Sequence record: DRR378314_2339
DNA: 48,375 nt
Direction: 5' to 3' (one strand)
The notes under the pieces are model-generated. The model made no database searches. It saw only the letters and a program-made list of their open reading frames with translations, and had not been told where the DNA came from. Shown here one piece after another: positions 1-48,375 of the stretch (within the stretch, counting starts at the first letter, position 1; every line of letters begins with the position of its first letter). Both the position numbers and the translations under genes were made by a program.

Positions 1-16
1 ATTATGCATGCATAAT
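1..16. promoter_or_regulatory. Perfect 16-bp palindrome ATTATGCATGCATAAT, candidate transcription-factor operator
   Basis: Self-complementary; ends about 96 bp upstream of the ATG at 113; may extend beyond the window edge. Confidence 0.5.
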
Positions 17-112
17 AATTCAAATGTACTGTTTTTTACAAAAATTTAAATATAATAGTCACTAACTTTTAGGTTATCCAAGTATATCCAATTCTTTAAA
101 ACCATAATCCAA

Positions 113-1090
113 ATGAGCAAAAAAGCCGCTTTTATAAAAGAACTAGCGTTACCCGTGGTAGCAGCACCCATGTTTCTTATATCTGGCCCGCAATTGGTCA
201 TTGAATGCTGTAAAAATGGAATAGTCGGTACTTTTCCCGCTCTCAATCAGCGAAGTACGGAAGGTTTTGAGGATTGGTTGGTAGAAATTAAAACCGAATT
301 AAAGAAATATGAAGAGGAAACTGGAAAGAAAGCCGCCCCCTATGGCGTGAATCTAATTGTACACCCTACAAACCCAAGATTGGAAGCGGATTTAAAAGTT
401 TGTATAAAACATAAAGTCCCTTTAATAATTACCTCCTTAGGAGCAGTGTCCCAGTTAGTCAACGCCATACATAGTTATGGTGGTCTGGTATTTCATGATA
501 TCATTAAAAAAAGACATGCCGAAAAAGCCGCCGAAGCTGGGGCAGACGGATTAATATTGGTCTCCGCTGGAGCTGGAGGCCATGCAGGCACCATAAACCC
601 CATGTCCTTGGTTGCAGAAATAAAGAAATTTTACGACAAAACTATTTTACTCTCTGGCTGTATCAGTACCGGAAGGGATATTGCCTCGGCCCTACAAATG
701 GGAGCGGATTTGGCCTATATGGGCACTAGGTTTATAAACACTAAAGAAAGTAAGGCCTCGGAGGAATATAGACAAATGATCATAAACGCCGGGGCCAGTG
801 ATGTGGTCTATACTGCTGCAATATCAGGAGTACACGCCAACTTTTTGGGAGCCAGCTTAAAGGCTGCAGGAATTACGGAAGAAGATTTAAAAAAAGATAG
901 AAAGATAGATTTTGGGAAAGAGCTGAATACCGAAGCCAAAGCCTGGAAAACCATTTGGTCTGCCGGCCAGGGAGTCACCACTATTAACAACGTAGAATCC
1001 GTATCAGAACTGGTGGCCAACCTTAAATCCGAATTCAAATCGGCCATTGAAGACCAGATCAAAGTTTTGGAAATTTATCCAAAAGAATAA
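113..1090 (+). CDS. Nitronate monooxygenase / FabK-like FMN-dependent oxidoreductase
   Basis: 325 aa; PVVAAPMF, GAGGHAG and GADLAYMGTRF motifs. Confidence 0.88.
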   Translation: MSKKAAFIKELALPVVAAPMFLISGPQLVIECCKNGIVGTFPALNQRSTEGFEDWLVEIKTELKKYEEETGKKAAPYGVNLIVHPTNPRLEADLKVCIKHKVPLIITSLGAVSQLVNAIHSYGGLVFHDIIKKRHAEKAAEAGADGLILVSAGAGGHAGTINPMSLVAEIKKFYDKTILLSGCISTGRDIASALQMGADLAYMGTRFINTKESKASEEYRQMIINAGASDVVYTAAISGVHANFLGASLKAAGITEEDLKKDRKIDFGKELNTEAKAWKTIWSAGQGVTTINNVESVSELVANLKSEFKSAIEDQIKVLEIYPKE

Positions 1091-1429
1091 ATTTTGCTTC
1101 TAAAAATATAGTACTCAGGATACCTCCTATAAAAGTAATTCATAGATTAGACGTTGTATAGTATTATAGACGATACTATACTTAGGTACAAAAACCATCA
1201 ATTCTAATATTGACACTACTTCCCTACACCATTTAAACCCGATAAACAGGACCAAAACCGCACTGCTCTAAGTACAAATAGCGGACTTCACCCCTGCGCA
1301 AAACATTAAGTTAATTTATGTTAAAAAATACCAAATCATTAATAATATGTGATTTACAATGTACATTAAAGAAATTTAACATTGAATTTTTGTCAAAAAA
1401 CTTTTCTTGTAAAAATATATTACTATATT

Positions 1430-1443
1430 CGTTAACGTTAACG
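1430..1443. promoter_or_regulatory. Putative LacI-family operator CGTTAACGTTAACG at the susC promoter
   Basis: Perfect palindrome with central CG; overlaps -7-like TATATTCG (1424-1431); identical copy at 11987-12000. Confidence 0.8.
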
Positions 1444-1492
1444 TGTAAAAATCTAACTTTTAATGTTTAACTAACTCTTCAAAACTCAGATT

Positions 1493-4400
1493 ATGGAAAA
1501 ACAAATTAATGAAGTAATTCATTCACGTCAGGGTGTGCCTGTTTGGAAGAAAATCTTTCTGCAGCTAACCTTGCTGGCGTTTTTAGGTGCGCACAGCACC
1601 TCTTATTCAATTACGGACTCAGACCTGTCCATTCAACAACAGGTTAGCGGTACGGTAACAGATGATGCAGGCGTGCCTTTGCCTGGTGCAAGTATCGTTG
1701 TAAGGGGAACTACAACAGGTACAGTAGCGGATTTTGACGGCAATTATACCATCAATGTTGCCTCCAACGGCGTATTGGTATTCAGTTATGTTGGATTTAC
1801 ACCAAAAGAAATTGCGGTAAACGGCAATACTACTATTAACGCTGCCTTAGAAATTGATTCCAGCTTATTGGATGAAGTGGTAGTGGTGGGATATGGTACC
1901 CAAAAGAAGGGCGAGGTTACAGCGGCAATTGCCTCAGTAGATGCCGAACAATTGGGTATTGTCCAAACCTCTAGCAGTATTGATGCCGTTAAAGGGCAAA
2001 TTTCCGGGGTAGACATTCAGGCTTCTGGAGGAAGACCTGGACAAACCTCAACTGTGCGGATTAGGGGTAGAAGATCTATAACCGCCTCCAATGACCCGCT
2101 ATATGTAGTGGATGGAATTCCATTAATTGACGGTTCGGAATCAATGTCCGATATTAACCCACAGGACATTTCTTCAATGCAAATATTAAAAGATGCAGCG
2201 GCAACAGCTGTTTACGGATCCCGTGGGGCAAATGGGGTGGTATTGGTTACCACGAACCGTGGTAAAACCGGAAAGACCCAAGTACGTTACAGTAGCCAAA
2301 TCGGGTTAACATCCGCAGCACAATTGGTAGATATGATGAACGGCGAAGAGTACGCAGCTCTTAAAAGAGAGGCGCGACGTTCTTCATGGAACGGCACGAT
2401 ACCTGATGATGCCGCCGTATTTTTTGATCCTGTTGAACTTGAATCATTGGCTCTAGGTCGTTCTACGGATTACCTTGATTTAGTTGTAGGCAATGGATAC
2501 CAGACCAACCATCAGTTAGGGGTGAGTGGGGGATCTGAAAATACAACCTTTAATTCTTCCATAGGTTATTTTAAAGAACAAGGAATAATCAGCAATCAAG
2601 ACTACGAAAGATTTACCGGGAGGTTAAATATTGATCACAGAATCAACAAAATTTTCAAAATTGGGGCTTCATTCATGATTTCTAATTCCGTACAGAATTG
2701 GGGATCTAATGCAACAGTTGGTGAAGCATTGGCGAATAATCCGTTGGGTGTTCCTTATGATGCCAATGGTGAGCTATTATTTTTGCCTACCAATGATGGG
2801 ATACGAACCAACCCATTGAATGAACTGGTAGATGGAGCTTATATTGATGAAAGAAAGTGGACCCGTATTTTTGCGCCCATTTTTTTAGATATAGATATTG
2901 CCGAAGGTCTTCAGTGGAGAACTTTGTTCGGTCCCGATATACGATTGGGCAGAAGAGGACAATTTAGAGGCAGTTTAACCAATGACAACCGTGGTGGCCC
3001 AGGTGATGCATCTATAGAACATTCTGATAACTTTGCATATACAATTGAAAACTTATTGACATACGATAAGGCCATTACGGATAAACATAATTTGAAGGTA
3101 ACCTTGCTACAAAGTACCCAGAGTTCCAAAACGGAGTTCTCTCTTGCATCGGTAACTGGGATTCCTTATGAGTCGCAATCCTTTTATAATTTAGGTTCTG
3201 CAGACAATAGTCTGGCTCAATCTAGATTGACAGAATGGACATTAAACTCATTTATGGGACGTTTAAATTATGATATTTCGGGAAAATATCTTTTTCAAGC
3301 ATCACTCAGGGCGGATGGTTCCTCAAGATTGGCCGAAGGAAACAAATGGAATTATTTTCCAGGGGCTTCCCTAGGTTGGAGATTGTCCGAAGAGGCTTTC
3401 ATGAAAAATACGTCTGTCTCACAGTTAATGTTGAGGGCATCCTATGGAGAAGTGGGTAATACCTCTGTTGCGCCTTATCAAACGGCAGGCAGGTTGGCTC
3501 CATCAGCTTATGCTTGGGGCGAAGGTAATGCACTTGGAAGGGCACTCTTTGAAATACCAAATCCAGATTTAGGTTGGGAAGTTTCCAAAACTTTGGACAT
3601 TGGTGTAGATTATGGACTATTCAATGGTCGTATCAATGGTGCAATAGATTGGTTTAGGACTAATACGGTAGACATCCTGCTAGATAGAAGTCTCCCATTT
3701 ACATCGGGCTACAGTAGTATTTTACAGAATATTGGAGCCACACGAACACAAGGATTAGAATTTGCAGTTAGTGCAAGTATCTTTGATAATCCAAAGGGCT
3801 TCTCTTGGAAAATGGACTTTAATGTTGCCGGTTACAAAGAGGAAATCGTTGAATTGGCCTTAAAGGATGAGAATGGAAATCCTATAGATGATATAGGTAA
3901 CAGTTGGTTCATTGGTCAGCCGATCAGGGTTTTCTATGATTACGAAAAAATAGGTATTTATCAAGCTGACGAAGTGGCTTTGGCCAATTCACAAGAACAA
4001 AAAGTTCCTGGAGAAATTCGACTTAATGATTTGGATGGGGACGGACTTATTACCCCGGAGGATCGTAAGGTTTTAGGTACGGACACACCTGATTATTATG
4101 GTGGTTTAACCAACAAGTTCTCTTATAAAGGTTTGGAATTGGGTGTTTTCTTTTACTTCCGTCAAGGACAAACCATACAATCTGACTTCCATGGGGGTAA
4201 TAACTCATTGTTTGCCAGATACAACAACCTAGATGTTGATTACTGGACATTAGATAATCCGACCAATGCGAATCCTAGGCCCAACGAAAATCAAGAGAGC
4301 CCTAGAAACGGATCTACGTTGAGATATTTTGATGGCAGTTTCATTAAATTAAGAAACGTGTCTTTGAGCTATAAACTTCCAGATTCGTTTGTTGACAAAC

Positions 4401-4564
4401 TGGGTATGGAAGAATTAAAACTATCAATAGCAGGTCAAAACCTGTTGTTTATAACCGATTATGAAACATTTGACCCTGAAGTTTCCGAAGATGCAGGTTC
4501 TTTGGGATCTGGCATTGTGCCAAGTAATAAAATGTATTCATTGAGCTTGAGCGCTAGGTTTTAA
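1493..4564 (+). CDS. susC: SusC/RagA-family TonB-dependent receptor
   Basis: 1023 aa; LDEVVVVGYG, IRIRGRRS-type plug, DPLYVVDG, LKDAAATAVYGSRGANGVVLVTT; C-terminal F. Confidence 0.96.
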   Translation: MEKQINEVIHSRQGVPVWKKIFLQLTLLAFLGAHSTSYSITDSDLSIQQQVSGTVTDDAGVPLPGASIVVRGTTTGTVADFDGNYTINVASNGVLVFSYVGFTPKEIAVNGNTTINAALEIDSSLLDEVVVVGYGTQKKGEVTAAIASVDAEQLGIVQTSSSIDAVKGQISGVDIQASGGRPGQTSTVRIRGRRSITASNDPLYVVDGIPLIDGSESMSDINPQDISSMQILKDAAATAVYGSRGANGVVLVTTNRGKTGKTQVRYSSQIGLTSAAQLVDMMNGEEYAALKREARRSSWNGTIPDDAAVFFDPVELESLALGRSTDYLDLVVGNGYQTNHQLGVSGGSENTTFNSSIGYFKEQGIISNQDYERFTGRLNIDHRINKIFKIGASFMISNSVQNWGSNATVGEALANNPLGVPYDANGELLFLPTNDGIRTNPLNELVDGAYIDERKWTRIFAPIFLDIDIAEGLQWRTLFGPDIRLGRRGQFRGSLTNDNRGGPGDASIEHSDNFAYTIENLLTYDKAITDKHNLKVTLLQSTQSSKTEFSLASVTGIPYESQSFYNLGSADNSLAQSRLTEWTLNSFMGRLNYDISGKYLFQASLRADGSSRLAEGNKWNYFPGASLGWRLSEEAFMKNTSVSQLMLRASYGEVGNTSVAPYQTAGRLAPSAYAWGEGNALGRALFEIPNPDLGWEVSKTLDIGVDYGLFNGRINGAIDWFRTNTVDILLDRSLPFTSGYSSILQNIGATRTQGLEFAVSASIFDNPKGFSWKMDFNVAGYKEEIVELALKDENGNPIDDIGNSWFIGQPIRVFYDYEKIGIYQADEVALANSQEQKVPGEIRLNDLDGDGLITPEDRKVLGTDTPDYYGGLTNKFSYKGLELGVFFYFRQGQTIQSDFHGGNNSLFARYNNLDVDYWTLDNPTNANPRPNENQESPRNGSTLRYFDGSFIKLRNVSLSYKLPDSFVDKLGMEELKLSIAGQNLLFITDYETFDPEVSEDAGSLGSGIVPSNKMYSLSLSARF

Positions 4565-4604
4565 GGAGTTTAAAAATCAGATTAAAATGATAATTCAAAA
4601 TATT

Positions 4605-6269
4605 ATGAAAAGTAAAATATATTGTATTTGGTTTTTAACCTTGGGGTTCTTAATCAATTCATGCGATAAATCCTTAGAAGAAGAGCTTGTAACAGACGTT
4701 TCGGCTGCTTCATATTACACAACGGAAAAAGGTTTTCAAGATGCCGTAAATGCAACTTATTCACTCTTAAAGCCTTTTTATGGACAGGAAATCGGCTTTA
4801 CAATGACGGTCTTCGGAACGGACACCTATAATAATGGGGCTGATGGTAGCCATAAATTTTTTAATTTCTATGACACTAGTTTGAACGCATCATCTTCAAT
4901 GGTCAGAGATGCTTGGGCTACTTGGTACAGAGGTATCAACCAAGCCAACGGCGTAATCAACCGTTCGGACGGCATAGAAATGGATGAAGCGGAAAAAACT
5001 TCGCGTATAGCGGAAGTACGTTTCCTAAGGGCACTTTATTACTTTAACATTGTAACCACGTATGGTGATGCCCATCTTAGTCTAGAGGAAACAGAAGGTA
5101 TAGAAGTGGAAGCGAATAAAACTCCTCAGGCAGAGATTTATAACCAGGCTATCATTCCTGATCTCGAGTTTGCTATAGCCACTTTACCTAACTCGCAATC
5201 CGATTACGGTCGTGCCACAAAAGCTGCGGCAGAGTTTTTATTGGGTAAAGTACTATTAACTCGAAGCTACAAATCATTTGCAGATGGTAATGACGCATCT
5301 AGAGCGGAAACACTTTTCAGTAACGTCATCAACAATTACGGTTTTTCTCTTCTAGATGATTTTGCGGATTTATGGGATATTAGCAACCAAGAAAACAGTG
5401 AAATGGTCTTTGTTATTCCCAATGCAAAGTCACAGGTTGATAGCGATATTGACCCTTATGGTCATCGTGGGCACCTTTATTTCTTACAGGAATACGATGT
5501 ACGTCGCGGTATGACCCGGGATATTGAAAACGGCAGACCATGGAAAAGATTTAGACCTACCGATTTTACACTAAGTTTATGGGATAGGGATATTGATACG
5601 CGTTATGACAAATCATTTAAACATGTATGGTACGCAAACAAAAATGAACCTGCCACACCAGCAAACCCAGACAATGGTGAACCGGCAAGAGCGGCATTAA
5701 CAATTGGCGATACTGCTATTTTCATTCCTGGACCTGGAAAAGACATTGATTGGCCACAATCGTTGCAGGACACGAAACCATATATTACTATAACAAACGA
5801 CGAATATTCAGAACGTTTGTTCCCATCAATGAACAAATGGATCGACCCTACTAGGCCAGATCGTCAAAAGGTAAATGGGCAACGCGATTTTATTTTAATG
5901 CGTTTGGCCGATGCGTACTTATTGCGCGCCGAAGCACGATTACAGCAAAATAATCCTTCGGGTGCCGCTATTGACATTAATGTTGTTCGGGTAAGGTCGG
6001 CAGTTCCAGGACAAGAGGCCGCCATTGAAATTACTTCAAGTGATGTTGATATAGATTTTATTCTAGATGAGCGTGCGCGTGAATTAATAGGTGAAGGATG
6101 GCGCTGGTGGGATTTAACCAGGACCGGAAAGTTGGTAGAACGTACTAGACTACACAATCCTACTGCGGCGCCCAACATCCAGGATTACCATGTTTTAAGA
6201 CCTATCCCCCAAGAACAAATAGACAGGACCTTAGGAGGTTATCCACAAAATCCCGGATATCCACAATAA
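4605..6269 (+). CDS. susD: SusD/RagB-family lipoprotein (alternative start 4587)
   Basis: Lipobox LINSC; AEVRFLRALYYF, MRLADAYLLRAEA, ERARELIGEGWRWWDL, QNPGY. Confidence 0.95.
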   Translation: MKSKIYCIWFLTLGFLINSCDKSLEEELVTDVSAASYYTTEKGFQDAVNATYSLLKPFYGQEIGFTMTVFGTDTYNNGADGSHKFFNFYDTSLNASSSMVRDAWATWYRGINQANGVINRSDGIEMDEAEKTSRIAEVRFLRALYYFNIVTTYGDAHLSLEETEGIEVEANKTPQAEIYNQAIIPDLEFAIATLPNSQSDYGRATKAAAEFLLGKVLLTRSYKSFADGNDASRAETLFSNVINNYGFSLLDDFADLWDISNQENSEMVFVIPNAKSQVDSDIDPYGHRGHLYFLQEYDVRRGMTRDIENGRPWKRFRPTDFTLSLWDRDIDTRYDKSFKHVWYANKNEPATPANPDNGEPARAALTIGDTAIFIPGPGKDIDWPQSLQDTKPYITITNDEYSERLFPSMNKWIDPTRPDRQKVNGQRDFILMRLADAYLLRAEARLQQNNPSGAAIDINVVRVRSAVPGQEAAIEITSSDVDIDFILDERARELIGEGWRWWDLTRTGKLVERTRLHNPTAAPNIQDYHVLRPIPQEQIDRTLGGYPQNPGYPQ

Positions 6270-6297
6270 TTATAAGTAGCCTTTGAGTTAGTACTGA

Positions 6298-6333
6298 AAT
6301 AGGCCTCCAAATATTTGGAGGCCTATTATTTTT
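6298..6333. terminator. Probably bidirectional intrinsic terminator between convergent susD and lacI
   Basis: Perfect 30-bp inverted repeat AATAGGCCTCCAAAT/ATTTGGAGGCCTATT (6298-6327) followed by a T-rich tract. Confidence 0.85.
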
Positions 6334-6377
6334 GTTGATATTTGAACAAAACTTAAGTGTTGGGGTGAGATGGTTTC

Positions 6378-7427
6378 CTAATTCAAATCACTATTCTCCT
6401 GCACAATTATTTCTACAGGGACATCCATATTTAAATCTGTAGGGTCCTGTTCCGTAAGGAATTTAAACATTCCCTTAATAGCAGTATACCCTTGAACATC
6501 CGGCTTTTGATTGATCAAAAAATCAATCTCCTGCTTTCTGAGACATTCCAGATTATCCTGATGTAGGTCAAAGCCCACCACAGAAACATTGGAAACATTA
6601 TAGGTCTTAAGAATATCCGGTATTAAATAAGATCTTGAATTGGTCACAAAAATGCCTTTCCGCCTCGGATCCTTGAACCAGTTCTCTATTTCAGGATTAA
6701 TTTCGAAAGGGCGATCTATAGGATGATTTATGGTCATAATAGAAATTGGCTTTCCCTTGAAATTAGTTGCAAAGAATTCCCTAAAGCCATTTTCCCTTTG
6801 TTGATTATTGGCGTGCAATCCCCTATCCGTTACAATATTGATTACAAAATAGAGTCCCTCGGTCCCAACCAGCCCATGTAAAAGCCTAGCCCCCACCATT
6901 CCGGCCTTATGTGAATTCTGCCGAATAAAGTAGGAAGGATAGTCCAGTTTTATCTCCGTGTCCATAAAGACTATGGGAATCTTTTCGGCCTTGGCCTTAC
7001 TTAAAAGATTGTTGCATTCCACCATAAAAAATGGAACCGTCACCAGGGCGTCATATTTTTTATTTATAATGGCATCGCCCATTTTTATAAAGGAGAAAGG
7101 ATCGGTAAAATAGTAATATGAAACAAGAATACCCATCTCACTTAATTCCTCCACTGCCTTTTCAATGCCTTTTTTAGGAAGTTCCCAATAACTCCAATTA
7201 CTGGAGACCTCTGGTATAAGCACCGCAATTTTTAGTTTCTTACGGCCTGCCAAATTAAGGCGACTGGCCACCGTATTCTTTTTATATCCGGTTTCCTTTA
7301 TAATGGCCTTTATTTTTTCGCGTGTTGCCTTGGATACCCCGGGCCTATCATGTAACACCCTATCTACAGTACCAATGGAGACATTGGCCAGCTTGGCAAT
7401 TTGTTTAATTCCTATAAGATCGTCCAT
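6378..7427 (-). CDS. LacI-family transcriptional regulator
   Basis: HTH IKQIAKLANVSIGTVDRVLH plus periplasmic-binding-fold effector domain (VSVVGFD). Confidence 0.93.
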   Translation of the reverse strand: MDDLIGIKQIAKLANVSIGTVDRVLHDRPGVSKATREKIKAIIKETGYKKNTVASRLNLAGRKKLKIAVLIPEVSSNWSYWELPKKGIEKAVEELSEMGILVSYYYFTDPFSFIKMGDAIINKKYDALVTVPFFMVECNNLLSKAKAEKIPIVFMDTEIKLDYPSYFIRQNSHKAGMVGARLLHGLVGTEGLYFVINIVTDRGLHANNQQRENGFREFFATNFKGKPISIMTINHPIDRPFEINPEIENWFKDPRRKGIFVTNSRSYLIPDILKTYNVSNVSVVGFDLHQDNLECLRKQEIDFLINQKPDVQGYTAIKGMFKFLTEQDPTDLNMDVPVEIIVQENSDLN

Positions 7428-7498
7428 AAAAGGGGGTATCTTTAATTTACAATGGTATCATTGCAAAAAATAAGGGCTAAATTACAATTTGTATTTAT

Positions 7499-8104
7499 TT
7501 ATAGCCTGCCCAAAACTATTTTTTTAAAGTGTATTTCCATTTCTCTTCCTGGGTGCAATTGCAACCCAACCGGGCCTTGCAGATTGGCATTATCCATAGT
7601 ATAATTCATGACTTCCTCTCCATTTAACCAAACGGTGTACTTATTGTTCACTGCACGTGCCTTGATAGTATTCCAGCCCTTTAAACGGAGTAAGTTATTT
7701 ACATTCTTAGCTTCCACGGGATAGCTGGCACCTGGTACATATGGCGACCCGGTCATATCCCTTTTTAGAGAGCCAGATATGCCAATTTGTATCTGTGGGT
7801 TATTTTTATCCTCGCCCCGCATAAATATGCCGGAATCAATGTTCCCACTTATCATTTTAAAATCCAATTGTACTACAAAGTCATTATAACTCTCCTTGGT
7901 CCAAAGTATGGAACCCTTTTTTTCCGGATTATTCTTGGCTATTATCTTTCCGTTCTTGACGGTCCATTCCCCACCATCCGGAATTTTCCAAGATTCCAAT
8001 GTTTTGCCGTTGAACAAGCTGTTCATGGTTGTACTTTCAGAATCCTGGGCCATTCCAATGTTGCCAAAAGTCAGAAAAAGCAATAAAATCACAATATATT
8101 TCAT
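7499..8104 (-). CDS. DUF1080 (3-keto-disaccharide hydrolase family) secreted protein
   Basis: Signal peptide; LFNGKTLESW, DSGIFMR, WNTIKARA, GPVGLQLH, FKKI motifs. Confidence 0.88.
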   Translation of the reverse strand: MKYIVILLLFLTFGNIGMAQDSESTTMNSLFNGKTLESWKIPDGGEWTVKNGKIIAKNNPEKKGSILWTKESYNDFVVQLDFKMISGNIDSGIFMRGEDKNNPQIQIGISGSLKRDMTGSPYVPGASYPVEAKNVNNLLRLKGWNTIKARAVNNKYTVWLNGEEVMNYTMDNANLQGPVGLQLHPGREMEIHFKKIVLGRL

Positions 8105-8114
8105 AGTAGAATTA

Positions 8115-9179
8115 TTAGATTTTGCTAAAATCAGAAAAATATCCGTTCAGTGAATCTTCTGTCAATTGCTCCCCGTTGTGCACCAAAATGGTGTATCTAA
8201 AAGTAACGGATTCCCCTTTGGCCAAGGTGAAATTCAATTTTTCCTTACCTTCCGAAAACACCTCTTGTCCCAAAGGATTGGCCGCAAAAAGTCCGTATCC
8301 TCGAGCATGCCAATAGGTAGGATACCCCACATTACCGGGATGATCCATTATGGTTACCGAAACAGGCTCATCCGCAATCTTTCCGTATAAAGTAGTCCAT
8401 TTGGCCCTAGTTCCCCAGGCCTCTTCTCCCGTCTTTCCTTCGCTGGTTAAATAATTGCCATTAACACCTTCGTTGTTCAAAACCTTTACTTCTGTCGGTA
8501 TCCCGTTGGCATCCATAAATATATCAGGTCGATCGGAAGGAAGCTCCAGCCCTCTGGTTACCCTGATGGCAATCATTCCCTCTTTATTGTCCTTAAAGGA
8601 TACATCTTCCAAGGCTTTCAGGGTAGTGGTCCTAATAATCTTCCTGGTATCCCCGTTTTGACTAAAGGCAAATTCCGTTGTTTCTTCCAATAAATTTTTA
8701 TTATCGGAAGTATCCCAGCTAGCCTTGGTGACTAGGATACCCTTTTCTGCATCCGTTTCCACGATCTGCCGATGGTTGATGGTTCCATATTTATGTTTAT
8801 CCTCTTCTTTTATGGCATAGGAATTGTTCCAAAAATCCAATCCGTTTACATCTCCGTAATTAAACCATATCCCCACATGGTGCGGATGGTCCACCCTTTC
8901 CCCCTCTACAGGCTCTATCGGGAATCCCCTGGTTATTTTTTTACCGCTTTTGGTAATTACCGGATAGAGAACGGGTTTAGGAGTTTTTCCATCGTATACG
9001 TAGCTTGTAAATAAATTTCCATCTATTAGTACGTTTACCTTTTGGTTGTTTTCATCTGTAGTAAAGGTGACTTGATCCATCTTTGGTGAAGGTTCCTCAA
9101 CATTCCCCTTTTCTACCTTATCCTTACAGGATGAAATTACCATTAAAATGAGTATACAACCTATATTGATTTTATTCAT
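8115..9179 (-). CDS. PmoA/DUF6807-like lipoprotein of unknown function
   Basis: Lipobox ISSC; KPVLYP, DHPHHVGIWF, WHARGYGLFAANP motifs. Confidence 0.75.
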   Translation of the reverse strand: MNKINIGCILILMVISSCKDKVEKGNVEEPSPKMDQVTFTTDENNQKVNVLIDGNLFTSYVYDGKTPKPVLYPVITKSGKKITRGFPIEPVEGERVDHPHHVGIWFNYGDVNGLDFWNNSYAIKEEDKHKYGTINHRQIVETDAEKGILVTKASWDTSDNKNLLEETTEFAFSQNGDTRKIIRTTTLKALEDVSFKDNKEGMIAIRVTRGLELPSDRPDIFMDANGIPTEVKVLNNEGVNGNYLTSEGKTGEEAWGTRAKWTTLYGKIADEPVSVTIMDHPGNVGYPTYWHARGYGLFAANPLGQEVFSEGKEKLNFTLAKGESVTFRYTILVHNGEQLTEDSLNGYFSDFSKI

Positions 9180-9197
9180 GCTATTGATGTTTTAAGA

Positions 9198-10556
9198 TTA
9201 ATATTTGAAGACATTATCACCGGCCAAAACATCCTGAGCCTTCTCATCGAAAGTGGATTTTAATCCCGTCCTAAGGGCTGCGGTAGTCATTATGTTGGCA
9301 ATGGAATGATTGTAGGCAGCATCTATTGGACCATTTGTTTCCTTTCTGCTCCTTACACATTCCATCCAATTCAACATGTGCAAAGAGGTCATATTATCTG
9401 CACCGGTATCTGCAGAGGTGACCACTTGTACAGCACTATCCGATAGATCAAATTCTGGTAATTTATTCTCTTGCATTCCCATTTTATTGGCATGGGAAGC
9501 ATTTAATCCACCATTGGGACTCACCTTATTGGTATCCAAGTTCAATTCTCCCCCATTGGAATAATATATTTCCTTTGTACCTCCTGCGGAATTGGTAAAC
9601 CTGGAAGAATATACCACTTGGAAACCTTTGGAAAGGTCATCCAATGGGCCATAATCGAATACCGCCGTCATGGTATCGTAATTTTTTCTTCCGTCTTTCC
9701 ATAGATAGATTCCTCCATTCGCAGCAACACTACGCGGATGGTTTAATCCCGTAAACCAGTGAACAGTATCGATCTGGTGGGACATCCATTGTCCTGGAAT
9801 TCCTGAAGAAAAAGGCCAAAACAATCTATACTCCAAATATTTTCTAGGATCCCAGGCCTCATAAGGTCTGTTCATTAAATAACGCTTCCAATCGGTATCC
9901 GATTCCTTGATTTGATTGGTCAATTCAGGTAATCGCCATCTGTCCGGTTGATTTACGTTCCAACTCATTTCAACCATCACAATATCACCAAATTTACCCG
10001 ATTTAATATAGTCGTTGGCTGCGTGGTAATTTTTCCCGCTTCGCCTTTGTGAACCAATTTGAAATACGATTCCCGAATCTTGGACCGCCTTTTTACCAAC
10101 CCTGGCATCATCCATAGTTTCGGCAAAGGGTTTTTCTACATAAACATCCTTTTTTGCATTGGCAGCTTGCACGGTGTGCAAGGCGTGTTGGAAATCTGGA
10201 GTGGAGATTATGACGGCATCAATTTTATTTTCGTCATACATTTCGTCATGGTTTCTCCAAATCCTCATCTTTTCCCCGGTCTTTTCCTTTAGGAAAGCAG
10301 CTCCTTCATCCCTTCTGCGGTTCCAAATATCGGAAACCCCAACAATTTCAAAGTTCTGTTTTTTGTGATGGCCCAGGAATGCTGGTATCAATGCCCCTTT
10401 GGCCCTATTGGAAAACCCTGCAATTCCTACCCTTACCCTATCATTGGCGCCAATGATCTTACTGTAACTTTTGGCACTCATTGAATTAACCCCTAAGGCT
10501 ATGCCTCCTGAGACCAAAGCCGTTTTCTTAATAAAATTTCTACGTCCCTCACTCAT
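9198..10556 (-). CDS. Gfo/Idh/MocA-family oxidoreductase with Tat signal
   Basis: Start moved to 10556 (MSEGRRNFIKK twin-arginine signal); GANDRVRVG, ISTPDFQH, VYVEKP, QIGSQRRS. Confidence 0.92.
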   Translation of the reverse strand: MSEGRRNFIKKTALVSGGIALGVNSMSAKSYSKIIGANDRVRVGIAGFSNRAKGALIPAFLGHHKKQNFEIVGVSDIWNRRRDEGAAFLKEKTGEKMRIWRNHDEMYDENKIDAVIISTPDFQHALHTVQAANAKKDVYVEKPFAETMDDARVGKKAVQDSGIVFQIGSQRRSGKNYHAANDYIKSGKFGDIVMVEMSWNVNQPDRWRLPELTNQIKESDTDWKRYLMNRPYEAWDPRKYLEYRLFWPFSSGIPGQWMSHQIDTVHWFTGLNHPRSVAANGGIYLWKDGRKNYDTMTAVFDYGPLDDLSKGFQVVYSSRFTNSAGGTKEIYYSNGGELNLDTNKVSPNGGLNASHANKMGMQENKLPEFDLSDSAVQVVTSADTGADNMTSLHMLNWMECVRSRKETNGPIDAAYNHSIANIMTTAALRTGLKSTFDEKAQDVLAGDNVFKY

Positions 10557-10584
10557 AATTCTAATATTTTCAATTGAACCTAAT

Positions 10585-11967
10585 TTAAAACTCACGCACT
10601 TTTATACTTCTAAAAGAAACATTGTCCCCATGATCCTGTAACAGGATCAAACCTTCTGGGATAACCCCAAAATTTTCCCATTTCTCGTATTTACTTTTTT
10701 CCACCAATGCCTTAAACATTTGACTAAACCTGTCAAATTCCACAACCTTCACATTATTTAGCCAATGCTCAACATGGCCGTCCTTAACAACAATACGCGC
10801 ATTGTTCCATTTATCTACCCCATTAAAGTTCTTGCCCCTAGAGTTTTCCAAGTTCTCTGCACGGATAAGATCATATAAAGATCCCACGGTCCTATTACCA
10901 TTTTTTCCCATTTTTGCATCAGGATGCTCCTTATCGTCCAATACTTGAAATTCCAGACCAATGGCCGAACCTTCGCCCTTATTAAGCTCAGGGTCTACAA
11001 AATATTTAATTCCGCTGTTGGCACCTTTGGTCAATTTAAAATCCACACTTAACTCAAAATTGCTAAAAGCCGCCGTTGTTACAATATCCCCTCCATTACG
11101 CGACTCTGCACCTCCAGATGAAAGAACACTTAAAGTACCGTCTTCCATTACCCAACCTTTCTCTGGAAATGAATTCAGTTTGGCACCTCGCCATCCTTCC
11201 GAAGTTTTTCCATCCCATAACAATCGCCATCCCTTTCTAACTTCATTTGGGGTTAGCTCATTTTGCAAATAGCTTATTTCCGGGGCATATAGGGCCACAT
11301 TATTTCGCTCCTCTTCCAGATCGGAAGTTTTGATCCTAATATTCTTCCATTTCACTATTTTGCCTTCCAAACTGGCATCATGAATGGAATGTACCTGAAA
11401 AGCAATGAATCCACTTGCGGTAACATCATCTACAAGATTTGCACACTGTATTCCGTTTATCCAAGTCCTTATATTGTTACCGATGGCTTCAATTCTATAA
11501 TGATTCCATTCCCCAGGTTTAAAAGCGTTTTGCCCCTTAACGTTCCTGGATAATGGATATAACCACCCGCGTCTTGCCTCGTCATAAATTCCCCCAGCCC
11601 ATTTTCTATCACTGGTTTCAATTTCACATTGGTATCCATGTACCCTCCCATCCATATATTCGGGAAGGCTCAAACTTCTAAATTGAACTCCGGAATTGAG
11701 TCCGTTTTCCACAAACACATCAAACTCCAAAACAAAATCACCATAGGCCTTTTTGGTGGCCATAAAACTATTGGGGGTATTCAACCTGGAGGTCCCAATC
11801 ATTTCCCCATTTTCAATTTTATACTTTGCGTTCCCGTTCAATTGTTCAAAATTGGAGAAATCCTTCCCATTAAAAAGTGTTTCCCATCCATCTTGAGCAA
11901 AAGCATTGAAAAAAGCAAAGTGAAGCATTGCTACCAAGACTATCTTGGTCAGTTTCCTATTAGCCAT
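10585..11967 (-). CDS. Tandem two-domain DUF1080 protein
   Basis: Signal peptide; two repeats LFNGKD...NSGVQFR...FQVH and LWDGKT...NSGIKY...LQDHG. Confidence 0.9.
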
Positions 11968-11980
11968 AACATTTAAGTAT

Positions 11981-12006
11981 TATTTTCGTTAACGTTAACG
12001 AAAATA
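11981..12006. promoter_or_regulatory. Putative LacI operator overlapping the promoter of the minus-strand operon
   Basis: Perfect 26-bp palindrome TATTTTCGTTAACGTTAACGAAAATA; minus-strand -7-like TATTTTCG (12006-11999) with TTG 19 nt upstream. Confidence 0.82.
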
Positions 12007-12238
12007 TAAAAATATGTTGAAACAACAATATTATAATTCACAAATTCATACATATAATTTATAATAAGAATGAATTTAGTAAAATAAACATCCAATTAAT
12101 TTCATATTCCAAAAATATAGGCCTCTAAAATGACAACCCTGTTTATACAGTCAACCGATCTTTGATAAATTATGGGATTAACTTATCTTGTCAACCAATC
12201 CATAAAATAATACCCCAAATTCATTCAGAATTCCATTA

Positions 12239-13198
12239 ATGCCAATAATCACATCTAAATACAACCCTCCATTACTTTTTAAAAGTGGCCATTTCTCCAC
12301 AATCTATTCCGGATTGATCAGAAAGGTCAATGGACTGGCCCAAATAAGGGAACGCTTAGAGCTAAGCGATGGGGATTTTTTGGATTTGGATTGGAGCTAC
12401 GCCCAAAGGCCCTCAAAAGGAGTGGTAATACTTCTGCACGGTCTGGAAGGCAATGCACAAAGACCCTATATTACCGGTAGCGCTAAACAGTTCAATGCTA
12501 TTGGCATAGATGCCTGTGCCGTTAACTATAGAGGTTGCAGTGGTGAAACCAATAGGCTTTTCCAATCTTATCATTCCGGTGCCACGGAAGATTTGGAAGC
12601 CGTAATAAACCACATACTTAAAGAAAAAAAATACGCTAATATTTACTTAAAGGGGTTTAGCCTAGGTGGTAATCTAACCCTAAAGTATTTGGGGGAAGGA
12701 AGGTCCGTACCTAAAGAAATAAAAGGGGCGGTCGCAATCTCTGTTCCCTGCAACCTGCATAGTTCATTATTGGAGCTATTGAAACCAAAAAACGTAGTGT
12801 ATGCCAAACGTTTTAAGAAACATCTTATAGAAAAACTGCGTGCAAAACAGCTGCTTTTTCCAGATAAAATAAGCTATCCGGATATCGCCAATATAAACAA
12901 CCTAAAGGATTTTGACGACGTCTATACCAGTCGGGCACATGGATTTAAGGATGCCATTGATTATTATCAAAAATCCAGTTCACTTCAATTTATACATGCC
13001 ATTAGAATCCCCACACTTATTATAAATGCACAAAATGATTCCTTTTTAGGGGACCAATGTTATCCTTACAAGGAAGCTGAACAAAATAATAGTGTACATT
13101 TTGAACTCCCCCAATACGGAGGCCATGTGGGCTTTTATGGCGAAAAAAATATCACCTATACTGAAAAAAGGGCATTAAAATTTGTTGAAGAATTATAA
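12239..13198 (+). CDS. YheT-family alpha/beta hydrolase
   Basis: LHGLEG, GFSLGG nucleophile elbow, NAQND, GGHVGF. Confidence 0.9.
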   Translation: MPIITSKYNPPLLFKSGHFSTIYSGLIRKVNGLAQIRERLELSDGDFLDLDWSYAQRPSKGVVILLHGLEGNAQRPYITGSAKQFNAIGIDACAVNYRGCSGETNRLFQSYHSGATEDLEAVINHILKEKKYANIYLKGFSLGGNLTLKYLGEGRSVPKEIKGAVAISVPCNLHSSLLELLKPKNVVYAKRFKKHLIEKLRAKQLLFPDKISYPDIANINNLKDFDDVYTSRAHGFKDAIDYYQKSSSLQFIHAIRIPTLIINAQNDSFLGDQCYPYKEAEQNNSVHFELPQYGGHVGFYGEKNITYTEKRALKFVEEL

Positions 13199-13243
13199 TA
13201 AAATAATCTATTTATTATCTTCGTGAAATAATATACCTAAACG

Positions 13244-13723
13244 ATGAGAAAATTATTTATCCCTTTGGCCTTAGCTGGATTAATCCTTAGCTGTGGCGAA
13301 AAAAAAGAAGAAAAGAAGGAAGGTTTTGAAATGAACCGTACCAAAAAAGAAGTCAAAGCGGAACCTGTAAGTGAGGGAGTACCTGTAGACATGAACAACA
13401 AAGGTGTTGGACCTATTAAATCTGTAACATTCGCAGATGAAATAGACGCCGAGATGGCAGCCAAAGGACAAAAAACATTTAGTACCATTTGTGTAGCCTG
13501 CCATATGGCCGAGCAGCGGTTGATTGGACCTGCACTTAAAGGTGTTTTTGAAAGGAGAAGCCCAGAATGGGTTATGAACATGATCTTGAATCCAGATGGT
13601 ATGCTTAAGGAAGACCCAATAGCCAAGGCCTTACTGAAGGAATATAACAATGCCGTTATGTTAAACCAGAATCTTTCCGAAGAGGATGCACGTGCAGTAG
13701 CAGAGTATCTAAGGACTCTATAG
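13244..13723 (+). CDS. Monoheme cytochrome c lipoprotein
   Basis: Lipobox ILSC; CVACH heme motif; IGPAL. Confidence 0.9.
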   Translation: MRKLFIPLALAGLILSCGEKKEEKKEGFEMNRTKKEVKAEPVSEGVPVDMNNKGVGPIKSVTFADEIDAEMAAKGQKTFSTICVACHMAEQRLIGPALKGVFERRSPEWVMNMILNPDGMLKEDPIAKALLKEYNNAVMLNQNLSEEDARAVAEYLRTL

Positions 13724-13742
13724 TACAAGATTCATAAAAAAC

Positions 13743-13788
13743 AAAAAGCGTTTGCATCAATAATTAAGTTGTGGCAAACGCTTTTTTT
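13743..13788. terminator. Bidirectional terminator between the cytochrome c and sulP genes
   Basis: AAAAAGCGTTTGC (13743-13755) / GCAAACGCTTTTT (13774-13786) with A and T tails. Confidence 0.8.
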
Positions 13789-13830
13789 ATATAGAATTAT
13801 TATTCTGAAATAAATATCATAATGGTAAAA

Positions 13831-15408
13831 CTATAGCTTATCCACCACCACCTTGTAAGTAGGATCTTCTATTACATTGACATCTATAATTTCGTTGGCA
13901 TTCTCCAATAACCTTATACAGTCGCGACTTAGATGTTTTAGATGCACTTTTTTACCCACCTTGGCGTAGCGTTCCGTTAATTTGTTCAGGGCCTCAATTC
14001 CAGACATATCTGCCACCCTACTTTCCTTAAAATCGATAATTACTTCGTTGGGGTCGTTCTGTATATCAAACTTCTCGGCAAAGGCGGTTGTGGATCCAAA
14101 AAACAATGGTCCATAAATTTCATAATGTTTTATACCGTTTTCATCTATAGATTTTCTGGCCCTAATACGTTTTGCATTTTCCCAGGAATAGGCCAAGGCG
14201 GAAATAATTACCCCGAACAATACGGCAACGGCCAAATTATGGGTAATGGCAGTAATCAAAGTCACCAAAACCATTACGACGACATCGGAGGTAGGCATTT
14301 TTCTAAATGTCTTGAAACTTGCCCACTCAAAAGTTCCAATGGCTACCATAAACATTAGTCCAACCAAGGCGGCCATAGGCAATTGTTCTATTAAATTGGA
14401 ACCGAACATTATAAACACCAACAACATTACCGCAGCGGTGATTCCCGACAATCGGGCCCTGGCGCCGGCCGAAGTATTGATCAGACTTTGTCCGATCATA
14501 GCACAACCACCCATCCCGGATAAGAATCCGGAAAAAATATTGGCTGTTCCCTGGGCTATACATTCTTTGTTACCACTTCCCCGAGTATCGGTAATTTCGT
14601 CTATTATATTTAAGGTAAGTAAACTCTCAATTAAACCAACTCCTGCTACAATGGCCGCAAAAGGTAAGATTATTTTTAATGTTTCCAGTGTTAATGGTAA
14701 ATTGGGTATGGACAAGGGAGGAAATCCTCCTTTAATGGATTCGCCTTCCGCCATTGTATCCGCTACTGTAAGTGTATCTATTCCAAAGCCCAAAACAATG
14801 GCCGATACTACAACGATCGCCAACAAGGAAGAGGGAACTGCCTTGGTTATTTTTGGGAAGCCCCAAATGATCAACATTGTTAAAAGGGTTAATCCGAGCA
14901 TGGTCCAAAAAGGCATCCCCGACATCAATTCGGAAGTTCCCTTTTCATAAAAATTAGGGAACTGGGCCATAAAAATTATAATGGCCAGTCCGTTTACAAA
15001 TCCGAACATAACAGGATGTGGCACCAGGCGTATAAATTTACCCAACTTTAAAACTCCGGCCATTATTTGCAATAGCCCGGCAATGATTACGGTAGCAAAA
15101 ACATAATTCAATATAGTTTCTGGAGTAATCCCAGGGAAAGTATTTTTCAATTCCAAAATTAGTCCTATAAAAATAACTGCTACGGCACCCGTTGCACCAG
15201 AAATCATTCCCGGTCTACCTCCCAAAATAGAGGTTACCAATGCCAGAACAAAGGCTGCATATAGCCCTGTTAGCGGTGAAAACCCAGGAATAAGTGCAAA
15301 AGCAATTGCCTCGGGAACCAAAGCTAGGGCCACGGTTAAACCGGACAAAATCTCGGTCTTATAATCTACTTTTTGCTTAAAATCGAATAGATTTAAATAC
15401 TTCTTCAC
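13831..15408 (-). CDS. SulP-family inorganic anion transporter with STAS domain
   Basis: GTG start; GLTVALALVPEAIAF, GGRPGMISGATGA, GPLFFGS. Confidence 0.93.
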   Translation of the reverse strand: MKKYLNLFDFKQKVDYKTEILSGLTVALALVPEAIAFALIPGFSPLTGLYAAFVLALVTSILGGRPGMISGATGAVAVIFIGLILELKNTFPGITPETILNYVFATVIIAGLLQIMAGVLKLGKFIRLVPHPVMFGFVNGLAIIIFMAQFPNFYEKGTSELMSGMPFWTMLGLTLLTMLIIWGFPKITKAVPSSLLAIVVVSAIVLGFGIDTLTVADTMAEGESIKGGFPPLSIPNLPLTLETLKIILPFAAIVAGVGLIESLLTLNIIDEITDTRGSGNKECIAQGTANIFSGFLSGMGGCAMIGQSLINTSAGARARLSGITAAVMLLVFIMFGSNLIEQLPMAALVGLMFMVAIGTFEWASFKTFRKMPTSDVVVMVLVTLITAITHNLAVAVLFGVIISALAYSWENAKRIRARKSIDENGIKHYEIYGPLFFGSTTAFAEKFDIQNDPNEVIIDFKESRVADMSGIEALNKLTERYAKVGKKVHLKHLSRDCIRLLENANEIIDVNVIEDPTYKVVVDKL

Positions 15409-15427
15409 GTTTTTGTTTTTGAGGGGG

Positions 15428-15435
15428 CAAAAGTA
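15428..15435 (-). promoter_or_regulatory. Bacteroidota -7 promoter element TACTTTTG for sulP
   Basis: Exact TAnnTTTG about 20 nt upstream of the start. Confidence 0.6.
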
Positions 15436-15491
15436 GTGGATTTTCTTGTTTTATAGACCATGATATGCCTAAATGTGACATTTACAACAAA

Positions 15492-16463
15492 TTACCAGGA
15501 TTGAAGCCCTAATAATTTCTCACCCAAAGTAGTTAATTCAGCAGTTTTATATTTGGTTTGTTCCCAATTCCTGGGGTCTCCGGGAAAGGCATAACCTTCT
15601 GGCGCCAATCTATTTCTCCAAGCGTTGATACGCCAGGCCCGGAGAGGCCCGTTGTCTTCTTCCGCCGGCATCATAGAAATATACTGGGCAATACGCACCT
15701 TGTCCTTAGAAAGATTGGGCCTTATTCCATGAGGTTGGGTACTATTAAAAATCAAAAGATCCCCTGCTTCCATTTTAATCTTAACTATTTTGTCCTGTAA
15801 GGCGCTTACGTCGGGCTTAAAACGATCCCTTTCTTTGGGCTGGGTCAGTTTCCAAGTATCATAATTCCTGTATAACCAGGGGATACATTGAAATCCTCCC
15901 ATATATTCATCGGTCTGATCCGCCAAGGCCAAAACGCCCTGCACATTCTGGGGCCTTGTTTCCGGGTCGTAGTCCCAGTGTATAAACCCTTTTTGTTGAA
16001 ATCCAGGTCTTATTGGGAAATTTAGATTGGCCCTGTCTATGGTTACCCAAAGTTTTTCAGTTCCCCAGACATCCACGAAGGCATCATAAATCTTCGGTTC
16101 CTGTCTATTGTTCCATAAATGCTGGTGATTGTACACTTCTACCATTCCAGTTCCCGTTAATTCCTTCATTTTCATCTCTGCACGTGGTAGAGTATACCAT
16201 GTCTCCGGATCGTCGGGATCCTTTTCTTCAAATTCCCATATAAAATTGGCTGTTATCTGTGCTTGATCTTTAGAAATGACATTCTTGATAACGATGTATC
16301 CGTTGTGCAACCAAAATTTCCAATCCTCCTCACTAAGTATCCGTAAAGGTTTTCCATTACTTCTGTCACTTAAAGTAATTTTGCTGGTGGTGGAGGTAGA
16401 TGGGTTGCCCGGAATCTCCGCATGGGGATTCCCCTTTTTCGAATTAGTATCCTTGGATTTCAT
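15492..16463 (-). CDS. Phytanoyl-CoA dioxygenase (PhyH)-family Fe(II)/2OG oxygenase
   Basis: HWD...H facial triad (IHWDYD; GDLLIFNSTQPHG) and RIAQY. Confidence 0.85.
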   Translation of the reverse strand: MKSKDTNSKKGNPHAEIPGNPSTSTTSKITLSDRSNGKPLRILSEEDWKFWLHNGYIVIKNVISKDQAQITANFIWEFEEKDPDDPETWYTLPRAEMKMKELTGTGMVEVYNHQHLWNNRQEPKIYDAFVDVWGTEKLWVTIDRANLNFPIRPGFQQKGFIHWDYDPETRPQNVQGVLALADQTDEYMGGFQCIPWLYRNYDTWKLTQPKERDRFKPDVSALQDKIVKIKMEAGDLLIFNSTQPHGIRPNLSKDKVRIAQYISMMPAEEDNGPLRAWRINAWRNRLAPEGYAFPGDPRNWEQTKYKTAELTTLGEKLLGLQSW

Positions 16464-16587
16464 TTGCTTGACTTTTTAAGGTAGCGTATAGTACCTTAAA
16501 TTAAGGAATTTAATTGAAAAAAACTTAGTTGGACGCTAAACGGATTGTGGAATTGCTCCTATGGAATGTTCGGAGAAAATGATGAAT

Positions 16588-16621
16588 AAAAAACCGCCCT
16601 GGGCAATTACTCCAAGACGGT
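16588..16621 (-). terminator. Intrinsic terminator of the lipoprotein gene ending at 16685
   Basis: Minus-strand ACCGTCTTGG/CCAGGGCGGT 10-bp stem whose two G-U pairs work only on the minus strand, followed by a U-tract. Confidence 0.75.
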
Positions 16622-16684
16622 CTTTAACTAAATAACCAACCAAAAACTTCTTTATATAGTTACCGTAAAACCTTACGGTAATAA

Positions 16685-17611
16685 TTATATCTTTCTTTTT
16701 CTGACCACCTTCATGGTCCCATATTCGGATTTTGTCCTCTTCTTGTCCAATTGGGATATATCTGATTTCAAATAGGTAATAAATCCCTTTCCCTTAAACT
16801 TGTAAACTGTTCCACTAGAGGAATGATATAGCTCTATTGTACTATCATTAATAACGTACAACTCAAAGTAATCATTGCCCATAAAGTCATAATCCAGTGT
16901 TAAAGTTTTGAGCGTTTCATCGTTATAAACGTCGAATAATGAATACTCCCCACTATAATCCCATAAAACATCGTCCAAATGCATCCCACTGGGGTCTACC
17001 GAGGAATTAAACATACTTCTGTTTCCGTCAATATAGAACTGTAAATAATTTTCCGAATCGAAATCGTTCACTAATCCTTCCTTACTCGTAGCTACCTTTT
17101 CCCAAACATCATATTCCTGCAATAGATATTCAATATTGTCATAAAATACCATGTCATAATCAAAGTTATTTCTTTGATATCCTTCTAAAAAATATGAGGT
17201 TCGGCTATGGGAATCATATAATTCAATGGTATTGTTATCCACAACGAATACCTCCAAGCTCCAAAATCCGTCCACATCATGGTTAATTTGCAGCCTTTCA
17301 CTGGCCGTATTGAAATAACCAACATCGAGTCCAAAGCCGTTTCCTGTTTTCCCAATACCCACTATATTATTATTGGCAAAAACGGTTTCACCCACAAATG
17401 AGATGGTGAATGCACGTTGTAAAAAAGGAACCTCCCCATTACCGGAAGTAGCATTTATATCTACATACCAAAGCTCGTGGGATTTTAATAGGGCGTTGAC
17501 ATTGAGAAAGGGTTCATCAATATATTCGTCTTCAATAATAACTTCGGTATAACAACCTGTAGCCAAAACAGCCAGGGTTAAAGTTGTAAAGAGTAGTTTT
17601 GTAGTTCTCAT
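16685..17611 (-). CDS. Hypothetical lipoprotein with two internal beta-rich repeats
   Basis: Start moved to 17611 (MRTTKLL...LATGC lipobox); repeats VVDNNTIELYDSHSRTSYFLEG and VINDSTIELYHSSSGTVYKFKG. Confidence 0.75.
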   Translation of the reverse strand: MRTTKLLFTTLTLAVLATGCYTEVIIEDEYIDEPFLNVNALLKSHELWYVDINATSGNGEVPFLQRAFTISFVGETVFANNNIVGIGKTGNGFGLDVGYFNTASERLQINHDVDGFWSLEVFVVDNNTIELYDSHSRTSYFLEGYQRNNFDYDMVFYDNIEYLLQEYDVWEKVATSKEGLVNDFDSENYLQFYIDGNRSMFNSSVDPSGMHLDDVLWDYSGEYSLFDVYNDETLKTLTLDYDFMGNDYFELYVINDSTIELYHSSSGTVYKFKGKGFITYLKSDISQLDKKRTKSEYGTMKVVRKRKI

Positions 17612-17644
17612 TTTATATAGTTTGATGTTACCTATACCAGTAAA

Positions 17645-17660
17645 ACAATCATTATGCCAA
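17645..17660 (-). promoter_or_regulatory. sigma54-type (-24/-12) promoter TTGGCATAATGATTGT
   Basis: Matches TGGCACG-N4-TTGC spacing exactly, with GT at -12; about 34 nt upstream of ATG 17611. Confidence 0.6.
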
Positions 17661-17938
17661 CAATGCAAACTATTGTTAATCAACAAATTATAAACATCAA
17701 ACACTAAAAAATATTTACAGGAACAAAAACTTGGGTTTCCAATTTAACACCAAAACTTATACCGATGGTATAAAATTCTTGTTTTGAATCTCCAAAAAAC
17801 AGTCCTACATTGCCATAGATTTTAATGAGCCACGTACGCTTCCATATTAATACCGGAAAACTGATGGTCCATTGATTTTTTTAATGAGGAGATAACTTGG
17901 TTATTAGGTCTTGGCATACAACAAGAAATATTAAATAA

Positions 17939-18940
17939 ATGAAAAACAATATAAAATTTGCAATGTTGGGTGGTGGTAGTTGGGCAACTGCCATTGTTAA
18001 AATGTTGACAGAGAATGCCGATGTGGTTAATTGGTATATGCGCAATACCGATGCTATTGAACACATTAGGACACAGAAACACAACCCCAATTACTTAAGT
18101 TCGGTAGAATTTCATACAGAACAATTAAACCTCACGGACAATATTAACGAGGCTGTTGCCAATGCCGATGTCCTTATTTTTGCCATTCCCTCCGCTTTCT
18201 TAGAAAACGAATTGAAGCATTTGACCGTAGATATCAAGGACAAAATTATTTTTTCCGCAATAAAGGGTATTGTGCCGGAATCCAGTTTGATCGTGGGAGA
18301 GCATTTTCATGTCAACTATAACATTCCTTTCGAAAATATTGGGGTCATTACAGGACCATGCCATGCCGAAGAAGTTGCTTTGGAACGTTTGTCCTATTTA
18401 ACCATAGCCTGTGCAGATACAGAAAAAGCCAAATTAGTGGCCGAGCACCTAAGTAGCGACTATATTAAAACCAAAATATCCGACGATATTATAGGTACGG
18501 AATATGCAGCCATGCTAAAGAATATTTATGCCATTGCTGCAGGTATCGCCCATGGCTTGGGTTACGGAGACAACTTTCAAAGCGTACTCATGAGCAACTC
18601 CATAAGAGAAATGAAGCGGTTTATAAAACGGGTACATAAAATGAAGCGTAACATTAACGACTCTGCCTATTTAGGAGACCTTTTGGTAACGGGCTACTCC
18701 GTTTTTAGCCGTAACCGTATGTTTGGAAATATGATCGGTAAAGGTTACACCGTAAAAAGTGCCATGATGGAAATGAAAATGGTGGCCGAAGGTTACTATG
18801 CCACCAATAGTGCACATCTAATAGTTTCCAAACACAAGAATAAATCAAAAACGCCCATTCTAAATGCCGTTTATGACGTGCTATATGAAAATAAAAGCCC
18901 GAAAAAGGTTTTTAAAGAGCTCACCGAAAAGCTGGATTAG
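17939..18940 (+). CDS. gpsA: NAD(P)H-dependent glycerol-3-phosphate dehydrogenase
   Basis: GGGSWATA, AIKG, GPCHAEEV, LKNIYAIAAG, GDLLVT, SRNR. Confidence 0.95.
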   Translation: MKNNIKFAMLGGGSWATAIVKMLTENADVVNWYMRNTDAIEHIRTQKHNPNYLSSVEFHTEQLNLTDNINEAVANADVLIFAIPSAFLENELKHLTVDIKDKIIFSAIKGIVPESSLIVGEHFHVNYNIPFENIGVITGPCHAEEVALERLSYLTIACADTEKAKLVAEHLSSDYIKTKISDDIIGTEYAAMLKNIYAIAAGIAHGLGYGDNFQSVLMSNSIREMKRFIKRVHKMKRNINDSAYLGDLLVTGYSVFSRNRMFGNMIGKGYTVKSAMMEMKMVAEGYYATNSAHLIVSKHKNKSKTPILNAVYDVLYENKSPKKVFKELTEKLD

Positions 18941-18991
18941 CCTTATTATTTAACTCCCTTGGGCCTCCAAAGATTACTTTAACCACTGCCC

Positions 18992-20659
18992 CTAAATTCG
19001 GTCCAGCGAAAAATTGGAATGCTCATCCATTTCTCTTTCCAAGGTTTTCCGGTAGGAGTTAATGACCTCATCGTCCAGTTTATATATAGTCTTGAACTCT
19101 GCCAGGATGGGTTCCATCAAATTCCTAATACTATCTATATCAAAGTATAATCTTCCAGTTCTACGTATAAAAAAATCCATAGGAGTTTGTACCATTTCAT
19201 TTTCTATGGTAAACTTTAACTCGGCCTTTGCCATACCCAACACATGATCATCTTCCTTCTGTTTTGCATAGTACTGCAAAATTGTTTCGGTCTGCTTTCC
19301 ATAATTGGTTACCAAATACCAGGCATCATAATGGGAAAATCCCTCAGGGGTTAGTCTTTCATGGATTTCGGCAATATATTTCTTAACATATTTATACTTT
19401 TTAAAATCATTTCCACATAGAGGAATATGCTCCGTATCCGAATCCTTTACACTAATACCATAATCTTCTTCCATTTTTTTGGCCACCCTGTTCACTACGC
19501 GCTCCGCCATTTTACGATAGCCCGTTAGCTTTCCACCGGCAATACTTATGAGGCCGGTATCTGAAGTAAAAATTTCATCCTTTCGCGATAATTCCGAGGC
19601 AGACTTACCTTCTTCATGTATAAGTGGCCGTAGTCCTGCCCATGAAGAGATAATATCTTCCATTTCCAAATTTATCTTTGGAAACATATTATTTACGGCA
19701 GATATCAAATAAATAGCATCGGCCACATCCGTTCTTACGCTATCCTTGTTCTCATTAAAATTGGTGTCCGTAGTGCCTATATAGGTAATCTTGCCCCTAG
19801 GAATCGCAAACATCATGCGTCCGTCCGGGATATCAAAATAAACGGATTGCTTTATAGGCAATTTTTCATAAGGAAAAACCAAATGTACTCCTTTGGTTAG
19901 GTGCAGACGCTTTCCTTTTTTGGAATTGTTAATCCCCCTAAGTTCATCTACCCATGGTCCTGCTGCGCTTATAACATATTTGGCCTTTATTGGGAATTCA
20001 GTATCCAAGACCGTGTCCCTTACTTTAACCCCTGCAACCAAATCCTCCTCATAAATAAAGTCCGTAACCTCTGCATAGTTTAGGGGCATGGCACCATATT
20101 GTAGGCTGGTCTTTATGGTCTCCATGGTGAGTCTGGAATCATCTGTCCTATACTCCGCATAATACCCAGCACCTTTCAATATTTTTTTTGGCAACAAAGG
20201 TTCCAATTTCAGGGCTTCCTTCTTTTCCAACATTTTGCGTTTATCATCTCCCGTTACCTGGGCCAAAATATCATAAACCTTTAACCCAATGGAAGTAAGC
20301 CATTTGCCATAAGATCCATTTTCTATCAATGGTAACAACATTTTCTCCGGCAGCACTAAGTGTGGTGCCAAATTATGTACTATGGCCCTTTCGGAACCCA
20401 CTTCTTTTACCAACCAAAAGTCGAATTGTTTTAGATATCGCAATCCGCCATGAATCAGTTTTGTTGATTTACTACTGGTGCCAGATGCAAAGTCGTTTTT
20501 TTCAACCAAGGCTACTTTTAAGCCTCTGGATGCAGCATCCAAGGCAATCCCACCACCTGTAATACCTCCACCTATAACCACCAGATCAAAGGTCTCCCCC
20601 TTTAGTTTGGCAATTGTTTTTTTTCTATCCAAATTAGAAAAGCGAATATTTTTTGTCAT
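18992..20659 (-). CDS. glpD: FAD-dependent glycerol-3-phosphate dehydrogenase/oxidase
   Basis: IGGGITG, DFASGTSSKSTKLIHGGLRYL, WAGLRPL, GGKLTGYR. Confidence 0.95.
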   Translation of the reverse strand: MTKNIRFSNLDRKKTIAKLKGETFDLVVIGGGITGGGIALDAASRGLKVALVEKNDFASGTSSKSTKLIHGGLRYLKQFDFWLVKEVGSERAIVHNLAPHLVLPEKMLLPLIENGSYGKWLTSIGLKVYDILAQVTGDDKRKMLEKKEALKLEPLLPKKILKGAGYYAEYRTDDSRLTMETIKTSLQYGAMPLNYAEVTDFIYEEDLVAGVKVRDTVLDTEFPIKAKYVISAAGPWVDELRGINNSKKGKRLHLTKGVHLVFPYEKLPIKQSVYFDIPDGRMMFAIPRGKITYIGTTDTNFNENKDSVRTDVADAIYLISAVNNMFPKINLEMEDIISSWAGLRPLIHEEGKSASELSRKDEIFTSDTGLISIAGGKLTGYRKMAERVVNRVAKKMEEDYGISVKDSDTEHIPLCGNDFKKYKYVKKYIAEIHERLTPEGFSHYDAWYLVTNYGKQTETILQYYAKQKEDDHVLGMAKAELKFTIENEMVQTPMDFFIRRTGRLYFDIDSIRNLMEPILAEFKTIYKLDDEVINSYRKTLEREMDEHSNFSLDRI

Positions 20660-20757
20660 CTTTTTATACGGTATCGGTTTATTGCGGCTATATTAATCTT
20701 AGTTTGACCAACGTCATTAAAGGTAATTGATTATAGACCCAAATCAAAGGACAATTG

Positions 20758-23148
20758 TTATTCTATGGTTATTATTATAACAACTTCATTACCCAGGGCA
20801 TCAACTGCCATAATTCCATGTTCTCCAGGTATGGGCATCAATCCTATTTCGTGATAGTCTGTGGTTTGTCCAATAAATTTCTCATCCAAATACCAATAAA
20901 CCGGTGTTTCCAGTTTAACATGGGCCAACTTAACTACCAATTCATTCTTCTTACCTTCAAAATTTCTTGCCAAAGTAATTCTACTTCCGTTCCTTGGATA
21001 TATGAACTCCATTGCCGCAGTATTGGTTTCCCTACAATTTTCCACAAAGGGAGGCAAGGTCTTATAGGAAGGATGTCCCTTTTTATAATAGTATTCCATT
21101 AACGGGGGCAATACAAACCATGATTCGCTGAACATTTCTGACAAATCTGCACAGGAGGAATTGACCCTGAACTGCTTTTGAACATTTAAATGCACCCATT
21201 GATGATAAGCACATGCCTGGACAAAATTTTGCTTTCTTGGGATAGAAATAACTGTTTTAGGGCATATGTCGGTAGCCAGATAACCGCTTTCCGAACATAC
21301 TTTAATTTCAGTAAACTCATCCTCAGGCTTTTGAAACCAGGTAGACCTGGGCAGCAGATCGAACACATCGAATAAAATTGGTGCGGCACTGCTAAGCCCG
21401 GTTACATTTGGTCTTCCTTCGCCATCCGCATTTCCTGCCCAAATCCCAACTACGTAGTCTTTGGTAATGCCAATGGCCCAGGCATCCTTGTTTCCAAAAC
21501 TGGTACCCGTTTTCCAAGCTATCTGCTTGGAGGAATCAAAAAACTCCCAGGATTCACTGCCCTCGGGCCTATTGACCTTCTTCATAGCCTCAAAGGTAAG
21601 ATAGATACTGGCCGCATCAAAGATGGTCACCTCGGTAGATTTGGCACCGAAATCTACTTTGGTTTCAGATGTTGGAATTGGTTCTACAAATTCCTTTGTA
21701 TAGTATTCACTGGAGGTGGCATTAAAATGGTTTACGGTTGATGCCAAGGAGGCGTAGGTCTTGCACAAATCCCATAGATTACTTTCTGCCCCGCCTAGAA
21801 TTAACGTTAATCCATAATGATCGGCAGACTTATCCAGGCCCCTTAAATTAAAGAAATCCAGTTGATCCCTGAATTTTTCAAGTCCGTAGGAACGTAGCAA
21901 GCGCACTGCCGGGATATTTAGGGACTTGGCCAAAGCTTTATCGGCCTCCACGGCGCCACTATAGCTTTCGTTAAAATTCTCAGGGGTATAACCTGCAATT
22001 TGGGTCGGAACATCCGGTACTAGCATACCGGGCAACAATTCTCCCGCATTCATCATGGCGGTATACAACAAAGGCTTTAGTACACTCCCGGTACTGCGAT
22101 TGGCCTGCACCATATCCACATCCTTTTCGTGTTCGTTGTCCGTTGGTGTGTTACCTACATATGAAAGTACCTCCCGGGTTTTGACATCCATCAACAGAAC
22201 TGCCGCATTGTAAACCTGATTCTGCTTCAAGCTTTTGTAGTGCTTGTTTATAATATTGTTTATACTGCCCTGTAGGTTTTCATCCACATGGGTCGAAATT
22301 CTCTTCCCCTTATATTTTTTGGCCAAATATTGAACCAGATGGGGAGCTGTATCCGGCAGTTGAAAAGGCTTTTTGGGCAATTCTTCCAAAAGCGAAAGCC
22401 GGTAAGTAGTACTATCTATATAATTATTATCCAATAATTTATGAAGTAACCTATTTCTCTTGTACAGCAGTTTTGAATGATTCTTTCCAGGGTAAATCAA
22501 ACTTGGGGCATTGGGCAATACGGCCAAAGTAGCTGCTTCTGCCCATGACAATTGATTGGGCTGCATACCAAAGTAACGCCAAGCTGCTGCCTCCAAGCCT
22601 ACGACATTCCCACCAAATGGGGCATGACTGGCATATAATTTTAGTATATATTTCTTGGAATATCCCAGTTCCAACCTTGTAGCCAAAACCAGTTCCCTAA
22701 CTTTTTCCCAATAGGTCCGTTTTTTGTGGTTACGGGACAAACGTATCACCTGTTGGGTAAGGGTACTGCCCCCCCTTACTGTTTTCCCTGCCAAAATATT
22801 AGCTAAAAAAGATTTGCCTATGGAAATAGGATTAAAACCGGGATGCCAATAAAAATGGGCGTCCTCAAAATTTAAAATACAGGTCTCAAATTTGTAGGGC
22901 ACACTATCCACCACTGGGAATCTCCATTGCCCGTCCTCGGCAATAAGTGCTCCCAAAAGTTTGCCCGATCTACTCTCAACAACGGTAGCATGGGGGGTTC
23001 GGAATAGTTGTTTGGGCAAACAGAAATAATAGGCAATCAACAGTAATATAAGGATAAGTAACTTCTTGGGAAGCCTTTGAATTAGCCCCTTCAACCGTTG
23101 TAAGGTTGTTGCTGCCTTGTCTGGACCCTTATCCGTTCCCAAATTCAT
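20758..23148 (-). CDS. pbpC: Penicillin-binding protein 1C
   Basis: DGQWRF, EDAHF, GGSTLTQQ, SVLK (SxxK), SLN, KTGTS; start taken at ATG 23148 rather than 23259. Confidence 0.93.
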   Translation of the reverse strand: MNLGTDKGPDKAATTLQRLKGLIQRLPKKLLILILLLIAYYFCLPKQLFRTPHATVVESRSGKLLGALIAEDGQWRFPVVDSVPYKFETCILNFEDAHFYWHPGFNPISIGKSFLANILAGKTVRGGSTLTQQVIRLSRNHKKRTYWEKVRELVLATRLELGYSKKYILKLYASHAPFGGNVVGLEAAAWRYFGMQPNQLSWAEAATLAVLPNAPSLIYPGKNHSKLLYKRNRLLHKLLDNNYIDSTTYRLSLLEELPKKPFQLPDTAPHLVQYLAKKYKGKRISTHVDENLQGSINNIINKHYKSLKQNQVYNAAVLLMDVKTREVLSYVGNTPTDNEHEKDVDMVQANRSTGSVLKPLLYTAMMNAGELLPGMLVPDVPTQIAGYTPENFNESYSGAVEADKALAKSLNIPAVRLLRSYGLEKFRDQLDFFNLRGLDKSADHYGLTLILGGAESNLWDLCKTYASLASTVNHFNATSSEYYTKEFVEPIPTSETKVDFGAKSTEVTIFDAASIYLTFEAMKKVNRPEGSESWEFFDSSKQIAWKTGTSFGNKDAWAIGITKDYVVGIWAGNADGEGRPNVTGLSSAAPILFDVFDLLPRSTWFQKPEDEFTEIKVCSESGYLATDICPKTVISIPRKQNFVQACAYHQWVHLNVQKQFRVNSSCADLSEMFSESWFVLPPLMEYYYKKGHPSYKTLPPFVENCRETNTAAMEFIYPRNGSRITLARNFEGKKNELVVKLAHVKLETPVYWYLDEKFIGQTTDYHEIGLMPIPGEHGIMAVDALGNEVVIIITIE

Positions 23149-23440
23149 ATTCCCTTTCCACCAGACAAATACGGACCTTATACCATTTGTACCATTCTTC
23201 CCTTCCCTTTTTTTGGGCAAATAAATGATCTGCCTGCATTTTCCAATCAGCAATGGCACCCAAACTATCCCAATAACTTACGCTGATCCCCATTTGGCCC
23301 CTGGCGCTTTCAAAGCCTAGAAAGCCTGCCTGACTTTTTGCCAATGACTCCATCTGATGGGCCATTTCCAAATACCCTTTATCTTCTTCCGTAGTGATAG
23401 AAGTAAATATTACAGCGTAATATGGATTATTAAGTTCCAT
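23129..23440 (-). CDS. Antibiotic biosynthesis monooxygenase (ABM) family protein
   Basis: YYAVIFTS, GFLGFESAR, ISVSYW, HLFAQKKGREEWY. Confidence 0.88.
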   Translation of the reverse strand: MELNNPYYAVIFTSITTEEDKGYLEMAHQMESLAKSQAGFLGFESARGQMGISVSYWDSLGAIADWKMQADHLFAQKKGREEWYKWYKVRICLVEREYEFGNG

Positions 23441-23442
23441 AT

Positions 23443-23799
23443 CTATATAATGTACTCCTTTTCCAAGAAATAGCTTACCAAAGCTTCTTTCATCAATACG
23501 GATTGTTCGCCGGCCTTTAAAGGGGGCAACTCTTCCTTTATGCTATAATGTGGCCAGCCATCTTCATCAAAAAAATCGAATTCATAGTACCCGTATGGTT
23601 CCAGCAACCTACATATAGCTATGTGCATTAGATTTAATTTTTCATCCTTCTTATAGGTTTTATGAATTTGACCCAGTTCCTGGACTCCAACCAGATATAT
23701 AATGGCATCCAATTCCAAGGGATCATTGTCCGCAAATTGGGCAGACAATTTTTTTACCAAAATCTCCCATCTATCTTTTAATTGTGTATCTCTAGACAT
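23443..23799 (-). CDS. Conserved hypothetical protein
   Basis: 118 aa; GVQELG...KDEKLNLMHIAICRLLEPYGYY; ends 2 nt before the ABM start. Confidence 0.8.
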   Translation of the reverse strand: MSRDTQLKDRWEILVKKLSAQFADNDPLELDAIIYLVGVQELGQIHKTYKKDEKLNLMHIAICRLLEPYGYYEFDFFDEDGWPHYSIKEELPPLKAGEQSVLMKEALVSYFLEKEYII

Positions 23800-23861
23800 C
23801 GTAATTTATCTTAATTTAAATCTATTGTTGGATTCACTTATCCAGACAGAATAGAATTGTT

Positions 23862-23890
23862 CAAAGGTACAAATCAAAGTTTTATATTTG
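23862..23890. promoter_or_regulatory. Back-to-back Bacteroidota -7 elements of divergent promoters
   Basis: TACCTTTG on minus (23869-23862) and TATATTTG on plus (23883-23890), both exact TAnnTTTG. Confidence 0.6.
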
Positions 23891-23905
23891 TCAAAAGACT
23901 TTTGT

Positions 23906-24454
23906 ATGGGTATATTGGATATTATTATTGGACTACTATTACTATATGGCCTATACAAAGGAATTAGAAATGGTCTACTCGTGGAATTGGCATCATTGAT
24001 TGCCCTTATTGCAGGTTTGTACGGCGCCATTCACTTTTCCTACATCGTGGGGGAATATCTTTCAGAAAAAATGGAGTGGAACGAGAGATACATGAACACT
24101 ATCTCGTTTTTGATCACCTTCTGTATTATTGTCCTTGTGGTAAATATTGCTGGAAAACTATTGACCAAGATTGCTGATTTTGCCATGTTGGGATTACTAA
24201 ATAAAATAGCTGGAGGAATATTTGGCGCACTCAAGGTTGCTGTAATCCTAGGCGCCCTATTGATATTTTTTGACAGGACCAACAATCAACTTGGGTTTAT
24301 TAAGCAAGAATCAATTGACGAATCCAGACTTTATATGCCCGTAAAGGAAATAGGGGCCCTTGTTTTTAGCAAGGTGCTTAAGGAAAGCGGGCCTCTTGAT
24401 GTTGAACCACCACAAGACAAGGATAAAAACACCTTCATAAAGGTGGGTGTGTAA
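23906..24454 (+). CDS. cvpA: CvpA (colicin V production) family membrane protein
   Basis: LDIII...GIRNGLLVE; LNKIAGGIFGALK; ATG 23906 lies downstream of the -7 element. Confidence 0.88.
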   Translation: MGILDIIIGLLLLYGLYKGIRNGLLVELASLIALIAGLYGAIHFSYIVGEYLSEKMEWNERYMNTISFLITFCIIVLVVNIAGKLLTKIADFAMLGLLNKIAGGIFGALKVAVILGALLIFFDRTNNQLGFIKQESIDESRLYMPVKEIGALVFSKVLKESGPLDVEPPQDKDKNTFIKVGV

Positions 24455-24526
24455 TTATATCATCCTAAGGCCCCAAAAAAATAATTTGGCAACCATAGGA
24501 TGATATAATACTTCACTCAATAACAA

Positions 24527-25057
24527 TTAATCGGTAGCTTCCATTTTAGTATATGTAAATGTAACGTCTGTTTGTACAGTTAGCCCATTCACATCTGTTA
24601 TGTTATAGTTGGAAGTAGTGGTAAATGCCGTTTTGCCTTCATTGAAAACAATTTTCAAATTTTGAGCGGAACAATTTCCAATCAGACCTAGGATATCACC
24701 GGAATGCTTCCAGGTACCCTCAATCTTAAGCTTGTTACTACAGTTGGACGCATTTTGACCTTGGGCAAATTCGTAGGCACGCTCTGGTCCGAAAGTATAT
24801 TCCGCATCCTTTTCGCAGTCCGTATATTGCACATAAATATCCTTTTTAGGATTCTGCACATCGTCTTTGGTAATATCTACTTCCTTTACCGCCACAATGG
24901 CCGTCAATTCCCAGGTTCCGAGCAACCCATTTTCCGCCTCAGTGAGCGCTCCTTCATAATCAGCAGGACATTCAACGGTATTATCCGTGCTACAACCTAC
25001 CAATAAGCCGTTTAATGCAATTGCCCCAAAGAGCCCAAACCAAATTATTTTTTTCAT
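24527..25057 (-). CDS. Lipocalin-like lipoprotein
   Basis: Lipobox LVGC; LLGTWELT and EGTWK motifs; several Cys. Confidence 0.7.
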   Translation of the reverse strand: MKKIIWFGLFGAIALNGLLVGCSTDNTVECPADYEGALTEAENGLLGTWELTAIVAVKEVDITKDDVQNPKKDIYVQYTDCEKDAEYTFGPERAYEFAQGQNASNCSNKLKIEGTWKHSGDILGLIGNCSAQNLKIVFNEGKTAFTTTSNYNITDVNGLTVQTDVTFTYTKMEATD

Positions 25058-25147
25058 ATGATATCATTTATATTTTATTCATAAATGCAAAAAATACAAA
25101 ATGGTTGCGTTAAGGAACATTCATTTTTTTAGGACCAACACAAGTAA

Positions 25148-28100
25148 TTACTGCACAACTTCTACCCATTGGCCCTTGGTACGAACGGCATAATCATAGT
25201 CGTACATGGCCTCTGCCTGTATTCCGGGCAAGTAATATCTTCCCAAATAAGAGGCGTTCAACAATACCCTGAACACTTTTGTTTCGTTCTTCTTCATGTC
25301 AAAATAAAAATTGGCCCTATCATCCCTCAAATCCGTATAAGTCACCTCGTTTTCAGCAAAATCGCCAAAATCCGTGAACCTGGTATTTACTATTTCCCAG
25401 CCGCTAGGGAATATTTCGGACAGTGCCACATTTTTGATCAATTCTGCCTTGGTATTGGTAAGCGATACTTCCGCGACAAAATCCGTGCCCTGCATTATGG
25501 AAGATGGGTCCAACTTAATGCCGTTCCTTCCCTTAAAGACCACATTGGCCACCAAATTTCTTTGCAACTCCCTTTCCTCTCCCACAGGTAAAATACCTGT
25601 CTTTATGATACTCACATAAAGCAAATTTTCACCAGTATTTTTTATATTAATGGAATTGGCCCCCGTTTTAATGCCCAATCTGGTATTGGCCAAGGTTTTG
25701 TCCGTGTTAATAGTGATATTGCCTCCATTAACAGCTATACTGGCCTTAATTCCCTTGCCCCCTATCATATCGGCAAATTTTGCCAGTGCCAAGAGGCAAT
25801 AGGCAGTACTCTGGGTGCTCATCCATTGATCCGAACTTAAACGCTGAGCCAAATTTCTGGCCATTTCCTGCGCCTTTGCCTTATCATTTAAAAGCACAAA
25901 GGTTTCCAATGCCATAGCCCTATTGCGATCGGAGGATCCATAGGTCTGGTATTCATATTTACCTTCTGAAAAATCATAGTTTGCAGATTTAATTATTTGT
26001 TGGGCCACAGATTCCTGGCCAACAAGTCCGTAGGCCGCCGCCAAGCGAAATTTTCCTTCATTGGACAGGTTGGTTGTTTCCCTTAATCTGTTCATTGACG
26101 CAATATCCGCATTCCCTGAAAGAGCCAAGGTATATAGGCGATATGCCTGGGCCAAATCGGAATACCCTGTTCCTGATCTCCATTGTCTAGCTATATCCTG
26201 TTGATAATTCACCCAGGAGGACTTAAATCCTAAAGGCAAGACATATCCTTTTTTATCGGCTTCCAACAAAAAGTGGCCCACATAGGATGAACTCCAATCA
26301 TCGGCATAATTTTGCCCCGGCCAATAGGCAAACCCGCCATTAGGGGTTTGATAGCTACCAACCCTTTTTATGGCACTTTCAACATTTTGCTGTACCTCTT
26401 TTTTCTTAGCTGTGTTAATATCGAAGATATCACCAATAAACAGCTGGGGAAAAGCACTAGAGGTGGTCTGCTCCAGACACCCATGCGGATATTGGATCAA
26501 ATATTGCATTCTTCCATTAAAATTCATGGGTGGCAGGGTAGAGAATTCCACCTCTGCATTATTACTGCCGGGAATGCCAAAAGTTTCAAGGTCTATTTTT
26601 CTGCTACTGCCGGCCTCCAAAACAATATCCTCCGTAACCGTAGTCAATGGATTAGGGTTTACCACATCTATAGGCACCTCAAAAGATGCCCTTTCCCCAT
26701 TACCCGAAGCCTCAACCACAACCTTGCCGGTACCTTTAAAATCGGCTACCTTTAACTGAAAATAAGCCATTTTTTCATCAGGTTGGGTGAAAGAAACACT
26801 TTGTACGGTCTTCCCTTCTATAGTAAAGGAAGGATCCGGTTTTATTTGTAAAGTCACTTCCTTTACTTTGTTTTCCATAGCAAAAACCGTTATCGGTAAG
26901 GTTACCATCTCCCCTGGAGTGATTTTCCTTGGTAAGGAAGCCAATACCATGAGTGGTTTTCTTACGGGGGTTGCTTTTTCTGCCATGCCATATGCGGCTT
27001 CCCCTGAGTTTCCAGCTATGACCATAGTCCGGACTGAACCAACATATTTAGGGATGTCTATTTTATGTGATTTTGTCTCCCCTTTATTCAAGCTAAAGGG
27101 ACCCAAATAAACCACCATAGGTTCAAAGCGATTGGCCTTTTTATTTTTGGCTCCGGCCAATTCTCCGTCCCCACCTATAGCAAAGACCTGATTTATTCTT
27201 CCACCAAAGGCACCGATGACATCATCGTACACGTCCCAACTCCTTACACCAAGTGCTTCCCGTGCATAAAAAGTATTCCATGGATTTGGAGTTTTATAAC
27301 GGGTAAGGTCCAGCAAGCCTTCATCTACCATGGCAATACTATAGGTCATGGCCCTACCTTGTTTCTCATATACTTTGAGGGTTATACTTTCCTCAGGCTT
27401 TAAGACATCCGGCATAGCAATTTCCGGTTGCAGTCTGGTCAAAGGATCTTCTACCAATATTGGAACTACCCCATACATCCGTATAGGGGAATCGTTTAAG
27501 GTAGTGGAATGCGGCTGAAGCAAACTAATATTGATATAAACATTGGGTGTATACAATTCGGATATAGGAATTTCAAATTTTGTCTCACCATTGTCGGATT
27601 CCACCCAGTGCGAATGCAATACTTCACTACCATTTTCAACGGTAACCAATGCCCTGCCTCCTTCCGAACTAGGAAAGGTTACGGTAGCCGTTTCCCCTAC
27701 CTTATAAACTTCCTTGTCCGTAGAGAACACCAACATAGTGGCGGCAGAAGGATCGTTTTTCATGCTTTTTCCAGCCCATCCCGGCCAGTCTACATAAATT
27801 GTTTTACCAGTTGCATGCCCTCCCTTTGGGTCTTCCACCCTCACCAAATAGCGGCCCCAATCGGGATATTTTAACTCAAAATTAAATGATGCCTTACCAC
27901 TGGAATCGGTACTTACGGTTTCCTCCAATACTCTTTCCTGATATTCACTACTGCTAAAATTGGAAAGATTATCGGCTGAAGTCTCCCACCACCACCTCCA
28001 ACCTACTTTATAAATAGTTACTTTTAAATTGCTGGTGGCTTTGGCCTTGCCCATTTCATCTACCGTTACCACCTCAAATTTATGGGGCTGATCTGTGAGC

Positions 28101-30658
28101 AACATTCCCCTTGTTTTGTCGCCTTTGGGCACATTAAGGCCAACATAGGTATTAAAGGGCGAAAATTGTTTTGTAAAGACGTCCGTACTAAAATCGCCCC
28201 CATTTTCATAAACCTTGGTAATAAATGCTGCCGTAAGCATTCCCGGGGCCTGACTATTAATTTGTGGATTTAACGAAAAGGCTGCTTTACCTTCGGCGTT
28301 GACGGCACTATTAAAAACTATTTGATCCTCTGTGGCAAACGCCCTTGTAGGATCATCAAAAACATAAGCCGGAAAGTTCTTAAAAGTGGTAGTCTGTACA
28401 TTGAACTTTGCCGTAATATCCGCTTTTAGGTTTTTGGCCACCGCACCGTGAAGCCAAGCCACTTCCAGCATACCTTTAATGGGTTTACCACCGGACAAGA
28501 TCTCATTCTCAAATGCTGTCTTAATCTTTAATCTATTTGGCTTGATGGTTTCAATCTTGATCGTTTTTGAAAAAGTTGCCCCTCCCACTGAAACTTTCGC
28601 CATCCAATTACCAGTAGGTGCATTTTCATCAGTCTTTAAAACGAAACTATAAAAATTGTTCAGGGAATTTGTCCTCACTTCCCGGTGCACCACCTTGTTA
28701 TAGGGATCCATCAATTCCAATTTCACGGGATGCCCTACAGGGAGTTTATTGGCCTTATCATTCAGCATAAACGAAAGAAAAAGTTTGTCGCCAGGGCGCC
28801 AGACTCCCCTTTCCCCAAAAATAAAACCTTTTATTCCCTTTTGTAGTGCAACCCCATCAACGTTAAACTTACTTACGGACAGGGCGTTGCCATCATTTAA
28901 TTTAACATAGGTCTTTTGACCACTGCTCTCAGCTACCGCAAAGTAAGCCAATTGATCGGTATCAAATAGAGACGTACCATCCAACTCCGTTATTACCTGC
29001 CCAATGGACTGTTGTTGGTAATTATAAAAAGTTACCTTGGCCCCGGCAATGGGTTCAGTGTTTACAATATTATTGACCGCTACAAAATAACTCTTGTTCA
29101 ACCCTTGTTTTACAGTTACCCCCAGATCCGAGGCCAATACATTGGCTCCTACCGTTTTATCATAGTAATAGGAAGTATGGCAAGGGTTATCCCGTTGATT
29201 CCAGTCATAATCAAAGTAATAATCTTCATAGTAGGATTCCACTCCGTCCCATGAGCTGTTTTCAGTTTCCTGATCAAAATCATCTTCCGATGGGGCTTGC
29301 TGTTCAAAATTGGTGTCCTCGCATTTGTAAAGGCTATAAGAGGGTTTAAAACCAAATTCGACCCTATAAATAGCCCCTACCTCAGGTGTAATAAGTGTTC
29401 TTAAATCAATGGCATGTGCCGACCATTTACCACTATTCCCGCCAAGACCGTTTTCTAAATCCAATTTCTTGGTGGCTATTGGCCGTGCCACTGTTTTTAG
29501 GTTGTAACTGCCGTTAAGATCATTGCCTTGTAAGAACTGAAGAATATTGCTCTCAAAAATTTTATAGACGCTTAGGTCGACCGACTTCAGATTAACCGCC
29601 TCAAAATTAATTTTTAGATTATTCGAGGATGGTAAAATTGTTCCATTGGATAACAAACGGACCTCCGGTTTTATTTGTTCAAAGGCTACCCTCTCTGTAA
29701 GCTTTGTTTTAAGCTTGTACCCATCTACACTTTCAATACCTTCAAAAACCTCGAGCCTTAGTGTTGTGCTCAACTCTTTGGAAGGATATATCTTTAGAGT
29801 ATTGCCAACTACATTGTATTTTAGGTTGCCATCGCCTTCCAGCACTACTAGCCCCTTGAAGTTCTGTCCTTTTTTTAAGGGATCCGAGAAATTGACGTTT
29901 ATGATCTGATTTTCCCCTGTTTCCAAGCCAACATCGAGTATAGTAAAATTACTCTTGCCCGGTATTTTTATAGTATTTTTTCCTGCACTTTCAATATCCA
30001 TACCGGTTCCGTCCCACACAACCTCCAAATCCGTATCCTCTGTGAATCGCTGAATGCTATCTATCTTAAAATGAAATTGGGTTCCTTCTGCTATAGATGA
30101 ATCAAATTTAACAGGGACCATTTTGCCTTTCTGTTTTACATCCAACAATTGCTTGGCCCTTTCCAAACTTAATTGATCGGCACTCTTCAATTGTCCTTCC
30201 AAATATTGATAATCCTTGGAATAGGACTGTAGGGCCTGGGTATACACATTAAACTGTTGTTTCAATGTTTGCACCTCGAAATTAAACTTGCGCAACTCTT
30301 TTGGGACCCCGGAAATAACAGATCCGAGATCCAAAGTAAACCCATAACTACTATCTTGCTGAAAACCGGCCTCGGGTACAAAAGCAATTGTTCTACTATC
30401 CAAGGCTATCACCTTGCCACTAGTCTTGGGAAATACAACCAATAAATCGCCATCCAATTCCTTTCCGCTTTCCCATGAATCAACAGGACGGCTCAGCACA
30501 ACCCGTACATCTGCCCTTACAGAAATTATTCCATGGGACACTTCCGTTATATATTCCTGATAAAGATTTAAGTTATCTGCTGGAGTTTTGCCGGTCTCTT
30601 TTTTCGGGTTACAACCAAGGATGAAAAGAAATATTAGGGCACGGAAAATTACTTTCAT
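25148..30658 (-). CDS. Bacterial alpha-2-macroglobulin (YfhM-like) lipoprotein
   Basis: Start 30658 (MKVIF...ILGC lipobox); ERGVWRPGD MG domain; YPHGCLEQTTS thioester motif; DLRDDR, EAMY. Confidence 0.95.
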   Translation of the reverse strand: MKVIFRALIFLFILGCNPKKETGKTPADNLNLYQEYITEVSHGIISVRADVRVVLSRPVDSWESGKELDGDLLVVFPKTSGKVIALDSRTIAFVPEAGFQQDSSYGFTLDLGSVISGVPKELRKFNFEVQTLKQQFNVYTQALQSYSKDYQYLEGQLKSADQLSLERAKQLLDVKQKGKMVPVKFDSSIAEGTQFHFKIDSIQRFTEDTDLEVVWDGTGMDIESAGKNTIKIPGKSNFTILDVGLETGENQIINVNFSDPLKKGQNFKGLVVLEGDGNLKYNVVGNTLKIYPSKELSTTLRLEVFEGIESVDGYKLKTKLTERVAFEQIKPEVRLLSNGTILPSSNNLKINFEAVNLKSVDLSVYKIFESNILQFLQGNDLNGSYNLKTVARPIATKKLDLENGLGGNSGKWSAHAIDLRTLITPEVGAIYRVEFGFKPSYSLYKCEDTNFEQQAPSEDDFDQETENSSWDGVESYYEDYYFDYDWNQRDNPCHTSYYYDKTVGANVLASDLGVTVKQGLNKSYFVAVNNIVNTEPIAGAKVTFYNYQQQSIGQVITELDGTSLFDTDQLAYFAVAESSGQKTYVKLNDGNALSVSKFNVDGVALQKGIKGFIFGERGVWRPGDKLFLSFMLNDKANKLPVGHPVKLELMDPYNKVVHREVRTNSLNNFYSFVLKTDENAPTGNWMAKVSVGGATFSKTIKIETIKPNRLKIKTAFENEILSGGKPIKGMLEVAWLHGAVAKNLKADITAKFNVQTTTFKNFPAYVFDDPTRAFATEDQIVFNSAVNAEGKAAFSLNPQINSQAPGMLTAAFITKVYENGGDFSTDVFTKQFSPFNTYVGLNVPKGDKTRGMLLTDQPHKFEVVTVDEMGKAKATSNLKVTIYKVGWRWWWETSADNLSNFSSSEYQERVLEETVSTDSSGKASFNFELKYPDWGRYLVRVEDPKGGHATGKTIYVDWPGWAGKSMKNDPSAATMLVFSTDKEVYKVGETATVTFPSSEGGRALVTVENGSEVLHSHWVESDNGETKFEIPISELYTPNVYINISLLQPHSTTLNDSPIRMYGVVPILVEDPLTRLQPEIAMPDVLKPEESITLKVYEKQGRAMTYSIAMVDEGLLDLTRYKTPNPWNTFYAREALGVRSWDVYDDVIGAFGGRINQVFAIGGDGELAGAKNKKANRFEPMVVYLGPFSLNKGETKSHKIDIPKYVGSVRTMVIAGNSGEAAYGMAEKATPVRKPLMVLASLPRKITPGEMVTLPITVFAMENKVKEVTLQIKPDPSFTIEGKTVQSVSFTQPDEKMAYFQLKVADFKGTGKVVVEASGNGERASFEVPIDVVNPNPLTTVTEDIVLEAGSSRKIDLETFGIPGSNNAEVEFSTLPPMNFNGRMQYLIQYPHGCLEQTTSSAFPQLFIGDIFDINTAKKKEVQQNVESAIKRVGSYQTPNGGFAYWPGQNYADDWSSSYVGHFLLEADKKGYVLPLGFKSSWVNYQQDIARQWRSGTGYSDLAQAYRLYTLALSGNADIASMNRLRETTNLSNEGKFRLAAAYGLVGQESVAQQIIKSANYDFSEGKYEYQTYGSSDRNRAMALETFVLLNDKAKAQEMARNLAQRLSSDQWMSTQSTAYCLLALAKFADMIGGKGIKASIAVNGGNITINTDKTLANTRLGIKTGANSINIKNTGENLLYVSIIKTGILPVGEERELQRNLVANVVFKGRNGIKLDPSSIMQGTDFVAEVSLTNTKAELIKNVALSEIFPSGWEIVNTRFTDFGDFAENEVTYTDLRDDRANFYFDMKKNETKVFRVLLNASYLGRYYLPGIQAEAMYDYDYAVRTKGQWVEVVQ

Positions 30659-31010
30659 GAAAAGAACCAATTTAGTACAGTAAAGATAAAAGGTTTTCCT
30701 TTTGTGGAATATTTTTGATCCAATTAAGCGCTGCAAAAATTTATTTACCTCTCATTTCAATTCCAAGCTTAGCCCCGAAATCCCAAATACTATATGTGCA
30801 TCGAAAATATAACTCTAAGTCCATTATATAAGTAATCCTTGGATTACAGGATGTATATTGTGCTATGCATTTCGTCGAATAAATCACTTAATTCAACTTC
30901 TTGCTAAATAATTTTTTTAATATTACAACCGTTGGTTACGAGAAGCCAATTACGAGAACACAAGAATTCCCCATTCTTCCCTTTCTTCCTGCTTACAAAT
31001 AGAACATTAT

Positions 31011-31487
31011 ATGAAAATGAAATTGCATTATTTTGCAATGCTTTTGTTCGCATTTGTAGTATTCTCTTGTAGCACAGAGTCTATAGGACCGGCAATTAGT
31101 CCCGAAGTCGAAAATGCGGTTGAAGTGGAGCAGGAATTATTGGGAATCGTCAACGACCATCGTATTTCCTTGGGCTATAACGATTTGGATTTCAGCTCAG
31201 TGGCATATGAGTTTGCCAACAAACATACAGACTACATGATAGCCAAAGGATCTATCAACCATGACAATTTTAGCGCGCGTGCATCGGATATTTCCCAAGC
31301 AGTAAATGCCTCTTTTGTCTCTGAAAATGTAGCGAAAGACTACGATTCCGCCCATGAGGCCTTTCAAAAATGGTTGGCCAGTTCTGAGCATAGAAAAACT
31401 ATGGAAGGTGAATTTACGCACACCGCTGTAAGTGTAAAGAGGAACACAGACGGCAAACTATATTTTACACAACTCTTCTACCGATAG
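31011..31487 (+). CDS. CAP/SCP-domain lipoprotein
   Basis: Lipobox VFSC; VNDHR, HTDYM, ENVA, WLASSEHR, YFTQLF. Confidence 0.9.
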   Translation: MKMKLHYFAMLLFAFVVFSCSTESIGPAISPEVENAVEVEQELLGIVNDHRISLGYNDLDFSSVAYEFANKHTDYMIAKGSINHDNFSARASDISQAVNASFVSENVAKDYDSAHEAFQKWLASSEHRKTMEGEFTHTAVSVKRNTDGKLYFTQLFYR

Positions 31488-31613
31488 TCTTCTTAAAAGC
31501 AGTTTACTTTTATTATTTTTGATGTTATACCGTGTTTTAATATTTGATAGCGTATCAGTTGCTATCGAAAGTTAATAGTCGGCAGCATAATATTAACGTC
31601 AATTTGATAGACT

Positions 31614-32159
31614 ATGTCCATAAAGCAACCATTCAATCTAAATAAATGGATTTCCGAGAACAGGGATACTTTAAAGCCTCCCGTAGGAAATAAAAACCTC
31701 TACACGGAATCGGGAGACTACATTGTTATGGTTGTTGCCGGCCCCAATGCCAGAAAAGATTATCATTACAATGAAACAGAGGAGCTGTTCTATCAATTGG
31801 AAGGCAATATTGAGGTACATATTCAAGAAAACGGCCAAAAAAAGACCATGCAATTGGGACCTGGGGACATGTACCTCCACCCGGCCAAAATACCTCATTC
31901 CCCCGTTAGGAAAGAAGGGTCCATAGGTTTGGTTATAGAACGTAAGCGGGCCGAGATGAACGTTGATGATGGCTTACTTTGGTTTTGCGATAACTGCAAC
32001 AATAAACTTTATGAGGTATACTTCACCTTAAATAATATTGAAAAGGACTTTTTGGGGCATTTCAAAACCTTCTATGGTTCTGAAGAACTTAGAACCTGCA
32101 GCAATTGTGGCACTGTAATGCCCGTTGACGAAAGATTTATTGCCAAGGAAGACCAATAG
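31614..32159 (+). CDS. nbaC: 3-hydroxyanthranilate 3,4-dioxygenase
   Basis: LKPPVGNK, GPNARKDYH, EELFYQ, PHSP, CDNC...CSNC rubredoxin-like site. Confidence 0.95.
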   Translation: MSIKQPFNLNKWISENRDTLKPPVGNKNLYTESGDYIVMVVAGPNARKDYHYNETEELFYQLEGNIEVHIQENGQKKTMQLGPGDMYLHPAKIPHSPVRKEGSIGLVIERKRAEMNVDDGLLWFCDNCNNKLYEVYFTLNNIEKDFLGHFKTFYGSEELRTCSNCGTVMPVDERFIAKEDQ

Positions 32160-32206
32160 ACGACATCTCTATTCAGTGTTACTTCCCATATCCTGAGATG
32201 GGCTAA

Positions 32207-32226
32207 AAAACCGCAAATCCGGTTTT
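32207..32226 (+). terminator. Weak terminator-like hairpin after nbaC
   Basis: AAAACCG/CGGTTTT inverted repeat. Confidence 0.4.
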
Positions 32227-32312
32227 AAAACATTTATGGTTGGTTATACCATAGACTGCACATTAATTTGTAAATTTGAAAAATATAACAATTAACGATA
32301 AAATAGTTATAA

Positions 32313-33866
32313 ATGTCAAGAATTGCGCAAGAATTTGGAATCCAAGAAGCCCTGAAAAAATTAGGTGTCGAAGCTATAAATAATGGAACCTCAACAGGTT
32401 CGGATAATTTTTCTTCCGGAGAGGAGTTAAGCTCATACTCTCCAGTGGATGGTGTTCTAATTGCCAAAGTAAGAACCACCTCCAAGCAGGACTACGAAAA
32501 AGTAATGGATGCGGCCACCAATGCATTTAAAATTTGGAGAACAAAACCCGCACCCCAAAGGGGGGAAATAGTGCGACAGTTTGGAGATAAACTTCGTGAA
32601 CTTAAGGAACCTTTGGGAAAATTGGTTTCCTATGAAATGGGAAAATCATATCAAGAAGGCTTGGGAGAGGTACAGGAAATGATTGATATCTGCGATTTCG
32701 CCGTTGGTCTATCCAGACAATTGCACGGACTTACCATGCACTCGGAAAGACCTGGACATAGAATGTACGAGCAATATCATCCTCTAGGGGTGGTCGGCAT
32801 AATCTCGGCGTTCAATTTCCCAGTGGCGGTATGGGCCTGGAATACAGCCTTGGCATGGATAGCCGGAGATGTATGTATATGGAAACCCAGTGAGAAAACG
32901 CTCTTATGCGGTGTGGCATGTCAAAACATAGCCGCAGCAGTATTTAAAGAAAATAGCCTTCCCGAAGGTATTTCCTGTTTGATCAATGGCGACTATAAGG
33001 TAGGCGAATTTATGACCCATGACAAAAGGGTGCCTCTAATTTCTGCCACAGGGTCTATACGCATGGGAAAAATAGTAGCCCAGGCAGTGGCCGCCCGATT
33101 GGGAAAATCACTTCTTGAACTTGGAGGAAACAATGCCATTATCGTAACCCCCGACGCGGACATAAAAATGACCGTTATCGGAGCTGTTTTTGGGGCCGTT
33201 GGCACGGCAGGCCAACGCTGTACCTCCACACGAAGATTAATCATACACGACTCTATTTATGACAAGGTAAAAGATGCAATAGTTACTGCCTACAAACAAT
33301 TGCGAATAGGCAATCCATTGGATCAAAAGAACCACGTAGGTCCCTTGATAGACACCGATGCCGTAAAAATGTACCAAAAGGCACTTAAAAAAGTGGTGGA
33401 AGAAGGAGGCAAGCTAATTGTTGAAGGAGGGGTGCTGCAAGGGGAAGGATTTGAAAGCGGATGCTATGTAAAACCAGCAATTGCCGAAGCAAACAACAAT
33501 TTTGAGATCGTGCAACACGAGACCTTTGCCCCAGTGCTTTACCTATTAAAGTATTCAGGGGATGTTGAAAATGCCATTGCCATACAGAACGGAGTGGTCC
33601 AAGGACTATCTTCGGCAATAATGACAAATAATCTAAGGGAGGCGGAACGCTTTTTATCAGCTCAAGGTAGCGATTGCGGTATAGCGAATGTCAACATTGG
33701 AACTTCAGGAGCCGAAATAGGAGGAGCTTTTGGAGGGGAAAAAGAAACTGGTGGAGGCCGTGAGTCTGGCTCGGATGCCTGGAAAATCTATATGAGAAGA
33801 CAGACCAACACCATTAACTACACTACCGAATTACCTTTAGCCCAAGGGATAAAGTTTGATCTTTAG
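32313..33866 (+). CDS. Aldehyde dehydrogenase family 7 (piperideine-6-carboxylate / alpha-aminoadipate semialdehyde dehydrogenase type)
   Basis: EVQEMIDICDFAVGLSRQL, AFNFP, LELGGNN, GQRCT, GGGRESGSD, LPLAQGIKF; -7 element TAAATTTG at 32271-32278. Confidence 0.92.
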   Translation: MSRIAQEFGIQEALKKLGVEAINNGTSTGSDNFSSGEELSSYSPVDGVLIAKVRTTSKQDYEKVMDAATNAFKIWRTKPAPQRGEIVRQFGDKLRELKEPLGKLVSYEMGKSYQEGLGEVQEMIDICDFAVGLSRQLHGLTMHSERPGHRMYEQYHPLGVVGIISAFNFPVAVWAWNTALAWIAGDVCIWKPSEKTLLCGVACQNIAAAVFKENSLPEGISCLINGDYKVGEFMTHDKRVPLISATGSIRMGKIVAQAVAARLGKSLLELGGNNAIIVTPDADIKMTVIGAVFGAVGTAGQRCTSTRRLIIHDSIYDKVKDAIVTAYKQLRIGNPLDQKNHVGPLIDTDAVKMYQKALKKVVEEGGKLIVEGGVLQGEGFESGCYVKPAIAEANNNFEIVQHETFAPVLYLLKYSGDVENAIAIQNGVVQGLSSAIMTNNLREAERFLSAQGSDCGIANVNIGTSGAEIGGAFGGEKETGGGRESGSDAWKIYMRRQTNTINYTTELPLAQGIKFDL

Positions 33867-33879
33867 AATTCAACCTATG

Positions 33880-33926
33880 AAAAAACCCGCTATGTACTGG
33901 TTTGTATCCAGTACATAGCGGGTTTT
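33880..33926. terminator. Strong bidirectional terminator hairpin
   Basis: 19-bp perfect stem AAAACCCGCTATGTACTGG (33882-33900) / CCAGTACATAGCGGGTTTT (33908-33926). Confidence 0.88.
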
Positions 33927-34160
33927 AAACTAACCAACCAAATTACATCCTGAAGAATAGCTCTATACTCCAAGACAAAACGTTTATAATTGATCGTTGG
34001 CTAAAATATAAACCCGTAGCCACTTGAAAATTTCCCCTCCCCCCGAATAGGTCCATTAGAAATAGCTGCGGGTTTAACCAAACTAACTCAAATAATTATG
34101 GTGAAAAAGACCTATTTCAATGCCGGAACTTAGTCGGGAGAAATAAGGTCTTTATAATTC
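33880..34160 (-). ncRNA. Candidate structured non-coding RNA (unnamed; ends approximate)
   Basis: Three hairpins in an ORF-free spacer, two adjacent to related UUGGUU/AGUU motifs, ending in a hairpin with a U6 tail on the minus strand. Confidence 0.4.
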
Positions 34161-34494
34161 TAATATTTGCGCTAAAGTCTACATTTCATTCCATGATTAA
34201 AAGCAAAACTATATGGATGGTAATAAAATGTGTATAATTGGTACATTTTGCAACTGCTGCCCTAAACTTTCGTACCGACTTTCCAGACTAAAGTAGTTTA
34301 ATCATAGGGCGGAAACATTTTTTTACAACCGGCCCTATACAACATTATCTTTCTAAATTTTGCCAGAAATTGAGTAAACTTCCCTTAGGTGAATTATTTT
34401 GCTAACTATTTGATACGGAATATTTAATAACATTTTTTTAACATTTAAGGGAATTTTTTAATACATTTAGGCAAAACCCTAACAGCTATTCGAA

Positions 34495-34692
34495 ATGTCC
34501 AAAAAAACAACCAATTTATTGGGTATTGTTATTGCCATTGTTGCTGGAACCTATTTTAACCTTATGTTGTGCAATACATGCATAACCAAAACAGAGGATA
34601 CTCCCTCGGTTGAAAATACAGAGGATATCACTAAAAATAGTATCCTGGCTGATAAAAAGAATGAGCCTCAGAACCTTGAACAAAATAACTAA
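34495..34692 (+). CDS. Small single-TM membrane protein
   Basis: 65 aa; N-terminal TM then CNTC and a polar tail; -7-like TACATTTA upstream; ends 18 nt before the next gene. Confidence 0.6.
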   Translation: MSKKTTNLLGIVIAIVAGTYFNLMLCNTCITKTEDTPSVENTEDITKNSILADKKNEPQNLEQNN

Positions 34693-34710
34693 CCCAAAAC
34701 AATAAAGCAT

Positions 34711-35262
34711 ATGGAAAACCTTAGTATTTGGTGCTGGTTTATACCCGCCGTGGTAGGCATAGTCTGCGCACTATTTGGCTATTTAATTGGAAAAGGCAAG
34801 AATTCCCAAATAGACCACACTTCAGAATTAAATTTACTAAAGGACAAAAACGCAAAACTGGAAACCGATCTGGCGGCATGCAACAAACAACTATCCCAAA
34901 AAGTGGAGCTTGTTGTTCCTGCCAAACCCGTAGCCCCAATAGCCGCCGCAGAAGCCCTACTTCCATTTAATGCACAGGCAGCAAAAGCTGCCTTAGGAAA
35001 AACTGTAAAGCGGGACGATCTAAAGATCGTGGAAGGAATTGGACCTAAAATTCAACAACTTTTCAATTCTTTTGATATTAAAACATGGAAGGATCTGTCC
35101 GAAACTGCCGTCGCCAAATGTCAGGAGATACTGGACAGTGGAGGTGCACGTTATAAAATTCACGATCCTGCCTCATGGCCTATGCAGGCAAAAATGGCCT
35201 ACGAAGGCAAATGGAAAGAATTGCACAAATGGCAGGAAGAACACAAAAGAGGAAAACTATAA
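34711..35262 (+). CDS. Membrane-anchored protein with coiled coil and C-terminal helix-hairpin-helix (DUF4332-like) domain
   Basis: N-terminal TM; DDLKIVEGIGPKI...WPMQAKMA. Confidence 0.8.
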   Translation: MENLSIWCWFIPAVVGIVCALFGYLIGKGKNSQIDHTSELNLLKDKNAKLETDLAACNKQLSQKVELVVPAKPVAPIAAAEALLPFNAQAAKAALGKTVKRDDLKIVEGIGPKIQQLFNSFDIKTWKDLSETAVAKCQEILDSGGARYKIHDPASWPMQAKMAYEGKWKELHKWQEEHKRGKL

Positions 35263-35366
35263 TAAATACAGTCTTCTTAATACTGGGCTTCAGTTAAATC
35301 ATAATAAGTGTACTTATACAAATTACAATTATGTCATAGATCTCTATTGGCGGTAAAAAATACAAT

Positions 35367-35405
35367 AAAAAACACCCCACTTAGATGTCTAAGTGGGGTG
35401 TTTTT
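35367..35405. terminator. Bidirectional terminator
   Basis: AAAAACACCCCACTTAGA / TCTAAGTGGGGTGTTTTT between convergent genes. Confidence 0.9.
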
Positions 35406-35425
35406 GTCTTTTAGCACTCTAATTG

Positions 35426-36424
35426 CTAGACCATTCTTCCGTTGGCTTCCACCCACTTGAACCTATAATTGTCCTCAGGGAATTTCATCCTACTAGCGAT
35501 TCGCTCCAATCTATCCGGTAATTTCATTAAATAGTCCCTTGCCCTTTCCGCATCATCGTTAAGACTTCTAATACTATCCAATTCCCAATAGCTATTCAAT
35601 TTTTTCAAGATATCTATATAGTCCTGAGCAGTATAAACCCCTAATCTTTGTGCACAATTTGAGAAATTCTCAAAAGCAGTTCCTATGCTACCTCCAGACT
35701 CCCTTAGGAAATGGGCCGGCATTACAATTTTCTTCTTCATCATATCGGCAAAGGCCAACATCATCTGACTAGGGTCGTTTTCAAATATTACCTTAACAAA
35801 TTCCCTATAGGCCAAATGATGGCGCATTTCGTCTCCTGCGATAATAGTACACATTTTACCAAGAAGCGTATTGCCTCCCTTTTTACACATTTGACCCACC
35901 CTTTTATGCGAAATATTGGTGGCCAACTCTTGAAAAGAGGTGTATACAAAGTTTTTATAAGGATCTCTATCCGTTCCTATATCAAAACCATCGGCAATAA
36001 GATGCTGGGTGGTTATTTCCATTTCCCTCATATTTACCCTTCCGGCCAAATAAAGGTATTTGTTAAGCACATCTCCATGTCTATTTTCCTCGGCGGTCCA
36101 ATGACGCACCCATTTGGACCAACCATTCTTGTTTTCACCATGTTGATCTATTCCTTCTACGTCCATTAACCAAGATTCATAGGTAGGCAATGCCTCCTCG
36201 GTAATGGTATCCGCTACCAAGGTGACCCAAAGATCATACCCCAATTCCTTGGCTTCCTCACGTATCTGGGTTACGTGATCCATAAAGCCTTCACTTTGTG
36301 TGTCAGGTAAAAAATCCGTGGGTTGCCAAATGTCTTGTATTGGAATAAGGTACTGGTCTATAAAACCATCCACCTTACCCTCAATGGACTTCATCACTTC
36401 TATTCTAACGTTCTTATTAGACAT
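35426..36424 (-). CDS. Acyl-ACP desaturase (soluble di-iron)
   Basis: WQPTDFLP, ITEEALPTY, WTAEENRHG, YTSFQELAT, DEMRH, MPAH. Confidence 0.93.
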   Translation of the reverse strand: MSNKNVRIEVMKSIEGKVDGFIDQYLIPIQDIWQPTDFLPDTQSEGFMDHVTQIREEAKELGYDLWVTLVADTITEEALPTYESWLMDVEGIDQHGENKNGWSKWVRHWTAEENRHGDVLNKYLYLAGRVNMREMEITTQHLIADGFDIGTDRDPYKNFVYTSFQELATNISHKRVGQMCKKGGNTLLGKMCTIIAGDEMRHHLAYREFVKVIFENDPSQMMLAFADMMKKKIVMPAHFLRESGGSIGTAFENFSNCAQRLGVYTAQDYIDILKKLNSYWELDSIRSLNDDAERARDYLMKLPDRLERIASRMKFPEDNYRFKWVEANGRMV

Positions 36425-36487
36425 TCTTCAAATTTTATGTAAATATCCTTAATAATCTTGATAATCTGTGCCAAAGGAATGTAAAAT

Positions 36488-37213
36488 TTAGTTTCTTCCC
36501 GTTTCGGAGGGATAAAACAAATATACCGGATCACTTTGCCAATATTGCTTTGAGGCTACGTCCATTATCGTCAATGGCCCTCTAAAGGCCGCCCCCGTAT
36601 CCACATTCCAAATATTGGCAGCATTCTTTGGAGTTGTCCTCCCAATCCTTGTTACCGGAGTATGGCCAATAAAAATCTCCTTGTAATGTGTTAACCTTTG
36701 AGGGTAAAATTCATCCTCTTTGGTCAGCGATGGATCCAAAGACAATGCCAATTCCCAAAGGGTCCTATCCCAATAATAGGTTTTGGTAAAATACTCGTGG
36801 CCCACACCCCTTAAGTTAGTAAATCCTGCGTGGATAAACAAGCGATTTTCAGCGTCCAGAATATAATTATCCAAATTATCGTAAAACTCAATGTGGGCTT
36901 CCTTAATATCATCCCCCACCAACCGATAAGAATTCTGGGTAGCACTCCCTCCATGTTGCAGCCAAACGGGATTATGATCACCACTTTTTAACCAATCGTT
37001 GCATAGTTCATCATGATTTCCCCTTATGAACGAGCAATTATGTGTTAGCCTAAGCTCCATTAAAAAATTTACCGTGTTCACAGCATCACTCCAGCCATCA
37101 ACATAATCCCCCAAAAAAATAAGATGGTCACTGGGACTAACTTTCGCCCTTAACAATACTTGTTGCAAGGCCTTTAACCCAGAATGTAGGTCTCCGATTA
37201 CCAATGTTCTCAT
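36488..37213 (-). CDS. Metallophosphoesterase (Ser/Thr phosphatase-like)
   Basis: GDLH, GDYVD, GNHD, HAG, GHTP, DTGA. Confidence 0.92.
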   Translation of the reverse strand: MRTLVIGDLHSGLKALQQVLLRAKVSPSDHLIFLGDYVDGWSDAVNTVNFLMELRLTHNCSFIRGNHDELCNDWLKSGDHNPVWLQHGGSATQNSYRLVGDDIKEAHIEFYDNLDNYILDAENRLFIHAGFTNLRGVGHEYFTKTYYWDRTLWELALSLDPSLTKEDEFYPQRLTHYKEIFIGHTPVTRIGRTTPKNAANIWNVDTGAAFRGPLTIMDVASKQYWQSDPVYLFYPSETGRN

Positions 37214-37575
37214 TTGGCAAAAATCGCAAATACCACTTTAATATCCATAGCAAATGAACTAAAAATGGATTTACAGGGTTAATTTAAGTACAAATCATAT
37301 AATCAATGGATAATTCGCAGTAAATTAACAATGCAGTTAACCAGATTGAACCGATTGAAAACATATAGCCCAAAATAAAAGACCTGCAAGCCTCCAGAAG
37401 CGGGAATTCCATTTAAATCGATAGCCGTCAAAAAATATAAATTAAAAAAAGTATAATTTATTTGTTAACTTTTACCTGTTGATAAATGCGTACTTTATTG
37501 ATTATCAATTCTTTAAATCATATTTCTTGTAAACTTCTATGATAATTATCATGTTTTTCTTTCTACTTTTTTTAA

Positions 37576-37583
37576 TACTTTTG
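37576..37583 (+). promoter_or_regulatory. -7 promoter element TACTTTTG for nrdJ
   Basis: Exact TAnnTTTG about 41 nt upstream of ATG 37625. Confidence 0.6.
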
Positions 37584-37624
37584 TTCTTTATTCCAATTTA
37601 ATTACAACCCTAAAAAATCATTAT

Positions 37625-40177
37625 ATGCCAACTAAAATCGCCCAAGGACCGCAAAAGACCTACAGTCAGGAAGAAGCCTTTAATGCTTCATTAGAATATT
37701 TCAAAGGTGATGACCTTGCGGCCAGGGTATGGGTAAATAAATATGCCCTGAAAGATTCCCAAGGGAATATTTATGAGCTGACCCCAGATGATATGCACCA
37801 CAGGATAGCGAAGGAGATTTCCAGAATTGAACAAAAATATCCAAACCCTCTTAAAGAAGAGCAAATTTTTGACCTCATCAAAAATTTTAAATATATAGTC
37901 CCCCAAGGTAGCCCAATGGCGGGCATTGGTAATCCATTTCAGATTGCATCCCTATCCAACTGCTTTGTAATAGGTAATGAGGGGCAGTCCGATTCGTACG
38001 GGGGAATCATGAAAATAGACCAGGAACAGGTACAGCTTATGAAGCGCCGCGGCGGAGTTGGCCATGATCTATCCCATATTCGCCCCAAGGGATCTCCTGT
38101 AAAAAACTCGGCCTTGACCTCGACCGGCCTGGTGCCATTTATGGAAAGGTATTCCAATACTACCAGGGAAGTGGCCCAAGATGGTAGAAGGGGAGCGCTA
38201 ATGTTATCGGTCTCCATAAACCATCCGGATGCCGAAGATTTTATAGACGCTAAAATGGAACAGGGCAAGGTAACGGGAGCCAATGTTTCCGTGAGAATGG
38301 ACGATGATTTTATGACAGCAGTTGAAAGTGGACAAGCTTACACCCAAAAATTTCCTATCCATAGCCCCAACCCTAAAGTTTCCAAAACAATAGATGCGCA
38401 AAAACTATGGAGCAAGATAGTACATAACGCTTGGCGATCGGCAGAACCGGGTATTTTGTTCTGGGATACCATAATAAAGGAATCCGTACCGGATTGTTAT
38501 TCAGATTTGGGTTATAACACCGTATCTACCAATCCCTGTGGCGAAATTCCATTATGTCCTTATGATTCCTGTCGTTTGTTGGCTATTAACCTTTTCTCTT
38601 ATGTAGATCAACCTTTTACAGATAATGCAAGCTTTAATTTTAAACTATTTAAGGAGCATATTGCGGCGGCCCAACGTATTATGGACGATATTATTGACCT
38701 TGAATTGGAGAAGGTAGATGTGATCCTGAAAAAAATAAAAGCGGATCCGGAATTGGATGAAACAAAGGCCGTGGAATACAACTTATGGACCAATATCAAA
38801 GAAAAGGCCGAACAAGGTCGCCGAACAGGAATAGGCATTACCGCGGAAGGAGATATGCTGGCAGCACTTGGCCTACGTTATGGCAGTGAAGAGGCCAACC
38901 AATTTTCAATTGAAGTACACAAGACTATTGCCTTGGAAGCCTATAGGGCCTCGGTACATACCGCCAAGGATAGAGGTGCCTTTCAAATTTTTGATGCGGA
39001 AAGGGAAAAAAACAACCCTTTTATCCTGAGACTGAAGGAAGCCGACGAAAAACTGTATTACGAAATGTTGGAATACGGCCGAAGAAATATAGCGCTATTG
39101 ACCATTGCACCCACGGGTACCACAAGTTTAATGACCCAAACCACCTCTGGTATAGAACCGGTTTTCCTACCTGTATACAAGCGCCGTAGAAAAGTTAACC
39201 CTAATGACAAGAATGTTCGTATTGATTTTGTAGATGAAGTTGGGGATTCTTGGGAAGAATATTTGGTTTTCCATCATAAATTCAAACAATGGATGTCCGT
39301 CAAGGGAATTGATACAGAAAAAAATTATTCCCAGGAGGAGTTGCAGAAGATTGTAGAAAGTTCGCCTTATTTTAAAGCTACTTCCAACGATGTGGATTGG
39401 CTGAGCAAAGTCCGTTTACAAGGTGCGGTTCAAAAATGGGTAGACCATTCTATAAGTGTCACTATAAACCTTCCGAACGATGTGTCCGAAGAATTGGTCG
39501 GCAAACTCTACTTGGAAGCTTGGAAAGCAGGTTGCAAGGGTGTCACTGTTTACCGGGATGGTTCCAGATCTGGTGTTCTGATCTCCAATGACCAAAAAAA
39601 ATCGGAAAATGAGGAATCCCTCACCCATTTCCCCACAAAACGTCCCCAAATTTTGGAGGCCGATGTGGTGCGACTTCAAAATAACAAAGAAAAATGGATC
39701 GCTTTTATTGGCCTGATAAACGACCAGCCCTATGAAATTTTTACCGGTATGGCCGATGATGAGGACGGTATATTAATTCCTAGATGGGTGAACAACGGAT
39801 TGATCATAAAAAGTAGAAACGAGGACGGTTCCTCAAGATACGATTTTCAGTACAAGAACAAAAGAGGCTATAAGACTACCATAGAAGGACTATCCCATAA
39901 ATTTAATCCCGAATATTGGAACTATGCCAAATTAATTTCGAGTACCCTTCGTCATGGCATGCCTATTGAAAAAGTGGTAGACCTTATCAATAGCCTACAA
40001 CTGGACAGTGAATCTATCAACACCTGGAAGAATGGGGTAGCAAGATCGTTGAAAAGATATGTTGCCGATGGCACGGAGGCCAAGGGCCAAAAATGTGATT
40101 CCTGTAATTCCAAAAATCTGATATATCAAGAAGGATGCCTTACCTGTAAGGATTGTGGTTCGTCCAAATGCGGATAA
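37625..40177 (+). CDS. nrdJ: Adenosylcobalamin-dependent (class II) ribonucleotide reductase
   Basis: SNCFV, TNPCGEI, IAPTGT, CKGVTVYRDGSR, C-terminal Cys ribbon (CDSC...EGCLTCKDCG); no adjacent nrdB. Confidence 0.93.
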   Translation: MPTKIAQGPQKTYSQEEAFNASLEYFKGDDLAARVWVNKYALKDSQGNIYELTPDDMHHRIAKEISRIEQKYPNPLKEEQIFDLIKNFKYIVPQGSPMAGIGNPFQIASLSNCFVIGNEGQSDSYGGIMKIDQEQVQLMKRRGGVGHDLSHIRPKGSPVKNSALTSTGLVPFMERYSNTTREVAQDGRRGALMLSVSINHPDAEDFIDAKMEQGKVTGANVSVRMDDDFMTAVESGQAYTQKFPIHSPNPKVSKTIDAQKLWSKIVHNAWRSAEPGILFWDTIIKESVPDCYSDLGYNTVSTNPCGEIPLCPYDSCRLLAINLFSYVDQPFTDNASFNFKLFKEHIAAAQRIMDDIIDLELEKVDVILKKIKADPELDETKAVEYNLWTNIKEKAEQGRRTGIGITAEGDMLAALGLRYGSEEANQFSIEVHKTIALEAYRASVHTAKDRGAFQIFDAEREKNNPFILRLKEADEKLYYEMLEYGRRNIALLTIAPTGTTSLMTQTTSGIEPVFLPVYKRRRKVNPNDKNVRIDFVDEVGDSWEEYLVFHHKFKQWMSVKGIDTEKNYSQEELQKIVESSPYFKATSNDVDWLSKVRLQGAVQKWVDHSISVTINLPNDVSEELVGKLYLEAWKAGCKGVTVYRDGSRSGVLISNDQKKSENEESLTHFPTKRPQILEADVVRLQNNKEKWIAFIGLINDQPYEIFTGMADDEDGILIPRWVNNGLIIKSRNEDGSSRYDFQYKNKRGYKTTIEGLSHKFNPEYWNYAKLISSTLRHGMPIEKVVDLINSLQLDSESINTWKNGVARSLKRYVADGTEAKGQKCDSCNSKNLIYQEGCLTCKDCGSSKCG

Positions 40178-40217
40178 ATCATTTCTTTTTTATATAATAG
40201 TCTTTATTCAAAAAGTT

Positions 40218-40251
40218 ACGCCCCTAAATACTAGCATTTGGGGGCGTTTTT
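40218..40251 (+). terminator. Intrinsic terminator after nrdJ
   Basis: ACGCCCCTAAAT / ATTTGGGGGCGT stem followed by a T-tract. Confidence 0.8.
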
Positions 40252-40303
40252 AGTATAACTCCGTATTTCTATCTATTTTAGATCAATCATTTAAAAACAA
40301 GGC

Positions 40304-41251
40304 ATGAAAAACGTTTTCTGTATTGGGGAATTATTAATAGATTTTGTAGCGGAAAAACAAGGGAGCGATCTAGCAAAAGCCCATAATTTTACCAAAAAAG
40401 CAGGGGGTGCCCCGGCCAATGTGGCCTCGGCAATAGCCAAGCTGGGGGGCAAAAGTTTTTTCATTGGCTGTGTAGGCAAAGATCCCTTTGGCACTTTTCT
40501 AATCAACACCCTAACGGAGGGGCAAGTGGACGTTTCCCTAGCGCAGCGTTCCGATACTTTCACTACCTTGGCCTTTGTTTCCATTGCAGAGGACGGGGAG
40601 CGCGATTTTGTTTTTAGCCGTGGGGCGGACAAAGAATTAACGCACGACATTAGATTGAAAAATCTATTTAAGGACCAGATGGTACATTTTGGGGCAGCAA
40701 CCTCCTTCCTAGGCGGTAGTTTGGAAGAGGCTTATTCCCTCTATTTACAAGAAGCTATATCCCACAATAGTTTTATATGTTTCGACCCTAATTTCAGGGC
40801 AGACCTATGGAAAGGAACTGAGGAAATTTTTATCCAAAAATGTCTCCCTTTTGTAGAAAAATCTGATTTGTGCAAATTTAGTTTGGAAGAGGCCCAATTG
40901 CTTTCAAAAAAAGAAGATTTAAAAGAAGCTTGTACTTTTTTACACCAGTTGGGCACAAAAATAATTACAGTTACCCTAGGTGGGGAGGGGACCTATTTAA
41001 GCACACCTTCAATTCAAAAAATAATTCCAAGTATAAAGGTAAAACCGGTTGATACCACGGGGGCGGGAGATGCATTTATCGGATGTTTATTAAAACAGAT
41101 TTCCCTTACTACCAATCTGGACGCACTCCTAGCCGATTCCGGATTGTTGGAAAAAATGGTTCAGGATGCCAACAAGGCCGGAGCTATTACCACCCTTAAC
41201 TATGGGGCCATAGAATCCTTGCCTTCCCAACAACAAATAAATCAGGTTTAA
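40304..41251 (+). CDS. PfkB-family carbohydrate kinase (fructokinase-like)
   Basis: GGAPANVA, VGKDPFG, FDPNFR, DTTGAGDAF. Confidence 0.93.
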   Translation: MKNVFCIGELLIDFVAEKQGSDLAKAHNFTKKAGGAPANVASAIAKLGGKSFFIGCVGKDPFGTFLINTLTEGQVDVSLAQRSDTFTTLAFVSIAEDGERDFVFSRGADKELTHDIRLKNLFKDQMVHFGAATSFLGGSLEEAYSLYLQEAISHNSFICFDPNFRADLWKGTEEIFIQKCLPFVEKSDLCKFSLEEAQLLSKKEDLKEACTFLHQLGTKIITVTLGGEGTYLSTPSIQKIIPSIKVKPVDTTGAGDAFIGCLLKQISLTTNLDALLADSGLLEKMVQDANKAGAITTLNYGAIESLPSQQQINQV

Positions 41252-41270
41252 ATATAATGGTCGTCATCCC

Positions 41271-42407
41271 CTAATTATACTTCATCTTTCTAATGATACG
41301 TAGCGATTCCTTTATGGATTGATACACGGGAAGATTATATTTTTTCATGATAGGCTTTACGTTTTCCATGATATCCTTGGCTTCTTCAAAGCCATTGACA
41401 TAGCAAATTAGAAAAGTATCGGACAACAGATCCAAATCCCTTACTTCGTTAGGGGTCAAAGGAATTTCCTTTTCAATTTTTCTAAGCATGGCCACATTGG
41501 CGTTGTATATATGATGAAGTGTTTTCTTGTCATATAAGGGAGGTTCAAATATTAAATCGCTTTGAATGGTATAGGTGCCATTATCCATGAAGGTTATGAC
41601 AACTTTTTCCAAGGGGTAATATTTCTGTTGACTACTTAAGCCCAACTGCACATATTCTATGGTAGTAAAGGAATTTTCATCATAAGCTATCGTAATTTCA
41701 TCGAATTCCGAAAAAAACAATTTTACCTGTTCATTGATCAATTCTATGTCGACACGGGAATAATAGGTTTCATTTTTTACTTTTTTTTGATGCCCCGCCC
41801 AACAAACCACAAATTGCTCCTTAAAAACCTTGTAATTACTTGTAAGATCTTTGTGCCTTTCGTTCAAAAAATCGATTACCCCATCCAAGGTAAGTTCAAT
41901 ATTATTTTTAGCATGCTTTTCTATGGTTGCTACAATACCCGCATTAACATCCGTCAACTGAATGCCATAAGCCTTTGGCATACTTATGCTACCGTCCCTA
42001 AAAAATACCGATCCCCCATAATACTTCCAGATGTTCTTTCTCAGGGAACAAACCTTCCCATTGGACTTTATAGTTACCAGACCAACCACTTTGCCCATGG
42101 GCAAATGCGGAAATGGAATGTTTTCATATGTAATCCGTGGGGGATTGTCCAAATAGGCGTTTACCAAATTCTGAATCTTGCTGTCATCAAAAAAATCGAC
42201 CCCTATAATTTCATTGTCCTCATCCTCGACCCCAATAACGATAAAAGAATTGTTTTGAGGGTTGCTATTGGCAAGTGCACAGACATGCTTTAAAAATTTA
42301 GCCTTTCCTTCCCTCTGTCCAATATCAATAAAGCGCTTTTTATCATAAAAACTATTTTCATCATTATGGGCAAGTAGGTTTTTAACGAGCAGGCGTTTAT
42401 TGATCAT
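41271..42407 (-). CDS. AlbA_2 (Schlafen-like) domain protein with uncharacterised C-terminal domain
   Basis: ENSFYDKK...HVCALANS...FIVIGVED; ATGA overlap with the upstream SDR. Confidence 0.8.
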   Translation of the reverse strand: MINKRLLVKNLLAHNDENSFYDKKRFIDIGQREGKAKFLKHVCALANSNPQNNSFIVIGVEDEDNEIIGVDFFDDSKIQNLVNAYLDNPPRITYENIPFPHLPMGKVVGLVTIKSNGKVCSLRKNIWKYYGGSVFFRDGSISMPKAYGIQLTDVNAGIVATIEKHAKNNIELTLDGVIDFLNERHKDLTSNYKVFKEQFVVCWAGHQKKVKNETYYSRVDIELINEQVKLFFSEFDEITIAYDENSFTTIEYVQLGLSSQQKYYPLEKVVITFMDNGTYTIQSDLIFEPPLYDKKTLHHIYNANVAMLRKIEKEIPLTPNEVRDLDLLSDTFLICYVNGFEEAKDIMENVKPIMKKYNLPVYQSIKESLRIIRKMKYN

Positions 42408-43177
42408 AATTTCTTATTGACAATAGTGGCACTCGCTTGTGCCGTCGGCAAAATTAATAAATCAGCAATGTTAACATGGGAGGGTCTGGTAACCATAAAA
42501 TGGATGACATCTGCAATATCTTCCGGTTGCAACGGCTTATATCCCTTGTAGGTGGCCTCGGCCCTGCCATCATCGCCCTTAAACCGCACCTTGCTGAATT
42601 CCGTTTCCACCAATCCCGGATTAATGGCCCCAACGCGAATGCCATATTTATTTAAATCTATTCTCATCCCTTGGTTTAGGGCATCTACAGCATATTTACT
42701 GGCGCAGTATACATTCCCCATTGGATACACTTCCTTCCCCGCAATGGAACCAATGTTTATAATATGTCCCGCTTTGTTTTTGATCATTTTTGGCATTATG
42801 GCCTTGGAAACATACAAAAGGCCTTTAACGTTTATGTCCAACATAGCCTCCCAATCATCAATATTTCCCTCCTCAATAGAGTCCAGACCATGGGCATTGC
42901 CGGCATTATTGATTAGAATATCAATATTGGAAAACTCCTCCGGAAGAGAAGCAATGGCTTCAAAGACCGCTTTTTTATCCTGAACATCAAATTCCAAAAT
43001 GAAAACTTTGGTATGTCTGGACAGTTCCTTTTTAAGTTCGTTCAAGCGCTCTTTTCGCCTGCCACAAATAACTAAATTAATCTTATTGGAGGCAAAGAGT
43101 TTGGCGGTGGCAAGTCCAATACCGCTTGTAGCCCCTGTTATAAAAGCTGTTGGTTTCTCATTACTAGTAATACTCAT
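42404..43177 (-). CDS. SDR oxidoreductase, YdfG-like
   Basis: TGATSGIG, NNAG, YCASK, PGLVETEFS. Confidence 0.93.
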   Translation of the reverse strand: MSITSNEKPTAFITGATSGIGLATAKLFASNKINLVICGRRKERLNELKKELSRHTKVFILEFDVQDKKAVFEAIASLPEEFSNIDILINNAGNAHGLDSIEEGNIDDWEAMLDINVKGLLYVSKAIMPKMIKNKAGHIINIGSIAGKEVYPMGNVYCASKYAVDALNQGMRIDLNKYGIRVGAINPGLVETEFSKVRFKGDDGRAEATYKGYKPLQPEDIADVIHFMVTRPSHVNIADLLILPTAQASATIVNKKL

Positions 43178-43232
43178 AAAAATTAGTTCTATATTTTATT
43201 TCTTTCAATGCTTTTAATAGGCAGCCAATAGT

Positions 43233-43563
43233 TCATTTGCCCTTCGCTCCATGTAGGGAACAGAACCATTCTTTCTGTCTTTGGTCTTTGTTTACAGCCT
43301 TTGCAACATGAGTCATCAAATTAGCAAGAGTGACCCTTAATAGCTGAATTTACACTCAGCTATTTCAGATATGGAAAAGACATTTTTAAAAGCCGATTCA
43401 TAGCCAAGTGCTCCATAAAAATCAGCCCAATTAAAAGTAGTATTTCCCTGTGCCCAGCTATGACCAATTAACATAGATCCTTCCCTGTAGAACGCTTCTT
43501 ACCCCAATTGACACAAGTAATTGTCCCTGTAACGATTTTGAAATAAGATGTTTTATTTTTCAT
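43233..43563 (-). pseudogene. Decayed aldo/keto reductase (YdhF-like) remnant
   Basis: Manual translation gives MKNKTSYFKIVTGTITCVNWGKK, then after a frameshift MLIGHSWAQGNTTFNWADFYGALGYESAFKNVF, then IQLL, then a C-terminus-like VAKAVNKDQRQKEWFCSLHGAKGK*. Confidence 0.7.
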
Positions 43564-43722
43564 ATGTTTGTGAAATTATGAATAATTCCCTTAAATAGTT
43601 CATAAAACTGGACCCATTGCTTAACTTTTAACCATACATTAACAGCCAATAACTAAATAAATTTTCAATTTGCATCCACTTTTGGAGTAAACCACTGAAA
43701 ACAAAACAAAACAAAGGATTAT

Positions 43723-44724
43723 ATGGAAGAAAATACTTCGGTAGATATCAGTGCCGTGAACGAGAAAATTGCCCAGGAAAGTGCTTTTATAGACCTACTT
43801 ATTTTAGAAATGAACAAGGTAATCGTAGGTCAAAAACATATGGTTGAACGATTGCTCATTGGACTTTTAGGGCAGGGCCATATTCTTCTGGAAGGTGTCC
43901 CTGGTTTGGCCAAAACCTTAGCTATAAACACCTTGGCAAAAGCGGTACAAGGAAGCTTTAGTAGAATTCAGTTCACTCCCGATCTTCTACCGGCAGATGT
44001 TGTTGGTACTATGATCTACAACATGAAATTGAACGATTTTTCCATTAAGAAAGGTCCCATATTCGCCAATTTTGTTCTGGCAGATGAAATTAACCGTGCT
44101 CCTGCAAAAGTGCAATCGGCCCTTTTGGAAGCCATGCAGGAAAAACAGGTCACCATAGGTGATGAAACTTTTACACTGGACAAGCCTTTTCTGGTAATGG
44201 CTACCCAAAACCCGGTGGAACAAGAAGGAACTTACCCCTTACCGGAAGCCCAGGTGGATCGTTTTATGCTAAAGACAGTTATAGATTACCCCAAACTTAG
44301 CGAGGAGCAATTAATTATTAGGCAAAACCTTAAAGGTGCCTATGAAGAGGTAAAACCTGTGGTTAGTGTTAAGCAGATTCTTAGTGCCCAAAAGGCGGTA
44401 AGGGATGTGTATATGGACGAAAAAATTGAGAAATACATTCTCGATATTGTTTTTGCCACCCGATACCCGGAAAAATATAATTTAGAAAGCCTAAAGCCTT
44501 TGATCAGTTTTGGAGCTTCGCCAAGGGGTAGTATAAATTTAGCCGTTGCTGCCAAATGCTATGCCTTTATTAAAAGACGGGGCTATGTAGTTCCCGAAGA
44601 TGTGCGGGCCGTGATCCATGACGTTTTACGCCACAGGATTGGCATAACCTATGAGGCCGAGGCAGAAAACATAACTTCGGAAGAAATAATAAACAAGATC
44701 GTAAACGAAATTGAAGTACCTTAA
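43723..44724 (+). CDS. moxR: MoxR-family AAA+ ATPase
   Basis: EGVPGLAKT, RIQFTPDLLP, DEINRAPAKVQSALLEAMQE, ATQNP, LPEAQVDRF. Confidence 0.95.
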   Translation: MEENTSVDISAVNEKIAQESAFIDLLILEMNKVIVGQKHMVERLLIGLLGQGHILLEGVPGLAKTLAINTLAKAVQGSFSRIQFTPDLLPADVVGTMIYNMKLNDFSIKKGPIFANFVLADEINRAPAKVQSALLEAMQEKQVTIGDETFTLDKPFLVMATQNPVEQEGTYPLPEAQVDRFMLKTVIDYPKLSEEQLIIRQNLKGAYEEVKPVVSVKQILSAQKAVRDVYMDEKIEKYILDIVFATRYPEKYNLESLKPLISFGASPRGSINLAVAAKCYAFIKRRGYVVPEDVRAVIHDVLRHRIGITYEAEAENITSEEIINKIVNEIEVP

Positions 44725-44725
44725 T

Positions 44726-44809
44726 CAGTCTACAGTTATCCGTCTACAGTTTTTGGTCCTTAACCCCTAAAACTGTAACTGAATACTTTTTACTGCAAAC
44801 TGCAAACTG
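44726..44809. repeat. Degenerate inverted heptamer arrays (CAGTnnn)4 ... (nnnACTG)n
   Basis: cagtcta-cagttat-ccgtcta-cagtttt (44726-44753) facing aaaactg-taactg-aatactt-tttactg-caaactg-caaactg (44769-44809). Confidence 0.75.
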
Positions 44810-44812
44810 AAA

Positions 44813-45679
44813 ATGGATACCAAGGAATTATTAAAAAAAGTTCGCAAGATCGAAATAAAGACGAGGCGTCTTTCCGACCATATTTTTGGCGGGGAATACC
44901 ACTCCACCTTTAAGGGAAGGGGTATGACTTTTAGTGAGGTGCGCCAATATCAATTCGGTGATGATGTTAGATCCATAGACTGGAACGTAACAGCGCGCTA
45001 TAACGAACCTTATGTAAAGGTATTTGAGGAGGAAAGGGAACTTACCATGATGCTTATGGTAGATGTGAGCGGCTCGGAACTTTTTGGTACCAGCAATCAG
45101 TTTAAAAAGGAAATTATTACCGAAATTTCGGCTACGCTGGCATTTTCGGCACTTCAGAACAATGATAAAGTTGGACTTCTTTTGTTTACCAATGAAGTGG
45201 AACTTTACATTCCGCCTAAAAAAGGAAAAAGTCACGCGCTTAGAATAATACGGGAATTGCTGGAGTTTTCACCCAAAAGCAACGAGACCGATTTGGGAAC
45301 TGCCTTGAAATTCCTTACCAACGTAATGAAAAAGAAGGCCATCGTTTTTGTACTCTCGGATTTTATTACCGAGGACTACCTTCAAACCTTGCGTATTACA
45401 GGTAAAAAGCACGATCTTACCGGAATTAGGGTATTTGATGAAAGGGAAGAGACCATCCCAAATTTAGGCATGGTACAAATGCAGGATACCGAAACGGGGG
45501 CTATTCAATTGGTAAATACCCAGTCCAAAAAAGTAAGGATGGCCTATGGCAAACACTATAGTGAGCGCGTTGCCTATTTTCAGGAGACTTTTACCAAATC
45601 TGGTTGTGGGGTGTTGAGTTGTAGGGTGGATGAAAGTTATGTAAAGAAATTATTGGGCTATTTTAAGAGAAGAGGTTGA
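44813..45679 (+). CDS. DUF58-domain protein (MoxR partner)
   Basis: GEYHSTFKGRGMTFSEVRQY, IDWNVTAR, FEEERE, DVSGS, LSDF. Confidence 0.93.
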   Translation: MDTKELLKKVRKIEIKTRRLSDHIFGGEYHSTFKGRGMTFSEVRQYQFGDDVRSIDWNVTARYNEPYVKVFEEERELTMMLMVDVSGSELFGTSNQFKKEIITEISATLAFSALQNNDKVGLLLFTNEVELYIPPKKGKSHALRIIRELLEFSPKSNETDLGTALKFLTNVMKKKAIVFVLSDFITEDYLQTLRITGKKHDLTGIRVFDEREETIPNLGMVQMQDTETGAIQLVNTQSKKVRMAYGKHYSERVAYFQETFTKSGCGVLSCRVDESYVKKLLGYFKRRG

Positions 45680-45684
45680 TTTAA

Positions 45685-47340
45685 ATGAGGAACTTAAATT
45701 TGAGCATTATAAATAGTTATTCGTATTTTCTACGATATATTGCATTGTGTCTACTATTTGCCTCGACACAAGGTTTTTCCCAAAATACCCCCACCATTGT
45801 GTCTGGGGTGGATACTACCTATATAAAGATTGGAGAACAGATCAATTTTAAGGTCACTGTAGAAACAGATTCTACCGCCCAGGTAATCTTCCCGGAAGGC
45901 CAAACCTTTTCCCCTTTGGAAACCGTGGAAGCATTAAAGACCGATACGGTTAAAAAATTGGATAGGATGACCCTGCAAAAAATCTATGCCCTTACCCAAT
46001 TTGATTCCGGTTCCTATACCCTTCCAAGACAACAGATTATGGTAAACGGAAAACCGTTCTTTACCGATTCTATAAAAATTGATGTTGCCACCGTAGCTGT
46101 CGATACCTTGGCACAGAAGATGTACGACATAAAACCCATTATAAATGTAGAAAAATCGAACGGGGCACTTTGGAGAATTCTCCTATGGGTGCTCGGCATT
46201 TTAATTTTGGTCGGGGCAGCATTATATTGGTTCGTTTTCAGAAAAAAGCCATTGAGCGAGGAGGAAAAAGTAGCCCTATTACCTCCTTTTGATCGTGCTA
46301 TCCTTGGTTTAAAACAATTGGAAAAATCAAAATATTTAATTCAGGACGATTATAAATCCTATTATTCCGAGTTAACGGACATTGTAAGATCCTATCTGGA
46401 AGAAGACGTTCATGTCACCGCACTGGAAAGTACTACGGACCAATTGATAGAAAAATTGGAAATGATGAAGGATGCTGGACAGCTGAAACTGGACCAAGAG
46501 ACCATACAACAGTTTAAAAAGGTATTACAGACCTCCGATTTGGTGAAATTTGCAAAATCCAAGCCGGAGTCCTCCGTAGCCGAACAGGATAGAAAATCTG
46601 TGGAGCAGATTGTGATAAAGACCAAAGAGGCCATTCCGGAACCCACCGAAGAGGAGTTATTGCAACGGGAAGAATATTTAGAAGAGCTGGAACGCAAAAA
46701 ACAGAAGAAAAAAATAGTAATTGTTGCTGTTACTGCGGTCCTTGTGTTATTATTTTCCACTGTAGCGGCAATAGGTTACTACGGATTTGGACAGGTAAAG
46801 GATACCGTTTTGGGCCACCCGACCAAGGAATTACTTGAAGGTGAATGGGTACAAAGCGATTACGGTTTCCCCCCGATAAGTTTACACACCCCAAAAGTTT
46901 TGTTGCGACAAGCGGTAAAACTTCCGCCGGAAGCCCAAGCTTCCATTAAAGAAATGCAGGCATTTGCCTATAGGAGCTCTATTGGACTGTTTACCATTGG
47001 CGCCACCTCTATTACTTTGGCACAACCCGAGGAACCGGATTTTGAAAAGGCCTCCGAACAGATATTGAAAAATTTTGAAAATCAAGGTGCCAGGAACATC
47101 ACAACCAAACAAGAAGCTTTTTCTACCCTTACAGGGGTTAAAGGGGTTAAACTTTACGGAAGTGGAAAATTTGCAGTGCCCGAATCCAAAGAATTGATTT
47201 CCGGGAACTATGTGGTCCTATTTTTTGGAGGAAAGGGTTTTCAGCAAAATGTAATCTTGACGTGGTTGGAAGATGACCACTATGCAGACCAGATAGTTGA
47301 CCGAATTTTAAACTCAGTAGAAGTAAAAACGAGCTTATAG
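45685..47340 (+). CDS. bat-locus membrane protein (BatD-like/DUF4381-type N-terminus, two TM segments)
   Basis: Signal peptide, IKIGEQ, FDSGSY, YDIKPI-TM, ALESTT, DLVKFAK; lies between DUF58 and batA. Confidence 0.75.
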   Translation: MRNLNLSIINSYSYFLRYIALCLLFASTQGFSQNTPTIVSGVDTTYIKIGEQINFKVTVETDSTAQVIFPEGQTFSPLETVEALKTDTVKKLDRMTLQKIYALTQFDSGSYTLPRQQIMVNGKPFFTDSIKIDVATVAVDTLAQKMYDIKPIINVEKSNGALWRILLWVLGILILVGAALYWFVFRKKPLSEEEKVALLPPFDRAILGLKQLEKSKYLIQDDYKSYYSELTDIVRSYLEEDVHVTALESTTDQLIEKLEMMKDAGQLKLDQETIQQFKKVLQTSDLVKFAKSKPESSVAEQDRKSVEQIVIKTKEAIPEPTEEELLQREEYLEELERKKQKKKIVIVAVTAVLVLLFSTVAAIGYYGFGQVKDTVLGHPTKELLEGEWVQSDYGFPPISLHTPKVLLRQAVKLPPEAQASIKEMQAFAYRSSIGLFTIGATSITLAQPEEPDFEKASEQILKNFENQGARNITTKQEAFSTLTGVKGVKLYGSGKFAVPESKELISGNYVVLFFGGKGFQQNVILTWLEDDHYADQIVDRILNSVEVKTSL

Positions 47341-48339
47341 ATGTTTGAGAATATTTCCTTTGCGAACCCACAATTTTTCTGGTTGTTACTACTACTTCCA
47401 GTGGCAATGCTCTGGTATTTCTTTAAAAGAAGGGAACAGACTGCTTCCTTAAAAATGTCCAGCATCAAGGGCTTTCCCAAAGGTAGCATCTTGCCCAAAT
47501 TAAAACCGGCGCTGTTTGTTATGCGCTTGTTGGCATTGGCCGCCATCATAGTTGCCATGGCGCGACCACAGACCGAGGATATCTCCACAAGGACCAAGAC
47601 CACTAAAGGAATCGATATTGTTATGGCTATCGATGTATCTTCCAGTATGTTGGCAAAAGATTTAAAACCGTATAGATTGGCAGCACTCAAAAAAGTAGCG
47701 GCCGATTTTATTAACGAAAGACCCAACGATAGGATAGGCTTGGTGGCCTACGCAGGGGAAAGTTATACCAAAACGCCAATTACAAGTGATAAATCTATAG
47801 TTCTAAGGGCTTTGGACGAAATAACCTATGGGCAATTAAATGATGGTACGGCTATTGGAATGGGACTTGCTACCTCTGTTAATAGGCTGAAGGAAAGTAA
47901 GGCTCTGAGCAAAGTAATTATTCTTCTTACAGACGGAGTAAACAATTCGGGATTTATAGAACCCCAAACTGCCGCAGATTTGGCGGTGGAGTTCGGCATA
48001 AAAACCTACACCATAGGCATTGGCACCAACGGAAACGCTATGACGCCCATTGCATATAATGCCGACGGATCCTTTAGATATGGGATGCGGGAGGTGGAAA
48101 TTGACGAAAGCCTTTTAAAATCTATAGCGGAAACAACGGGCGGGCAGTATTTTAGGGCCACCGACAATGAAAAACTGGAGGCCATTTACGAGGAGATAAA
48201 TAAGTTGGAAAAAACAGAGGTAGAGGAGTTTAAGTACTACAAATACGAAGAAAGATTTAGACCTTGGGTCTATTTGGCAGGGGTTTTGCTGTTGTTGGAA
48301 TGGCTGGCAAGGAACACTTTGTTCAGGAGTTTTATTTAA
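47341..48339 (+). CDS. batA: VWA-domain membrane protein BatA
   Basis: FANP, MARPQ, DVSSSM MIDAS, DGTAIG, LLTDG, GGQYFRA. Confidence 0.92.
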   Translation: MFENISFANPQFFWLLLLLPVAMLWYFFKRREQTASLKMSSIKGFPKGSILPKLKPALFVMRLLALAAIIVAMARPQTEDISTRTKTTKGIDIVMAIDVSSSMLAKDLKPYRLAALKKVAADFINERPNDRIGLVAYAGESYTKTPITSDKSIVLRALDEITYGQLNDGTAIGMGLATSVNRLKESKALSKVIILLTDGVNNSGFIEPQTAADLAVEFGIKTYTIGIGTNGNAMTPIAYNADGSFRYGMREVEIDESLLKSIAETTGGQYFRATDNEKLEAIYEEINKLEKTEVEEFKYYKYEERFRPWVYLAGVLLLLEWLARNTLFRSFI

Positions 48340-48375
48340 TATCAAAAATCTAGATTTAGAGGGAGTTGATTTAAA

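Follow-up and report, generated by a model that had tools for sequence, protein, structure and literature searches.

Does the spacer between the aldehyde dehydrogenase gene ALDH7 and the small open reading frame orf65 carry a small RNA (sRNA) gene on its minus strand, and is that RNA one of a paralogous family, as the original prediction for this locus held? Marine Flavobacteriaceae are the main degraders of algal polysaccharides. The known sRNAs of the Bacteroidota (GibS, FopS and Rfp18) come from gut Bacteroides or from Flavobacterium, and to our knowledge RNA-level regulation has hardly been explored in the marine members of the family. We conclude that the ALDH7-orf65 spacer very probably encodes a conserved, undescribed minus-strand small RNA. 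The G/U-rich stretch and terminator that close it return after many sugar-uptake (susD) genes, which hints at a common control of polysaccharide use at the level of RNA. A conserved structured RNA on this strand is well supported by the comparative evidence and weakly supported by RNA-derived contigs.

Layout and conservation of the spacer

All positions refer to the window, the whole stretch of 48,375 nucleotides that was analysed. Within it, the spacer with the candidate RNA comprises 628 bp (33867-34494), bounded upstream by ALDH7 (32313-33866, plus strand; Pfam Aldedh, E = 4e-125) and downstream by orf65 (34495-34692, plus strand), which is followed by another small gene, orf183 (34711-35262, plus strand). 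Neither orf65 nor orf183 has a Pfam family; their products have been described as two small membrane or HhH-like proteins. Beyond orf183 lies a convergent fatty-acid desaturase gene. The candidate RNA gene is oriented divergently from orf65-orf183 and convergently with ALDH7.

Read along the minus strand of the window, every hairpin and motif that had been predicted, together with the repeated 12-mer, was found in its place. The series opens with a conserved hairpin, P2' (34101..34153), whose stem-loop (34153-34106) has an outer stem of 9-10 bp, an inner stem of 3 bp and invariant loop letters, and is followed by a U5 tract (34105-34101). Next comes a U/G-rich 17-mer, motif 1 (UUUGAGUUAGUUUGGUU, 34076..34092), which has the family-wide form GUUUGAGUUAGUUAAGUUGGUU and lies between the conserved hairpin and a terminator in most of 117 flavobacterial loci. 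P1' (34010..34075) stands where other genera have a simple terminator: an 11-bp stem (34075-34065 with 34020-34010) encloses a 44-nt interior that is G-rich and nearly invariant (GGGGGGAGGGG on the minus strand; C-rich on the plus strand), and a U-rich run follows. A minus-strand linker (33943..34009), which holds a small variable hairpin and whose conservation does not extend beyond the main clade of the genus, leads to the second U/G-rich tract, motif 2 (UUUGGUUGGUUAGUUU, 33927..33942), which is conserved in that main clade (L019-L032) and lies immediately 5' of terminator T2 (33880..33926).

T2 consists of a 19-bp stem, a 7-nt loop and a U6 tail. The same hairpin, read on the plus strand, serves as the terminator of ALDH and has a weaker tail, U4. 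Within the genus T2 is preserved with compensatory changes, and at three loci (L025, L029 and L032) three C-A mismatches on the plus strand become G-U pairs on the minus strand. Both the 33926-33880 stem with its U6 tail and P2' with its U5 tract have the form of a Rho-independent terminator on the minus strand, and a terminator detector also flags the counterparts L013 and L012 in G001, a near-identical genome (spacer 99% identical to the window) that served as a stand-in and in which the genome-wide counts were made. The 285 nt of the minus strand fold at -97.9 kcal/mol (z = -6.9), a value that 0 of 200 shuffles equalled, and the plus strand folds at -77.5 kcal/mol (z = -6.0). No minus-strand coding sequence leads into the terminator, as predicted: the spacer holds no minus-strand ORF longer than 37 aa and none that is conserved. 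A small protein encoded in the spacer was rejected, its longest ORF being 37 aa and the ATG being lost in divergent members of the genus.

The whole spacer has a single match in G001 and, within the genus, turns up in 22 of 25 genomes, the best conserved block being 34002-34250. A sample of 301 family genomes gave 83 matches at E up to 0.01, mostly weak; the convincing ones span the motif and the 34106-34153 hairpin, without the long stem. In a one-genome-per-species collection, the P2 core pattern occurs in at least 120 contigs among the matches listed (about 170 estimated), 117 of the 120 being flavobacterial and 3 being chance matches outside the family. Among the first 80 listed are Arenibacter, Maribacter, Flagellimonas/Muricauda, Croceitalea, Cellulophaga, Eudoraea, Spongiimicrobium, Croceivirga, Aureicoccus and other Flavobacteriaceae, and the Arenibacter contigs have exactly the architecture of the window. 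The core occurs once per listed locus, and the conserved hairpin is single-copy in most genomes. The predicted structure, in which a hairpin, a single-stranded U/G motif and a further hairpin or terminator succeed one another on the minus strand, is a layout conserved over many genera.

The surroundings are conserved as well. Of 28 family loci, 23 have an ALDH gene as the neighbour of the element and 25 have an orf183 homologue. Along the plus strand, the family-wide order runs from the ALDH stop codon through a variable G+C-rich hairpin with A/T-run flanks and an A/C-rich motif (AACCAACTTAACTAACTCAAAC) to the conserved hairpin, a short conserved box and two TGTATAAnTGGTA direct repeats about 21 nt apart. 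In the window's genus the simple hairpin is swapped for the long stem, and a second motif and terminator lie next to ALDH. The direct repeats of the window, TATGGATGGTA and TATAATTGGTA (34210..34246, either strand; family form as above), are 21 nt apart and stand between the RNA gene and orf65-orf183; some genera have extra copies. They are likely a protein-binding DNA site.

Five divergent genomes of the genus (G004, G011, G003, G008 and G019) keep the element between ALDH and the desaturase without orf65 and orf183, and two further loci (L073 and L074) have the element on the downstream side of the orf183 homologue. The persistence of the element in the five genomes without these genes speaks against an orf65 5' UTR element, and a plus-strand riboswitch or orf65 5' UTR was rejected on this ground and on the wobble bias toward the minus strand described below.

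Strand assignment, transcripts and promoter candidates

The genus alignment alone gives a mixed answer as to strand: pairing in the outer hairpin stem points to the minus strand, whereas several other pairs favour the plus strand. The middle-stem (P1) pair that the original prediction had flagged as G-U only on the plus strand is indeed T-G in 15 of the 21 sequences from the genus, pair four of the P2 inner stem is G-T in 17 of 21, and the 'P3' pairs comprise 35 G-U cells and 0 mismatches on the plus strand. The two direct DNA repeats are a better interpretation of 'P3' than an RNA helix would be.

The family-wide alignment favours one strand much more clearly. C-A and A-C cells on the plus strand are G-U pairs if the minus strand is the RNA, and the ten pairs of the P2 outer stem in 99 distinct sequences comprise 879 Watson-Crick cells, 74 C-A/A-C cells, 7 G-T cells and 30 others. 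By pair counting over 102 sequences, 96.7% of the P2 cells are paired on the minus strand and 91.4% on the plus strand; the outer helix alone, in 102 distinct sequences, gives 95.6% and 88.6%. One-sided (G-U) cells in the 102 sequences number 70 for the minus strand versus 5 for the plus strand, and these cell counts overstate the number of independent events because the genomes are related to one another. The wobble changes in P2 are spread over five stem positions and many genera. Compensatory cells, in which both sides have changed, number 44 and fall in 6 of 12 pairs; none of 500 shuffles matches the figures observed, and slid controls are at most 58% paired.

The hairpins beside the motif point the same way. 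Scoring left out 26 loci without the motif by regular expression and 20 without an ungapped hairpin passing the score, the latter including all the Arenibacter-type long stems. In the 69 distinct hairpins scored, wobbles are of the minus type in 73 cases and of the plus type in 30; 47 hairpins are more stable on the minus strand, 20 on the plus strand and 2 equally so, with a mean difference of 2.4 kcal/mol. The covariation across Flavobacteriaceae to which the original prediction had looked for a check is therefore present, in that the structure is kept with compensatory changes and a strong minus-strand G-U bias. These alignments support settling the strand as minus, and conservation and covariation together indicate that the spacer structure is more than chance.

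Expression data consist of contigs assembled from public runs, from which strand, level and exact ends are not readable. A metatranscriptome contig (X4) covers 33905-34126, and a second from the same study (X5, depth 27) covers 33952-34122 and leaves the ALDH coding sequence uncovered. A third (X3) covers 33918-34110 in a run flagged as probably DNA, and a fourth (X1), from a run taken as RNA by guess only, covers 33878-34142, starting 2 nt past the end of the U6 tract. None of these four spacer contigs, with spans of 171-265 nt, is joined to the ALDH coding sequence. The stretches 33680-33904 and 34127-34484 are uncovered in X4, an absence that is not provable from contigs. All right-hand ends of the contigs of the window's species fall inside the P2 hairpin (34110-34142); possible causes are low 5'-end coverage, processing in the loop, removal of P2 or assembly effects. 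In a related organism, an 860-nt contig (X5) spans all of the conserved hairpin and ends 40 nt past it. The separateness of the contigs hints, though weakly, at a discrete transcript.

The original prediction reported no clear promoter, and our scans likewise gave no fixed box and only two minus-strand candidates. The canonical TAnnTTTG promoter, a consensus quoted in the accessible part of PMC9723704, was not found at a fixed place across genera, being present 25-75 nt upstream of P2' in 9 of 114 family loci. Scans for sigma-54 and canonical sigma-A promoters gave no box at a constant distance, and a sigma-54-like TGGTAC..TGCA was rejected on its wrong spacing and lack of conservation. A conserved box on the minus strand (GACTTTAG, 34172..34179; GAAATTTG or GAnTTTAG across the family), which precedes P2' by about 20-30 nt, partly matches TAnnTTTG and may be a -7 promoter element. 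An alternative candidate is a perfect TAnnTTTG box, TAGTTTTG (34204..34211, minus strand), which is confined to the genus and in which the TA..TT columns are invariant.

Recurrence of the motif, possible targets and rival explanations

The recurrence that had suggested a paralogous family was seen exactly: the 11/12-mer returns on the minus strand at 16633-16643/4, about 7 nt before a minus-strand terminator. This second copy (UUUUUGGUUGGUUAUUUAGUU and then the terminator, 16587..16646) lies in the 3' UTR of a minus-strand ORF (16685-17704, 339 aa, without a Pfam family), 41 nt past its stop codon, and the terminator (16625-16587) has G-U pairs on the minus strand only. Within the window the 11-mer has 4 matches at up to 1 mismatch against 1.98 expected, and 14 of 100 shuffles reach 4.

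In G001, the exact 11-mer is not enriched (16 sites versus 14 for a reversed control), and it was dropped as a family marker. The proposed count of terminator-adjacent motifs had a divided outcome: the word itself failed, but a terminator follows 4 of its 16 sites by the detector, with a fifth (L008) by eye, versus 1 of 14 and 1 of 10 sites of control words of equal composition. A related word does better, since TTGAGTTAGTT occurs 17 times in G001 versus 1 for the reversed control and 13 times versus 2 in a second member of the genus (G020). Of the 22 sites that GTTTGAGTTAGTT has in G001 when up to 1 mismatch is allowed, 11 precede a terminator; with as many as 2 allowed, this 13-mer is not enriched (153 versus 210). 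The position of the module relative to the hairpin is fixed, 5-15 nt upstream. Over 81 family genomes TTGAGTTAGTT is found 402 times versus 350, with 38 genomes above the control, 38 below and 5 equal. The 13 genomes with at least 9 copies hold 169 versus 40 in total, and this group, being defined by the feature itself, shows only that enrichment is confined to some lineages.

Nine of the 22 GTTTGAGTTAGTT sites lie 11-43 nt past a same-strand stop codon, and the genes before them are 6 SusD, 2 sulfatase and 1 SDR (short-chain dehydrogenase) genes. G001 has 37 SusD matches, and the 3' flanks of 30 were compared with those of 38 other genes. Within 70 nt past the stop codon, the strict motif occurs in 9 of 30 susD flanks and 1 of 38 controls (Fisher p = 0.004), and the loose motif in 12 of 30 and 3 of 38 (Fisher p = 0.003); the opposite strand of the same flanks has 0 strict and 2 loose occurrences. 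Several of the 18 motif-less susD genes run straight into the next gene without a terminator. The recurring unit in G001 is a 3'-end module common to mRNAs, especially of susD, and the spacer RNA. Since its copies are mostly in mRNA 3' UTRs, it is not a set of paralogous sRNA genes. Of the proposed paralogous family, the recurrence of motif plus terminator thus stands, but not the paralogy, the copies being mostly the 3' UTRs of susD and other genes and the conserved hairpin being single-copy.

Possible partners of the U/G tracts were sought among start regions. The susC 5' UTRs of G001 are G-poor and, 10-35 nt ahead of the start codon, rich in tracts such as TAACTAAC and TTAACCAA. With 29 susC start regions, the two seeds are predicted to form duplexes of -10.4 and -11.2 kcal/mol on average, versus -8.3 to -9.6 kcal/mol for the start regions of other genes (41 of G001, 28 of the window; p = 0.0003 to 0.013) and -8.2 and -8.5 kcal/mol for shuffled susC regions. 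Reversed seeds of the same composition pair with susC equally well (-10.7 and -10.3 kcal/mol), so specificity is mostly compositional and the signal may be plain G/U versus A/C composition. Pairing of susC 5' UTRs with the susD 3' UTR of their own operon was rejected (cognate -11.6 versus non-cognate -12.1 kcal/mol; permutation p = 0.77). Four genes carry a perfect complement of motif 2 at a distance of 1-9 nt upstream of the start codon, namely a sodium:solute symporter (SSF), a nucleoside/MFS symporter, a GntP permease and one gene without a Pfam family. A search for an RRM_1 gene found none in G001 (100% complete) and was positive in a B. thetaiotaomicron control genome, and no Hfq gene was found in G001; an RbpB- or Hfq-type partner was rejected on these results.

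Taken as a whole, these data are probably best explained by an independent minus-strand sRNA gene with a shared 3' module and seed pairing. It is possible, if doubtful, that the G/U tract and terminator instead serve as a 3'-end module, recognised by a protein or by the machinery of termination and decay, and not as a pairing seed. Such a module would set the 3'-end formation or stability of susD and other mRNAs, and the spacer RNA with its two copies would be a decoy or competitor for the factor, or would merely have the same ending. This reading accounts well for the sense-strand position of the module between the stop codon and terminator of many unrelated genes, for its constant spacing 5-15 nt upstream of the hairpin, for a pairing specificity that is low because the reversed seed pairs as well, and for cognate susC 5' UTR/susD 3' UTR pairs that are no better than non-cognate ones (p = 0.77). 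It fits less well with the absence of a known candidate protein, G001 having neither RRM_1 nor Hfq genes, with the 18 of 30 susD genes that lack the motif (the loose form being present in 12 of 30), and with a motif enrichment restricted to part of the family.

We consider it distinctly improbable that the locus functions on the plus strand or as DNA, as an ALDH7 terminator with read-through hairpins and A/C-rich leader tracts, the P2 palindrome and direct repeats serving as operators for an orf65-orf183 promoter and no minus-strand RNA being functional. Wobbles in the P2 outer stem are 70-74 of the minus type versus 5-7 of the plus type, the compensatory changes keep pairing and not sequence, and terminators favour the minus strand in 47 cases versus the plus strand in 20. 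Moreover, the element stays in G004, G011, G003, G008 and G019 without orf65/orf183, lies downstream of the orf183 homologue in L073/L074, and yields RNA contigs separate from ALDH. All this outweighs the pairs that fit the plus strand better in the genus (P1 with 15 T-G, the fourth P2 inner pair with 17 G-T and 'P3' with 35 G-U), a linkage with ALDH and orf65/orf183 that has been called strict, and the likeness of two direct repeats 21 nt apart to a protein site. Chance, in the form of low-complexity G/T-rich words near ordinary terminators, is a highly improbable source of the pattern: the 11-mer is unenriched in the window and in G001 (16 versus 14), as is the 13-mer at up to 2 mismatches, but chance would not readily give TTGAGTTAGTT counts of 17 versus 1 in G001 and 13 versus 2 in G020, terminators after 11 of 22 and 4 of 16 motif sites versus 1 of 14 and 1 of 10 control sites, a motif commoner after susD than after control genes (Fisher p about 0.003), or its conservation at an orthologous place across genera.

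In the independent sRNA gene that we favour, the RNA runs, 5' to 3', from the P2' hairpin (34153-34106) through the GUU-repeat G/U tract (34092-34076) to a terminator-type hairpin; in the genus form, of about 250-290 nt, the first terminator has given way to the G-rich long hairpin (34075-34010), followed by a second G/U tract and a second terminator. For this RNA the following mechanism may be envisaged. The G/U tracts would be seeds for base pairing with transporter mRNAs, in their 5' UTRs and start regions, which are G-poor and AAC-rich, candidate targets being susC-type outer-membrane transporters and inner-membrane sugar or nucleoside permeases. Such pairing would lower target translation, as FopS and GibS do in Bacteroides, with no need of an Hfq or RRM partner. 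The conserved 5' hairpin might give stability or bind a factor, and the two upstream direct DNA repeats might be the site of a regulator that times RNA production.

A broader conjecture, which we think rather unlikely to hold as a whole, is a chaperone-independent RNA network for the choice among polysaccharides in marine Flavobacteriaceae, in which susD and sulfatase 3' fragments and the sRNA damp competing uptake. The GUU-repeat seeds before the susD and sulfatase terminators would be released as stable 3' fragments, and these, together with the dedicated, separately regulated sRNA with its one or two seed copies, would bind by base pairing to AAC-rich 5' UTRs in further susC and sugar-permease mRNAs. 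A strongly expressed polysaccharide utilisation locus (PUL), or a signal inducing the ALDH-spacer RNA, would in this way damp competing uptake.

Whatever the mechanism, the spacer offers a concrete knock-out candidate: an sRNA without an Rfam model that is structured, shows clear covariation, is conserved widely and appears to be expressed. The sRNA-type G/U-rich 3' module that closes one third of susD genes makes post-transcriptional PUL prioritisation a testable question. Even a motif that proved to be no more than a terminator-context signal would improve the annotation of terminators and 3' UTRs in this clade.

Comparison with known RNAs

The Rfam search proposed along with the original prediction assigned the spacer RNA to no family. 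There was no match among 4227 families, either for the whole window at the gathering score or for 18 motif loci, and no covariance-model match to Flavo-1 or any other Bacteroidota RNA motif on record; with the threshold relaxed to E = 10, the region 33700-34700 gave nothing relevant, in a release (15) whose inclusion of the FopS model is unconfirmed. That model is stated to be deposited in Rfam in the part of PMC11697453 available to us. The part of the literature consulted held no description of the spacer RNA or of the motif behind susD; in particular, the accessible part of a flavobacterial transcriptome paper (PMC9723704) describes Rfp sRNAs and the TAnnTTTG promoter and nothing resembling the spacer element.

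FopS, to which the spacer RNA had been loosely likened, is described in the available part of PMC11697453 as an RNA of B. thetaiotaomicron of 65-70 nt, with its seed at the very 5' end and 12-15 stand-alone copies per genome. According to the same text it has canonical sigma-A promoters, binds the RRM protein RbpB, is limited to Bacteroidaceae, and pairs beside the susC start codon to block translation. FopS and GibS, as far as those descriptions go, have a PUL link and a general logic in common with the spacer RNA: tracts of the type found in the spacer RNA close susD mRNAs and have a composition complementary to that of susC 5' UTRs, and FopS pairs at the susC start. Unlike FopS, the spacer RNA is about 130 nt long in other genera and 250-290 nt in the window's genus, has a conserved 48-nt 5' hairpin and internal seeds, and is single-copy and syntenic; its host genome G001 has neither an RRM_1 nor an Hfq gene. 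Because of the missing RRM and Hfq genes, the single copy and the different architecture, the spacer RNA is not a FopS member, and membership was rejected on copy number, architecture and RRM partner alike. The loose analogy to PUL regulation gained an unforeseen foothold through the association with susD; several defining features fail and homology is not shown.

Another RNA of this bacterial group is the hth-associated ncRNA of dCas12f-sigmaE loci, which the accessible part of PMC13472631 describes as abundant and conserved in Flagellimonas and other Bacteroidota, lying beside the hth gene and overlapping the guide-RNA target upstream of susCD. Compared by these descriptions, the two RNAs occur in the same group and the hth ncRNA is tied to susCD regulation, but the neighbours differ: an hth gene in the one case, ALDH7 and orf65/orf183 (without a Pfam family) in the other.

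The spacer can also be set beside bidirectional intrinsic terminators, which the ALDH-proximal hairpins resemble in being flanked by a run of A at one end and a run of U at the opposite end; these hairpins may stop both ALDH and sRNA transcription. Unlike an ordinary terminator, the spacer hairpins have a conserved flanking 20-nt motif and a wobble bias toward the non-coding side; we know of no ordinary terminator with a conserved flanking motif of 20 nt or with a wobble strand bias to the non-coding side.

In 3' UTR-derived enterobacterial sRNAs such as CpxQ and SroC, the seed lies just upstream of the mRNA's own terminator. The copies in the 3' UTRs of susD, sulfatase and other genes have this layout, and a stable 3' fragment could act in trans. 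The spacer RNA differs in having no upstream coding sequence. Among the features of a trans-acting sRNA, the spacer shows terminators and, in RNA runs, separate (strandless) contigs, with no promoter fixed across genera.

Separability of the hairpin-plus-repeat unit

The candidate small RNA lies on the minus strand of the spacer between ALDH7 and orf65 (33867-34494). In some genera, its conserved hairpin (34106-34153, minus strand), the box ATTGATTAATAGC and the direct repeats (34210-34246) together form two tandem units, with two copies at each of the loci L061, L071 and L075. In other genera (L073 and L074), the same three components are located 3' of an orf183 homologue, without the A/C-rich motif, which is the plus-strand reading of the U/G-rich motif at 34076-34092 (minus strand). 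From these tandem copies and the copies downstream of the orf183 homologue, we conclude that the hairpin-plus-repeat unit is separable from the motif-plus-terminator unit.

A 27-codon ORF on the plus strand (34213-34296) starts inside the first direct repeat. In 9 of 21 sequences from the genus the start codon reads ATA instead of ATG, so this ORF is unlikely to be coding.

The neighbouring gene pair and the long-stem interior

The orf65-orf183 pair (34495-35262, plus strand), with homologues in L019-L077, is kept beside the element in many genera. orf65 encodes a small membrane protein; orf183 has a membrane helix at its N-terminus followed by a coiled stretch, and its C-terminal part looks helix-hairpin-helix-like, as judged by reading. 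No Pfam family was found for either protein.

Within the element, the interior of the long stem (34021-34064) is near-invariant within the genus, reading CCCCTCCCCCCGAATAGG on the plus strand and G-rich on the minus strand. Counting by eye, 8 pairs could form between minus-strand GGGGAAAU from this interior and AUUUCUCC in the conserved hairpin's 5' arm, which suggests an alternative fold.

Recurring words and hairpins in genome G001

In G001, the nearest to the window among the genomes analysed, 4 of the 16 genome-wide sites of the word TAACCAACCAA lie 1-9 nt 5' of start codons (L003, L006, L009 and L016); the genes that follow encode a sodium:solute symporter, an unknown protein, a nucleoside/MFS symporter and a GntP permease. 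Several G001 3' UTRs (L234, L239/L240, L257 and L278) have two or three tandem copies of the GAGTTAGT unit ahead of the terminator, and more than one reading frame of the tract is interrupted by stop codons.

Separately, a conserved hairpin 5' of the start codon is common to 9 of 30 susC genes in G001 (L284, L285, L287, L289, L292, L294, L297, L302 and L303). It lies ~50-90 nt from that codon and consists, in order, of an A-run, TCGGAAAATGC, a 5-6-nt loop and CATTTCCCGA; its sole mismatch is a G-U pair on the strand opposite susC. This hairpin may be related to the ncRNAs upstream of susCD in Flagellimonas, as described in a paper on dCas12f-sigmaE loci (PMC13472631).
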